A DNA stretch of 32,000 nucleotides from Candidatus Thorarchaeota archaeon (lineage in GTDB: Archaea > Asgardarchaeota > Heimdallarchaeia > Hodarchaeales > Hodarchaeaceae): the NCBI GenBank assembly GCA_048882505.1, contig JBHLRO010000002.1, positions 360,001-392,000 of the forward strand, given 5' to 3'. How positions within the stretch are numbered: position 1 is the first letter of the stretch; each line of letters begins with the position of its first letter. The position numbers and the translations under genes were made by a program. Under the pieces are notes generated by a model. The model was not told where the DNA came from. It ran no database searches and worked only from the letters and a program-made list of their open reading frames with translations. Below are positions 1 to 32,000 of the stretch, piece after piece.

Positions 1-1
1 C

Positions 2-175
2 GATAATAACAAAAAAATATTCACTTTATTTGTTCATTCTTACCAGATAGGAATCATTTATTACTCTAAAGCCATTTTAGAATGTATTTTCGATAGTTAT
101 GGAAAGTTAGCAGTTCATAAATTCGAAAAATTCATCATTAATATCCTTATACGAAAAATGCAGTTCATTATATGA
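2..175 (+). CDS. Possible 3' end of an upstream gene (partial, unassigned)
   Basis: Frame +2 is open from the window edge to TGA at 173-175 (DNNKKIFTLF...KMQFII*). No recognisable motif. Confidence 0.2.
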   Translation, partial: DNNKKIFTLFVHSYQIGIIYYSKAILECIFDSYGKLAVHKFEKFIINILIRKMQFII

Positions 176-201
176 TTTGGAAAAATTGGAGGAAATAAAT
201 A

Positions 202-1746
202 TTGATGGAAAATCCGAATAAGAAACAAGAATATCCCTTTTTGGATGAACTTGGAATAGAAGAAGTCAATTCTGGAGCTAGTTTTGGACCAGGAAATTGG
301 ACACCTACTGAGGGCAGAGATCTGTTAGAAGTTATATCTCCAATAGACGGAGGTATCATTGCAAAAGTAGCGCAAGCTAATGATGCTGATTATGAAATAA
401 TTGTTAAAGCCGCCACAGAAAACTTCAGACAGTGGCAAATGCTGCCTGCTCCCAAAAGAGGAGACATTATCCGACAATTTGCGAATGCAATAAGAAAACT
501 AAAAGAGCCCCTTGGCAAATTAATCACCTTAGAAATGGGAAAAATCGTGCAAGAAGGAATGGGTGAAGTTCAAGAAGTAATAGATATCGCTGATTTTGCG
601 GTTGGTCTTTCTAGACAGCTTTATGGTGTTACAATGAAATCTGAAAGGCCAATGCACAGAATGTTTGAGCAATGGCATCCATTAGGAGCTATCGGAATTA
701 TTACGGCATTTAATTTTCCTATGGCGGTATGGTCTTGGAATGCTATGATAGCTGCTGTTGCAGGCGATACCATGATCTGGAAACCTTCCTCAAAAACTCC
801 ATTATGCGCAATTGCCATTCAAAAGATTGCCAACAAAGTTATGGAAAAAAATGGAGTAAAAGGGATTTTCAATCTTTGTATAGGAAAAGGGTCTGAAATC
901 GGTGAAAAACTCATTGGCGATCATAGGATCCCATTGATTTCATTTACGGGGAGTACAAGAATGGGAAGACGTGTTGCTGAGGTCACTGCCAAAAGGTTAG
1001 CTCGTTCTATCTTGGAACTTGGAGGTAACAATGCCATAATCGTTATGGATGATGCAGACTTAGAATTAACCGAAAGAGCTATTATCTTTGGAGCCATAGG
1101 AACAGCGGGACAGAGATGTACGACGACTAGACGCATCATTGCTCATGAAAAGATAGTTGATGAACTTACGGACCGATTAGTCAAAGGTTACCAACAAATC
1201 AAAATCGGAAACCCATTAGAAGACGGGATTTTAATGGGACCTCTGGTAGATGGGTCTGCAGTGGAAGAAATGCAGGTGGCATTAGAAGAACTTCCGAATC
1301 AAGGAGGAACAATCGTGTATGGTGGGAAAAAGCTTGATGGTAAGGGTTATTACGTGACTCCTGCCATTATTAGAGTGAATGATAATGTTCAGCGAGTCTG
1401 CCATGAAACTTTTGCCCCAATCCTATATATAATGCCGTTTAGGAACATTGATCACGCTATTCGACTTCACAATGGGGTACCTCAAGGGCTTTCCTCAGCT
1501 ATCTTCACAAACTCTCTAAAGGCTACAGAACGGTTCTTATCTGCTATGGGAAGTGATTGTGGCATAGCAAATGTAAATATAGGTACATCGGGTGCCGAGA
1601 TCGGAGGGGCCTTTGGTGGAAACTGGGATACAGGTTGGGGCAGAGAAGCTGGATCTGATGCTTGGAAGGGTTATATGCGTCGACAGACCAATACTGTTAA
1701 CTGGAGCGATGAATTACCGTTAGCTCAAGGTATCAGATTTGGATAG
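202..1746 (+). CDS. Aldehyde dehydrogenase, ALDH7/antiquitin-like (alpha-aminoadipate semialdehyde / piperideine-6-carboxylate dehydrogenase family)
   Basis: Motifs ITAFNFPMAVW, WKPS, FTGST, LELGGNNA, GTAGQRCTT (catalytic Cys), ETFAPILY, VNIGTSGAEIGGAFGG and [10 protein letters not shown] are typical of ALDH7. Probable ATG at 205. Confidence 0.93.
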   Translation: MMENPNKKQEYPFLDELGIEEVNSGASFGPGNWTPTEGRDLLEVISPIDGGIIAKVAQANDADYEIIVKAATENFRQWQMLPAPKRGDIIRQFANAIRKLKEPLGKLITLEMGKIVQEGMGEVQEVIDIADFAVGLSRQLYGVTMKSERPMHRMFEQWHPLGAIGIITAFNFPMAVWSWNAMIAAVAGDTMIWKPSSKTPLCAIAIQKIANKVMEKNGVKGIFNLCIGKGSEIGEKLIGDHRIPLISFTGSTRMGRRVAEVTAKRLARSILELGGNNAIIVMDDADLELTERAIIFGAIGTAGQRCTTTRRIIAHEKIVDELTDRLVKGYQQIKIGNPLEDGILMGPLVDGSAVEEMQVALEELPNQGGTIVYGGKKLDGKGYYVTPAIIRVNDNVQRVCHETFAPILYIMPFRNIDHAIRLHNGVPQGLSSAIFTNSLKATERFLSAMGSDCGIANVNIGTSGAEIGGAFGGNWDTGWGREAGSDAWKGYMRRQTNTVNWSDELPLAQGIRFG

Positions 1747-1753
1747 ACAAATC

Positions 1754-3406
1754 CTATTTCAAAGTTTGATCATATAAAGCAGCTATAGGGTCACCTAGCA
1801 TTCTCCTTCTATCTAGTACATCTTTCTTTTTCAAGTTCATATCAAACTTCCATGGGAATTCCCTTTGCGCTAGAGAGAGATGCTTTCCTACGGCACCATC
1901 TAAGTACCTAAAGAATTTGTCAATATTAGACTTTGAGGTAATAACTATAAACCAATGTAGATTCTGGGGGTATCGCTTATCGATTTTGTGATGGATTTGG
2001 GAATGAATCCCTACTTGGTTTTTCAACAGACTTGTTAGGAATTGTACATCTTCTTTGGAAAAGGAGAGAGTGTATAATGCAATTTGATTGCTACTAAAAT
2101 GTCCGTCGCCAATATACCAATGCAATAAAATGTTAGGAGTCATTTTAAAACTGCGAGGAACAATTTTCCCCTTATCATATAGCCTATACCAGTTTTTAAA
2201 GACATTCGTAAACTGTATTGTAGAGTTTGTTGTTAAATATATCATCCTGCTGTTTTTATTGTTTCTACCCTTTCTAAGATACTTATTTACATTGGTGAGA
2301 TATCCCTCCTGCCGAAACAGGCTTTCAAGTAATTTTATCCAATTAACTTCTAGTATTGATTTATGGATCTGAAAATACGCTGTGGGATGATCAGCAATAA
2401 TTTGGCAACTTTGATTAAACTTACGAACCAGATCCGGAAGATTGTCTATTTTCTCGAGTGATTTTATCTTCTGAAAGCCTTTAAGTCTCTCACATGAATC
2501 TTTATAATCTTCGATCCTCACATTATGGATTCTGTAACTTCTATTTCTAGGTATATTCAATCCTAGTGATCCATCACCTAAAAGCTCACCAATAAGAACT
2601 TCATTAAGGAGAGTGCTCATTTCACGATCAAATTTGGTGTTGTTTACGTGTTCTCTTATCTTTCTCATAGAGGCAGAATTCTGAACCTTAATACCACAAT
2701 TTCTCAGCTTCTTGCCAATATTCTTTCTATCTATATTGAATATTCTTTCTAATGATCTTAATGTCTTTAAATGTAAAAATTCTAGTACCAGCAATTCGTC
2801 TAAAACAGTTTGTACCTCTTTTTCACTAACTTTGAGTTTCAATGATATTTGTCTAGGATTTTTACCCTCTAACAGCATTCTTTTGACATATTCGAATTGA
2901 TTAGGTTTTAGCTTTTCAAATTCATTGTTGAAGGGCCATTTATGTATTGATCTTCGGTTCACCCCAAGCCTCTTAGCAATTTCAGTAATACTAAGGCCTT
3001 CGACCTGTAGATTAATCACCATTTTAATTAGGTCATCTTTAATTAAAGAGATCAATCGTTGCTTATTCAATCCCAACTTAAGAGAAATCTCATCAACGGG
3101 TTTTCCTCTATCTAGCAAATTCAATGCACTTTTTAGTAATTCTTCCCTTTCAATGTTCATCCGTTCTTCTAAAGCTGTTGCTTCTAGTGTTTCTTCCTTT
3201 TTACGTTGTGTTTCACCCTTCTCTCTGATTTTAGTTAATCCGTATTCAGTTATCCGTTTTCGGATGGTAGGTCGGGAAGTGTGAAAATATCGGGCAATAG
3301 CAGAAATTGTTTCCCCTTGTTCAAGAAGATAGGTTAGATCTTTTTTATCAATGTGTTTTTTCATGTTTGTGGGCATGTTTGTAGGTACATACGGCCGTTC
3401 ATACAT
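1754..3406 (-). CDS. LAGLIDADG homing endonuclease (two-motif, LAGLIDADG_2-like) with about five N-terminal helix-turn-helix modules
   Basis: LAGLIDADG helices EVLIGELLGDGSL and ILLHWYIGDGHF, plus downstream IALYTLSFSKEDVQFL. N-terminal HTH-like units: GETISAIARYFHTSRPTIRKR, GKPVDEISLKLGLNKQRL, GLSITEIAKRLGVNRRSIHKW, GKNPRQISLKLKVSEKEV, LRSLERIFNIDRKNIGKKL. Confidence 0.88.
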   Translation of the reverse strand: MYERPYVPTNMPTNMKKHIDKKDLTYLLEQGETISAIARYFHTSRPTIRKRITEYGLTKIREKGETQRKKEETLEATALEERMNIEREELLKSALNLLDRGKPVDEISLKLGLNKQRLISLIKDDLIKMVINLQVEGLSITEIAKRLGVNRRSIHKWPFNNEFEKLKPNQFEYVKRMLLEGKNPRQISLKLKVSEKEVQTVLDELLVLEFLHLKTLRSLERIFNIDRKNIGKKLRNCGIKVQNSASMRKIREHVNNTKFDREMSTLLNEVLIGELLGDGSLGLNIPRNRSYRIHNVRIEDYKDSCERLKGFQKIKSLEKIDNLPDLVRKFNQSCQIIADHPTAYFQIHKSILEVNWIKLLESLFRQEGYLTNVNKYLRKGRNNKNSRMIYLTTNSTIQFTNVFKNWYRLYDKGKIVPRSFKMTPNILLHWYIGDGHFSSNQIALYTLSFSKEDVQFLTSLLKNQVGIHSQIHHKIDKRYPQNLHWFIVITSKSNIDKFFRYLDGAVGKHLSLAQREFPWKFDMNLKKKDVLDRRRMLGDPIAALYDQTLK

Positions 3407-3427
3407 TAAGAATCTTTAGCTCTCTGA

Positions 3428-3434
3428 TATAAAA
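3428..3434 (-). promoter_or_regulatory. Candidate archaeal TATA box for the endonuclease gene
   Basis: TTTTATA on the minus strand 22-28 nt upstream of the ATG at 3406. No clear BRE. Confidence 0.3.
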
Positions 3435-3527
3435 GAAAAAGTACGTTTTCACTCTATAAAAAGGTTCTTTGATGGAGATCGTGTTGAATAGACTTGAATG
3501 CTAGTAAGACTATGAAATAAAAGAACG

Positions 3528-3653
3528 AAAGAGACCGGAGGAGGTAGAGAAGCGGGTTCTGACGCTTGGAAGGGTTATATGCGTCGACGAACCAATACTA
3601 TTAATTGGAGTGATGAACTGCCGTTAGCACAGGGGATTAAATTTGGCTCATAA
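3528..3653 (+). pseudogene. Orphaned (probably original) 3' end of the ALDH7-type gene
   Basis: Translates to [41 protein letters not shown] with no start codon. A 25-nt stretch is identical between 3564-3588 and 1660-1684; most other differences are synonymous. Confidence 0.9.
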
Positions 3654-3773
3654 AGATAAGATGACCTTAAAATAACCCTACCCACCTAAGATGAATTATC
3701 TGTTCCCAAGAAGGAGAGCTTTTCGGGGCTACAATAATTTATACAAGTTGACATCGCATCTTATGCCCAAAAG

Positions 3774-5213
3774 GTGATTGATGTGAAAATCCTGTTAGCT
3801 GGAGAATGGATTGATACAAGCGAGAAGATAGATGTTTTCGATCCTTATGATGGTTCAGTTATCGATACAGTCCCGAGAGTTACAGTTAAGGATGTGCAAA
3901 AGGCTATTGAAAACGCAGTAAAGGGATATCAAATATGTAGAGCGTTACCCACACATAAACGAATGGAAATCCTGGAAAAAACGGCTCTTTACGTTAAGGA
4001 TAATTTTGAAGATTTTAGTGAAACCATTGCGAGAGAAGGTTCGAAAACCATTCGTGAGGCCCGAAAAGAGGTAGCTCGATGTATAAATACTCTAAAAGTT
4101 TCCGCAGAAGAAACTCGTCGGTTATTAGGGGAGACTATCCCATTTGACAGTTTTCCAGGAGCAGAAAACAAGGTAGGATATTATTATCGCTTTCCAATTG
4201 GCCCTATTGCCTGTATAACACCATTTAATGATCCCCTTAATTTGGTGGCCCACAAAATTGGTCCAGCAATTGCCGGAGGAAACTCCGTTATACTCAAGCC
4301 CGCGACGATGACTCCTTTATCTGCCATAAAACTCGTAAAGGGATTTTTGGCGGCCGGATTACCCAAAGAAATCATCAATATTGTCACTGGATTTGGTTCA
4401 GAAATCGGTGATTCGCTCGTGAGCGATGATCGAATACGAATGATTAGTTTTACGGGTGGCGTTAACGCCGCAAAGCAAATCCTTAAGCTTGCAGGTCTAA
4501 AAAAAGTTGGAATGGAGCTCGGGTCTAATAGTCCTGTCATTATTTGGCATGATGCAGATCTGGAATACGCGACTGAAAGCTGTGTGTCAGGAGCCTTTTG
4601 GGCTGCTGGCCAGAATTGTATAGGTGTTCAACGTCTCCTTGTACATGATTCCGTCTACGGAGAATTCGTATCCAAATTTACGGAACGGACTGAGAAATAT
4701 AAAATTGGAAATAAATTGGAAGAGGATTGTGATATGGGGCCCATGATAAACGAAACCGAGGCCAAACGCATTGAAACCTGGGTAAATGAAGCTGTTGAAA
4801 AAGGAGCAAGGATTTTACTTGGTGGACACCGGGACGGGGCACTATTTGAACCGACAATTCTGGAAAACGTGACCAAAGAAATGACTTTGGATTGTGATGA
4901 AGTATTTGCTCCTGTTGTTAGTTTTTATAGGATATCTTCCTTTGAAGAGGCAATTGAGGAGGCTAACAAAGTGAATTATGGATTACATGCTGCTATATTT
5001 ACTCAGGATATTGATCTAGCATTTAAAGCAATCCATAAATTGGAATGTGGTGGAGTAATTGTCAACGAGAGTACTGATTATAGGTTGGATTCTATGCCTT
5101 TCGGAGGAATCAAGAATTCAGGACTAGGTCGGGAAGGAATAAAATTTGCACTGATGGAGATGACAGAGCCAAAGGTAGTATGTTTCAATTTGAAGAACCC
5201 TCCCCTAGCTTGA
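3774..5213 (+). CDS. NAD(P)-dependent aldehyde dehydrogenase (lactaldehyde dehydrogenase / GAPN-like archaeal group)
   Basis: Motifs ITPFNDPLNL, LKPA, FTGG, MELGSNSP, AGQNCIG, EVFAPV and PFGGIKNSGLGREG. Confidence 0.92.
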   Translation: MIDVKILLAGEWIDTSEKIDVFDPYDGSVIDTVPRVTVKDVQKAIENAVKGYQICRALPTHKRMEILEKTALYVKDNFEDFSETIAREGSKTIREARKEVARCINTLKVSAEETRRLLGETIPFDSFPGAENKVGYYYRFPIGPIACITPFNDPLNLVAHKIGPAIAGGNSVILKPATMTPLSAIKLVKGFLAAGLPKEIINIVTGFGSEIGDSLVSDDRIRMISFTGGVNAAKQILKLAGLKKVGMELGSNSPVIIWHDADLEYATESCVSGAFWAAGQNCIGVQRLLVHDSVYGEFVSKFTERTEKYKIGNKLEEDCDMGPMINETEAKRIETWVNEAVEKGARILLGGHRDGALFEPTILENVTKEMTLDCDEVFAPVVSFYRISSFEEAIEEANKVNYGLHAAIFTQDIDLAFKAIHKLECGGVIVNESTDYRLDSMPFGGIKNSGLGREGIKFALMEMTEPKVVCFNLKNPPLA

Positions 5214-5220
5214 ATTAATC

Positions 5221-6003
5221 TTATTGTCTAGATAGCAGTTTATTTTCTCTTTTGAATCCGAATATTTTTCTCCAAATCCACTTTATGGGATCGTAGTACC
5301 TGTCTGCGACTCTTTCTTTCAAGGGAATTATCGCATTATCAGTGATTTGGATATTTTCAGGACAAACTTCGGTACAACACTTTGTAATATTACAATATCC
5401 GATGCCAAACTCGTTTTTTACCGCTGCCGCTCTATCTTCGATATCTAGAGGATGCATATCCAAATTCGCCAAGCGAAGAAGAAATCTCGGGCCTACAAAT
5501 TCCTCGAATTTCTGGTGAGTTCTGAGAACATGGCATACATCCTGACAAAGATAGCATTCGATGCATTTTCGAAACTCCTGTATTCTATCAACATCTTCTT
5601 GCATTATACGAGGTTTTTTGATTTCTGGAAATGCCAGAGGAGGGATTTTTCGATTGACTTCATAATTCCAAGAGACATCGGTGACAAGGTCCTTAATCAA
5701 GGGGAACGCAGCCATTGGTTTTACGATTATGGGTTCAGTTGGGTCATAATCTGAAAGCCGAGTCATACACATTAATTTGGGCAGTCCATTAATCTCAGCC
5801 GAGCAGGAACCACATTTTCCAGCTTTACAATTCCAACGAACTGCCAAATCTTTAGCATGTAACGCCTGAACAGCATGTACTGCATCAAGAACCACGGAGC
5901 CAGGTTCAAGGTCAACATCAAACTCCTCCATGCGGATAGCCTCCTTGGTTTCACCCCTTTGAATGATTAATTTTGCCTTGTGCAATTGTGACTTATTCTG
6001 CAA
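5221..6003 (-). CDS. sdhB: Succinate dehydrogenase/fumarate reductase iron-sulfur subunit (Sdh1 / Rv0247c-like)
   Basis: Fe-S motifs RWNCKAGKCGSC...LMC, CIECYLCQDVC and CNITKCCTEVCP. Confidence 0.92.
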   Translation of the reverse strand: MQNKSQLHKAKLIIQRGETKEAIRMEEFDVDLEPGSVVLDAVHAVQALHAKDLAVRWNCKAGKCGSCSAEINGLPKLMCMTRLSDYDPTEPIIVKPMAAFPLIKDLVTDVSWNYEVNRKIPPLAFPEIKKPRIMQEDVDRIQEFRKCIECYLCQDVCHVLRTHQKFEEFVGPRFLLRLANLDMHPLDIEDRAAAVKNEFGIGYCNITKCCTEVCPENIQITDNAIIPLKERVADRYYDPIKWIWRKIFGFKRENKLLSRQ

Positions 6004-6006
6004 ACT

Positions 6007-7839
6007 TCAAACCTCTTGCTCGATTAGTTCCTTTAAATCGTCTGAGACCTGGGGATATTTCTCATGAGCAACTTCAAGGGTTCCATCGTCAGCTTTTTTT
6101 AGTACAATGAGCAAATCTGTCAAATCTGGATTGGATTCCGGATAATCAACTCTTGTGTGCGCGCCCCTGCTTTCTTTCCTCTCTAAAGCCCCTCTTGCTA
6201 TTGTAATACTAGTAATGAGCATATGGTGAAGATCAATACATAAATGCCAGTTGGGATTGTATTTTCTTCCTCCTTCGAGCACGCCCACATTATTTATTTT
6301 CTTGGATATTTCTTCTAATTTGTTAATTCCAGCTTTAATGTTCTCCTCACTGCGAGCAATTCCAATGTGCTCTTCCATTATATCTTTAAGCTCATCATGA
6401 AGTTTATATGGGTCTTCAGTTCGGTTTGGATCAAAATACATAAGAATCTGATTAATTGCCTCCATCAATCTAGTTTTCGATACGGTAGACTCTTTAGTTA
6501 TCGAAGACGTGTATTCTGCCGCAGCTTCTCCTGCTAACGCACCAAAGACAAGTAAATCCGATAAAGAGTTTCCACCCAGTCTGTTTGCACCATGTAAACC
6601 GCTTGCAGCTTCGCCCGCGGCATACAATCCTGTTATTGAAGTTTTCTGCGTAAATGGATCCACTCTAATACCTCCCATAAAATAATGGCAAGTAGGCCCA
6701 ACCTCCATGGGTTCCTTTGTTATATCTAATTGAGCCAGAGTAAGGAATTGATGATGCATCGAGGGGAGTTTTTTGAGGATTTCTTCTCTAGATTTCCTTG
6801 AAGCAATATCCAGAAAAACGCCTCCATGAGGAGAACCTCTTCCTGCCTTTACCTCGGACATAATGGCCCTCGCGACCACGTCCCTGGTTAATAATTCAGG
6901 AGGACGTCTTGCTGAATTGTCCCCCATGCCCCATCTTTCAGCCTCTTCTTCAGTATCCGCATAATCGTCTTTGAAAAACTTGGGTATATAGTTGAACATA
7001 AACCTCTCTCCTTTATTATTGACAAGTACACCTCCTTCCCCTCGGACTCCTTCAGTTACCAGAATTCCCGCAACACTAGAAGGGAAAAGCATTCCTGTTG
7101 GATGAAACTGGACAAACTCCATGTCAACTAATTCAGCGCCCGCATCATAGGCGAGTCCAAAACCATCGCCAGTATATTCCCACGAATTAGAGGTTACTCG
7201 ATAGCATTTGCCCATCCCTCCTGTTGCAATTATTGCTGCATTCACCTCAAACAACATTAGTTTTCCATCTTGACGATTATAGCCGAACACACCTACAACT
7301 TTCCCTTCCTCGACAATTATTTGAGTCACTGTACATTCCATGTATATTTTGATATTCTTCTGGTGGATGACCTTGTTTTGTAGAGTTCTGATGATTTCAA
7401 GTCCTGTTCGGTCACCAACATGGGCCAAGCGTTGGAAAGTATGTCCTCCAAAATGTCTTTGGCTTATTTTTCCAGTTTTTGTACGATCAAACACGGCCCC
7501 CCATTTTTCCAGCTCTTTCACTCTTTGAGGAGCTAATTGACCATGTAATCTTGCCATCCTCCAGTCACTATGCAGTTTCCCTCCTCTCATTGTGTCTCTG
7601 AAATGGATCTTCCAGTTATCGTTTGGATCTGCATCTCCGAGCGCGGCCGCAATCCCTCCTTCTGCCATTACGGTATGGGCCTTGCCCAATAAGGATTTGC
7701 AAACCACTCCGACACTGAGTTTTTTTTCTGCAGCTCCGATTGCTGCTCTTAGTCCAGCTCCTCCTGCCCCGATGATTAAGATATCGTGATGAAATCTCTC
7801 TAAATTGTCGAGTTCGTCTTGCATATTGATTTCAAACAT
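6007..7839 (-). CDS. sdhA: Succinate dehydrogenase/fumarate reductase flavoprotein subunit (Sdh1 / Rv0248c-like)
   Basis: Motifs IIGAGGAGLRAA, KAHTVMAEGG (FAD-binding His), QFHPTG, TEGVRGEGG, HYFMGG, HGANRLGGNSL and ESRGAH. Confidence 0.95.
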   Translation of the reverse strand: MFEINMQDELDNLERFHHDILIIGAGGAGLRAAIGAAEKKLSVGVVCKSLLGKAHTVMAEGGIAAALGDADPNDNWKIHFRDTMRGGKLHSDWRMARLHGQLAPQRVKELEKWGAVFDRTKTGKISQRHFGGHTFQRLAHVGDRTGLEIIRTLQNKVIHQKNIKIYMECTVTQIIVEEGKVVGVFGYNRQDGKLMLFEVNAAIIATGGMGKCYRVTSNSWEYTGDGFGLAYDAGAELVDMEFVQFHPTGMLFPSSVAGILVTEGVRGEGGVLVNNKGERFMFNYIPKFFKDDYADTEEEAERWGMGDNSARRPPELLTRDVVARAIMSEVKAGRGSPHGGVFLDIASRKSREEILKKLPSMHHQFLTLAQLDITKEPMEVGPTCHYFMGGIRVDPFTQKTSITGLYAAGEAASGLHGANRLGGNSLSDLLVFGALAGEAAAEYTSSITKESTVSKTRLMEAINQILMYFDPNRTEDPYKLHDELKDIMEEHIGIARSEENIKAGINKLEEISKKINNVGVLEGGRKYNPNWHLCIDLHHMLITSITIARGALERKESRGAHTRVDYPESNPDLTDLLIVLKKADDGTLEVAHEKYPQVSDDLKELIEQEV

Positions 7840-7861
7840 AATGAAGTCTCCAAATTGTAAG

Positions 7862-8653
7862 TTAAAGCGGTATCAACACAATAAAAGGATCGGTGAGGAT
7901 TCCTAATACCAGTAATCTAATGTAGAGATCGACAATAACTACCCAGACCAAACTCATCCAAAAAAATACATAGTGGTACTTGTTTAGGCGACTTACTATT
8001 CTCCATCCTTTGTACCGAACTTTGGAGCAGGAATAGCAGTTCAGACCTCCACCCACCAAATGGCGAAATGAATGACACGATGCAACATAAAGAGAAAGGA
8101 ATAAAGCATCTGCGAAAATGAGGACAGATCCCAGACCTATTCCCAATCCTCCTTCAAAACTCAATGCTAAAATGGTATCTATCCAGTGAATTGCTGCTAA
8201 AATGATTGCCATGTAGAGAAAATACCTATGAAGATTGTTTAAAACAAACGGTAAAGGGAATCTTTGATTTTCACCTTTATATCTGTACCGAAGGGCTTCT
8301 ACCTCATTAACTGCACAACTTGGAGGATCAAGGAAAAAAATTCGGTAATACACTCTTCGTGCATAATAACAAGTGAATCTGAATCCCAAGGGAGCCCAGA
8401 TAAGGATGAAAGCTGGTGAAAATGGCCATCCCACAATCTCAATTTCTGGAGAATAGATTGGGCTTATGTAATGATTATATTTATAGTTCACTCCTACCCA
8501 CATTGACCATCCAGTATATACACCGAATATTATCAATGTTAGAGCCTTTAATAAAGGGTCGATCCACCATCGATCGGTTCTTGCAGTTTGGAAAAGTTGT
8601 TGGTAGCTTTCACTCTTTCTAGTTAAGGAAGGTACTTCTGACATGGGATTCAA
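7862..8653 (-). CDS. Succinate dehydrogenase membrane anchor, Sdh1/type F (Rv0249c-like)
   Basis: About five TM helices. Motifs RTDRWW, SPIYSP, PLGFRFTCYYARRVYYR, NNLHRY, SCHSFRHLVGG and LNKYH. It is the first gene of the sdh operon. Confidence 0.8.
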   Translation of the reverse strand: MNPMSEVPSLTRKSESYQQLFQTARTDRWWIDPLLKALTLIIFGVYTGWSMWVGVNYKYNHYISPIYSPEIEIVGWPFSPAFILIWAPLGFRFTCYYARRVYYRIFFLDPPSCAVNEVEALRYRYKGENQRFPLPFVLNNLHRYFLYMAIILAAIHWIDTILALSFEGGLGIGLGSVLIFADALFLSLYVASCHSFRHLVGGGLNCYSCSKVRYKGWRIVSRLNKYHYVFFWMSLVWVVIVDLYIRLLVLGILTDPFIVLIPL

Positions 8654-8866
8654 TCCCTTGGAACGAATAACAATTGTTAACCTTCCACAAAATTACTCTT
8701 TAATTGTATTTTGCCATCTTTAACAAATGCTATATCTGTCAGGTATTTGAAAGAAGCTGGAAATTTGGGCTAATGTTGAGTCCTAAAAACGCAGAATATT
8801 GAGAACAGAGAAAAAACAGAATAAAAATGATTGAACCGCTATTTTAATCAAGGTGTGGGCTACTAA

Positions 8867-9817
8867 ATGACGAAAATTGTAGAACTATTGGAAATAAAGA
8901 AAATTCTTGAAACTCTCGATCCAATTCCGTTAATCGAAGAAGGTTTTATTGCATATTCAGAGGGGAAAGCAATCATACCACCAGTAGGGGAGATGATCTT
9001 TGAAAATCCACCGGGAGATTGTCATATAAAGTATGGCTACATTAAAGGCGATGATTTTTACGTAATTAAAATCGCTCAAGGTTTTTATGACAATCCAAAG
9101 ATTGGTTTGCCTTCTATCAACGGACTTAACTTGTTATTTAACCAAAAAAACGGACAGATCGAGTGTATATTACTTGATGAAGGACATTTGACCAATGTTA
9201 GAACTGCAGCTGCTGGTGCAGTCGTAGCGAAGTATCTAGCCCCAAAGAAGGTCAATAGGATCGGCATCTTTGGGACTGGAATCCAAGGTAAAATGCAATT
9301 GCGTTATCTGAAAACAGTCATAGATTGCCAGGAAGTTATTGTTTGGGGAAGAAGCCAAGACAGTGTTGCTAAATACATGAAGGACATGAAAGAATCAGGT
9401 TTTGCGATAGAAACTACCTTAAAGTCCGAAGACGTTACAAACACATGCAATCTGATTGTCACATGTACTCCGTCTAAAATACCCTTGATTAAAGCTAGCC
9501 AAGTACGAAAAGGAACTCATATTACCGCGATAGGATCAGATACCCCGGAAAAACAGGAATTAGATGTAGAGATTCTGGGATTAGCAGATCGGGTGGTTTC
9601 GGACAGTTTATTTCAGGCAGAATCACGTGGGGAATGTTATCGAGCAATGAAACAAAATGCCATCATCAAGAACGATATAATAGAGCTTGGGAAAATGATA
9701 ACAAACAAAGAGTTACAAAGACAATCGGATGATGAAATTACGGTCGCAGATTTAACAGGGGTCGCCATTCAGGACATACAAATATCAAAAGCTGTGTTCT
9801 CGAAATTGAATCCATAG
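8867..9817 (+). CDS. Ornithine cyclodeaminase / mu-crystallin family protein
   Basis: Motifs LTNVRTAAAGAV, IFGTGIQG, HITAIGSD and ADLTGVAIQDI. Confidence 0.9.
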   Translation: MTKIVELLEIKKILETLDPIPLIEEGFIAYSEGKAIIPPVGEMIFENPPGDCHIKYGYIKGDDFYVIKIAQGFYDNPKIGLPSINGLNLLFNQKNGQIECILLDEGHLTNVRTAAAGAVVAKYLAPKKVNRIGIFGTGIQGKMQLRYLKTVIDCQEVIVWGRSQDSVAKYMKDMKESGFAIETTLKSEDVTNTCNLIVTCTPSKIPLIKASQVRKGTHITAIGSDTPEKQELDVEILGLADRVVSDSLFQAESRGECYRAMKQNAIIKNDIIELGKMITNKELQRQSDDEITVADLTGVAIQDIQISKAVFSKLNP

Positions 9818-9842
9818 ATTGATAATATTGTGAGGGATACCA

Positions 9843-10961
9843 GTGAAAATTGAAACCTTTGAACTTGAACGAGAACAATCAATTTGGGAAAACAAAGTCA
9901 AATATAACCTAACTGAGAGTGGAATCCATCCCTATACACTCTCCGAATTACTAGAAAAGGAGGAAATTGACGAATTACTTTCAATTCGTCTAGGTTATGG
10001 TCAAACAAATGGATCTATTGAGCTTCGGGATAGAATTAGTCATCTGTATCCTGGTACAGATCGAAACAATGTCTTGGTGACAAATGGTTCAGCAGAAGCA
10101 AATTTCATCTGTATCTGGAGCCTCTTGGAACCTAATGACGAAATAATCCTTATGCTCCCCAATTATATGCAGATATGGGGGCTGGCAAGAAGCTTTGGAG
10201 TAAATATAGTCCCATTCCATTTGAGAGAGGATCTAAACTGGCAACCTGACCTTCATGAGCTAGCTACGAAAGCTAACTCCAATACAAAAATGATTGTGGT
10301 ATGCAATCCGAATAATCCTACTGGATCAGTTCTAAGTAACGAGGCCATGAAAAAAATCGTGAATTTGGCGAAAAAAACCAATGCTTGGATATATGCAGAT
10401 GAAATATATCGCGGCGCCGAATTATCGGGTAAAGAAACACCTAGTTTTTGGGGTCGATATGAAAAGGTTATAATCTGCTGTGGCATGTCGAAATCTTATG
10501 CTCTCCCTGGTCTAAGAATCGGGTGGCTTGTCGGCCCTAAATCTTTCATTGATAGAGCATGGTCCTACTCTGATTACACAACCATCTCAACTGGAATTCT
10601 TAGCAACAGAATTGCTGCATTGGCTTTGCAACCCGAGCGTAGGAAACGGATTCTAACCAGAAATCGCAACTATTTGCGAAATAATTTGGCCATTCTAACT
10701 AAATGGATTGAAAAGCACCAAAATTTTTTCAGCTTCATTCCTCCTCAAGCAGGGGGCATGGTTTTTTTACGCTATGACATGGATATTAATTCCACTGAAT
10801 TTGTTACTAAACTTCGTGAACTGAAAAGTGTTTTTATTGTTGCTGGAGACTGTTTTGGCATGGATAAATACATTAGGATCGGAATTGGATCAAAAAAAGA
10901 TTTTCTGGAAACAGGATTGGATCTCATCAGTGAATTCCTTCGGGATACCTCGATGGTATAA
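9843..10961 (+). CDS. PLP-dependent aminotransferase, class I/II
   Basis: Motifs VCNPNNPTG, ADEIY and GMSKSYALPGLRIGW (PLP lysine). Confidence 0.9.
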   Translation: MKIETFELEREQSIWENKVKYNLTESGIHPYTLSELLEKEEIDELLSIRLGYGQTNGSIELRDRISHLYPGTDRNNVLVTNGSAEANFICIWSLLEPNDEIILMLPNYMQIWGLARSFGVNIVPFHLREDLNWQPDLHELATKANSNTKMIVVCNPNNPTGSVLSNEAMKKIVNLAKKTNAWIYADEIYRGAELSGKETPSFWGRYEKVIICCGMSKSYALPGLRIGWLVGPKSFIDRAWSYSDYTTISTGILSNRIAALALQPERRKRILTRNRNYLRNNLAILTKWIEKHQNFFSFIPPQAGGMVFLRYDMDINSTEFVTKLRELKSVFIVAGDCFGMDKYIRIGIGSKKDFLETGLDLISEFLRDTSMV

Positions 10962-11081
10962 TGGAGAAGTATCTTAGCTAGAACCTAGGATACAATGTTG
11001 AGGTCAAATACTCAAACCTATCCCAAAATTAATAATTTTCCCAATTTTTCAGGCAGTAATTATTCTTGAGAGCAAAAATAG

Positions 11082-11975
11082 ATGAAAACGGATTCCCTTA
11101 ATACAGCCGGTGAAAAAGGCCAGCGATCGCTACTCACTACGCTATATAGTCTCTTGATAATGGGTCGCCCGGCCGATGGCGCAATAATTGGAGGGACAGT
11201 GGTGCTTGGGATGATCGCTGGAACCCTAGCATTACCCGCATTTGAACATATGATTTTGGGGTTCTTTGGTGGCGTACTATTGCTTGCGAGTATGGATACG
11301 TTCAATGATTATCGTGATCTCGAAATTGATAAGATTTCAAAACCATGGCGTCCCTTGCCACAAGGATTGGTAGAACCTCGAACTGCCTTATTAACAGCGA
11401 TTATTGAAGCTACTGTGGCTTTAACCATTGGGATCGTAGGGGGTTTTCAGGTGGTTTTGGTGGCGATTTCAGTTGTTATATTGGCAGTATTATATTCAAG
11501 ATGGTTGAAATCCTACTTTATTGCAAAAAACATCATCGTCGCTTTAAGCCTATCCATGGCTTCCATGGCCGGGTACGTTGCAGTAGCTCGGGATTTTTCC
11601 CTGACTTTCCTCTGGCTTGAAGTGTTAATCTTTTGGAGTGCACTGGTCTTCGAAATCCATAAAGACCTTGGAGACATTGAAGGAGATCTCAATTACGGAG
11701 TACAAACCCTCCCAACCCGTTTGGGAGTTTTGACAACGGTTAATCTCCTCTCGATTGGATACTTAATGGCATGGATTCTGGCGACGTCATTTTTCCTGCT
11801 CATGAAATGGGATCTGATTTATTTTGTGATTTTACTTGTCACAGGATTAGCTCTGACAATTGCCGTGATTCTGTTATTCAGAGACACACAAAATAATGTT
11901 GAAAAAACTCGTCGATTGACTACTGCTGTAATGGGACTAGTGTTGGTTGGATTGGGGAGGTTGTTCATTCTCTAG
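11082..11975 (+). CDS. UbiA-family prenyltransferase, digeranylgeranylglyceryl-phosphate synthase-like
   Basis: Aspartate-rich motifs FNDYRDLEIDKISKPWRP and KDLGDIEGD, TLPTRLG, and multiple TM helices. Confidence 0.8.
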   Translation: MKTDSLNTAGEKGQRSLLTTLYSLLIMGRPADGAIIGGTVVLGMIAGTLALPAFEHMILGFFGGVLLLASMDTFNDYRDLEIDKISKPWRPLPQGLVEPRTALLTAIIEATVALTIGIVGGFQVVLVAISVVILAVLYSRWLKSYFIAKNIIVALSLSMASMAGYVAVARDFSLTFLWLEVLIFWSALVFEIHKDLGDIEGDLNYGVQTLPTRLGVLTTVNLLSIGYLMAWILATSFFLLMKWDLIYFVILLVTGLALTIAVILLFRDTQNNVEKTRRLTTAVMGLVLVGLGRLFIL

Positions 11976-12128
11976 AAGTCGATAACCTGAATACGGACCC
12001 AAGTATTCCATCAAGCCTAGACTTTTAAATCGTGTATTCATGAAGAAAATCGCCTTATGAGAGTTTAGAAAATCCATAAGAGCGATTTACGATTCTAAAT
12101 TAAACATCAAAATGAGAAGGTTATTCCA

Positions 12129-13109
12129 TTGACATCTAAAAGAAATCCTATAATTCGCGATTTAACCATTGACGATGAATTTGAGGTGATTAATGCCCAG
12201 GCTTCCGTCAAAGAGGCGGCAGCTAAGATGAAAGAAGGAGGAATTCCTGATCTTGTGGTTATTGACGATAATGATCAGATATTAGGAGTTATTGCTGATT
12301 TCGATATTGTTACAAATATTGTTGCTGAAGGACTATCAACGGAAACTGCAAAGGTCACTGAGGTGATGTATACGATAGAGAGTGTTAACTTGGACACTCC
12401 TGTGGAAACCGCGTTCACTAGAATGCGCGATCTTGATGTGTCAGTTATTCCAGTCATTGATCAGGACAAGCTTGCTGGAGTTGCCACGATTACTGATTGT
12501 TGGGGGATGCTTCCCGAGAAATATGAAGACCAGCGGGGTTTAATAGCGATCAGTAATCCTCGATTCGCTAATTATGCATTTTCGACGTTTTTTACATTCT
12601 TGTACTTTTTGCTTGGAATTGTTGGGCCTCTGGTTGGTATGGTGGGATTCCTCAAGGCACCAATTGCAGGCTCTGCGGTTTATACCGCAACCTATTATCT
12701 ATTCGAGGCCCGCGGAGGTGGATTTTGGATTCGCTATTGGGAATTTACAGGCGATTTCAGCCTTCTATGGCTGGGACTAGCTCTATATGGTGTTATATTC
12801 TTGGTTTTGGGTTTACTTGGTGCTTTTCTTGTTTATTATTGGGCGCAAGCTGATTATAACCTTGTTAAAACGGGTCGGAATTGGGGATCAATAGGGTTAT
12901 TAATTGGTGTTATCAACATAGTCATTGAATGGATTCTATTCTTCATTATTATGTCCCTCGGAGCCCTACGTGTACCTGGAAGTCAAATCACCTTTGATGT
13001 CCTGGGACTTATTGTGAGTGTACTGGCAATCGTGTTTTTAGTACTGGCCGTATCTCGTGACCTAATATTCCGAGATAGAATGAGCGCTGAAAGCGCCGAG
13101 GGGGCCTAA
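12129..13109 (+). CDS. CBS-domain pair fused to a four-helix membrane domain
   Basis: N-terminal CBS repeats (ASVKEAAAKMKE...LVVID..LGVIADFDI; TPVETAFTRM...IPVID..LAGVATITD), followed by four hydrophobic segments. Confidence 0.75.
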   Translation: MTSKRNPIIRDLTIDDEFEVINAQASVKEAAAKMKEGGIPDLVVIDDNDQILGVIADFDIVTNIVAEGLSTETAKVTEVMYTIESVNLDTPVETAFTRMRDLDVSVIPVIDQDKLAGVATITDCWGMLPEKYEDQRGLIAISNPRFANYAFSTFFTFLYFLLGIVGPLVGMVGFLKAPIAGSAVYTATYYLFEARGGGFWIRYWEFTGDFSLLWLGLALYGVIFLVLGLLGAFLVYYWAQADYNLVKTGRNWGSIGLLIGVINIVIEWILFFIIMSLGALRVPGSQITFDVLGLIVSVLAIVFLVLAVSRDLIFRDRMSAESAEGA

Positions 13110-13112
13110 GTA

Positions 13113-14780
13113 GTGCCTCGTGGTGGTGGTGGGTTTCGTGGGGGGGGCTTTGGCGGGGGTGGTTTTCGAGGTGGAGGCTTCCGCGGCGGCGGAAGGAGTT
13201 TTCGTGTAGGACGTGTCCGATCTTCAGGACGGCCCTTTGGGAGAACTGGGTCAAGACGCACAGTTTCCCGAGCGCCTCGTTCGTCTGGTTATGGTCGTCA
13301 TCGTCGTTATGGAGGTCGTTATTGGGGCCCCTACTATCGGCCTTGGTGGCGTCGATGGTGGTACTGGAATTGGTGGTGGGGCTATCCATATCGTCCTTGG
13401 TATCGTGCCCCAGTTTATTGGGGTGGGGGGTTTGTTCTAGCGATAGTAGTTCTGCTGATCATCCTCCCTGCATTTATCTTTATCCCTTTCCCATTTAGTA
13501 ATGCATCAACAGAGGGAACTGTAACCTATAGAGATACGCAAACTCTCTATTATAACGAGTATTGGTACGAGAGCGAACATATCGGTGCGGGACGCTCGAT
13601 AGACTATCGTGTCGAGGCCCAGAGTCAGGTAACCTTCGCAATTTGGGATCAACCCTTTGAAGCTCTTCCTACCACAACCCTGAGCGGTTCCTACTCAGAA
13701 GAAGATATGGTCGTCCAGGGAAATCACGATTATCAGTACATCGGTTATTTCCTACGACCAGGTTCGGAGTTAGGTTACAATTTTACCGTCACGGGTGGGG
13801 CCATAGAGTTTTTCATCGCTGACGCAAACGACCTGAACCGCTGGAACAATTGGGAGACCAATATTCCGGAAGTGCAATACATTGGTTCTGACGGGGATTC
13901 TGGAACTTTTAATGTAGACTACGCGCAGGATTGGTATCTTGTCTGGTATAACAATGGTTCTACCTCAGTCTCGGTAGATTTTACTGTTGATTATGTTGCG
14001 GTTGGAGCCCCCGATTTTTCCGCCACGGATGTCCATATAGAAAACGTTGTTGACCCCGTAAGCGGTACTTTCACTACAACCAATGAAGGTGATTGGTTCT
14101 TTTTCATTTACCTTGATCCTTTTGTAAATCCAGAGGAAGCTGTTGATATAACTTTTGATGTCTCATACGAGACTGGAATAACTTCCAGCCAGCGCTGGGC
14201 CGATTTCAGTCCCGTTTTAATGTTTATAGGTCTTATTATAGTTATAGTTCTTGTAATCGCGATAATTCAGCGTGTTACTGGAAAAAAAGAACCAGAAGTT
14301 AGTGCAACCGCCTCCACGACTCCAACAGAGACACCCTCTGTCACAACAGCGCCTACAACTGCTGCTCGAACCACTGAAGGGCAATGTCATCGCTGTAATT
14401 TTCGTTATAAGCCTGGTGATGTTTATTGCAAAAACTGTGGGGCTAAGCTATATGGTCGGGATTACGGAGTAGCCAAAGTTAGCACGCCTGCATCAGCAAA
14501 AAACTGTCGGAGTTGTGGGGCGGATCTCAAACCAGGAAGTAGGTATTGTAAGAACTGCGGAGCCAAAGTCGAACAGCCAGCCTCTTCCGTTGAATTTGCC
14601 CCTAAAGAACGGAAAACATTCTTCTGTCAATTGGACAATGAAAAGCATCCGGCAACAGATTCAGGTTATGAATGTGAGCAATGCTCACGCATGATTTGCG
14701 CGACTTGCTATACTAATATGTCCCAAACGGGGATTACTGCGTGCCCTTACTGTAAGGGAAATTTGGTCAAGGTGCAATAG
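13113..14780 (+). CDS. Two-TM membrane protein with N-terminal RGG/FRGG tail, extracytoplasmic beta domain, double zinc ribbon and C-terminal zinc finger
   Basis: Begins MPRGGGGFRGGGFGGGGFRGGGFRGGG. TM1 FVLAIVVLLIILPAFIFIPF, TM2 VLMFIGLIIVIVLVIAII. CHRC/CKNC and CRSC/CKNC ribbons, then CQLD..H..CEQC..CATC..CPYC. Confidence 0.75.
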   Translation: MPRGGGGFRGGGFGGGGFRGGGFRGGGRSFRVGRVRSSGRPFGRTGSRRTVSRAPRSSGYGRHRRYGGRYWGPYYRPWWRRWWYWNWWWGYPYRPWYRAPVYWGGGFVLAIVVLLIILPAFIFIPFPFSNASTEGTVTYRDTQTLYYNEYWYESEHIGAGRSIDYRVEAQSQVTFAIWDQPFEALPTTTLSGSYSEEDMVVQGNHDYQYIGYFLRPGSELGYNFTVTGGAIEFFIADANDLNRWNNWETNIPEVQYIGSDGDSGTFNVDYAQDWYLVWYNNGSTSVSVDFTVDYVAVGAPDFSATDVHIENVVDPVSGTFTTTNEGDWFFFIYLDPFVNPEEAVDITFDVSYETGITSSQRWADFSPVLMFIGLIIVIVLVIAIIQRVTGKKEPEVSATASTTPTETPSVTTAPTTAARTTEGQCHRCNFRYKPGDVYCKNCGAKLYGRDYGVAKVSTPASAKNCRSCGADLKPGSRYCKNCGAKVEQPASSVEFAPKERKTFFCQLDNEKHPATDSGYECEQCSRMICATCYTNMSQTGITACPYCKGNLVKVQ

Positions 14781-14812
14781 CTAGTATCCCCCTCTCCCTT
14801 TTTACGGGGTTT

Positions 14813-15556
14813 TCATGGCTTTAAAGTAAGTAAAGGTATGATCAGTTTCCTTCGGTATGTTTCCAAATATTCTAAAAATCTTGGGTCTCCGTACAAGTTC
14901 CGTTCAATAATTACTGGGAGAAATTGTTCCACCATTTTAATTCCCTGCTCTAATGATTCAAAACTTAGAAGAATATCCATTCCATAGGATGTCACTAGGC
15001 ACGGAAATGCTCCGAGTCTTCGAAGCAGATTTTGATCCTGAGTTTCTGTCTCTGTCAAAGTATGTGCTACGATATATTCGCCTTTTGTCCTTGAACTAAG
15101 GCCCTTTGCTATAGGACTAGTAAACCAAACAATCCAGGAGGGGCGGTGCATTACTCTCCATTCAAGAATACGGGTGATCGGAGTATCTATATCTGTAATC
15201 GGGAGGACTTGGAAATAAGCGACGGATTCCAGGGCTCCTTTATCCTTTCCATAATGATCAGTGATTTTTACCCTCAAGACCACAGTATCACCGTAAATAA
15301 GATGTCCCTGATCCTGCCTTTGACGTTTACGACACTCTAGGGATTTAGCGACTTTCGATTCGCCATCTTTGATACCAGCTTCTCTTCTAACAATCTCGTC
15401 GACGTGGTGGAAGAACGAAATCTCGTCTAGGGTCGGCGTACGTGGTCTATCTAGTTCCCTCCATTTTTCGAGCATCCACTGAACGCGTTTTTCGATGATT
15501 ACACTAAGTTCGGAGTCAAGTTCCATTGATATGGAGATATCCTCAGGACTATTCAA
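14813..15556 (-). CDS. Hypothetical protein, 247 aa
   Basis: Long ORF starting 5 nt after the 2-hydroxyacid dehydrogenase stop on the same strand. No motif recognised. Confidence 0.6.
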   Translation of the reverse strand: MNSPEDISISMELDSELSVIIEKRVQWMLEKWRELDRPRTPTLDEISFFHHVDEIVRREAGIKDGESKVAKSLECRKRQRQDQGHLIYGDTVVLRVKITDHYGKDKGALESVAYFQVLPITDIDTPITRILEWRVMHRPSWIVWFTSPIAKGLSSRTKGEYIVAHTLTETETQDQNLLRRLGAFPCLVTSYGMDILLSFESLEQGIKMVEQFLPVIIERNLYGDPRFLEYLETYRRKLIIPLLTLKP

Positions 15557-15561
15557 AAGAT

Positions 15562-16542
15562 TTATTCTTCAGTTTTCAATTCGGGAACCAAATTTGGAGG
15601 TTCTTCACCTCGTACCATTGCTAAGATGTTATCTGCTACTATTTTAGCCATTGCATTTCGAGTTTTCATGGTTGCTGAACCAATGTGCGGGGTCAACACA
15701 CAATTGGGTAACTCACGGAGACCTTCTGGGATTCTAGGTTCATCATAAAACACATCAAGCCCTGCTCCTGCAATAGAATTCTCTTTTAATGCCCGAACAA
15801 GGGCTATTTCGTCCACAACTTTCCCCCTAGAAGTATTAATAAGAAAAGTCGATGGACGTATGATGTCCAGCTCCCGTGAAGAGATTAAATGATGTGTTTC
15901 CTGCGTATAAGGGACATGAAGACTAATTACGTCTGAGTTGCTAAGAATATCCTCCAAACTAGGTTGAAAAATAACCCTCAAATTATTTTCGATTTTGGAA
16001 TTTCGGTTTCTCGAGTGATATAGGATATTCATCCCGAAGCAGGTTCCACGACGTGCGACTGCTTGGCCAATTCTGCCTAGGCCAATAATACCTAAGGTTC
16101 TTCCAGATAGTTCATATCCTAACAGATAATCAGGAGCCCACCCTGTGAATGCGTCCTTTCGACAAATAGCATCGCCTTCTACTATGCGACGAGTAACAGC
16201 AAGAATTAAACCCCAAACTAGGTCAGCCGTTGCATTGGTCAAAACATCAGGAGTATTGGTCACCGAAATTCCGTATTTTCGAGCTGCGCGCATATCAATG
16301 TTGTTATAACCCACGGCATAGTTGGCTATGCCCTGAAGTCTAGGGGCACTCGCTAGTAGATCTTCTGTAATATGGACAGAGAGAAGAGATATCAGATAAT
16401 CTGCTGCTGGAAGAAAATTACGCAATTGTGGTTCTATGGGTTGATTTGGATCTAGAATTTTTACTTTCAAGGTTGTTTTTAGTTTTTTTAGACCCAGTTC
16501 GGGAATTTTATGAGTTAGAAGAACCATAGGACGTGTATTCAC
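15562..16542 (-). CDS. D-2-hydroxyacid dehydrogenase (glyoxylate reductase / D-glycerate dehydrogenase-like)
   Basis: Motifs YAVGYNNID, TNTPDVLT, GIIGLGRIG, INTSRG, AGLDVF and TPHIGSAT. Confidence 0.92.
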   Translation of the reverse strand: MNTRPMVLLTHKIPELGLKKLKTTLKVKILDPNQPIEPQLRNFLPAADYLISLLSVHITEDLLASAPRLQGIANYAVGYNNIDMRAARKYGISVTNTPDVLTNATADLVWGLILAVTRRIVEGDAICRKDAFTGWAPDYLLGYELSGRTLGIIGLGRIGQAVARRGTCFGMNILYHSRNRNSKIENNLRVIFQPSLEDILSNSDVISLHVPYTQETHHLISSRELDIIRPSTFLINTSRGKVVDEIALVRALKENSIAGAGLDVFYDEPRIPEGLRELPNCVLTPHIGSATMKTRNAMAKIVADNILAMVRGEEPPNLVPELKTEE

Positions 16543-16851
16543 TTAATATCAACTCCTGCCAGTGATTGATAAGATGCTAGCGTCAATCAAGTTTTAAATA
16601 TTGAGCGAGCCAAGAACGGGTACGCTTTATCGTTATTATATGTTTAAAAAAGATCATTCATTATCTTATTCGTATAAAAATGGAATGTAATCTTCACACG
16701 AGATCATGAGATCATAATCCAGATGTTTCCGAGAACCAAATCTTAATAAACCCAAGAATTGATTGGATTCACCACAGAATAAGTAAAAGAAGAAATCTCC
16801 TGCTTTTGTTACGATCCTATGAACAGGGAATTGTAAAGGATTGCGAATGTT

Positions 16852-18477
16852 TTGAGGAAATCCTCTAGTATGATCAAATGGTCTATCATCCTAGTTGTGT
16901 CCATTCTATTGGCTCAAGGTTTACTTCCAATAAAAGCCGGAGCTCAAGATTCTACTGATGAACGTCAAGAGGTATTAAATGAGGGATTATTTGTTGCTTT
17001 TTTGTTTCTAAGTGGAACTACCTCTCTCATATTTACCCCCTTTGTTACACTTGCATTTCTTGCGAGGAGGCCAATGAAGGAATTTACAACACTCCAAGAG
17101 ATCCCGCTCGAGGTTTCGGGGTCTATTTTTTGGTCCGGAGGTTATGGTATTTCAAAAATAGTGGGAGGAGGAATAGTCCTCGGTATTTACGCTATATTGC
17201 CTTTTTTGATCATTTCAGATATATTTCCGGTTCTGATATATTTCCTCTTAACGGGATTTCTTTTCTTTGGTGTTTATTTAATCATCAAAAGTTTAATTGA
17301 AGGTTTGTCTAATGCCCGCCTCAAAACCATTCCAATCTTTCTGCTGAGTTCAATATCCATTCTAATTGGTTTTTATGGCTTTAATGTTTTACAAAATAGG
17401 TTTGAGGGTCTTATCAATCCCAACGCGGTCGGGCCAATTATCCTTGTTCAAATTCTTTATTATTCGTTAAGTCTTGCCCCGTTTATTGGACTCATGCTCA
17501 TATATGAGGGATTGTATCGCACTCGTTGGTCACATTACAAGGAGTCAAGGCTCTTCCTTATTGATCGATCGAATATAGTGTCTTCTTCAAAAGAATATTT
17601 TCCAGAAAAAGACTTAGAACAGATTTCTCTAGATCTTCGCAAATATACAAATCAATTTGGACCTGGATCAACTGCGATTCTAAAATTAACACCAAATGAG
17701 CAATCAAAACACAAAACTCAGGCTTGGTTCGTGAGAAATGAGTCATCATACTTCAGGTTGGTCAATTCCGTCAATTATCTTTGTAACAATAACCTGCTTA
17801 AAGATTGGGAAACTAATCTTGCTGTTAAATTGATAACTGAAAAATCAGTTAACCCGCAAGTTGATCGTAACAGGGAAATATATATCAAATATCCAGAATT
17901 AGCTAAAAATCTACCATCCCGAGAAAAATTAGAAAATCATCTGAAAAGCGCTGGATTTAGCATCACCAAAGACACTGAAAAATCAATAGAGCTCATTCAT
18001 CCCAAATTCCGGAATCTATTTTCCAGAGGGTATTTACTAAATGGAGCATTTTTACTAGCTTTGTCATTAAGTTGGCTCTATTTTTTCATTAGATTCATTG
18101 GAATAGTGTCGTTTGGAGGGCTTTCTTCAATAGATCGGTTCTTAATCTATTTGGTTGTATTCTCTGCGGTTTTTGCACTCCTTTCTGTTGGTTTCACTTT
18201 AAGTCATCTGAAAAGGATTCCGATGTTGCTAAAAACGGGGTCCTTAGTGTTGAATATTTCGAAAGATGTGGTTAAGATTAGAATAAATGAACGAGAAACA
18301 ACATATCCCGCGTCAATTATTTCAGGAGCTGAATATAAGAGGGATCTTCTTTTTGGAGCAAAAATTTGTTCAGATAAGGCCGTCGGAAATTTTGCGTTGC
18401 TTTTTCTAAGCAATAAAGAGCTGGCAAAGAATCTGACACTATATCTTTCCATCGTCGAGGCTCGGTACTTTTCCTGA
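16852..18477 (+). CDS. Hypothetical multi-pass membrane protein
   Basis: 541-aa ORF with a signal-like N-terminus and about eight hydrophobic segments. No family recognised. Confidence 0.65.
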   Translation: MRKSSSMIKWSIILVVSILLAQGLLPIKAGAQDSTDERQEVLNEGLFVAFLFLSGTTSLIFTPFVTLAFLARRPMKEFTTLQEIPLEVSGSIFWSGGYGISKIVGGGIVLGIYAILPFLIISDIFPVLIYFLLTGFLFFGVYLIIKSLIEGLSNARLKTIPIFLLSSISILIGFYGFNVLQNRFEGLINPNAVGPIILVQILYYSLSLAPFIGLMLIYEGLYRTRWSHYKESRLFLIDRSNIVSSSKEYFPEKDLEQISLDLRKYTNQFGPGSTAILKLTPNEQSKHKTQAWFVRNESSYFRLVNSVNYLCNNNLLKDWETNLAVKLITEKSVNPQVDRNREIYIKYPELAKNLPSREKLENHLKSAGFSITKDTEKSIELIHPKFRNLFSRGYLLNGAFLLALSLSWLYFFIRFIGIVSFGGLSSIDRFLIYLVVFSAVFALLSVGFTLSHLKRIPMLLKTGSLVLNISKDVVKIRINERETTYPASIISGAEYKRDLLFGAKICSDKAVGNFALLFLSNKELAKNLTLYLSIVEARYFS

Positions 18478-18540
18478 AAGACGAATGGGAAAACTACCTA
18501 ATATCTTGTTTTCCGCCTGACTGTCAATCTATAAAAAACC

Positions 18541-19029
18541 CTATAGAGGAAATTCCATCTTTTCTAGACGATCAAGTGATGCTGAATATCCAGCCTCCAT
18601 TCCGCTACTAAGCATACCATCACGTGCTTCTTTGGACGAATAAATGCTATTCACGAGAATTTTTGTTCTGTTCCCGTCCAAGGCGATAAATTGAACTGTT
18701 TCTAAACATTCGCTGTTAGGAAACGGTTCATAATTGAAAGTCCAGATAATTTTGTCGAGGGGAACGATTTCTTTGAATTCTCCAAAAAAGACATACTCAT
18801 TTCCTTCAGAATCTTTTTGAACAAAACGCCATCGACCTCCCGGACGAACATCCATTTCCATAACGGTGGTTGTATATTTCGCAGGACCCCACCAATGCGG
18901 AATAGCTTTTGGGTCAGTATGAGCTAGAAACACGTATTCACGTGGAACATTAACAATGCTCTCAATTTGAATATCCAAATCTGAATTTGTGGTGATTTTT
19001 AGTTCTCTCTTTTGTTTTGCTTGTTGCAC
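18541..19029 (-). CDS. SRPBCC / AHSA1-like ligand-binding protein
   Basis: Motifs VFLAHTDP..IPHWWGP, MDVRPGGRWRF, GEFKEIVP..KIIWTF and GMEAGYSASLDRL. Directly follows the ArsR gene. Confidence 0.9.
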   Translation of the reverse strand: MQQAKQKRELKITTNSDLDIQIESIVNVPREYVFLAHTDPKAIPHWWGPAKYTTTVMEMDVRPGGRWRFVQKDSEGNEYVFFGEFKEIVPLDKIIWTFNYEPFPNSECLETVQFIALDGNRTKILVNSIYSSKEARDGMLSSGMEAGYSASLDRLEKMEFPL

Positions 19030-19030
19030 C

Positions 19031-19378
19031 TTATTCTTCTTCCTTTTTCATTACTTTCTGTAAATAATTTTCCATCCGATCAAATCTATCAATCCAAAGT
19101 TCTTCGTATTGTTTTATCCAGTCATTGGCTTCCTTAAGAGTCTTTGGGTTTAATTGAGCATATCTAAGTTGTGCCTCTTGAGTACGGCTTATTAATTTGG
19201 CCTTTTGGAGCATTTTTAGATGTTTGGTGATCATAGGTGCACTAACATCGAATGTTTCACCTAACTCGGAAGCAGATGCCTTTCCAAGTTTTAATATTTC
19301 CAGCATTGTACGTCTGACAGGGTGTGATAATGCTGTAAAAACCAAGGACAGTTGATCTGACCGGGTAGTGGTAGACAT
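19031..19378 (-). CDS. ArsR/SmtB-family transcriptional regulator
   Basis: Motifs VFTALSHPVRRTML and SAPMITKHLKMLQKAKLISR, with the C-terminal W...FDRMENYL typical of ArsR regulators paired with SRPBCC genes. Confidence 0.9.
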   Translation of the reverse strand: MSTTTRSDQLSLVFTALSHPVRRTMLEILKLGKASASELGETFDVSAPMITKHLKMLQKAKLISRTQEAQLRYAQLNPKTLKEANDWIKQYEELWIDRFDRMENYLQKVMKKEEE

Positions 19379-19425
19379 ATCTTTTTTTTCCTTTGTTATT
19401 TTCCATTTTGCTTGTGTTTATCATA

Positions 19426-19500
19426 AAAAGGTAACTTTGAGACTTATTCACCTTTTAACATGATATTTTGATATTTTACTAAAAGGTAAATTAACTTTTT
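19426..19500. promoter_or_regulatory. Candidate ArsR operator / promoter repeats
   Basis: AAAAGGT at 19426-19432 and 19481-19487, its exact complement ACCTTTT at 19450-19456, and an imperfect palindrome at 19481-19500 (16/20), all upstream of the ArsR start. Confidence 0.35.
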
Positions 19501-19851
19501 GGTAAAATTGTTTTAAATATAAAAAGCTTCTGAAACCACTCTAAAATAATTCGGTTAGTCAAAAATTATATGTTAGAGCAAACTAATGAACTGGGAGAAT
19601 TTAATTATGCTGCAATTGTCGTATGAGAGAACATGGAATCATCAGTAAGTAATGTTAAAGATATCATACAAAGAATGCAAAGAAGAAATGGTTTAGATCC
19701 AAAAGAGTTAGTTGATCGAAATCATATCAAAGCAGATATTGCTTATTATTGTAAACTTGATTTTTAATTGAAGCCTTTTGATGTTTCTACAGAGTTCTAG
19801 TAGAGCCCGTGGTTCCGCGGAAGTTCGGGGGATTCGTAAGTCCAAAGTTTT

Positions 19852-20550
19852 ATGTTGTTCTGTTCAGTGACCGGAAACATGCAGGAAAAATCACAACAAG
19901 TTACGCAGGTCAGGAATATCGCTAAGAAATTAGCAAGCAAAAAGCCCACGCACGACTGGGATCATACTTTACGGGTACTAAACCTAGCTCATCGGATAGC
20001 GAGCAAAGAAACACGTCCAGTTGAAGCATTGACTCTAGATTTAGCGGTCTATCTCCATGATGTTGCACGCGAAAAAGAAGACGAATCAGGTGGTAAGATT
20101 GACCATGTTCATGAGGGAGTAAAATTGGCCCGTGAAATACTAGAAAGAGAAGGATTTTCAGACCCCACTATACAGCGAATATGTGATTGCATTCAAACAC
20201 ACCGATTTCGCAAGAAAAAGGGGGAAAATCAACCGCAGACTGTGGAAGCAGAGATTCTGTTCGATGCAGACAAACTAGATAGTATTGGAGCCATAGGTGT
20301 TGCAAGAGCTTTTATGTATGCAGGAGAAAATGGATTTGGCCTTTATCGCGAACCGCCTCCCGAGTACAAACCCAAAAACCGAAACGTAGATCCGTCAGTT
20401 CATACACCAAATATTGAATTTGAAGTGAAACTCCGAAAGATCAAGAATGTTCTATTTACAGAAGAAGGACGACGGATAGCCGATTCACGTCATGCCATTA
20501 TGAAGGAATTCTTTCAACGATTGCGTTTAGAAATCGAAGGAAAGCTTTAG
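19852..20550 (+). CDS. HD-domain metal-dependent phosphohydrolase
   Basis: Motifs HDWDHTLRV, YLHDVAR, IDH, THRF and LFDADKLDSIGAIGVAR. Likely start is the ATG at 19879. Confidence 0.9.
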   Translation: MLFCSVTGNMQEKSQQVTQVRNIAKKLASKKPTHDWDHTLRVLNLAHRIASKETRPVEALTLDLAVYLHDVAREKEDESGGKIDHVHEGVKLAREILEREGFSDPTIQRICDCIQTHRFRKKKGENQPQTVEAEILFDADKLDSIGAIGVARAFMYAGENGFGLYREPPPEYKPKNRNVDPSVHTPNIEFEVKLRKIKNVLFTEEGRRIADSRHAIMKEFFQRLRLEIEGKL

Positions 20551-20697
20551 CTCGGAGCTCTCTGGGGTTTCATTCTTAGGCCAGCAGTTGGACTATGATT
20601 CTCGGATATTGCGTCGCAAAAAGTTAGTCAATGTTCAAATCTCGCATAGAAAGGAAATCGATTACCCTGTAGGAAAAATTAATCGTACCAAAGAAAG

Positions 20698-21267
20698 ATG
20701 ATTATTATGACCAAGCTAATCTATTCAATGATAACTTCGCTTGATGGATATATAGAAGATAAGGAGGGAAAATTTGATTGGGCAGTGCCCGATGTAAAAG
20801 TTCACAGTTTTATCAATAATCTCCAACGGCCAATCGGGACATATCTTTATGGACGATTATTGTATGAAACTATGGCGGTCTGGGAAACTATGCATTCTCT
20901 TCCAGAGCTGAAACCTGAAATGTTGGATTTTTCAGAACTGTGGCGGGGAGCCAATAAGATTGTATATTCCAAGACGTTGGAGAAGGTATCCACGTCCAAA
21001 ACACGAATCGAGCGAAATTTCGATCCTGAAATGATTATTGAGATGAAAACGAGATTGGGGCATGATATCCTCGTAGGTGGTCCCAATCTCGCCGCCCAAG
21101 CATTGAAAGAAGGATTAATTGACGAAATTCACTTGTTCGTTTGCCCTGTTTTAGTGGGAGGTGGTAAAAAATTTTTCCCCATCAATGTCAGGTTGGATCT
21201 CGAATTAATGAACGAACGCTGTTTCAGTAACGGTATGATATACGTCCAGTATCGTAACAAAATTTAA
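20698..21267 (+). CDS. Dihydrofolate reductase / RibD C-terminal-like family protein
   Basis: Motifs MITSLDGYI, YLYGRLLYETM, ILVGGPNLA and LIDEIHLFVCPVLVGGG. Confidence 0.88.
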   Translation: MIIMTKLIYSMITSLDGYIEDKEGKFDWAVPDVKVHSFINNLQRPIGTYLYGRLLYETMAVWETMHSLPELKPEMLDFSELWRGANKIVYSKTLEKVSTSKTRIERNFDPEMIIEMKTRLGHDILVGGPNLAAQALKEGLIDEIHLFVCPVLVGGGKKFFPINVRLDLELMNERCFSNGMIYVQYRNKI

Positions 21268-21303
21268 CGATGTATCATAATAAGATTTTACTGTATTCCA
21301 GTT

Positions 21304-22866
21304 CTAATGGCTTCTCTCGGAACAAACTGGTCTTCCTCCAACAACTGTGGTCGAAACCAAGCTATCTGTTATTTCTGTGGGATCCATTCTCAATGGGTTG
21401 CTAGTAAGAACAACGAAATCCGCGTATTTTCCGACCGTGATACTGCCCAATTGGGAATCCATGAACAATGCCTTGGCATTCGAAACAGTATATGCTTTTA
21501 ATGCCTCTGATACGGGGATTTTCACCTCTTTTGAAGGAAATGTGGCGGCATAACGTATTCCATAAAAAGGAGAAAGAGGCATATTGTCGGAACCAAAGTT
21601 CAACATATGTCCATGTTCAAGAATTGCGGCAAACCGGTTTAGAGTCATGCACCGATCCTTTCCGAGCCGTTGTTCGTATAATTCTCCAGGGTACTCCCAT
21701 TTTAGAAAATTAGGTTGCATTGAGAGTAGAATTCCGAGCTCTTTTGCTCGTCGAATTTGATCATCAGAAATCATTTCGGCATGTTCGATTCTGTGCTGCC
21801 TTTCCGAAGAGTTGTGACCAGCCGCCTTGATTCCTTTTTCATAACAAGTGAGAAGCCGCTCAATAGCCTGGTCACCTATCGCGTGAATACATATGGTAAG
21901 GCCGTGTTCTTCTGCATGGGAAATTTGATCAATAAGCTCGTCCTCCTCCAAAAACTTGTCACCCTGGTGATCGATGTCAACATATGAGGAATTTAGCAAT
22001 GCCGTTTGAGCCCCTAGGGCACCATCAAAAAATCCCTTGAAACCAGAAAATCGTACCATATGTGAACCCCAGTTTTGTGGAATCCCGAGCCTTGTGAATT
22101 CCCCGATGAGCTCTCTAGTAGGATTTAGAAAAATACGAATCGGGATTTTACCTAAAAGATCCAATTGAAGGTACGTCCGGATGATATATTGTTGGCCCGA
22201 GGGACGAATAGTCAGATTATCTACAACAGCCGTAATTCCTTTAGAGGCCGCAATATGTACTGATTTTTCAATACTGTGAGGCAGTTTATCCTTATAGTAC
22301 GGAATCAGATCCAGCCAAACATCCTTTAAAACTCCAGTGGGATTGCCAGAGATATCTCTCTCCACGCCCGCATGATCAGGAGGAATAGATAATTGTTTTA
22401 GGGCCAATGAATTACACACTACCAGATGTCCGTCCTCACGATACGTATAAACCGGATTATTCGGGCTGATCTCGTCCAGGTCTTGGCGTGAAAGAAATTC
22501 TTTGCGATCCGGCCATCTTGACTCGTCCCATTTGGAGGCAAAGATCCATTCGCCTGGTTGTGCGGCTCTTACCTCCTGCGCAAGGCGATCAATTGTTCCA
22601 CTGTACGTTTGTTCCTGACCGAGGTCAACAGAGATCACCTCGGCTTCTTTCCACAGATGTGTATGTAGATCGATCAAACCAGGAATAATCGTTTTCCCTT
22701 CCAGGTCCCTTACGTTTTCTGCTCGGTCTAGGTAACTAGTCTTATTTGGACCGACGTAGACAAACTTATTCTGGGTAATCCCAATCATTTCGGCAGATTC
22801 ATTTTCAGAATCCATTGTTATGATTTGGGCATTGTAATGGACTTGATCAAAGCTTTTCGGAATCAT
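21304..22866 (-). CDS. Amidohydrolase family 3 (YtcJ-like) protein
   Basis: Motifs IIPGLIDLHTHL, KGFFDGALG, IHAIGDQA, RIEHAE, FGSD and GSITVGKYADFVVL. Confidence 0.9.
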   Translation of the reverse strand: MIPKSFDQVHYNAQIITMDSENESAEMIGITQNKFVYVGPNKTSYLDRAENVRDLEGKTIIPGLIDLHTHLWKEAEVISVDLGQEQTYSGTIDRLAQEVRAAQPGEWIFASKWDESRWPDRKEFLSRQDLDEISPNNPVYTYREDGHLVVCNSLALKQLSIPPDHAGVERDISGNPTGVLKDVWLDLIPYYKDKLPHSIEKSVHIAASKGITAVVDNLTIRPSGQQYIIRTYLQLDLLGKIPIRIFLNPTRELIGEFTRLGIPQNWGSHMVRFSGFKGFFDGALGAQTALLNSSYVDIDHQGDKFLEEDELIDQISHAEEHGLTICIHAIGDQAIERLLTCYEKGIKAAGHNSSERQHRIEHAEMISDDQIRRAKELGILLSMQPNFLKWEYPGELYEQRLGKDRCMTLNRFAAILEHGHMLNFGSDNMPLSPFYGIRYAATFPSKEVKIPVSEALKAYTVSNAKALFMDSQLGSITVGKYADFVVLTSNPLRMDPTEITDSLVSTTVVGGRPVCSERSH

Positions 22867-23147
22867 TTTTCGGGCAGCTCCATTTTTGAGGGCACCACGG
22901 AGCCAGTTTTTTCAAAAGGATACAGTTCTTAACTCCTGAGTCATAGGCATATCGTTGCGGAAGTCATTTGCTCCCGGTTTATATCAACGTTGCTCTGATA
23001 TTTCCGAGATGCCAGGTTCAACAGCTTTTAATGTGCCTATTGATCAAGAGACCAATAGTAAGGAACAATCCTTACAATAAATGTGGTTGAAATCCCACAA
23101 GGTCATAGCCCTTCTTCTACCTTGCCCCATCATGAATAAACCAGGTT

Positions 23148-24257
23148 CTATTTGTTCCAATTTTTGAATACAGGGTCGTTATCTAGAGTCTTATCCCATA
23201 CATCATATATGAACATAAGAGGAAATCCCTCGGAATTTCCGATACAGGCAAACCCGATCTTTGTTTCCTTGTAAAAGCCGATTAGAGAGATACCACCCAC
23301 TATTCCACCAGCGACATTCATGAAAGTTTGCCCTTTGTAACCATCTTTAATACCAATGCCATAGCCCTCGAATGAGTCAGTCTTCAGCATTTTTGTCAGA
23401 TTTTCATCTTTTAGGTATCTTGACAGTTTTTTCTCAATAACACTTGGCTTAAATACTGTTTTCCCGCCTACTGATCCATTGTTCATCAGCATGTCAAGAT
23501 AGATGAGCATTTCATTACACGAAGTCACTATGCCTCCTGGTCCCTTAGTAAATTCTTCAAAGCGATATTCGGATTTAGTGAAAGTCAAATTGCCATATTC
23601 ATCCTTTTTTGGCAAATAAGGGACGGTATGGTTATCATCAATAGATGCTAGTTCTTCATCCCCCAACATGATGGTTCTCTTCATATTCAATGGGGTGAGG
23701 ATTAGGCCTCTCATCGCTTCATCAAAAGATTTCCTTGAGGTTTTTTCCACGATCATCGCAAGGAGGGAGTAGCCGATATTAGAGTACATGAATCTCCCCA
23801 GATCAGCCCTGGAGTCCTTGATTATGCTTGCGACACGCTCTAAATATTCCTCTCTTGTGTATCCCATTCTATCGATAAAAATATCCGGCAAACCAGAAGT
23901 ATGAGTCAATAGGTGATGAATGGTGATAGCTTCCGTACCAGTGCTCGTGGTAATCGAAAGATAATCAGATATGGGATCATCTACTGATAGGTTTCCCTGG
24001 TCTTCTAAGAGGAGGATTGCCAAACTGGTGAATGATTTCGAACCTGAACCGAATCGTGCGAGCGTATCCGCGTTGAAATCTTTGAAATTTTTTATGTCGC
24101 GAAATCCAACGCCAAAAGAATAGATAATTGCTCCATCTTCTATGATAGAAATCGCCATGCCTGGAAATTCTCTATTCTCGAACCTCCTCGTTATTTCTGG
24201 TTCAAAATTTTTTTTGAAGTAGTCAATATCCATGTTTATTACCCTTAGGATTAGCAA
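23148..24257 (-). CDS. Serine hydrolase, beta-lactamase class C-like family
   Basis: SxxK (SGSK), YxN (YSN), HLLTHTSGL and GPGGIVTS. Likely ATG at 24233. Confidence 0.88.
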   Translation of the reverse strand: MLILRVINMDIDYFKKNFEPEITRRFENREFPGMAISIIEDGAIIYSFGVGFRDIKNFKDFNADTLARFGSGSKSFTSLAILLLEDQGNLSVDDPISDYLSITTSTGTEAITIHHLLTHTSGLPDIFIDRMGYTREEYLERVASIIKDSRADLGRFMYSNIGYSLLAMIVEKTSRKSFDEAMRGLILTPLNMKRTIMLGDEELASIDDNHTVPYLPKKDEYGNLTFTKSEYRFEEFTKGPGGIVTSCNEMLIYLDMLMNNGSVGGKTVFKPSVIEKKLSRYLKDENLTKMLKTDSFEGYGIGIKDGYKGQTFMNVAGGIVGGISLIGFYKETKIGFACIGNSEGFPLMFIYDVWDKTLDNDPVFKNWNK

Positions 24258-24265
24258 CCAACAGG

Positions 24266-24409
24266 TGGGGATAAAATCATTATATCACTAAATCCCAAGA
24301 GCTACGAAGCTCGAATCAAAACCTCAGACATGGTTATTCTTCATTGTTATGTGCTCTGTTTCTGCTAACAGATGCAATAATGCATGTTTTCCTTAGAAAG
24401 GCTCTCGAG
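24266..24409 (+). pseudogene. Decayed paralogue of the 3' end of the RAMP-HD gene at 27977-28795
   Basis: 24281-24406 translates YITKSQELRSSNQNLRHGYSSLLCALFLLTDAIMHVFLRKAL, against YIYKSKELSLLNESLNYGHSSLRYHLLLITNLIVQDFLRGAL at 28667-28792: 21/42 identical with no gaps. In-frame TAA at 24272. Confidence 0.8.
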
Positions 24410-24517
24410 GTGTTCTTTGTGTAGAATAATCGGAGTAACGTTGTTTTGCTTATGAAACTAGAAGGCGTGCAAGTAAAATGTCAAAGGTTTCTGTTGCAGT
24501 CCCCCATTCTAGGAGGA
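24410..24517 (+). repeat. Copy A of the conserved non-coding element found 3' of the RAMP-HD gene
   Basis: 24439-24504 matches 28825-28890 at 57/66 nt without gaps. Both copies have GTGTT plus a 24-nt variable block before the core and a GC hairpin after it. Confidence 0.75.
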
Positions 24518-24634
24518 GAATTTCGGATACGTGGTCGAGTAGGTAACCTCCAACCAATTGCGGTTCATTTGAAGGACATTAGTTGGGATACCACTCAGTT
24601 ATATCCATTATTTCGCTCTATGGAGCGAAAACGG

Positions 24635-24962
24635 TCACTTGATGTTGTTTCGAAATCTGTCGAGTATATAAAAGGCGCTCGCCATCATATGTAAAGTTTT
24701 GAGGTTTTGCCTATGACTATGAATATCCCTGATATAACTGAGTAATTGGTCCTTGAAGGGGGTCTTCCTCGGCTGGAACCCCTTGATACAGACTACTCCT
24801 CGCACTCCAGCCCGCGGGGTCATTAACGAAAAAATTCCCGCGTGTGCTTGAGTGCCATGAATACCGTGGGAGGATCTTTGAGACCACACGGTGGACCTTG
24901 ACTTCCTCAAACGTATCCGCATCATACAGAATTTTCACCTGACCCCCCCGAGAGGGCTTCAT
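24635..24962 (-). pseudogene. Possible frameshifted small ORF
   Basis: ATG at 24962 lies 16 nt after the 24979 stop. Two overlapping minus-strand frames (24717-24962, 24635-24925) could join at a T6 run near 24830. No motif. Confidence 0.2.
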
Positions 24963-24978
24963 TCGTTGATAAACCGTC

Positions 24979-25770
24979 TTAACCAGGATCGCTTGACTCC
25001 AGGTATGTCGTAAGGAGTCCTAGAATTCCAGAGGTAAGAAACCCGCCGCCTAACGCAGCAAGCGGAAGGTATTGCCATTGTGTTCCCTTAGGAGCAAATG
25101 TGGTAGCGAAGAGGAAAACAAACCCCAACAGAAGAACGCTGGTAGAAAGCAGGCGAATGCTGTGAAAGAACCATGCTGGTGTTCTCCATTTGCTTTTTTG
25201 CCTAAGAGAGATGAACATGTAAGTGAAGAACACAGGTGATAAAAACAGCAGTAGTATCATCCACCCCTCGAGTGGAATAGATTGTAATATTTCTATCGGG
25301 TTTCCATTATTACCAAAGACCTCAATTTCACAGGTGAATATGTTGGTACCCGCCCCTAGCACCGTTGCCTGGAGCTTTATAGTAAGGATTTTCGAGGTGT
25401 AGGTTTCAAAGCTTTTGATTGGCTCTTCTTGGGACGTAACATCTAAGATTCCCCCAGGAGCAAGCATCAGATCTAACAGAATGATTCCAAGGTCAAAATC
25501 AAAGGTGCCTATTGTTATGTTGATATTCCCTGGGTTTGATGGCATAGACGAAATCACTATCTGCTGGATATGATGTACGTTTTTAGTTCGATGAATATAT
25601 TCACTATCACTGAATTGAACCATTTCTTGGGACGTATACTGTTGATCTGACAGCACCCACCCCCCCATTAGCCCTAGGGCAAATACCGAAACAGCAAGTA
25701 ATCCTATTGCCTGGTTTCGTTGAAGATGCAACCCTAATCGTGGAGAAAGCTGCATGTCATTTCCGCTCAA
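24979..25770 (-). CDS. Hypothetical membrane protein (one N-terminal and three C-terminal TM helices)
   Basis: 263-aa ORF with clear hydrophobic segments. Confidence 0.6.
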   Translation of the reverse strand: MSGNDMQLSPRLGLHLQRNQAIGLLAVSVFALGLMGGWVLSDQQYTSQEMVQFSDSEYIHRTKNVHHIQQIVISSMPSNPGNINITIGTFDFDLGIILLDLMLAPGGILDVTSQEEPIKSFETYTSKILTIKLQATVLGAGTNIFTCEIEVFGNNGNPIEILQSIPLEGWMILLLFLSPVFFTYMFISLRQKSKWRTPAWFFHSIRLLSTSVLLLGFVFLFATTFAPKGTQWQYLPLAALGGGFLTSGILGLLTTYLESSDPG

Positions 25771-25815
25771 AATAACCCATCATACGTGGACAGATCAACT
25801 CAACTTCCAATTTGG

Positions 25816-27351
25816 TCAATTATACGTGGACAAATCAACTTCATTTACAGTTTGGCTGTGCATTACATAAGCCCCGGAGGTCCTACTCATAATATACCCA
25901 GTCAGATCCCCAGTTATATGATTGGCATTAAAAGTATGAAGTGTCTCATGCATAGTACCTAGGGTTTGATCCCTCATGAATGGAAATATCCAAATAAAAT
26001 ATCCCTTCATCATGATTGCCTTGTTAGAGTGGCCAGGGCTGTTTAGTCCTGCCACCATTCCATTTGTATTATATTGATTAATATTCGCGAAAAGAAGATC
26101 AAACCCATGATTTTTAGAACTTGTCCCATGGGAACTTTCCCAATCACCTGATAAACCCAAGAGGTCCTTCGCTTTTGGTGCCATTTTGTTGTGGATGAGG
26201 TCATAGATATCGTTTGAGGGAGGATCCCATGTAAACACCATGCTACGAAAGTCCATAGCAAATAAGGTTCGTAAATCAGTAAGTTGTTGGTTGTACCAAA
26301 AGTCTATTAGTTCAATAGTCGTATCAAACCAAGCATTTTCATCGAATTGAATTCTGAACGCTTGATCCACCAAATGAGTTACAAAGACAACGTGAGTTCC
26401 AGACGCGGGGTCATTGACATCAAAATTCCCATGTGCGCTTGAGGGGTAGTAATTGTCACTCCAAGTCCCAGGTGCCCCAGAACCGAGGGCATAAACCCGT
26501 GTTATATCGTAATTACCTCTGTTCAAGGCGTATCTTTTTACTGGAGTCCCAGGAGAGGTGAACATGTAGTCCAAGTAGTCATGTACCACCAGAGTCATAC
26601 CAGATTCTATCCAGCCATTTTCACTATACGTTGGTGTATCATCTTCCCAAGAATTATAGGTATTGCCTTTAATTGTATATAACAAGTACTGTAGAAAGGC
26701 GAAATAGGTAGTAGGATTATATATATACGTCTTAACGTGTTCTGCTTGGCCTTTCTCAGAATCATAGGCGTAAAAACTACTTATGTAAGGGCTACTGGAT
26801 GTAACTGCAGCGCCTCCACCAGCAGTTTGGCTTTCTTGATTTGGTGGCCATTGAGGAGTTATTTCCACTGAATGACGCATTGTGCCAAAGTTCATTTTAA
26901 AGAAAAAGTGCCTGGGTAACAGGGTTGTATTAAGAGTTCTTAAGGCGAACACAACTCGGAAACTGGTACTATTCTCAGCTTTTTCTAGCGTAGTTCCGTT
27001 CGATAGCATCTTGATAACCGGGGATCCATTAGTAAGAGTTTCCATATCAAATGTGTCAGGGATTTGGAGGGAAATATCGGCATCAACCACTGAGACCCCC
27101 GTTTTGGTGCCAGTCAACTGAATTGTGAGGTCACCGTGGTCGTTAACCTCGTAAATCACCGATTCGATGCTAATACTCGCAGGTAGTGAGAAGCTTGCAA
27201 CAATGGCACTTATTGCAATAGCTGTTAACACGAATAGCGCACCTATTCGAAACATGTTATGATACGTGTATTGTTTGGTCTTATTTTTCATCTTTTCACC
27301 TTCAACCTCAGGTTTTTTGATCTCCATCGCTTCCTCGGAGACTTTCTCCAC
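25816..27351 (-). CDS. Secreted or membrane-anchored metzincin-like zinc metalloprotease
   Basis: N-terminal hydrophobic anchor IGALFVLTAIAISAIVASF. C-terminal HETLHTFNANH (HExxHxxxxxH), followed by a Met-turn-like YIMS. Confidence 0.65.
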   Translation of the reverse strand: MEKVSEEAMEIKKPEVEGEKMKNKTKQYTYHNMFRIGALFVLTAIAISAIVASFSLPASISIESVIYEVNDHGDLTIQLTGTKTGVSVVDADISLQIPDTFDMETLTNGSPVIKMLSNGTTLEKAENSTSFRVVFALRTLNTTLLPRHFFFKMNFGTMRHSVEITPQWPPNQESQTAGGGAAVTSSSPYISSFYAYDSEKGQAEHVKTYIYNPTTYFAFLQYLLYTIKGNTYNSWEDDTPTYSENGWIESGMTLVVHDYLDYMFTSPGTPVKRYALNRGNYDITRVYALGSGAPGTWSDNYYPSSAHGNFDVNDPASGTHVVFVTHLVDQAFRIQFDENAWFDTTIELIDFWYNQQLTDLRTLFAMDFRSMVFTWDPPSNDIYDLIHNKMAPKAKDLLGLSGDWESSHGTSSKNHGFDLLFANINQYNTNGMVAGLNSPGHSNKAIMMKGYFIWIFPFMRDQTLGTMHETLHTFNANHITGDLTGYIMSRTSGAYVMHSQTVNEVDLSTYN

Positions 27352-27424
27352 CCTGAAGATCGCTAGTGATTGGCCCGATCCAATATTTAAGGATTTTGAA
27401 CGCTAATGTCCAATATTTATAGCG

Positions 27425-27871
27425 ATGACCACTGATAAAGAAGCCGATAAACATGGGAATGTCTTACTTCCAGAAGGCCTTCATCTCTTAGGAAGCTGTC
27501 TTGCTGGCGAAAAAGAATGCATTCTCCATCAAATCTTTGGCTCCAAAGGGATTGAAGGTAAAATTTCTGTTTACGCAGATCCTATTGCTTCTATATCCCA
27601 CAAAACCGCTAGATTATCTGAATCCATTCAACATGTCCATATCGCTTCTGAGAATCGGATTAACTTGACCTATGATGGTAAAACAACACAGGATTTCAAA
27701 GAACGCTATTTTTCTGGCTATTTCAACTTTGAAATTGATGTGACCCATTGCTCTCCTCAACAGATCGGCTTAGTCATTGAAGGAGCTGTAGCTTTTGATA
27801 GACTAGGCCGAGGTTTCAATACGGGGTATGGTCGAGTTGAGGTCAAAAAACTCCAGTTGCTCAAACGGTGA
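27425..27871 (+). CDS. Cas7-group RAMP protein, apparently 5'-truncated
   Basis: GSC...ECILHQIFGS, thumb-like HIASENRINL and Gly-rich loop RLGRGFNTGYGRVEV, all Csm3/Cas7-like. Only 148 aa, with an in-frame stop at 27404-27406 upstream. Confidence 0.65.
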   Translation: MTTDKEADKHGNVLLPEGLHLLGSCLAGEKECILHQIFGSKGIEGKISVYADPIASISHKTARLSESIQHVHIASENRINLTYDGKTTQDFKERYFSGYFNFEIDVTHCSPQQIGLVIEGAVAFDRLGRGFNTGYGRVEVKKLQLLKR

Positions 27872-28059
27872 AAAAAACACCTGTGTTCGATAATAATGGC
27901 TCCTTTACTGTCCAGAAGAACATCACTGAAGGAGCCTTAGAAACAATGTTCAAGAACGCCCTTGAGGTCTGGCAAAATGGAACTCACGCTCGAAGGGAAA
28001 ATTCTGACTCCCATTATCACGAAGAAAACCATGTTCGAATTAGAGGGCTGTCGTGCTGA
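27868..28059 (+). CDS. Small ORF, or frameshifted C-terminus of the Cas7-like protein
   Basis: GTG overlaps the Cas7 TGA. One extra G would fuse ...LLKR to VKKTPVFD...ALEVWQN. Overlaps the next gene by 83 nt. Confidence 0.35.
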   Translation: MKKTPVFDNNGSFTVQKNITEGALETMFKNALEVWQNGTHARRENSDSHYHEENHVRIRGLSC

Positions 28060-28795
28060 GATCATCACACCGAAGCGGAGGTTCATAACTAAATCCCATA
28101 AGAAACGGAAGATTCATCCCTTCTCTTTCATCGGTTATCTGGGGAGGATCCAATTAACATACAGATGTCAGACCATGCAGCAAGCGAAAGGAAAATTGCA
28201 AACTTTACTACTAATCGATAGTATTGGGAGATTCTGGAGGGAAGGATTAGGACGGGTAGAATGGTTGTCAGGAGAAGTTGGTTCCCAATTTAAACCTAGG
28301 AAAAAGAAATATTTTAGACGCGTAAAAGTCCGCCAAGGGTTACCTCATCACCTCCCCATTCATATTCAGAAACTAATTCGTTATGCCCTACTCCATGATT
28401 TTGTGCATACCTCTAAGCATAAATCCAAAATTTATGGGGAAATCAAGGTTGAAGATCTAAATGAGATCAAAAACCACCATGAAATGTCCGAGAATCCCTT
28501 GATTCAACAGTTTCAGAAGTACGATCGGATTGCCGCCAGGATGACGCGTAACATCCGTTCCCCCCGCACCAATTGCTATACTTGGGAAGCGAAGGGAACA
28601 GTGAATTTTAAAACCTTAGCGCATAAGATCGAACAGGTAGAAAGTAATGTATGGAGATTATATGGATACATCTATAAGTCAAAAGAGTTAAGCCTGTTAA
28701 ACGAAAGCTTAAATTATGGGCATTCCTCTTTGCGATATCACTTATTGTTGATCACGAATTTAATAGTGCAAGACTTTCTTAGAGGAGCTCTCTAA
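27977..28795 (+). CDS. RAMP (Cas5-like) domain fused to an HD nuclease domain
   Basis: RAMP-like start MELTLEGKILTP and Gly loop IGRFWREGLGRVEW. HD motifs ALLHDF, NHH and YDRIAA. The C-terminal SLRYHLLL His resembles the permuted His of Cas10-type HD domains. The ORF track starts at TTG 27962; ATG 27977 is more likely. Confidence 0.65.
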   Translation: MELTLEGKILTPIITKKTMFELEGCRAEIITPKRRFITKSHKKRKIHPFSFIGYLGRIQLTYRCQTMQQAKGKLQTLLLIDSIGRFWREGLGRVEWLSGEVGSQFKPRKKKYFRRVKVRQGLPHHLPIHIQKLIRYALLHDFVHTSKHKSKIYGEIKVEDLNEIKNHHEMSENPLIQQFQKYDRIAARMTRNIRSPRTNCYTWEAKGTVNFKTLAHKIEQVESNVWRLYGYIYKSKELSLLNESLNYGHSSLRYHLLLITNLIVQDFLRGAL

Positions 28796-28899
28796 GTGTT
28801 TCCTGCACATTACAGGCAGAATTCCGTTGGTTTGCTTATGAGATGAGAAGGCGTGGAAGCAAAACGTCAAAGGTTTCTGCTCCAGTCCCCGTTTCGGGG
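28796..28899 (+). ncRNA. Candidate structured non-coding RNA or element end (copy B) immediately 3' of the RAMP-HD gene
   Basis: 57/66 nt identity with copy A. Stem TTTGCTT(28831-37)/AAGCAAA(28857-63) and terminal hairpin CCCCG-TTT-CGGGG (28887-28899). Transcription is not shown. Confidence 0.45.
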
Positions 28900-28914
28900 C
28901 ATCCTTAAGAAAAA

Positions 28915-29496
28915 GTGACGAAAATGGCCACAAATGAAGAAAAAGAAAGGTCATACGGCGACCTACTAGAGGAGCTGTATGATGGCATCATACATCTACA
29001 TGGATCATTATATGAGCCTGATGAGCAATATCGTCGATTGGTTGCGATTGAAGAATCATTAGAAACTGTCCTCAACTGGATAAAGCTAGAAAAGAACAGT
29101 CTGAGGAACTATGAAATCATGGTAGAGTGGACAAAGAAACTTGCTCTAAACACTACTCTTACTACAGCTGATATTCGAAATAGGTTGCGAGTGATGGTTT
29201 TACCCCAGGCTGAATCGTTTATTCAGAATTTAATCACAGGAGAACGCAGCGCCCTTAAGGTTTTGGAAGTAGTAAACAAAAATTTGGAAGAATTACCGTT
29301 TTTTCTCAAATCTGTCAAAGACCAGAACTTTAAATTACTTCAAGCAATTGGATATGACCCAGAGGCAGAGACCTCGTATCTTGAAACTGCGCTATACAAT
29401 TTGGTAATTGGCAGATTAATGGAGTTCGAAAAATCGATTGATTTACTTCGGGCTGCGGCCAAACAAAGTACACAGATAAGTAGAGACATATTATAG
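28915..29496 (+). CDS. Hypothetical alpha-helical protein
   Basis: 193-aa ORF, likely ATG at 28924. No motif recognised. Confidence 0.6.
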   Translation: MTKMATNEEKERSYGDLLEELYDGIIHLHGSLYEPDEQYRRLVAIEESLETVLNWIKLEKNSLRNYEIMVEWTKKLALNTTLTTADIRNRLRVMVLPQAESFIQNLITGERSALKVLEVVNKNLEELPFFLKSVKDQNFKLLQAIGYDPEAETSYLETALYNLVIGRLMEFEKSIDLLRAAAKQSTQISRDIL

Positions 29497-29638
29497 ATAC
29501 CAAAGAAAAACGGTGTAAAGCCAAGTTACCTCCTCAGAACGCAAAAGTACGGGTCTACATCTCTTCATTTGGTGGAAAAGATTTCTGATCTCTCCTAATT
29601 ACCTCCCCTAGCTAAGAACTAAAATCAGGTGCAGAGTC

Positions 29639-31474
29639 ATGAAAAGTAAAAATCCCAAACTTCTGTTTATTCAAAGTATTGCACAACAGGCTCGTCGAAT
29701 GGAGCATGAAATATCCCTGGAAGCCAAATCAGTCGTTAAAAACTTGCAACAGAGGCCCAAATCGTATTATACACTCCAAGATGTGGAGGATGTCATTGAA
29801 GGGTTAAAAACAAAGATGCTAAGTTTAAATAAAGAAACCCACACTGAATTTTCAAAAAAAGGAATTAAAAGCTTAACGAATCTAGCAGATACTGAAATCG
29901 AAAAAATCTCACTAGAGATGCTTGCTTCTGGAGAGGAGGTGAAAAACATTTTAGAAGAACTAGAAACGGTTCGGGAAGAGCTTAAAGTTGTTTCGAAAGA
30001 ACGAGACGAACTCCAAGCCAAAGAGGCAGATATTCAACCGTTACGACTGGAGATCGAAAACCTTCGAATGCTTCTTGGCAAAAGAGATGAGGAGATCGCA
30101 CAATTGAAGAGTCAATCAGGGGTTTTTTCGGGGAAAGTAGAGGATCAAATGCAGGAGCTTAATCGTCTTCAGGAACAACTAGATGAAAGTCAACGAGATT
30201 TAAAGCAAGCCCGGAAGGAGCGCGAAAAAATCGAGGCTGAATTTGAAACGGTTGGCAACACTCTTATGACCACAAGGCTGGAGATTGAAGAACTCCAAAC
30301 CGCCTTGGCGAATAAAGACATTGAAATCGAGAACCTAAAAGCCGAGAATAAGGTTTTGGTTTCCCATACCGAGGAAAACGTTCATCTCAAAGATGAAAAT
30401 CAAAAACTTGGCGAAAGACTTGACCAGTTGAAAACTCAGTTTCAGGACGTAAGTAGACAAAAAACCATGTACGAGGCAACTGTCAATGAACTCAAGGAAC
30501 AAATTTCTCGACTGGAGCAAGAAAACGAGGATCTGCTTTTAGACTCTGGTGAGACCAGTCAAACGGCTGTAACGCTCAAAAATCAGTTAGACAATATAAA
30601 AAGTCAGTTAAATCAAAAAGAAAGTGAAATTCGGGAGATTACAAATCGTTTGGGAGGCGAAATTACTGCGTTAAAGGAAGAACTAGTTGAGAAATTAGCG
30701 CGAACCCAGACGGTTCAAAATAAACTGGATGAAGCCAATGAGGCCATGGAAGAACTAAGAAGGAAAAATCGCGCACTTGAGACCGAAGTGGAGGACATAA
30801 AGGTCGATCAGAAAGGGAAAAACCTTCGTATTGATTCTATTGAATCTGAGCGCGATAAATTGCGTAACCAACTTGCAGATGCAAGAATCGAGAACGAACA
30901 GCAAAAATCAGAGATTTCTAATCTCCAATCTCAAGTAAAAGCCCGTGAGCGGGAGCTGAATGTACTCCAAAATGATCTAGAAGTTATACGTCAACGTCAA
31001 GAGGAAATCGCTAAACAAGCTTCTGATTCTCGTGGAGCCAAGGCGGAAGTTGAGCGTCAAAAGGATTTATATGAGGTGCAACTCCAGAATCTTCAGTTAC
31101 AGATCGAAGATATCACAGAATCTAAAGAAAACCTTGAAAGAAAGCTTGAGGATTCAGCAAAAGAACTAGTAAGAAAGAACGACGAAATCGAGTCGTTAAT
31201 GACCAACCAAAAGCGGTTGGGGACTAGGAACGAAAAACTTTCTGCGGCAGTGGAAACGTTACGTATTAATCTTGCAAAGAATCCGAAATATGCAATTCTT
31301 TTCGTCTTACAAGACATAAAACAGGCTAGCGTCGGTGAACTAGCAAAAACCGTTGCTATCCAGCTGGTTTTTGCGGTGCGTTTGGTAAAAGAACTTGAGT
31401 CCGATGGATGGGTAGATTTCGATGAAGACCAAGGTATTGTTCGATTAAAGCGACCATTATTAGAAAATGATTAG
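29639..31474 (+). CDS. Long coiled-coil protein with a C-terminal winged-helix domain
   Basis: About 450 aa of E/K/Q/L-rich heptads. C-terminal NPKYAILFVLQDIKQASVGELAKTV...RLVKELESDGWVDFD. No Walker motifs. Confidence 0.8.
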   Translation: MKSKNPKLLFIQSIAQQARRMEHEISLEAKSVVKNLQQRPKSYYTLQDVEDVIEGLKTKMLSLNKETHTEFSKKGIKSLTNLADTEIEKISLEMLASGEEVKNILEELETVREELKVVSKERDELQAKEADIQPLRLEIENLRMLLGKRDEEIAQLKSQSGVFSGKVEDQMQELNRLQEQLDESQRDLKQARKEREKIEAEFETVGNTLMTTRLEIEELQTALANKDIEIENLKAENKVLVSHTEENVHLKDENQKLGERLDQLKTQFQDVSRQKTMYEATVNELKEQISRLEQENEDLLLDSGETSQTAVTLKNQLDNIKSQLNQKESEIREITNRLGGEITALKEELVEKLARTQTVQNKLDEANEAMEELRRKNRALETEVEDIKVDQKGKNLRIDSIESERDKLRNQLADARIENEQQKSEISNLQSQVKARERELNVLQNDLEVIRQRQEEIAKQASDSRGAKAEVERQKDLYEVQLQNLQLQIEDITESKENLERKLEDSAKELVRKNDEIESLMTNQKRLGTRNEKLSAAVETLRINLAKNPKYAILFVLQDIKQASVGELAKTVAIQLVFAVRLVKELESDGWVDFDEDQGIVRLKRPLLEND

Positions 31475-31525
31475 GTAGTAGTTCTTTCGAATTGTCAGCT
31501 TATCCAGTGGTTGGAGTGACCCGTT

Positions 31526-32000
31526 GTGGATATTGAAACCATAACAAGAGAATGTCAACTTAACCTTGTCGGCCTGGAGACTGAAATTCGATTAATACTC
31601 GCTGCCATTGAAAACCAAATTGCAGTGGTCATTGAGGGAGAATCAGGCACAGGAAAGACGGAACTTGCGAAAACAATAGCAAATGCCTTGCGGCGTCCTT
31701 TTTATCGTGTTGATGGGGATGAAAATCTGACCATCACCCACCTTAGGGGTTGGTTTGACCCTCCCCTTGTCATGCAGTCAGGATTTGGGGAAAAAAGTTT
31801 CATCCCTGGGCCTCTTGTTAAAGCAATGCAAGAAGGAGGTTTTTTTTTCTTTAACGAGGTCAATAGGGCACCCAGTGAGGCAATAAATGGTGTCTTAGCT
31901 GCGATGGATAGGACAGAACGCCAAATAGAGATTCCACAACTATCTCGGATTACGGCTGCCGAAAAATTTTATTCCATATTTACGCTTAATCCTGCTGCCT
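31526..32000 (+). CDS. MoxR/CbbQ-like AAA+ ATPase (partial, runs off the window)
   Basis: Own translation from GTG 31526: Walker A IEGESGTGKTELA, FIPGPLVKAMQEGG, Walker B variant FFFFNEVNRAP, and FTLNP. Confidence 0.85.
   Translation, partial: MDIETITRECQLNLVGLETEIRLILAAIENQIAVVIEGESGTGKTELAKTIANALRRPFYRVDGDENLTITHLRGWFDPPLVMQSGFGEKSFIPGPLVKAMQEGGFFFFNEVNRAPSEAINGVLAAMDRTERQIEIPQLSRITAAEKFYSIFTLNPAA

Follow-up and report, generated by a model that had tools for sequence, protein, structure and literature searches.

A probable mobile LAGLIDADG homing-endonuclease cassette with its own replacement gene end in an archaeal ALDH7-type gene

Free-standing homing endonuclease genes (HEGs) that spread independently of introns and inteins are known from T4-like phages, where seg and mob genes and mobE adjoin a conserved gene and spread by 'intronless homing', that is, by double-strand-break repair with co-conversion of flanking DNA. 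The monomeric double-motif LAGLIDADG enzymes I-SceI and I-WcaI (PDB 1r7m and 6x1j) belong to group I introns of yeast mitochondrial rRNA. In fungal mitochondria, mORFs accompanied by a foreign gene C-terminus occur in atp6 of Allomyces macrogynus, in atp6, atp9, cox2, and nad3 of Glomus sp., in atp9 of Rhizopus oryzae, and in cox2 of Mortierella verticillata (PMC3630166). In these genes, an endonuclease, mostly of the LAGLIDADG type, lies between the inserted, expressed C-terminus and the displaced native one, the native copy clusters with sequences of the host lineage, the differences between the copies are largely synonymous, and ORF-less alleles are proposed to be cleaved and then repaired from the occupied allele (PMC3630166). 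Archaeal inteins and bulge-helix-bulge (BHB) or group I introns with LAGLIDADG endonucleases, including PI-PfuI, I-DmoI, and I-Tsp061I, target conserved motifs (PMC6125680). The literature found until now describes gene-end-carrying endonuclease cassettes in fungal mitochondria only.

The window analyzed here (the whole stretch of DNA, 32,000 nt) comes from a 4.3-Mb metagenome-assembled genome (MAG) of a Heimdall-type Asgard archaeon, with 83 contigs and 3.7% contamination. Positions 1621..3524 (1,904 nt) very probably form a mobile homing-endonuclease cassette that lies in an ALDH7-type gene and carries its own end of that gene. The cassette would consist of a substitute host 3′ end (41 codons and stop), an antisense I-SceI-like LAGLIDADG gene with a helix-turn-helix (HTH) array, and the upstream region of that gene, with the original host 3′ end stranded behind it as an untranslatable relic. 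As in the fungal mORFs, the endonuclease ORF lies between an in-frame inserted gene end and a displaced native one. The differences are that the ALDH7 cassette lies on a chromosomal contig of about 450 kb in an archaeon rather than in an organelle, that its host is a soluble metabolic enzyme rather than a respiratory-chain component, that its endonuclease has a long N-terminal HTH array and an upstream region of its own and runs antisense to and convergently with the host gene instead of sharing the host strand, often in frame, and that strong recoding of the carried end is confined to the 21 nt by the junction, where an otherwise invariant Lys is changed. Because the ORF is antisense and convergent and the genome is archaeal, the locus is regarded as a variant of the mORF kind that falls outside the fungal family. 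The T4-like phage HEGs are GIY-YIG or HNH enzymes of phages, whereas this nuclease is a LAGLIDADG protein in a cellular chromosome, and unlike them the cassette lies inside a coding sequence and has left a duplicated gene end behind. With the archaeal LAGLIDADG inteins and introns it shares the targeting of conserved motifs in conserved genes and related nuclease folds (Foldseek ranks 6–12), but host function would be kept at the DNA level by the carried gene end and not by RNA or protein splicing.

The host ORF (202..1746, + strand) is made up of a native body (202..1620), ending with the GG codons that precede the insertion, and the 41 codons and stop at 1621..1746. It matches PF00171 at E 2.3e-132 in a profile search and the equivalog profile NF050084 (NCBIfam) with 762.3 bits over residues 45–513, and the hybrid gene thus clears the cutoff of 730 even with the carried tail; on these matches it is identified as an ALDH7-type L-piperidine-6-carboxylate/aminoadipate-semialdehyde dehydrogenase. 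Within the conserved GG-x-K-x-T/S-G-x-G-R-E motif, the insertion falls after the GG codons and before (T/E)K. The original prediction had called for an empty allele upstream of the second aldehyde dehydrogenase (ALDH), and such an allele is present in a congener (G016, same genus), whose ALDH7 gene (86% amino acid identity) reads ...AFGG|TKETGGG... and is followed by 136 nt and the same second ALDH, giving a presence/absence polymorphism at one precise site with identical synteny. In the window, the second ALDH (3774..5213, + strand, lactaldehyde-dehydrogenase-like, PF00171 E 4e-157) serves as the synteny anchor outside the element, its neighbor position is the same as in G016, and the native intergenic spacer before it (3654..3773) aligns patchily with the 136-nt spacer of the congener. 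Neither an endonuclease homologue in the G016 genome nor a counterpart of 3407..3524 in its empty allele was found. The ALDH7 tails of G016, G026, G030, and G034 read (T/E/H)K(E/D)TG(G/N)G, and NWDTGWG, the reading in the window, is therefore not the form seen in endonuclease-free relatives, as it would be if it were ancestral.

The endonuclease gene (1754..3406) is an intact ORF of 550 aa on the minus strand, an orientation that the original prediction had left unstated. It is separated from the ALDH7-type gene by 7 nt between two convergent stop codons (1747..1753) and from the relic by 118 nt (3407..3524), in agreement with the 7 and ~120 nt to spare that had been predicted. The 118 nt, read on the minus strand, form the element's own region upstream of the endonuclease and contain the TATA-like boxes TTTTATAT (3425..3432) and TTTATA (3456..3461), so that transcription of an endonuclease mRNA with a short leader or none may start from a putative promoter here. 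The encoded protein combines an N-terminal HTH array (residues ~1–250) with an I-SceI-like double-motif LAGLIDADG domain (~250–550), and Pfam matches to LAGLIDADG_2, LAGLIDADG_3, HTH_23, HTH_28, and NUMOD1 were obtained, including PF03161 at E 2e-14 (54.3 bits, cutoff 25) and PF14528 with 30.9 bits (cutoff 22.5). The first LAGLIDADG motif, IGELLGDG (2570..2593, − strand), is conserved in homologue alignments and retains the catalytic Asp278, and the second, ILLHWYIGDG (2102..2131, − strand), retains Asp434; among 37 aligned homologues the second catalytic Asp is invariant and the first nearly so. An AF2 model (pLDDT 93.6, pTM 0.90) has the pseudo-dimeric alpha-beta-beta-alpha-beta-beta-alpha LAGLIDADG fold, with I-SceI (1r7m, E 1.3e-10) and I-WcaI as best Foldseek matches (TM 0.67–0.72 by target), followed by inteins, I-DmoI, and I-OnuI. 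The protein resembles I-SceI and I-WcaI in its PF03161 match and in its two LAGLIDADG helices with acidic residues but shares only 15–18% sequence identity with them, is archaeal and not intron-encoded, and has ~250 additional N-terminal HTH residues. The assignment to free-standing LAGLIDADG genes made in the original prediction is borne out by these results, and from the profile match, both catalytic Asp residues, and the I-SceI-like fold, the nuclease appears to be active.

An unlikely alternative is that the cassette was inserted as described but its endonuclease has since been retired or domesticated, for example as an HTH-array DNA-binding regulator, leaving the locus as a static fossil. 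A precedent exists in WhiA, a regulator descended from a LAGLIDADG ancestor, and WhiA structures appear among the Foldseek matches (ranks 9, 13, and 38); an HTH array takes up the N-terminal ~250 residues, and the gene is single-copy in its genome with a nearest homologue of only 36% identity, which would also suit such a role. Against this, the two LAGLIDADG helices with their two catalytic Asp residues are intact, the top fold matches are active enzymes, and the relic has barely decayed. A further argument against retirement comes from contigs of three further samples, one from another study, which span the junctions and were compared in place of raw reads at low depth (about 4–5x). The 5′ junction is bridged by contigs of sample X4 (1310..2045) and sample X2 (1404..2032, the other study), and the 3′ junction by an X4 contig (3204..3602). 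Compared with the window, junction-bridging contigs show 10 differences in 311 nt of host DNA and none in 425 nt of the element; the differences in the bridging contigs (10 in X4 and 5 in X2) all fall at 1340..1608 and none in 1621..2045. Over all X2 contigs, nine differences occur in 542 host nt and none in 1,717 element nt (p 2.5e-6). The host haplotypes thus diverge by 2–3% right up to the junction, whereas the element including the carried tail is identical, which points to a recent spread of the element and argues against a fossil.

The original prediction that the last ~41 codons of ALDH7 occur twice was confirmed: when the locus was searched by tblastn with the in-use tail as query, the second copy was found at E 4.7e-23, far beyond a chance match. 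The carried, in-use copy (1621..1746, + strand; NWDTGWGREAG...GIRFG*) is in frame with the ALDH7 body, and the relic of the native end (TKETGGG...GIKFGS*) comprises 42 codons and stop, without a start codon and with an in-frame stop just upstream; it occupies 3525..3653 (+ strand), beginning one codon earlier than had been predicted for this start-less copy. The two copies differ at 27 of 123 nt, 19 of these at third codon positions, so the predicted excess of third-position differences holds as well, and the carried tail retains 34 of the 41 native residues. The differences are unevenly distributed, with 11 of 21 nt in the first seven codons and 16 of 102 in the other 34 (Fisher p 7e-4), and wobble positions differ in seven of seven codons in the first stretch compared with 12 of 34 beyond it (p 0.002). 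The seven-codon patch (1621..1641), where NWDTGWG stands in place of TKETGGG, includes four amino acid changes relative to the relic, and with G016 the relic shares 19 of these 21 nt, compared with 10 for the in-use copy. By contrast, in codons 8–41 the identity is 84% between in-use copy and relic, 79% between in-use copy and G016, and 82% between relic and G016. Changes private to the relic number five (four synonymous, one non-synonymous) with no frameshift, and by its sequence the relic still resembles coding DNA. The claim that the in-use copy came from a diverged allele can therefore be upheld only in part: it is favored by the mostly synonymous changes in the relic and by the identity of the element across diverged haplotypes, but codons 8–41 are no more foreign than those of the congener.

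Among the 120 best ALDH7 tails retrieved from 5.8 billion proteins, 116 read EK(D/E)TGGG, and NWDTGWG occurs in one, that of the window itself; no donor allele with NWDTGWG was found in this set, and homologue searches found no second ALDH7-borne copy of this endonuclease, results that weigh against the cassette reading. The Lys of the (E/T)K(D/E)TG(G/S/W)G motif is kept in all 119 other tails, and since the carried end replaces it, the hybrid ALDH7 may be impaired. The recoded patch probably represents an altered downstream half of the endonuclease target. In the proposed mechanism, the endonuclease would cut cassette-free alleles within the ...GGAFGG|TKETGGG... coding sequence, and the break would be repaired from an occupied allele, where the ALDH7 body would provide homology on one flank and the relic or native 3′ end on the other, and this repair would copy in the cassette. 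Occupied alleles would no longer be cut, since the cassette divides the site and heavy recoding alters the downstream half. Because a recoded replacement tail is supplied, the ALDH7 gene would stay whole and the host would retain a full-length product without splicing. The first insertion may have been homologous on both sides or may have involved illegitimate joining on the right.

A local origin of the repeat is less probable still than retirement of the nuclease. Under this explanation, recombination or replication slippage duplicated the ALDH7 3′ end, the endonuclease landed between the copies by chance, and the in-use copy drifted; codons 8–41 of that copy are closest to the relic and not clearly foreign, which such an origin would explain, as it would the missing donor allele. 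The duplication, however, has its boundaries precisely where the insert with the endonuclease begins and ends, and recoding is far heavier in the 21 nt adjoining the junction than in the rest of the tail, including the unique change of the invariant Lys. The same layout is also present with related endonucleases at other genes, where duplicated gene ends beside homologues had been suggested as a check. For example, in G080 a pyruvate phosphate dikinase (PPDK) gene is followed by an antisense HEG, which carries the PPDK 3′ end, and by a 55-codon PPDK relic (E 3.5e-31), with the junction directly after the catalytic-Cys codon (C|GEQGGDP). Similarly, in G007 (same genus) and the metagenome locus L083, an orphan 5′ end, a HEG, and a radical-SAM gene follow each other, the radical-SAM 5′ end is the carried one, and the junction lies immediately before the CxxxCxxC motif. 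The carried ends of these two loci are 83% identical to each other and their relics 74%, compared with 54–62% between carried ends and relics, so that carried ends cluster apart from relics and native and inserted ends are clearly diverged in these radical-SAM cassettes of the same endonuclease clade. By sequence comparison, the gene-end-carrying design thus recurs in the clade at three loci and two other host genes.

It is very improbable that the 1.9-kb segment is an intron, BHB or self-splicing, with the relic serving as the true final exon and the NWDTGWG tail unused. Joining 1620 to 3525, that is, removal of 1621..3524, does restore the canonical GAEIGGAFGG|TKETGGG reading exactly in frame, and the locus turned up in no RNA run. 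Pairing at the junctions is no better than in shuffled sequences (z −0.13), however, with no 4-bp central helix flanked by bulges, and Rfam searches over 1400..3900 at E ≤ 1 returned no group I, group II, or other family apart from one chance-level snoRNA match. With no ribozyme core or BHB motif, the segment is not regarded as an intron, in line with the original prediction. The endonuclease is also antisense to the host gene, unlike intron-borne ORFs, and the largely synonymous differences of the carried tail would be unexpected for intron sequence. An intein, already excluded in the original prediction, is rejected since splicing blocks are missing and the endonuclease ORF, encoded on the strand opposite to the host gene, is not read in frame with it; the host ORF itself ends at 1746. 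A misjoining of two ALDH7-tail strain variants with an unrelated endonuclease contig is conceivable for a MAG of 83 contigs with 3.7% contamination but scarcely credible here, as independent contigs bridge the 5′ junction (X4, X2) and the 3′ junction (X4), a single 17-kb contig of the probable source sample spans the whole locus, and the same architecture is found in other genomes at other genes.

Taken beyond this locus, the mobile cassette raises the possibility, to which we give about an even chance, of an undescribed and currently active clade of HTH-array/I-SceI-like homing endonucleases in Heimdall-type Asgard archaea that invades catalytic-motif codons of central metabolic genes (ALDH7 GG-x-K, PPDK catalytic Cys, radical-SAM CxxxCxxC) without an intron or intein, importing a replacement gene end on either side and in either orientation. 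If so, conserved genes could be replaced horizontally, segment by segment, by a chromosomal route, and selection for nuclease immunity could override an otherwise invariant residue, as in the change from Lys to Trp in ALDH7. The endonuclease family has a patchy distribution: of 400 genomes of the phylum, 14 contain it. Two further observations count against the cassette reading: most of the nuclease's relatives are plain intergenic genes without a relic, located tail to tail behind PPDK or AdoHcyase in a manner similar to the T4-like phage HEGs, and at the PPDK site no recoding separates HEG-bearing from HEG-free genes. For the intergenic relatives, homology with HEG-free genomes breaks about 34 nt past the stop codon.

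The gene that hosts the insertion (202–1746, plus strand) is an equivalog-level match to L-piperidine-6-carboxylate dehydrogenase of the ALDH7 type (NF050084; score 762 bits, cutoff 730), and it is followed by a 550-aa endonuclease ORF on the minus strand (1754–3406) and by a second aldehyde dehydrogenase ORF on the plus strand (3774–5213). The last 41 codons of ALDH7 occur twice: the in-use copy (1621–1746, plus strand) reads NWDTGWGREAG...GIRFG*, and the second copy (3525–3653, plus strand), a relic of the native 3′ end that terminates in GIKFGS*, lacks a start codon and has an in-frame stop immediately upstream. The relic is recovered by tblastn at E 4.7e-23, and the two tails show 27 mismatches over 123 nt, 19 at third codon positions, while the spacers flanking the endonuclease ORF measure 7 nt and 118 nt. 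The original prediction had placed a homing endonuclease gene (HEG) between two copies of a duplicated tail, a layout borne out by the ORFs, the tail comparison, and tblastn, although it omitted the antisense strand of the HEG and began the relic one codon too late. The relic ends in GGC TCA TAA (3645–3653; Gly, Ser, stop), where the ALDH7 of the congener G016 has GGT TAA. The original stop codon has seemingly changed from TAA to TCA, leaving the following TAA as the stop; the relic shows few other signs of decay.

G016 carries the HEG-free form of the locus. Its ALDH7, 86% identical to that of the window, reads GAFGG|TKETGGG through to GIKFG*, with an ortholog of the second aldehyde dehydrogenase 136 nt on, and this is the empty allele, in the same synteny, that had been predicted upstream of the second aldehyde dehydrogenase. 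No endonuclease is present at the G016 locus, and no homologue was found across the G016 genome. The relic aligns to G016 from the Thr codon onward (19/21 nt over the first seven codons), and the 120-nt spacer 3′ of the relic aligns in patches to the G016 spacer. Joining position 1620 to 3525 restores the frame exactly and, on the basis of this and the G016 alignment, the element is delimited to 1621–3524 (1,904 nt).

The in-use tail is the unusual one. Orthologs in three other genomes (G026, G030, and G034) read EKETGGG or HKDTGNG, and among the 120 best-matching ALDH7 tails in a collection of 5.8 billion proteins, 116 read EK(D/E)TGGG, one reads TKETGGG (the G016 protein itself), and NWDTGWG is found in the window's protein alone, where Trp replaces a Lys that is invariant across the other 119. 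NWDTGWG is therefore not the form in relatives lacking the endonuclease; had it been ancestral there, this would have spoken against the original prediction. Differences between the in-use tail and the relic cluster at the junction: over the first seven codons they affect 11 of 21 nt, including each of the seven wobble positions, and change four amino acids, vs. 16 of 102 nt across the remaining 34 codons (Fisher p 7e-4, or 0.002 for wobble positions only), and the 30 nt 5′ of the junction are almost identical to G016. This recoded patch may represent the downstream half of the recognition site, altered in such a way that occupied alleles escape cutting. The relic is free of frameshifts, and four of its five private changes are synonymous; it has therefore not been non-coding for long. 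The proposal that the in-use copy derives from a diverged allele is favored, with the carried tail probably of foreign origin, but it is not proven from the window locus alone because the in-use tail, the relic, and G016 are roughly equidistant over codons 8–41 (79–84% identity). A donor allele or second occupied ALDH7 was not seen, as a motif count returned no other NWDTGWG among homologues of the ALDH7 tail.

The middle ORF scores above threshold for LAGLIDADG_2 and retains the catalytic Asp in both LAGLIDADG motifs, IGELLGDG (2570–2593) and ILLHWYIGDG (2102–2131), and its first ∼250 residues contain several helix-turn-helix (HTH) modules. An AlphaFold model of residues 250–550 built from 37 homologues reaches a pLDDT of 93.6, and a fold search of PDB places I-SceI and I-WcaI first (E about 1e-10), ahead of LAGLIDADG enzymes from inteins and introns; a sequence search of PDB with the whole protein returned only a chance-level HTH match. 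The genome (4.3 Mb) contains one copy of the gene, which would probably be transcribed from TATA-like boxes at 3425–3432 and 3456–3461. In the mechanism proposed here, the enzyme would cut cassette-free ALDH7 within the GGAFGG|TKETGGG coding sequence, and repair would copy the cassette from an occupied allele, with the gene body and the relic or native tail as homology arms. The first insertion could alternatively have occurred by one-sided invasion and illegitimate joining at the break, an option raised by the GA microhomology visible at both junctions. The split and recoded site would be immune to further cutting, and a full-length host gene would be retained without splicing.

Four public sequencing runs contain the stretch, one being its probable source, two coming from the same study, and one (X2) from another; no RNA run is listed for it. 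The 5′ junction is bridged by contigs from runs X4 (1310–2045) and X2 (1404–2032) and the 3′ junction by an X4 contig (3204–3602), which argues against the mis-assembly that would have undermined the original prediction. Relative to the window, the 5′-bridging contig of X4 has ten differences (1340–1608) and that of X2 has five (1428–1608, the same five positions also differing in X4), all in host DNA, with none over 412–425 nt of the element (p 1.7e-4 for X4 and 4.7e-3 for X2). Across all X2 contigs, which leave 3568–3781 uncovered, all 9 differences fall within 542 host nt, and 1,717 element nt show none (p 2.5e-6); the sole difference listed on the far side of the element lies within the relic (3536). 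The element is thus identical in host backgrounds 2–3% apart, with identity beginning within 13 nt of the junction, a pattern that recent homing or transfer would predict; the comparison is based on low-depth contigs rather than raw reads. The empty-allele joint was not seen in contigs of the four runs, which says nothing on its absence. A 300-nt X2 contig at 1219–1515, which stops short of the junction, has 25 mismatches to the window (about 8%), so that a second, more distant ALDH7 lineage coexists in that sample.

The same design recurs at three other loci, in the genomes G080 and G007 and in the metagenome locus L083, where the search for duplicated gene ends beside HEG homologues that had been suggested as a check was successful. 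In G080 (L038/L081, G080:C304; L038 coordinates), an antisense HEG (1273–2370, plus strand) lies between PPDK (2410–3816, minus strand) and a relic of 55 codons from the PPDK tail (934–1098, minus strand), forming a second 3′-end cassette. The relic and the PPDK tail share 85% amino acid identity (E 3.5e-31) and differ at 33 of 165 nt, 22 of them third positions, and the junction falls directly after the catalytic-Cys codon (C|GEQGGDP). The other two are 5′-end cassettes, in which the HEG lies between an orphan 84–87-codon 5′ end and a complete radical-SAM gene, with the junction just before the CxxxCxxC motif: in G007, from the window's genus (L034, G007:C52), these features occupy 645–905 (5′ end), 1105–2469 (HEG), and 2471–3505 (radical-SAM gene), and in L083 they occupy 2187–2438, 3001–4299, and 4342–5367. 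The carried 5′ ends, those of the complete genes, share 83% identity between the two loci and the relics 74%, whereas carried ends and relics share only 54–62%, which indicates that the carried end travels with the endonuclease. Paired orphan PPDK 3′-end fragments also occur in L078 (G037:C110; 3845–4159 and 2653–2802) and L080 (G033:C19; 4002–4316 and 715–1018), far from the main PPDK gene and with no HEG homologue nearby; the longer fragment of each pair begins close to residue 796, where the conserved Q-M-x-L-G-F-S-R-D-D motif lies, and these pairs may be scars of another homing element aimed at a different PPDK site.

Insertion of a HEG with replacement of the 3′ end of the gene, as originally interpreted, is supported by these observations. 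A chance local duplication on which a HEG landed later is very improbable, since it leaves unexplained the coinciding boundaries, the junction-focused recoding, and the recurrence at related HEG loci. An intron removing the inserted segment is unsupported, because the ORF is antisense, junction pairing is no better than in shuffled sequence (z −0.13) with no bulge-helix-bulge (BHB) drawable, and Rfam finds no intron family; BHB and ribozyme introns are very improbable on these two tests, and an intein is excluded by the opposite strand of the HEG, in agreement with the earlier reading that there is neither an intron core nor an intein.

The closest described system is that of fungal-mitochondrial mobile endonuclease ORFs carrying a foreign gene C-terminus, known from Allomyces atp6, Glomus atp6, atp9, cox2, and nad3, Rhizopus atp9, and Mortierella cox2, which follow the same logic as the window element (PMC3630166). 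In contrast to these, the window element sits in an archaeal chromosome rather than an organelle, its host is a soluble metabolic enzyme, its HEG is antisense with its own upstream region, its enzyme bears an HTH array, and its recoding is focused on the junction and alters an otherwise invariant residue. The literature searched yielded only the fungal-mitochondrial cases and unrelated Asgard elements, and no report of this arrangement from archaea or from surveys of Asgard mobile elements. In that literature, chromosomal homing endonucleases ride introns or inteins, which render the insertion harmless; here a spare gene end brought along with the insertion would do so at the DNA level, a strategy documented there only for fungal mitochondria. 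For research on homing endonucleases and archaeal genome evolution, the Asgard chromosomal case widens the known lifestyle, with one HEG clade, three host genes, and population evidence of recent spread, and offers a concrete route to mosaic genes through a foreign segment inside a conserved gene. It also provides a natural experiment in how much recoding a conserved enzyme motif tolerates in escaping a nuclease, a new nuclease scaffold with a long site, an HTH array, and a target predictable from the empty allele, and a warning for annotation that short orphan gene ends beside LAGLIDADG genes are insertion scars.

The HEG clade is of modest size, with 895 representatives at E ≤ 1e-3 and 28 at E ≤ 1e-30; the nearest homologue is 36% identical, with none above 36–37% across searches. 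Within the phylum, it is confined to the window's class (14 of 400 genomes, at most two matches per genome). Members adjoin highly conserved genes, lying tail to tail behind PPDK (nine loci) or AdoHcyase (three congeners), on one metagenome contig each behind EF-1alpha or the A-ATPase A subunit, or head to tail in front of a radical-SAM gene. The majority lack a relic and resemble free-standing phage endonucleases (seg and mob genes): host-gene-end relics were not found behind AdoHcyase (L035–L037) and at eight of the nine PPDK loci, and no duplicated gene end was found at the soil-metagenome homologue L022. In genus g8, homology between HEG-bearing and HEG-free genomes extends past the PPDK stop and is lost about 34 nt beyond it, which makes these copies plain intergenic insertions; recoding at the PPDK CGEQGGDP site separating HEG-bearing from HEG-free genes was sought and not found. 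The homologues behind EF-1alpha (L029, 1055–1333, minus strand) and the A-type ATPase A subunit (L032, 1351–2712, minus strand), the latter a classic intein host, are also tail to tail, and both contigs end at the HEG start. At two PPDK-associated loci, L024 (932–4735, plus strand) and L043 (G074), the endonuclease domain is C-terminal within a very long ORF (1,267 aa in L024) whose N-terminal part resembles a membrane protein; the ORF is either a fusion or the product of read-through annotation. In L030, a 525-aa homologue (4001–5578, plus strand) and a TnpB/IS605 OrfB gene (5580–6737, minus strand) converge at a distance of 2 nt, with AdoHcyase just past them, so that two mobile elements are stacked behind one conserved gene.

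Follow-up and report, generated by a model that had tools for sequence, protein, structure and literature searches.

A dead Cas5-like/HD gene end and its folded element, read as the probable scar of an ARAMP-bearing insertion in an Asgard archaeal genome

How does a broken copy of the end of a CRISPR-derived gene come to lie in an intergenic stretch upstream of an intact relative, with the same folded element following both? The question is raised by the window, meaning the whole 32,000-nt stretch of DNA analyzed here, which lies on contig C2 of an Asgard (Heimdall-type) metagenome assembly with 41% G+C (G000). A sequence-only reading had pointed to positions 24,266 to 24,517 as the relic of a second RAMP-HD module and had suggested that related modules reached this site more than once. 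With a probability of roughly 70%, these positions hold a right-end scar, now decayed, left by an older insertion that carried ARAMP, a family introduced below, and a second ARAMP-ended segment was joined at the scar's element. The features are collected in Table 1.

The homology of the relic to the C terminus of the Cas5-like/HD gene is real and significant. A tblastn search of the window with the intact 277-aa protein (27962-28795) recovers positions 24251-24406 with 44% identity over 52 aa (E = 3.4e-6). The same query run against the whole genome, a check the sequence-only reading had proposed, finds the relic again through residues 228-277 (46%, E = 1.7e-4), and blastp of the relic translation, with X at the stop, against 93 family members gives E values from 4e-9 to 1e-7. 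The frame is ungapped and holds a single internal TAA at 24272-24274, which bears out the description of a stop-interrupted copy. The relic carries the changes H254Y, H260A, and N266D, and the stop codon is gone, the TAA of the intact gene being replaced by GAG at 24407-24409. The putative catalytic histidine said to have become alanine is indeed altered, and it is H260, invariant in the family. As an ARAMP member the relic has neither an intact reading frame nor intact catalytic residues, and it most likely has no function today.

The extent of divergence needs a more careful reading. In the blastp comparison the relic protein stands at ~35-47% from every one of the 93 members, and a closer affinity to some other family clade was rejected on this equal distance. 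Since the relic is equidistant from all members, the ~50% divergence is not a paralogue distance that could date two arrivals. The earlier conclusion survives in part: the relic is not a recent tandem duplicate and belongs to an older second module, but most of the divergence reflects pseudogene decay.

The intact gene downstream belongs to a cassette with a broken Cas7-like gene. The model of the 277-aa protein (pLDDT 82) has an N-terminal domain that resembles RAMP subunits from solved type I, III, IV, and VII CRISPR effector complexes, at modest Z scores of 6-7.7, while residues 132-277 resemble the HD domain of Csm1 (6mua_A) at a similarly modest Z of 5.9. The residues invariant in the family are HD, HH, D, and H260. 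Full-length homologues of the Cas7-like gene match PADLOC Csm3 (E = 9e-8) and Pfam RAMPs (E = 1.9e-5). The window's own two cassette proteins have no match in Pfam or NCBIfam, the 277-aa protein has none among PDB sequences by phmmer, and Foldseek of its model against the PDB returns only weak RAMP rows with E values of 0.01 or more. No CRISPR array turned up in a k-mer scan of the 4.3-Mb assembly (94.5% complete). Among the 93 proteins, most of which carry no source name, every named hit comes from an Asgard lineage; of the 51 genome loci, one is titled Bathyarchaeia and the other 50 bear an Asgard or unnamed-archaeon title. Relatives of the Cas5-like/HD gene are often present in several copies per genome. 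Full cassettes elsewhere also carry two small genes and, in divergent orientation, a gene of 1,000-1,336 aa; the latter is absent at this locus, and no Cas1 match for it came from Pfam, PADLOC, or a PDB profile search.

The cassette matches ARAMP (Asgard RAMP; Makarova et al. 2020, CRISPR J 3:156), a catalogued array-less CRISPR derivative of the Asgard archaea. The part of PMC8730458 that summarizes ARAMP describes it as one of the array-less CRISPR derivatives, restricted to Asgard, with very diverged Cas7 and Cas5 homologues, a nuclease, and in most loci a large neighbor gene called a distinct Cas1; its mechanism is termed enigmatic there. The present cassette resembles that description in its Asgard host, diverged Cas7 and Cas5 homologues, nuclease, lack of a CRISPR array, and large neighbor gene in full loci. 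It differs in that the ARAMP summary in PMC8730458 makes no mention of an RNA partner, a mobile-island context, or 3' scars, and in that the flagged piece is a dead fragment. HRAMP (haloarchaeal RAMP; Makarova et al. 2019, via PMC8730458) is likewise summarized in that source as a CRISPR-less Cas5/Cas7 derivative with added nucleases, but in another lineage and with another gene set.

Table 1. Features of the window bearing on the relic, the intact cassette, and the segment between them (W1 and W2 are the two element copies; G016 is the sister genome)
Feature	Position	Strand	Details
Serine hydrolase, beta-lactamase family	23148..24257	-	Start adjoins the point where the relic is truncated at its 5' end; same place in G016
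Dead Cas5-like/HD (ARAMP) C terminus, 52 codons	24251..24409	+	tblastn, blastp, frame inspection
Relic element copy W1	24376..24518	+	nhmmer 24376-24508, E = 2e-24; alignments; starts within the dead coding tail; lacks the tail motif CATCCTTAAGA
K-turn-like hairpin of the relic element	24444..24478	+	Outer stem kept, one G-U
Mosaic zone 1	24222-24437		G016 = W1 at 64 sites vs 15 and 9; G016-W1 82%
Mosaic zone 2	24460-24504	+	W1 = W2 with G016 different at 14 sites vs 1 and 2; W1-W2 89%, G016-W1 60%
Mosaic zone 3	tail		G016 = W2 at 9 sites vs 0 and 2; G016-W2 85%
4.4-kb segment in G000, absent in G016	24512..28916	.	Left edge in or just after the last hairpin of W1; right edge just after the W2 tail
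Membrane protein, 263 aa, within the 4.4-kb segment	24979..25770	-	
Secreted/membrane protein, 511 aa, HExxH motif, within the 4.4-kb segment	25816..27351	-	
Cas7-like gene, broken	27419..27981	+	Pieces 27419-27871 and 27856-27981; residues 1-86 absent; frameshift near the 3' end
Cas5-like RAMP + Cas10-type HD gene, intact, 277 aa	27962..28795	+	Structure model, fold matches, invariant residues
Complete element copy W2	28760..28910	+	K-turn hairpin 28830-28865, last hairpin 28886-28900, tail 28901-28910
193-aa gene, right flank conserved across the genus	28915..29496	+	

The element that follows both gene ends is the second shared feature, and its presence 3' of the relic was correctly recognized: 28762-28890 aligns with 24376-24504 at 74% over 129 nt (E = 8e-18), with a 66-nt core at 86%. 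The element is conserved 3' of the Cas5-like/HD gene in distant genomes. Its central hairpin has two stems that are 92-93% paired, with eight pairs altered on both sides, and a covariation score of 0.544 vs 0.183 in shuffles (0 of 500 as high) and at most 0.206 when the partners are slid. Intact copies fit the kink-turn consensus, tandem G.A/A.G pairs included, with a stem, a 3-nt bulge, UGA opposite GGA, a 3-bp stem, and the loop AGAAGG. Downstream of the central hairpin come a last hairpin, variable in its loop, and an 11-nt tail, CATCCTTAAGA. Neither Rfam nor ARAGORN gave a match on the window. Nucleotide-level constraint starts only ~35 nt before the stop codon. In W1 the conserved GGA has become GCA, one inner pair is broken, and the otherwise invariant tail motif has been replaced; the orthologous relic element in the sister genome has a decayed hexaloop.

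Element copies outnumber the genes they accompany. G000 holds at least nine copies vs two full genes; the copies come after full genes in two cases and after C-terminal fragments in four, and another three to five are solitary and in decay. A 51-kb region of contig C2 (70722-121798) contains six copies or fragments, at 70.7k, 84.7k, 93.3k, 97.9k, and 99.5k on the plus strand and at 121.8k on the minus strand, and is a hot spot of ARAMP scars.

The most direct evidence on the history of the locus comes from the sister genome G016, with ~90% DNA identity to G000. It carries the same relic at the same position, with the serine hydrolase gene alongside, and shares the TAA, H254Y, N266D, and the lost stop codon. 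By these shared lesions, the scar was broken already in the common ancestor of G000 and G016. The comparison of empty and filled versions of the locus that the sequence-only reading had called for can thus be made: G016 has the relic and lacks the 4.4-kb second module, and the breakpoints fall at the 3' ends of the two element copies. The 4.4-kb segment contains two opposite-strand genes, the broken Cas7-like gene, the intact Cas5-HD gene, and the second element. The filled junction is bridged by independent contigs from other runs, in which no joint was seen, and both alleles occur within one study, one sample holding the two. The base composition of the segment is not distinctive.

The 4.4-kb difference fits a gain in G000 and also a loss in G016 through recombination of one element copy with the other. 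Either way, an additional difference is needed in G016, which has 75 nt before the 193-aa gene that are absent in G000. Homology of this 75-nt spacer to the DNA after the relic was considered and rejected, as 236 of 300 shuffles score as high. Only ~5-15 nt separate the tail of W2 from the start codon region of the 193-aa gene (window 28901-28925), as compared with ~85 nt in G016, and the gene may depend in G000 on read-through from the cassette.

A probable earlier state of the site is seen in five other members of the genus, where hypE and hypF (read by eye) lie between an amidohydrolase gene and the 193-aa gene. This suggests that the hydrolase and the cassette replaced them in the ancestor of G000 and G016. 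The hypE/hypF site corresponds to window 22867-24257 as compared with loci L067-L071, and in G000 the only copies of these genes are distant ones (41-48%), on contig C7. In two other genomes, ARAMP pieces have a homologue of the 511-aa protein of the 4.4-kb segment as their neighbor. The family, of ~500-aa secreted or membrane proteins with a C-terminal HExxH, is found repeatedly next to ARAMP genes or scars, in either orientation (window 25816-27351, G016:C58:1263-1940, and G002:C204:124386-125669).

A three-way alignment of W1, W2, and the G016 relic shows a mosaic of three zones that differ in site pattern (chi-square p = 9e-15). In the middle zone the identity between the orthologues drops to 60%, vs 82% in the coding relic (p = 0.002). 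Selection on one copy cannot push orthologues beyond their neutral difference, whereas conversion can, and from this pattern 24460-24504 is best read as a recombination or conversion tract and not as a product of slow divergence. An overwriting of the middle of W1 from the other copy would explain why the core looks young and the coding part old. An origin of the G016 middle zone in another element copy was also considered, and no similar copy was found.

Boundaries of the same kind are found at other loci. For example, the cassette on contig C38 of genome G001 is absent in its close relative G013, where homology restarts exactly past the tail motif. On contig C21 of G001, the cassette ends a 15.1-kb insertion (72052-87144) that is also absent in G013, with the edge 13 nt after the last hairpin; this island has no terminal repeat of at least 9 nt, no terminal inverted repeat, and no target-site duplication, and 37 nt of the empty site were replaced. 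In a third comparison, G016:C9 has 1,058 nt inserted directly after CTTAAGA that are missing from G000:C27. The 3' end of the element is thereby shown to bound variable DNA recurrently. No older scar was present where the two G001 islands landed, so stacking does not hold as a general rule. A third G001 remnant was left out of the comparison, its contig consisting mostly of repeats.

Several smaller observations belong to these loci. The 1,058-nt piece (L095 3792-4849) has copies in G000 on C66 (85%) and at C27:32.3k (77%) and contains, by eye, a cytidylyltransferase-like fragment. A 10.9-kb gene stretch of G001 that is absent in G013 (L110 1401-12292, contig C8) borders the empty-site flank of the C38 cassette. 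A ~360-nt repeat on G001:C41 (L102 2517-2878) has at least 13 copies in G013 at 77-94%; this repeat and a separate one of ~120 nt (L102 1-127) are MITE-like families of the genus.

Across the genus, what remains of the gene is its 3' end. A whole-protein search of 22 genomes, all metagenome assemblies and, as relatives, not independent samples, found 11 full-length copies and ~30 partial ones, and every partial copy is C-terminal, starting between residues 140 and 252 and ending between residues 266 and 277. Two hits with earlier ends (225 and 234) belong to split remnants at these loci, of which they form the upstream part. N-terminal-only remnants number zero among the 22 genomes, and a search with the first 140 residues alone returns the full-length copies and one weak extra hit. 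The Cas7-like gene leaves almost no fragments. Remnants of the Cas5-like/HD gene concentrate within its last 400 nt, and no common motif was found upstream of the truncation points. A functional RNA reaching far into the gene was considered as an explanation for remnants of 400-500 nt and rejected; conservation at synonymous codons is raised only in the last seven or so codons.

One case shows how such scars can form. The remnant at C2:70.4k, which begins at residue 169, is orthologous (90%) to a near-full-length G016:C58 gene that begins at residue 11-21. This longer orthologue indicates that scars also arise by erosion of the 5' part in place.

Under the preferred reading of a decayed right-end scar joined by a second segment, a first ARAMP-bearing insertion would have left the last 52 codons and the terminal folded element. 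The scar probably came with the serine hydrolase gene, when hypE and hypF were replaced. A second, 4.4-kb segment with its own Cas7-like/Cas5-HD pair and element would then have been placed exactly at the end of the scar's element, and recombination between W1 and W2 would have overwritten the middle of W1. More generally, we infer that the 3' end of the element serves as a working terminus or a preferred joining site of mobile islands, which can stack there and leave 3' scars behind. The suggestion that modules arrived repeatedly, as expected of a site-preferring element, holds to this extent: an older second module did exist at the locus, and island edges at the end of the element fit a mobile unit that prefers certain sites or is defined by its end. 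The high core identity reflects a local recombination tract.

The same observations can be arranged without a second arrival. The module may have been duplicated in tandem in place before G000 and G016 split, with decay of the upstream copy and later loss of the downstream copy from G016 through the element repeats. The two copies form direct repeats with a spacing of 4.4 kb, and the single element left in G016 is W1-like on its left with a W2-like tail, as would be produced by a repeat-mediated deletion. We nevertheless consider this history unlikely. Two unrelated opposite-strand genes lie between the copies, the second cassette is itself truncated at its 5' end, the middle zone of G016 matches neither copy, the 75 nt before the 193-aa gene have no counterpart in G000, and at other loci close relatives differ in the presence of a cassette. 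It is also possible to take the element as the part that matters, with the coding region dead and 24376-24518 kept under selection as an orphan RNA gene serving in trans the proteins of 27962-28795 or of contig C24. Identity to the intact copy is 86-89% in the core vs 46% in the coding part, the outer stem is intact with a G-U pair where other copies covary, and elements are more numerous than protein genes. Working against such a role are the damaged GGA, inner pair, and tail motif of W1, the decayed hexaloop of its G016 orthologue, the visible decay of other orphan copies in G000, and the low orthologue identity of the tract relative to the neutral coding relic, which a conversion tract can produce but selection on W1 alone cannot; a working orphan RNA is a quite improbable explanation.

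A different possibility is that the relic was never complete at this site. Copying that started at the end of the element and often aborted, in the manner of 5'-truncated LINEs or one-ended rolling-circle elements, would account for the constant 3' end, the variable 5' ends, and the lengths skewed toward short pieces that are seen among the remnants, and for the lack of a common motif upstream of the truncation points. The C2:70.4k remnant, truncated in place as its near-full-length G016 orthologue indicates, points the other way, and an unsystematic look at the cassettes saw no reverse transcriptase or rolling-circle gene; truncation on arrival is very unlikely. The reading as a scar of an older ARAMP-bearing insertion remains the preferred one.

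Several well-known systems offer partial parallels for such a scar. Partial copies of tRNA genes left as att scars are likewise 3' fragments of a structured-RNA gene at island borders, with the possibility of stacking at the same site. In the present case, however, the order is partial copy first and intact copy downstream, neither an integrase of the tyrosine or serine type nor an exact att core was identified, and two islands landed without an earlier copy at the site. The attC sites of integrons resemble the element as folded, covarying sites that close each cassette, receive insertions, and form arrays of one orientation. Here, the kink-turn consensus points instead to RNA and not to folded DNA, and no IntI-like gene or conserved crossover core was found. 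As with the omega-RNA of TnpB and IscB in the IS200/IS605 group, a folded RNA overlaps the 3' end of a nuclease gene and extends to where the mobile unit stops. The two sets of proteins are unrelated (RAMP and HD here, not RuvC), and a guide derived from the flank would be hypothetical here.

A bolder proposal takes this last parallel further. The last hairpin and the 11-13-nt tail could act as a single CRISPR-repeat-like unit whose "spacer" is the chromosomal DNA past the end of the island, such that a read-through RNA carried by the Cas7-like/Cas5-HD complex would recognize its own insertion site. This is a long shot. Were it true, empty sites could be cut or marked for homing or retention, as with TnpB, or the next insertion could be guided to the same place, and the scars would be the footprints of such events.

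To our knowledge, no filled and empty versions of a site have been compared before for an ARAMP cassette, and the pair from G000 and G016 would be the first. Three further filled/empty pairs agree with it in placing the exact edge of strain-specific DNA at the terminal folded element. When the genes of the cassette are gone, the element persists as a 3' scar, and recombination takes place among its copies. These junctions tie ARAMP, which is catalogued but functionally uncharacterized, to mobile islands, and they offer a concrete alternative, or a complement, to viewing the element as nothing more than a missing guide RNA.

A gene for the ribosomal protein L7Ae (read by eye; G000:C2:70993-71370, L096 4993-5370) lies ~100 nt downstream of one copy of the element, and the same arrangement is found in G016:C58. 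The adjacency may be due to chance, or the K-turn may have been reused for L7Ae control.

Follow-up and report, generated by a model that had tools for sequence, protein, structure and literature searches.

The 32,000-nt stretch of Candidatus Thorarchaeota DNA analysed here (the window) carries two adjacent genes related to CRISPR effector subunits, and at the 3' end of the second there is a conserved structured element whose RNA may well be the partner of the encoded proteins. Of the readings weighed this is the best, and it is held with moderate confidence, as is the assignment of the locus itself as a partly decayed, array-less and type III-related member of ARAMP. The gene pair matches ARAMP as it is given in published summaries (PMC8730458, PMC12669027), so the protein module is already known. 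The two genes, the relic and both element copies of the window lie on its forward strand.

The second gene (27977-28795) is intact and encodes a protein of 272 aa, with ATG 27977 and not TTG 27962 as its start, in which a Cas5-like RAMP domain (residues 1-108) is fused to a Cas10-type HD domain (approximately residues 127-272). Neither this protein nor its Cas7-like neighbour is matched by Pfam or NCBIfam, and a profile of the HD protein family found no match amongst PDB sequences. The AF2 model of the protein has a pLDDT of 82; a Foldseek comparison of this model with the PDB gave weak matches (E of at least 0.007), nearly all of them CRISPR RAMPs, and an exhaustive search with VIA was therefore needed. 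This matched the N-terminal domain to RAMP subunits of Csm, type IV-A Csf, Cmr-beta and type I-A Cascade (Z 8.2-7.3), with Cas6 chains nearly as good (Z 7.3-7.0) and Cmr3 entries amongst the AFDB matches; the domain is a single RRM of ~100 residues and its RAMP fold is clear. For the C-terminal domain the best match was residues 1-218 of Csm1 (Z 6.6). The protein keeps every residue that is invariant in its family, including H140, D141, H148, H167, H168, H249 and H255, and within the family no conserved histidine lies ahead of the HD dyad. An initial sequence-only reading of this DNA had proposed both the fusion of a Cas5-like RAMP with an HD domain and the Cas10-like character of the latter, and these comparisons bear out the RAMP fold, its fusion to an HD domain and the Cas10-like HD.

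The first gene is represented by a fragment (27425-27871) that is recognised by the Csm3 model of PADLOC (E 1.8e-5) and comprises the middle and C-terminal core of a Cas7-like protein, G-rich loop included. Full-length homologues reach E 4e-10 at best with the same Csm3 HMM. The AF2 model of the Cas7-like protein (pLDDT 85.6, pTM 0.82) gave 129 Foldseek matches in the PDB at E<=1e-3, of which the top ones were all Cas7 subunits, and matches to those of types IV-A, VII, III and I-A were found (best E 4.6e-7), in agreement with the assignment made from sequence alone. That reading was also right in seeing two adjacent RAMP genes on the same strand, but the Cas7-like gene is not intact. It begins at column ~149 of the family alignment (A5) and lacks the ~105 N-terminal residues that all 25 of the 25 aligned homologues have. 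Its C-terminal tail (27868-27990), which aligns with homologue tails ending ...EVWQNG, is also separated from it, as the last 38 residues need a -1 frame change at 27868, where the stop codon TGA (27869-27871) immediately precedes a run of seven A. Because the Cas7-like gene is both truncated and, as assembled, frameshifted the window copy cannot work alone, and at best it is able to supply the HD protein and the RNA. A full-length Cas7-like paralogue, 48% identical to the window copy, is present on another contig (C24), where it is part of the sole intact gene pair of this genome; that pair is paralogous to the one in the window (48-51% identity) and is followed by the element.

The pairing of the two genes is invariable: of 35 Asgard loci 33 have them side by side, and in the remaining two the locus is cut off or the gene is missing. 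With a best control of 0.13, a complex predictor gave the intact pair a score of 0.79, a mark that was attained by 58 of 80 solved complexes and by 2 of 110 mismatched pairs. Three runs had at least 73% of contacts in common with a partner pLDDT of at least 76, and the predicted interface is on the RAMP domain, although this pass may stem from resemblance to solved Cas5-Cas7 complexes. The named homologues, which databases annotate as hypothetical proteins, all come from Asgard MAGs (Heimdall-, Hod-, Thor-, Hermod-, Odin- and Promethearchaeota) with several per genome; genus-level relatives of the window genome also have the gene pair family, and the number of ARAMP modules in a single genome can reach nine or more. 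The description of the module as minimal is overstated, as intact loci in the subgroup of the window copy contain three additional conserved genes, and in the Borrarchaeum subgroup a helicase-Cas1 fusion is found upstream (Cas1 model E 9e-7). A large divergent neighbour gene of the intact loci (~1000-1230 aa) received no assignment from Pfam, PADLOC or Atlas. Amongst other neighbours one is DUF559/PD-(D/E)xK-like by eye only, another is PIN-like by a low-confidence Atlas model and a GIY-YIG gene comes after one Borrarchaeum locus; no HNH nuclease was seen.

ARAMP are array-less CRISPR derivatives of Asgard archaea (Makarova et al. 2020, CRISPR J 3:156, via PMC8730458 and PMC12669027). Their Cas7 and Cas5 homologues have diverged strongly, with type III as the closest relative, and are accompanied by nucleases (HNH, PD-(D/E)xK and others) and, in most but not all loci, by a distinct Cas1; their function is summarised as unknown (PMC8730458, PMC12669027). 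As far as these summaries go, no RNA component is named. The link to ARAMP had been suggested earlier and stands, given the Asgard hosts, the type III-like Cas7, the lack of arrays and the helicase-Cas1 of one subgroup. No Cas1 was found in the window or in the loci of the window copy's subgroup, and as the published wording for Cas1 is "most", such a locus is still compatible with ARAMP. The absence of cas1, cas2, cas6 and a large subunit from the window, noted from the start, was confirmed with PADLOC, Pfam and NCBIfam over all large ORFs, and no Cas10 palm domain was found in the window, only the HD part fused to the RAMP. A repeat search likewise found no CRISPR array in the window, nor was one seen near the 35 related loci inspected.

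The element occupies 28762-28909, where it is recognised by the covariance model R1 (138 bits, E 3e-25), and thus takes in the last 34 nt or so of the HD gene and ~115 nt beyond it. A conserved element 3' of the nuclease gene had been noticed previously and is real, but it is longer than was thought and begins inside the gene. An outer stem, in which GTGCA is paired with TGCAC, surrounds hairpin P0 (28778-28796), which is formed around the stop codon TAA (28793-28795) and has arms that vary yet stay complementary (TTAGAG/CTCTAA, TTCAAAG/CTTTGAA, TTCAAC/GTTGAA). There follows a long hairpin, P1 + P2 (28815-28881), with a conserved apical loop containing GAGAAGG and flanked by the conserved motifs CCGTTG and AAAGGTTTCTGC, and then hairpin P3 together with a near-invariant single-stranded tail, ATCCTTAAG (28885-28909 in all, the tail at 28901-28909). 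The loop of P3 differs in length among copies and is GTTT in the window. The minimum free energy fold of the window element recovers the consensus helices; folding energies of single sequences are no better than those of shuffled ones (z -1.6 to +0.6, not significant on either strand). No Rfam family matched the element, and a permissive scan of the whole window gave one weak, unrelated match (12258-12341, E 0.5).

The variation among copies is of the kind expected for an RNA. In an independent MAFFT alignment of 14 copies 77% of cells were paired, against 38-50% in slid controls, with compensatory change in 22 pairs, and none of 500 shuffles equalled any of the measures. Among 40 distinct copies from 13 related genomes 83% of cells were paired and 38 of 40 pairs had compensatory change, figures to be read with the 42-copy alignment having been fitted to the covariance model and so biased toward the structure of that model. 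P2 was 98% paired with seven of nine pairs compensatory in MAFFT alignment A4, and 93% paired in the 40 copies. Within the core helices G·U outnumbers A·C by 140 to 19, and such an excess indicates that the gene-sense strand is the one that folds.

Gene and element also occur together. The element follows homologous genes in other genomes, and its orientation is always that of the gene. In all subgroups examined the Cas5-like/HD gene has such a conserved structured element at its 3' end, two further ARAMP subgroups having downstream hairpin elements of their own with a GAGAA(A)GG motif. Upstream of approximately 20 of 26 copies in relatives, and of most copies in this genome, there is only an HD gene truncated at its 5' end or no HD gene at all, and 5' gene fragments were not found without the element. 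A viral origin of the element was considered and rejected, since no viral contig matched the element pattern and the only four matches in metagenome contigs each lay behind the end of an HD gene.

One such truncated copy is present in the window itself, as the first reading had noted in describing a recurrence of the element after a paralogous relic. The relic (24251-24523) consists of a remnant of an HD C-terminus (24251-24406; 52 aa, 44% identity by tblastn) and a second copy of the element (24376-24523; 99.6 bits with R1) whose tail has gone; positions 28825-28890 and 24439-24504 are 86% identical over 66 nt (E 8e-18). Between the relic and its orthologue in a relative, identity is 75%, compared with 87-96% for the flanking DNA, and that orthologue lacks the GAGAAGG motif. 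With the relic diverging faster than its flanks, solo copies look like decaying remnants, and the idea that they are selected trans-acting RNA genes is weakened. A segment of 4.4 kb (24512-28916) that holds a metalloprotease-like gene and its fragments, the broken Cas7-like gene, the HD gene and the main element is absent from a same-genus genome (G014), of which contig C78 is collinear with the window (~90% identity) only over 21413-24511 and 28917-32000. The difference starts within one copy of the element and stops 8 nt past the tail of the other, and having element copies at both boundaries is a hint of a role in recombination.

If the preferred reading of the element as RNA partner is right, the 3' end of the nuclease gene together with the ~115 nt downstream would specify a folded RNA of ~150 nt, transcribed from the gene strand, in three parts: the stop-codon hairpin, the long hairpin with its GAGAAGG-containing loop, and a short hairpin with the tail AUCCUUAAG. 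This RNA would be the dedicated ligand of the complex of Cas7-like and Cas5-HD proteins in place of an array-derived crRNA, with the RAMP domains holding its conserved single-stranded motifs and the HD domain serving as the effector nuclease. That the nuclease would be RNA-guided, as had been suggested, is, like the description as minimal, a part of the earlier interpretation that was overstated, whilst the observation behind it and the fold, array absence, element and ARAMP link held up. The candidate RNA is mostly helical, unlike a crRNA, and no clearly hypervariable, guide-like segment was found among the copies of the element. A guide placed after the tail was tried, and the 36 nt downstream of nine copies in the genome gave no second genome match above chance. 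A 24-nt block that might pass for a spacer contains conserved TTGCAC, which pairs with GTGCAA of the gene, and CAGAA, which pairs with TTCTG; as its bases are conserved and paired it is not spacer-like.

It could also be that the action of the element is confined to the nuclease mRNA in cis. As a structured 3' end it would then bring about termination, stabilisation or autoregulation of the transcript (the RAMP domain might, for instance, bind it as an operator) and would not serve the effector as a cofactor. Overlap with the stop codon and last codons of the HD gene, the constant orientation and the apparent decay of solo copies would all fit. We regard this as rather unlikely, however, as some 150 nt with an invariant single-stranded CCGTTG, the GAGAAGG loop, AAAGGTTTCTGC and ATCCTTAAG far exceeds what a terminator needs, and each ARAMP subgroup keeps an elaborate element of its own. 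Archaeal terminators usually involve oligo-T, and no conserved oligo-T run follows the element. A cis role might instead be directed at the neighbour, with the element as the promoter or 5' untranslated region of the downstream gene and its link to the RAMP genes only positional. In about 12 of 40 copies an ORF on the same strand starts -2 to +24 nt after the tail, one of these ORFs being the 193-aa gene of the window (GTG 28915 or ATG 28925), which could point in this direction, and several P3 loops are A+T-rich and lie ~-26 from those starts. Yet most copies have no closely following gene, the downstream genes are from unrelated families (MKW...EAP, the 193-aa family, Orc1/Cdc6 and others), the P3 loop of the window has no TATA-like sequence and the element tracks the ARAMP subgroup and not the gene that follows, all of which makes a leader highly improbable.

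The boundaries of the 4.4-kb difference, together with the many copies behind a 5'-truncated HD gene or none and the lack of element-less 5' fragments, would suit a site that functions as DNA. Such a site would be the folded 3' terminus of a cassette that moves or recombines, and a Cas1-type integrase or some other recombinase would act on it, much as with an integron attC or the end of a rolling-circle transposon; truncated copies would be left as footprints. New genes often begin a few nt past the tail, and some ARAMP loci encode Cas1. We nonetheless consider this improbable: neither an inverted partner copy nor a target-site duplication was seen, the viral contigs had no match and no recognisable integrase adjoins the modules of the window copy's subgroup. 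A terminal inverted repeat was sought without success; at 27387 the tail does recur in reverse complement, but such matches are at chance frequency. Paralogues within a genome are old (about 50% protein identity) and do not point to recent movement, G·U exceeds A·C by 7:1 as would suit RNA from the transcribed strand, and 5' truncation can also be explained by selection removing deletions that reach a useful element. A last alternative is that the RAMP-HD complex uses ordinary crRNAs from an array elsewhere and that the element has nothing to do with the loading of RNA. The sequence-only reading had named a distant array that supplies the RNA as something that would count against it, and the genome does have a canonical Cas1 (contig C55, E 5e-68) and, as its only array, a stub at the start of contig C61 with at least three repeats of 37 nt ending ATTGAAAT; many III-B, III-C and IV loci are also without arrays of their own (PMC12669027). 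Such a supply is very improbable here, as genomes hold up to nine or more modules each with a subgroup-specific element, and neither a Cas6 gene nor repeat-like sequence was found near any module. The RAMP model of Pfam found no other RAMP gene in this genome, which suggests that the effector belonging to the array was either not assembled or is absent.

Returning to the element RNA as partner of the ARAMP proteins, a more specific version can be put forward only tentatively, and we think it doubtful: the gene-linked RNA might be a specificity-bearing cofactor, one built into each module instead of an array. A conserved tag would be bound by the Cas5-like domain; this might be the hairpin with AUCCUUAAG, which can be likened to the hairpin and 8-nt tag of a CRISPR repeat. 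The Cas7-like subunits would coat the adjoining RNA and the fused HD would cut nucleic acid that matches the RNA. Insertions and losses of modules might additionally be delimited by the folded element. A covarying element on the nuclease gene is in any case a concrete candidate for settling whether ARAMP and HRAMP use RNA, both being listed in the 2025 CRISPR classification as array-less and type III-derived with an unknown mechanism. If the RNA is a cofactor, two proteins with ~570 residues between them would make up a class 1-type effector of very small size; if recombination takes place at the element, the multiplication and decay of modules in Asgard genomes would have an explanation. By themselves the broken copy and the relic of the window are of lesser value, being chiefly a record of module gain and loss.

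Amongst known systems the locus is closest in description to ARAMP, which it resembles in its Asgard hosts, diverged Cas7 homologue with a Cas5-like RAMP, lack of an array, fused HD nuclease domain and, in the Borrarchaeum subgroup, Cas1; the window copy differs in its decay and in having no Cas1 nearby. HRAMP (Makarova et al. 2019, FEMS Microbiol Lett 366:fnz079), distantly related to ARAMP according to PMC8730458, is likened here by its published description as array-less, with diverged Cas5 and Cas7 homologues, nucleases and uncharacterised proteins, but its hosts are haloarchaea and the published summaries, as far as they go, report no RNA partner.

With the effectors of type III and type IV-C (Csm3/Csm4/Cas10; Csf2/Csf3) the module shares a Cas7 backbone, a Cas5-type RAMP and a Cas10-type HD domain, and the predicted contact between the Cas7-like protein and the RAMP domain resembles the packing of Cas5 on Cas7. 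Type IV-C combines Csf2 and Csf3 with an HD-bearing large subunit, whereas here the HD is fused directly to a single RAMP domain of ~100 residues and the module has no Cas10 palm/cyclase, Cas11, Cas6 or array. The candidate RNA, unlike a repeat-spacer unit, is long, mostly helical and linked to a gene. In this last respect it is like the omega-RNAs of TnpB and IscB, structured RNAs that overlap the 3' end of the nuclease gene and run past it, so that decayed copies of the gene retain the RNA region; the proteins are unrelated, however, there are no transposon ends or transposase here and a 3' guide is only hypothetical.

An experimental precedent for RAMPs outside CRISPR that use gene-linked RNAs is provided by VIPR (bioRxiv 10.64898/2026.04.26.720920), a mostly viral system in which an array-less RAMP (Vipr), one primitive single-RRM protein, is found beside its own non-coding vrRNAs with 9-16 YNNGG repeats and an invariant structured 3' tail. 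The proteins here differ in being Cas7-like and Cas5-like, and VIPR-type repeats were looked for without success: when both strands were scanned, four or more consecutive YNNGG units occurred neither in the window nor in 618 kb of related loci. Should the RNA of the element prove to be a cofactor, ARAMP as well as VIPR would show that gene-linked RNAs can serve RAMP effectors in place of arrays.

A structured candidate RNA overlaps the 3' end of the RAMP-HD gene (a Cas5-like RAMP fused to an HD domain) at window positions 28762-28909 on the + strand. Its consensus fold, given in window coordinates from the fold of the window copy, has an outer stem in which GTGCA, within the conserved ...IVQD codons, pairs with TGCAC 3' of the gene. 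Inside this lies a hairpin with arms on either side of the stop codon (28778-28796). Next come a linker and a long two-part hairpin (28815-28881), which has a conserved CCGTTG before it, a closing loop with GAGAAGG and AAAGGTTTCTGC after it, and then a short G+C hairpin of variable loop length (28885-28900) and a near-invariant tail, ATCCTTAAG (28901-28909). The stretch 3' of the HD gene is repeated at 24439-24504 (86% identity over 66 nt), where a remnant of the HD protein C-terminus (52 aa) precedes it, which bears out the sequence-only reading that the element recurs after a paralogous relic.

The case for a fold rests on covariation, because single-copy folding energies are no better than those of shuffled sequences; Rfam holds no match to the element. 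With a structure-blind MAFFT alignment 77% of cells are paired, against 38-50% when the partners are slid, with compensatory changes in 22 pairs, and the observed values are reached by none of 500 shuffles; the inner stem is 98% paired and 7 of its 9 pairs are compensatory. When 40 distinct copies are aligned to the model, and hence with a bias towards its structure, 83% of cells are paired and compensatory changes occur in 38 of 40 pairs. Since the core helices hold 140 G·U pairs against 19 A·C, the folding strand is the gene's sense strand, as it would be for an RNA co-transcribed with the gene.

Searching this genome with a covariance model of 14 copies gives nine matches, at 70.7, 93.2, 97.9, 99.5, 384.4 and 388.8 kb on contig C2, whose positions 360001-392000 form the window, and on contigs C24, C27 and C28 (the last weak), and among these loci both module genes are intact only at C24. 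The element is found in 13 of 24 genomes of the order (33 matches in total) and four times in metagenome contigs, each time 3' of an HD gene end, with no match in the viral contigs searched. Two further ARAMP (Asgard RAMP) subgroups have their own conserved downstream elements, which are different and hairpin-rich, also with GAGAA(A)GG; alignment downstream of the HD gene yields the conserved structured element that had been proposed, with subgroup-specific versions elsewhere. Substitutions in the Borrarchaeum-subgroup element are RNA-compensatory yet non-conservative in the overlapping reading frame. Long clustered "ORFs" across the Borrarchaeum loci were rejected as proteins, being read-through of the RNA element, and at one such locus (L017:6998-7285) a GIY-YIG nuclease gene begins directly past the subgroup's conserved element. 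At C2:93242-99682 three element copies lie on the same strand within 6.5 kb, with an Orc1/Cdc6 gene beginning 15 nt past the second and a weakly GINS/PSF3-like gene 2 nt past the third.

Within 27425-28795 there are three + strand ORFs, with zero matches in Pfam and NCBIfam: a Cas7-like ORF (27425-27871, 148 aa), an ORF in the -1 frame (27868-28059, 63 aa) and RAMP-HD (27962-28795), whose true start is placed at ATG 27977, giving 272 aa, because homologues show it. The first ORF has a PADLOC hit to Csm3 (E 1.8e-5) that takes in only model positions 81-185 of 208, and in an alignment with 25 homologues it starts about 105 residues into the Cas7-like protein, with the conserved TPIAKPLNG and KG.RG..RH motifs absent. 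The last 38 Cas7-like residues are carried by the second ORF, which is reached by shifting to the -1 frame at 27868; the first frame ends at a TGA (27869-27871) directly ahead of an A7 run (27870-27876). Judged from these missing residues and this frame change, the window Cas7-like gene is 5'-truncated and frameshifted; the frameshift at 27868-27871 could be genuine or could stem from a homopolymer assembly error, an error that cannot explain the truncation. The truncated end adjoins a divergent gene for a 511-aa protein (25816-27351 and 24635-24962, both on the - strand) with an N-terminal membrane segment, an HETLH (HExxH) motif and no Pfam match; a 40-nt piece of this gene is repeated at 24813-24852 (83% identity), and in another genome (L009) a relative lies immediately upstream of a truncated HD gene. 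Contig C24 carries a full-length paralogous pair: its Cas7-like protein has 297 aa and shares 48% identity with that of the window, and its RAMP-HD has 273 aa and shares 51%.

Full-length Cas7-like homologues match Csm3 models (E 2.6e-9 to 4e-10), those of type IV Cas7, Cmr1 and gRAMP, and Pfam RAMPs (E 0.0018). For the C24 protein, an AlphaFold model (pLDDT 85.6, pTM 0.82) retrieves 129 matches from the PDB at E<=1e-3; those ranked highest are without exception Cas7 subunits (types IV-A, VII, III-A, I-A and III-E; best 4.6e-7), and with the Csm3 matches this upholds the Cas7-like assignment. The window 272-aa protein is modelled as two domains (pLDDT 82), compared by exhaustive search of 48,161 chains. 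Residues 1-108 resemble RAMP subunits (Z 8.2 for a Csm chain, 8.1 type IV-A Csf, 8.0 Cmr-beta, 7.5 type I-A Cascade and 7.0-7.3 Cas6 chains), CRISPR RAMPs make up nearly all of the top 24 rows, and entries for Cmr3 and Cas6 turn up as well among AlphaFold DB clusters. Residues 127-272 best match the Csm1/Cas10 HD domain (6mua_A residues 1-218, Z 6.6, rmsd 3.6 over 127 residues). Across 32 homologues H140 D141, H148, H167 H168, H249 and H255 are invariant and D183 almost so, every invariant residue is retained in the window protein, and no conserved His was found ahead of the HD dyad, which is consistent with the suggested Cas10-like permuted order. A complex predictor scores the C24 pair 0.79, against 0.13 for the best control. 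Of 80 solved complexes 58 reach that mark, as do 2 of 110 mismatched pairs; the runs have at least 73% of their contacts in common, partner pLDDT is at least 76, and the predicted contact falls on RAMP domain residues 8-102. Because Cas5-Cas7 complexes have already been solved, this pass may reflect likeness to them and is no demonstration of binding.

A search of 5.8 billion proteins gives 93 relatives of the HD protein, those with names all from Asgard MAGs, annotated as hypothetical, several per genome. One genome per species yields 35 loci, of which Candidatus Borrarchaeum weybense has at least nine and one Heimdallarchaeota MAG at least six; by ORF clustering the Cas7-like gene is immediately upstream in 33, the other two being cut off or without it. 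Neighbours vary by subgroup: intact loci of the window subgroup have a divergent 1000-1230-aa gene with no family assigned, a 150-250-aa gene that is DUF559/PD-(D/E)xK-like by eye and a gene of ~240 aa, PIN-like in its C-half in a low-confidence Atlas model, and upstream in the Borrarchaeum subgroup is a 1323-aa DEAD-box helicase whose C-terminus matches Cas1 (E 9e-7).

Elsewhere in the window, a 115-aa protein (19031-19378, -), 8 kb from the module and without a CARF domain, aligns with Csa3/CasR regulator models in their winged-helix part (E 9e-13). The two copies of a 116-nt direct repeat (1627-1742 and 3531-3646, 82% identity) lie on either side of a homing-endonuclease-like gene (1754-3406, -; PADLOC HEase E 3e-13), in agreement with a duplicated gene end remarked on separately from sequence. 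A 611-aa coiled-coil protein with a C-terminal MarR-type winged helix (29639-31474, +) precedes a MoxR-type AAA ATPase (31526-32000, +), a region that is also conserved in a relative genome and has no link to the module. Outside the window, the stub of a CRISPR array, with at least three 37-nt repeats, adjoins HerA-like genes at the edge of a contig (C61:1-190), and a canonical Cas1 is encoded on a separate 6.8-kb contig (C55); no effector genes are assembled with either.

The best reading, to which we give about an even chance, is that the element would be transcribed with the HD gene or from within it, its RNA would be the ligand of a Cas7-like/Cas5-HD complex, replacing an array-derived crRNA, and the HD domain would be the effector. 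It is preferred because RNA binding is a property of RAMP domains, because the RAMP-HD gene and the element are tied together in every subgroup examined, and because the sequence of the gene-linked element is subgroup-specific. That the complex uses crRNAs from a distant array, for which the stub on C61 offers a setting, seems very improbable. As to a possible guide role, no hypervariable block was found in the element, and the sequence 3' of its tail matches nothing else in the genome; a proposed 24-nt spacer was rejected, the block being partly conserved and paired. The CRISPR repeat of the same genome has a hairpin and 8-nt tag that resemble the element's last hairpin and 9-nt tail, a likeness that is only a lead.

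An RNA at this position might also be a purely cis-acting 3' element of the mRNA, which we hold to be unlikely. Among 26 copies in relatives about six lie behind a full or near-full HD gene, 10 behind its 3' part only (starting between residues 137 and 231) and about 10 without a preceding HD gene. The window's own genome shows the same pattern, and no 5' module fragment without an element was found there or in the relatives. A same-genus contig (G014 C78) is collinear with 21413-24511 and 28917-32000 at ~90% identity and lacks the 4.4 kb between (24512-28916), a difference with one boundary within the terminal hairpin of the relic element and the other 8 nt past the main element tail. Both boundaries fall at element copies, and the difference may be an insertion or a deletion. 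That the element is a DNA-level recombination or cassette-end site is rather improbable. Flanking genes and spacer keep 87-96% identity to their counterparts, but the relic element shares 75% with its orthologue, which has also lost GAGAAGG, and by sequence comparison the relic is therefore decaying. About 12 of 40 copies have a same-strand ORF starting -2 to +24 nt from the tail, the window's 193-aa gene among them, and these come from unrelated families; that the element serves as a leader for the downstream gene has a very slight chance.

ARAMP are described as Asgard CRISPR derivatives that encode homologues of Cas5 and Cas7 and, in most cases, a distinct Cas1 (PMC8730458), and as type III-derived, array-less and nuclease-associated (PMC12669027). 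The family features fit these published summaries, and on this match to the summaries the gene pair is filed under ARAMP; the protein module is of a known kind, and the window copy is a decayed member. Neither these two reviews nor the other literature found makes mention of the structured RNA. The nearest experimental precedent is VIPR (bioRxiv 10.64898/2026.04.26.720920), an array-less RAMP with gene-linked RNAs, whose YNNGG-repeat RNA is absent here. To what is known of such systems the window contributes a dated gain or loss with an element copy at each boundary, direct evidence for the decay of solo copies, and the observation that downstream genes often begin immediately past the tail.

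Follow-up and report, generated by a model that had tools for sequence, protein, structure and literature searches.

Asgard archaea are the closest archaeal relatives of eukaryotes, and in one of their genomes (G000) a 32-kb stretch of DNA, referred to here as the window, contains two related copies of a 66-nt core whose differences raise the question of whether a conserved RNA secondary structure is maintained there and, if so, what such an RNA would do. BLAST of the region against the window aligned copy B (28825-28890) with copy A (24439-24504) at 57 of 66 positions (86%), which agrees with the nine differences counted in the first-pass annotation, and copy A was the only further copy present in the window. 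Weaker similarity, amounting to 73% over 134 nt, reaches about 60 nt upstream of the core. Because the pair of copies offers only wobble changes, this observation alone is suggestive and not conclusive.

A larger set of copies was obtained from related loci. Among 43 loci of relatives, fetched by means of the RAMP-HD fusion protein (c0) that is encoded immediately upstream of copy B, the nearer clade again carries the element directly after the stop codon, with the stem sequences exchanged. A covariance model built from 14 copies with a hand-drawn structure gave 37 hits in 15 of the 22 genomes of the same genus, and over 151 sampled genomes of the phylum the hits were confined to this genus and one other, a Borrarchaeum-like genus with a copy identical to one in a Borrarchaeum weybense record. 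The total set comprises 41 homologues, from the 15 genomes and the Borrarchaeum-like genus; the genome under study has eight copies. In distant ARAMP clades, a recognisably related RNA is found in the same place. Searches against Rfam 15 returned no match in the window at gathering thresholds and none in 28700-28960 at E values up to 10, and ARAGORN reported no tRNA in the window or beside the related copies. Judged by this comparison, the stretch in question carries a copy of a structured RNA that had not been described before; it is located in the ARAMP cassettes of Heimdall-type Asgard archaea and represents a family not contained in Rfam.

In the coordinates of copy B, the predicted RNA begins at 28778 or 28816 and ends at 28910, giving about 100-130 nt of folded sequence, and all of its elements lie on the plus strand. 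The first hairpin, P0 (28778-28796), read from the sequence with 8 bp and a 3-nt loop, holds the stop codon of c0 (28793-28795), and in roughly half of the homologues the corresponding position is taken by a hairpin of 7-9 bp with another sequence. The conserved single-stranded motif UGCAC (28804-28808) is positioned between P0 and P1; in most copies, among them some orphans without a c0 remnant, it precedes P1 by about 8-12 nt; the significance of P0 in a single copy is weak, and the part formed by P0 and UGCAC is moderately supported. The core fold (28816-28880) consists of P1, a junction and P2. P1 pairs 28816-28821 with 28875-28880 and additionally CC at 28824-28825 with GG at 28872-28873, the near-invariant junction reads CCGUU (28824-28828), and P2 pairs 28829-28836 with 28858-28865. 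Enclosed by P2 is a kink-turn-like module with an apical hairpin (28837-28857), composed of a 3-nt bulge (28837-28839) that reads xAU in the family, the sheared pairs G28840.A28857 and A28841.G28856, and the short stem P2b (28843-28845 with 28852-28854), which closes the hexaloop AGAAGG (28846-28851). Further downstream, the GC hairpin P3 (28887-28899, CCCCG-UUU-CGGGG) varies in both length and sequence within the family, with about 13 nt in the shortest cases and more than 45 nt in the longest, and is absent from three divergent copies. Next comes the conserved tail at the 3' end, (C)AUCCUUAAGA (28900-28910), at which family-wide conservation stops and whose CCUU (28903-28906) would form an H-type pseudoknot with AAGG (28848-28851) of the hexaloop.

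The nine differences can be placed on this fold, each written as the base in B, its coordinate and the base in A. Three of them fall in P2, where G28830→T concerns a position paired in A and mismatched in B, and where C28860→T and C28865→T both turn G-C into G.U, so that the two G-C to G-U switches originally described for the stem are indeed present. In P2b, T28844→C replaces the U.G of B by the C-G of A, and G28845→T removes a pair in A. Two further changes affect the kink-turn, G28842→A at position 3b and G28856→C, by which the sheared A.G pair is lost in A, and the remaining two are C28880→T in the outer pair of P1 and C28882→G in the linker. A mini-hairpin of the form CTG-NNN-CAG, which had also been proposed, is unsupported; that CTG belongs to the 3' strand of P1 and has its partner in the CAG at 28817-28819.

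Alignment of the homologues demonstrates that the predicted fold, comprising P1, P2, P2b, P3 and the pseudoknot, has been maintained through compensatory changes across dozens of homologues, and the conserved RNA secondary structure suggested by the initial observation is thereby strongly supported. In the alignment of all 41 copies to the covariance model, 80.8% of the cells are paired, compared with 64.1% after shuffling, and the covariation score is 0.483 against 0.204, a value reached by none of 500 shuffles, although such shuffle statistics overstate independence for 41 related sequences. When the partners were slid by 1-3 columns, a control that keeps relatedness, covariation fell to 0.07-0.15. 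Double changes were found at all eight pairs of P1, all nine of P2 and all five of P3, and in P2 up to six pair types occur per position, the stem sequences being almost completely exchanged while pairing is kept. Since the 41-copy alignment is fitted to the model, the count was repeated on plain MAFFT alignments, in which P1 and P2 together scored 0.419 versus 0.197 after shuffling. P2b, evaluated on a gapless 24-column alignment not fitted to it, gave 0.647 versus 0.274, again with none of 500 shuffles reaching the observed value. RNAalifold recovered P1 and the base of P2 de novo from the 14 best copies, and with all 41 copies, relics included, it returned five pairs of P2 only; its consensus energy is weak. 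The minimum free energy folds of single copies were no better than those of shuffled sequences on either strand (z from -0.4 to +0.15); thermodynamics alone is therefore uninformative, and the evidence for structure is comparative.

The kink-turn comprises a canonical stem, a 3-nt bulge, tandem sheared pairs and a non-canonical stem, with flanks (P2 and P2b) that covary; position -6/+6 is G.A in 37 of the 41 copies, and position -5/+5 is A.G in 22 and U.G in 14. The pairing between the hexaloop and the downstream strand, which defines an H-type pseudoknot, also covaries: 91.9% of its cells are paired, and two of its pairs show GC to AU double changes in separate lineages, though the events are few in all. 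In the three divergent copies, the loop AUAGG is matched by a tail reading CCUA(U). Additionally, the paired columns contain 100 G.U cells and 57 A.C cells, an excess by which the plus strand is indicated for the RNA.

The 3' boundary of the element is sharp. Information content reaches background 4-5 nt after CCUU, which places the end at a fixed nucleotide 11 nt past the hairpin and not at the hairpin itself. The first-pass annotation had described an abrupt end of similarity after the GC hairpin; this is true of A compared with B, because A has lost its 3' part at an indel junction, but in the family as a whole conservation continues through AUCCUUAAGA (28900-28910). Beyond the tail lies p193 (28915-29496, plus strand), a host gene whose function is not assigned and whose possible starts in the list of open reading frames, GTG at 28915 and ATG at 28924 and 28934, are all within 25 nt of the tail. 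Across the family, the genes beyond the tail are unrelated to one another and on the same strand as the RNA, often within 0-20 nt, with an overall range from 0 to more than 300 nt. Among their products are aRF1, Orc1/Cdc6, MutL, an FMN-dependent dehydrogenase-like protein, a radical-SAM enzyme resembling LipA, PCC and HAD proteins, and p193; L7Ae follows the RNA in four genomes, at +61 to +107, and the distant ARAMP clades are located before EF-2 and Snf7.

The genes upstream of the RNA identify the cassette to which it belongs. ARAMP and HRAMP were reportedly described by Makarova et al. in the CRISPR Journal in 2020 as array-less systems derived from type III. In two accounts of ARAMP (PMC8730458, PMC12669027), these loci are characterized by the lack of an array, a diverged Cas7, a second RAMP with a nuclease domain and, in most loci, a distinct Cas1 homologue, and neither of the two mentions an RNA component. 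The locus examined here resembles them in its Asgard host, in its diverged Cas7-like RAMP and in a second RAMP fused to a nuclease domain. The Cas7-like gene, c1 (p148; 27425-27871, plus strand), is broken: it lacks about 89 N-terminal residues, its open reading frame ends at the equivalent of residue 235 of a 277-aa orthologue (L019:3184-4017), to residues 90-235 of which it aligns with 73% identity, and it matches Csm3 of PADLOC with an E value of 1.8e-5. The full-length orthologue matches Pfam RAMPs (E 9e-4) and Csm3 of PADLOC (9e-8). The second gene, c0 (27962-28795, plus strand), encodes 277 aa and is apparently intact. All of its 93 homologues carry Asgard archaeal source names and are without a Pfam domain, being hypothetical proteins of Heimdall-, Hod-, Thor-, Hermod- and Odin-archaeota that occur as many paralogues within a genome.

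A profile search of the PDB with the c0 alignment found nothing, and Foldseek against the PDB gave weak RAMP hits alone (E about 0.01), the HD domain requiring a wider structure comparison. In an AF2 model derived from 31 homologues (pLDDT 82), residues 1-108 match RAMP subunits (Csf/Csm4/Cmr; type III, IV, I and VII effectors) with Z up to 7.6, and residues 127-272 match the N-terminal HD domain of Csm1/Cas10 (6ifk_A 2-218, Z 7.4; 6mua_A, Z 7.1), with an HD motif that is invariant in the 31 homologues. In the modelled protein, an N-terminal RAMP fold is thus joined to a C-terminal part that resembles the Cas10 HD domain. As in the published systems, a CRISPR array and an adaptation module are lacking from the 32-kb window, in which neither a tandem array nor any family of repeats at regular spacing occurs. 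No Cas1 match was obtained in the ten open reading frames scanned around the locus. Relatives of the Borrarchaeum type carry an unusual 852-aa protein (c7) with a Cas1 domain (PADLOC 6.3e-12), in agreement with the published accounts of ARAMP, and more generally the c1-c0 pair of relatives is either preceded by two small genes with no assigned function or accompanied by a Cas1-domain, LAGLIDADG or GIY-YIG protein. Paralogous cassettes within one genome are 50-76% identical in protein. For p511, only weak metalloprotease-like leads were obtained; the protein is not an integrase and was dropped. With c1 truncated and both c0 and RNA copy B looking intact, the module in this window is half-dead. 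Two features set the cassettes apart from ARAMP and HRAMP as described, namely the conserved structured RNA that follows the RAMP-HD gene and their insertion directly upstream of housekeeping genes.

The association between the RNA and c0 extends through most of the family, which bears out the link to RAMP genes that had been proposed. Copy B is on the same strand as c0, with P1 beginning about 21 nt after the stop codon. In 25 of the 41 copies the RNA comes after c0 or a C-terminal c0 fragment, as a rule about 21 nt behind the stop (only about 9 behind the full-length gene, encoding a RAMP with a Cas10-type HD domain, and about 16 behind fragments of 25-125 aa), 13 follow neither, and three are cut by contig ends with the end of c0 still visible. 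The quality of the RNA falls as the neighbouring RAMP-HD gene decays: the mean covariance-model score is about 88 bits after full c0, about 64 after fragments and about 52 without c0, and the stems of the orphans without c0 are eroded. Since the model was trained on the best copies, this correlation is partly circular, and it could just reflect the age of each insertion.

Copy A illustrates such decay within the window. It extends over 24428-24522 on the plus strand, is a relic of the same RNA, and scores 51.8 bits against 104.1 for B. The sequence preceding it is a stop-interrupted relic of the C-terminus of c0, corresponding to residues of about 224-275 with 37% identity and ending 21 nt upstream of A. 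The copy is without the tail and the pseudoknot partner, one pair of P2b and the kink-turn A.G are broken in comparison with B, and it is orthologous to a relic RNA in the sister genome G016. Copy A is clearly decaying.

The history of the locus can be read from the same sister genome. A segment of 4.4 kb (24512-28916), which contains p263, p511, the c1 fragment, c0 and RNA copy B, is absent at the orthologous locus of G016, where window positions 23000-24511 align to L099rc 38-1549 (92%) and positions 28917-30363 to L099rc 1654-3101 (91%), with 104 nt between the two blocks. The left junction of the segment is inside P3 of relic A, and the right junction is located just after the tail of B. 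In G016, the relic RNA before p193 has lost the hexaloop and the pseudoknot, and the p193 orthologue is 96% identical. A second case involves the L7Ae gene, whose promoter and leader are conserved in 16 of 20 genomes. In genome G007, a 3.1-kb cassette (c6-c8-c1-c0-RNA) is located exactly between this promoter and the leader, with the native promoter on its left and a right junction at which CCUUAAGACG is followed directly by CCCGACC. This is the only fully resolved insertion, and it exhibits neither a target-site duplication nor a terminal inverted repeat; no conserved left-end element was found at the one resolved left junction. G000 and G016 share a different, older insertion upstream of L7Ae, in which the RNA is separated from the gene by the native L7Ae promoter. 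In a further genome, G011, the tail abuts the ATG of aRF1, and the native promoter together with a leader of about 45 nt has been replaced. These polymorphisms show that the cassette and its RNA behave as an insertion placed right before housekeeping genes.

Taken together, the fold, the strand bias, the fixed place after the RAMP-HD gene and the joint decay suggest that the RNA works with the ARAMP proteins. The preferred explanation, to which a probability of roughly 0.55 is assigned, is that it serves as a dedicated RNA component and forms the 3', gene-proximal module of the ARAMP cassette. The RNA would be transcribed with or just after the RAMP-HD gene, its kink-turn would be bound by the archaeal kink-turn protein L7Ae, the gene for which is present in the genome, and the RAMP domain of c0 together with the Cas7-like protein would recognise it, so that it could act as the scaffold or handle of an ARAMP ribonucleoprotein in place of array-derived crRNAs. 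Judged by its sequence signature, the kink-turn probably carries L7Ae, although the second sheared pair is U.G and not A.G in 14 of 41 copies, and the RNA may be the missing partner of the "guide-less" ARAMP systems. Like HRAMP, these systems have been catalogued as CRISPR derivatives without an array; a conserved, folded RNA at the 3' end of the RAMP-HD gene offers a concrete candidate for the RNA partner and makes the question of guiding testable.

Several known RNAs provide points of comparison for such a component. Archaeal RNAs with L7Ae-bound kink-turns include box C/D and H/ACA sRNAs, RNase P RNA and the L7Ae mRNA leader, and the module described here shares with them the canonical stem, a 3-nt bulge ending in U, tandem G.A/A.G pairs and a non-canonical stem; some copies even contain a perfect UGAUGA string resembling a C box. 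Unlike box C/D and H/ACA sRNAs, it has neither guide-length antisense elements nor a pseudouridylation pocket, and its kink-turn is one module in a larger pseudoknotted fold. The stand-alone cr-like, tracr-like and CreA-type RNAs (for example bioRxiv 10.1101/2023.03.03.530964; CreTA) are likewise single non-array RNAs beside cas-type genes and are presumed to load effectors in a non-immune or regulatory role. They consist of recognisable degenerate CRISPR repeats and a pseudo-spacer, whereas the present RNA is without a repeat-like unit and has a more elaborate fold.

The proximity of the tail to host genes suggests another reading, according to which the RNA acts chiefly in cis, as a leader of the mRNA downstream of it, and not together with the RAMP proteins. 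As a portable promoter and 5'-UTR element, such an expression adaptor would keep the host gene behind an inserted cassette expressed or bring it under the control of the cassette, and it may do so by hiding or exposing the translation start region through P3 and the pseudoknot. This is regarded as unlikely, while still deserving a hearing. A start codon is present 0-20 nt after the tail in many loci, including those of aRF1, Cdc6, the FMN_dh-like protein, the c21 family, PCC, HAD and p193; the element in G011 replaces the promoter and leader of aRF1 up to the ATG, and in G007 its junction with the L7Ae leader falls at approximately the native transcription start. The right end is preserved in every remnant, and the truncations on the left differ in length, as expected if an essential gene needs the right end. 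The P3 loops, situated at about -25 to -35 relative to the start codon, are frequently rich in A and T. However, the P3 loop of B is UUU and so provides no TATA-like box, the distance to the next gene spans the wide range given above, and in G000 and G016 the native L7Ae promoter intervenes. Furthermore, the RNA before p193 in G016 has decayed in its hexaloop and pseudoknot although p193 is 96% conserved, orphans without c0 have eroded stems, and the downstream genes share no common pathway, unlike a riboswitch regulon.

A more far-reaching extension of the RNA-partner explanation takes its lead from the analogy with IS200/IS605 elements and their omega-RNAs drawn in the first-pass annotation. 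In omega-RNA systems, the scaffold ends at the element boundary, and the adjoining flank is used as guide. The analogy applies insofar as the present RNA starts at the 3' end of a nuclease-domain gene, is structured with a pseudoknot, and marks by its fixed end the right boundary of the inserted cassette, where similarity stops before unrelated host sequence. It fails in that no TnpB, IscB or other RuvC nuclease was found in the open reading frames scanned around the RNA or in the related loci scanned, and neither TnpA nor an Rfam match was detected; the effector genes are RAMPs of class 1 type, and no sequence relation exists. By this analogy, the RNA might serve as a guide in the manner of omega-RNA. 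The further proposal that ARAMP cassettes are RNA-guided selfish elements, a class-1 counterpart of the TnpB/IscB omega-RNA systems, appears quite improbable, although the sharp boundary and the insertion behaviour are compatible with it. The scaffold transcript would then extend past the fixed right boundary and take in the first bases of the adjoining housekeeping gene, the read-through flank would guide the Cas7-like/RAMP-HD complex to the unoccupied allele, and HD, Cas1-like, LAGLIDADG or GIY-YIG activities would drive homing of the cassette to the 5' ends of essential genes or its retention there. Insertions upstream of essential genes, twice independently in the case of L7Ae, suggest either a new mobile or addictive element or a new wiring of host-gene expression to a CRISPR-derived complex.

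The sharp and fixed 3' boundary would also be expected if the element acted as DNA, forming the right end or the attachment site at which a Cas1-like protein, a LAGLIDADG protein or another recombinase or nuclease recognises a mobile ARAMP cassette; the apparent RNA fold would then arise secondarily from DNA hairpins. This interpretation fits the three insertion or replacement polymorphisms whose right junction coincides with the tail, the new cassette inside P3 of an older relic in this window, the two different insertions upstream of L7Ae, and the Cas1-domain, LAGLIDADG and GIY-YIG proteins encoded by ARAMP relatives. It is nevertheless considered quite unlikely, as the excess of G.U over A.C indicates a strand-specific structure, and a kink-turn signature with a compensated loop-tail pseudoknot is characteristic of RNA. 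The one resolved insertion has no inverted repeat or target duplication, the left end has no conserved element, and the 50-76% protein identity of paralogous cassettes gives no sign of recent transposition. That the two copies are merely leftover, non-functional duplicates with pairing inherited by descent is scarcely credible, because, although copy A is clearly decaying, single-sequence energies equal those of shuffles and related sequences can inflate shuffle tests, the stems have been exchanged with pairing kept and with up to six pair types per P2 position, the slid-partner controls of 0.07-0.15 contradict such a reading, and the element recurs across 15 of the 22 genomes of this genus as well as in another genus.

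Several more specific assignments were examined and set aside. A hammerhead ribozyme was suggested by a CUGAUGA...GAA string in some copies and was rejected since the essential G5 is not conserved, B having U at this position. An H/ACA or C/D sRNA was likewise rejected, there being no ACA box and no terminal boxes, with a junction that is invariant where guide pockets vary. The sequence GGrGG-n-AUCC, formed by the 3' arm of P3 and the tail, is similar to the complement of the 16S 3' end, GGAUCACCUCCU, and might be taken for an extended Shine-Dalgarno sequence; this was discounted because the spacing to the start codon is 13-15 nt and many P3 arms are not G-rich. A CRISPR repeat or crRNA does not agree with the single unit per locus, which is devoid of repeat-spacer periodicity. 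Finally, an apparent 24-nt "variable guide block" at 28801-28824 corresponds to the UGCAC linker and the 5' strand of P1, and as these positions in copy A still pair with the 3' strand of P1 through G.U, the block is not a spacer.

The RNA that follows the RAMP-HD fusion gene (copy B, window 28816-28910) lies within a 4.4-kb segment, window 24512-28916, that represents an indel relative to the sister genome G016, where 104 nt, including an AT-rich, promoter-like stretch, are found instead. The segment comprises the open reading frames p263 and p511, a fragment of c1, the Cas7-like RAMP gene, the RAMP-HD fusion gene c0, and RNA copy B, and its left junction is located within the GC hairpin (P3) of the relic RNA copy A (window 24428-24522). 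Two of its reading frames are on the minus strand, a 96-aa ORF (window 24635-24925) and the 511-aa p511 (window 25816-27351), and a 40-nt stretch with 83% identity is common to the region of the former (24813-24852) and the latter (26404-26443). Homologues of p511 (cluster c11) adjoin truncated ARAMP modules in the sister genome, and the protein bears a weak metalloprotease-like resemblance, nothing more.

Close to its C-terminal end, the RAMP-HD protein has the residues N-L-I-V, the codons of which (window 28757-28766) form the TATA-box-like string AATTTAATAG, approximately 50 nt upstream of the first core stem (P1) of the RNA. This string is conserved at the nucleotide level in most homologues and is kept, at times in degenerate form, in most of the remnants in which part of c0 can still be recognised; it could constitute an internal promoter.

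Immediately 3' of the conserved RNA tail, CTCAGACTGGGACGGTGTC is common to four loci from different genomes (L090, L069, L094, and L023), at which no tRNA was detected by ARAGORN. On the same contig as the window, three further RNA copies occur on the plus strand within 6.4 kb (G000:C2:93293-93401, 97953-98071, and 99584-99686), one of which is directly followed on its 3' side by an Orc1/Cdc6 gene. The window also contains a 116-nt direct repeat with 82% identity (1627-1742 and 3531-3646), the copies of which are spaced 1.9 kb apart.

Upstream of the gene for L7Ae, a kink-turn-binding protein, two distinct insertions of the ARAMP RNA, which itself has a kink-turn signature, were observed, one in G000 and its sister genome G016 (L065/L079) and the other in G002 and G007 (L082/L083), differing in both junctions and RNA subtypes. 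The L7Ae gene is further preceded, about 60 nt upstream of its start codon, by the leader CCGACCAAGGAUUGGG...AAGACCCUGGAGGUCG, which is conserved genus-wide in all 19 readable upstream regions (L104-L123). An autoregulatory kink-turn leader is known for archaeal L7Ae, and the conserved leader may correspond to it.

Other, distant ARAMP clades of the Cas7-like/RAMP-HD pair (L026-L055) have their own conserved RNA-like sequences downstream, including one type that reads AUCUCA..AUCGGCAAG..GAUGCUGAGAUGCAU and a Borrarchaeum type with a 10-bp hairpin. The genes that follow these sequences encode EF-2, Snf7/ESCRT-III, and GIY-YIG proteins, and the upstream position is occupied either by c3, a protein with a LAGLIDADG domain, or by c7, an 850-aa protein with a Cas1 domain.
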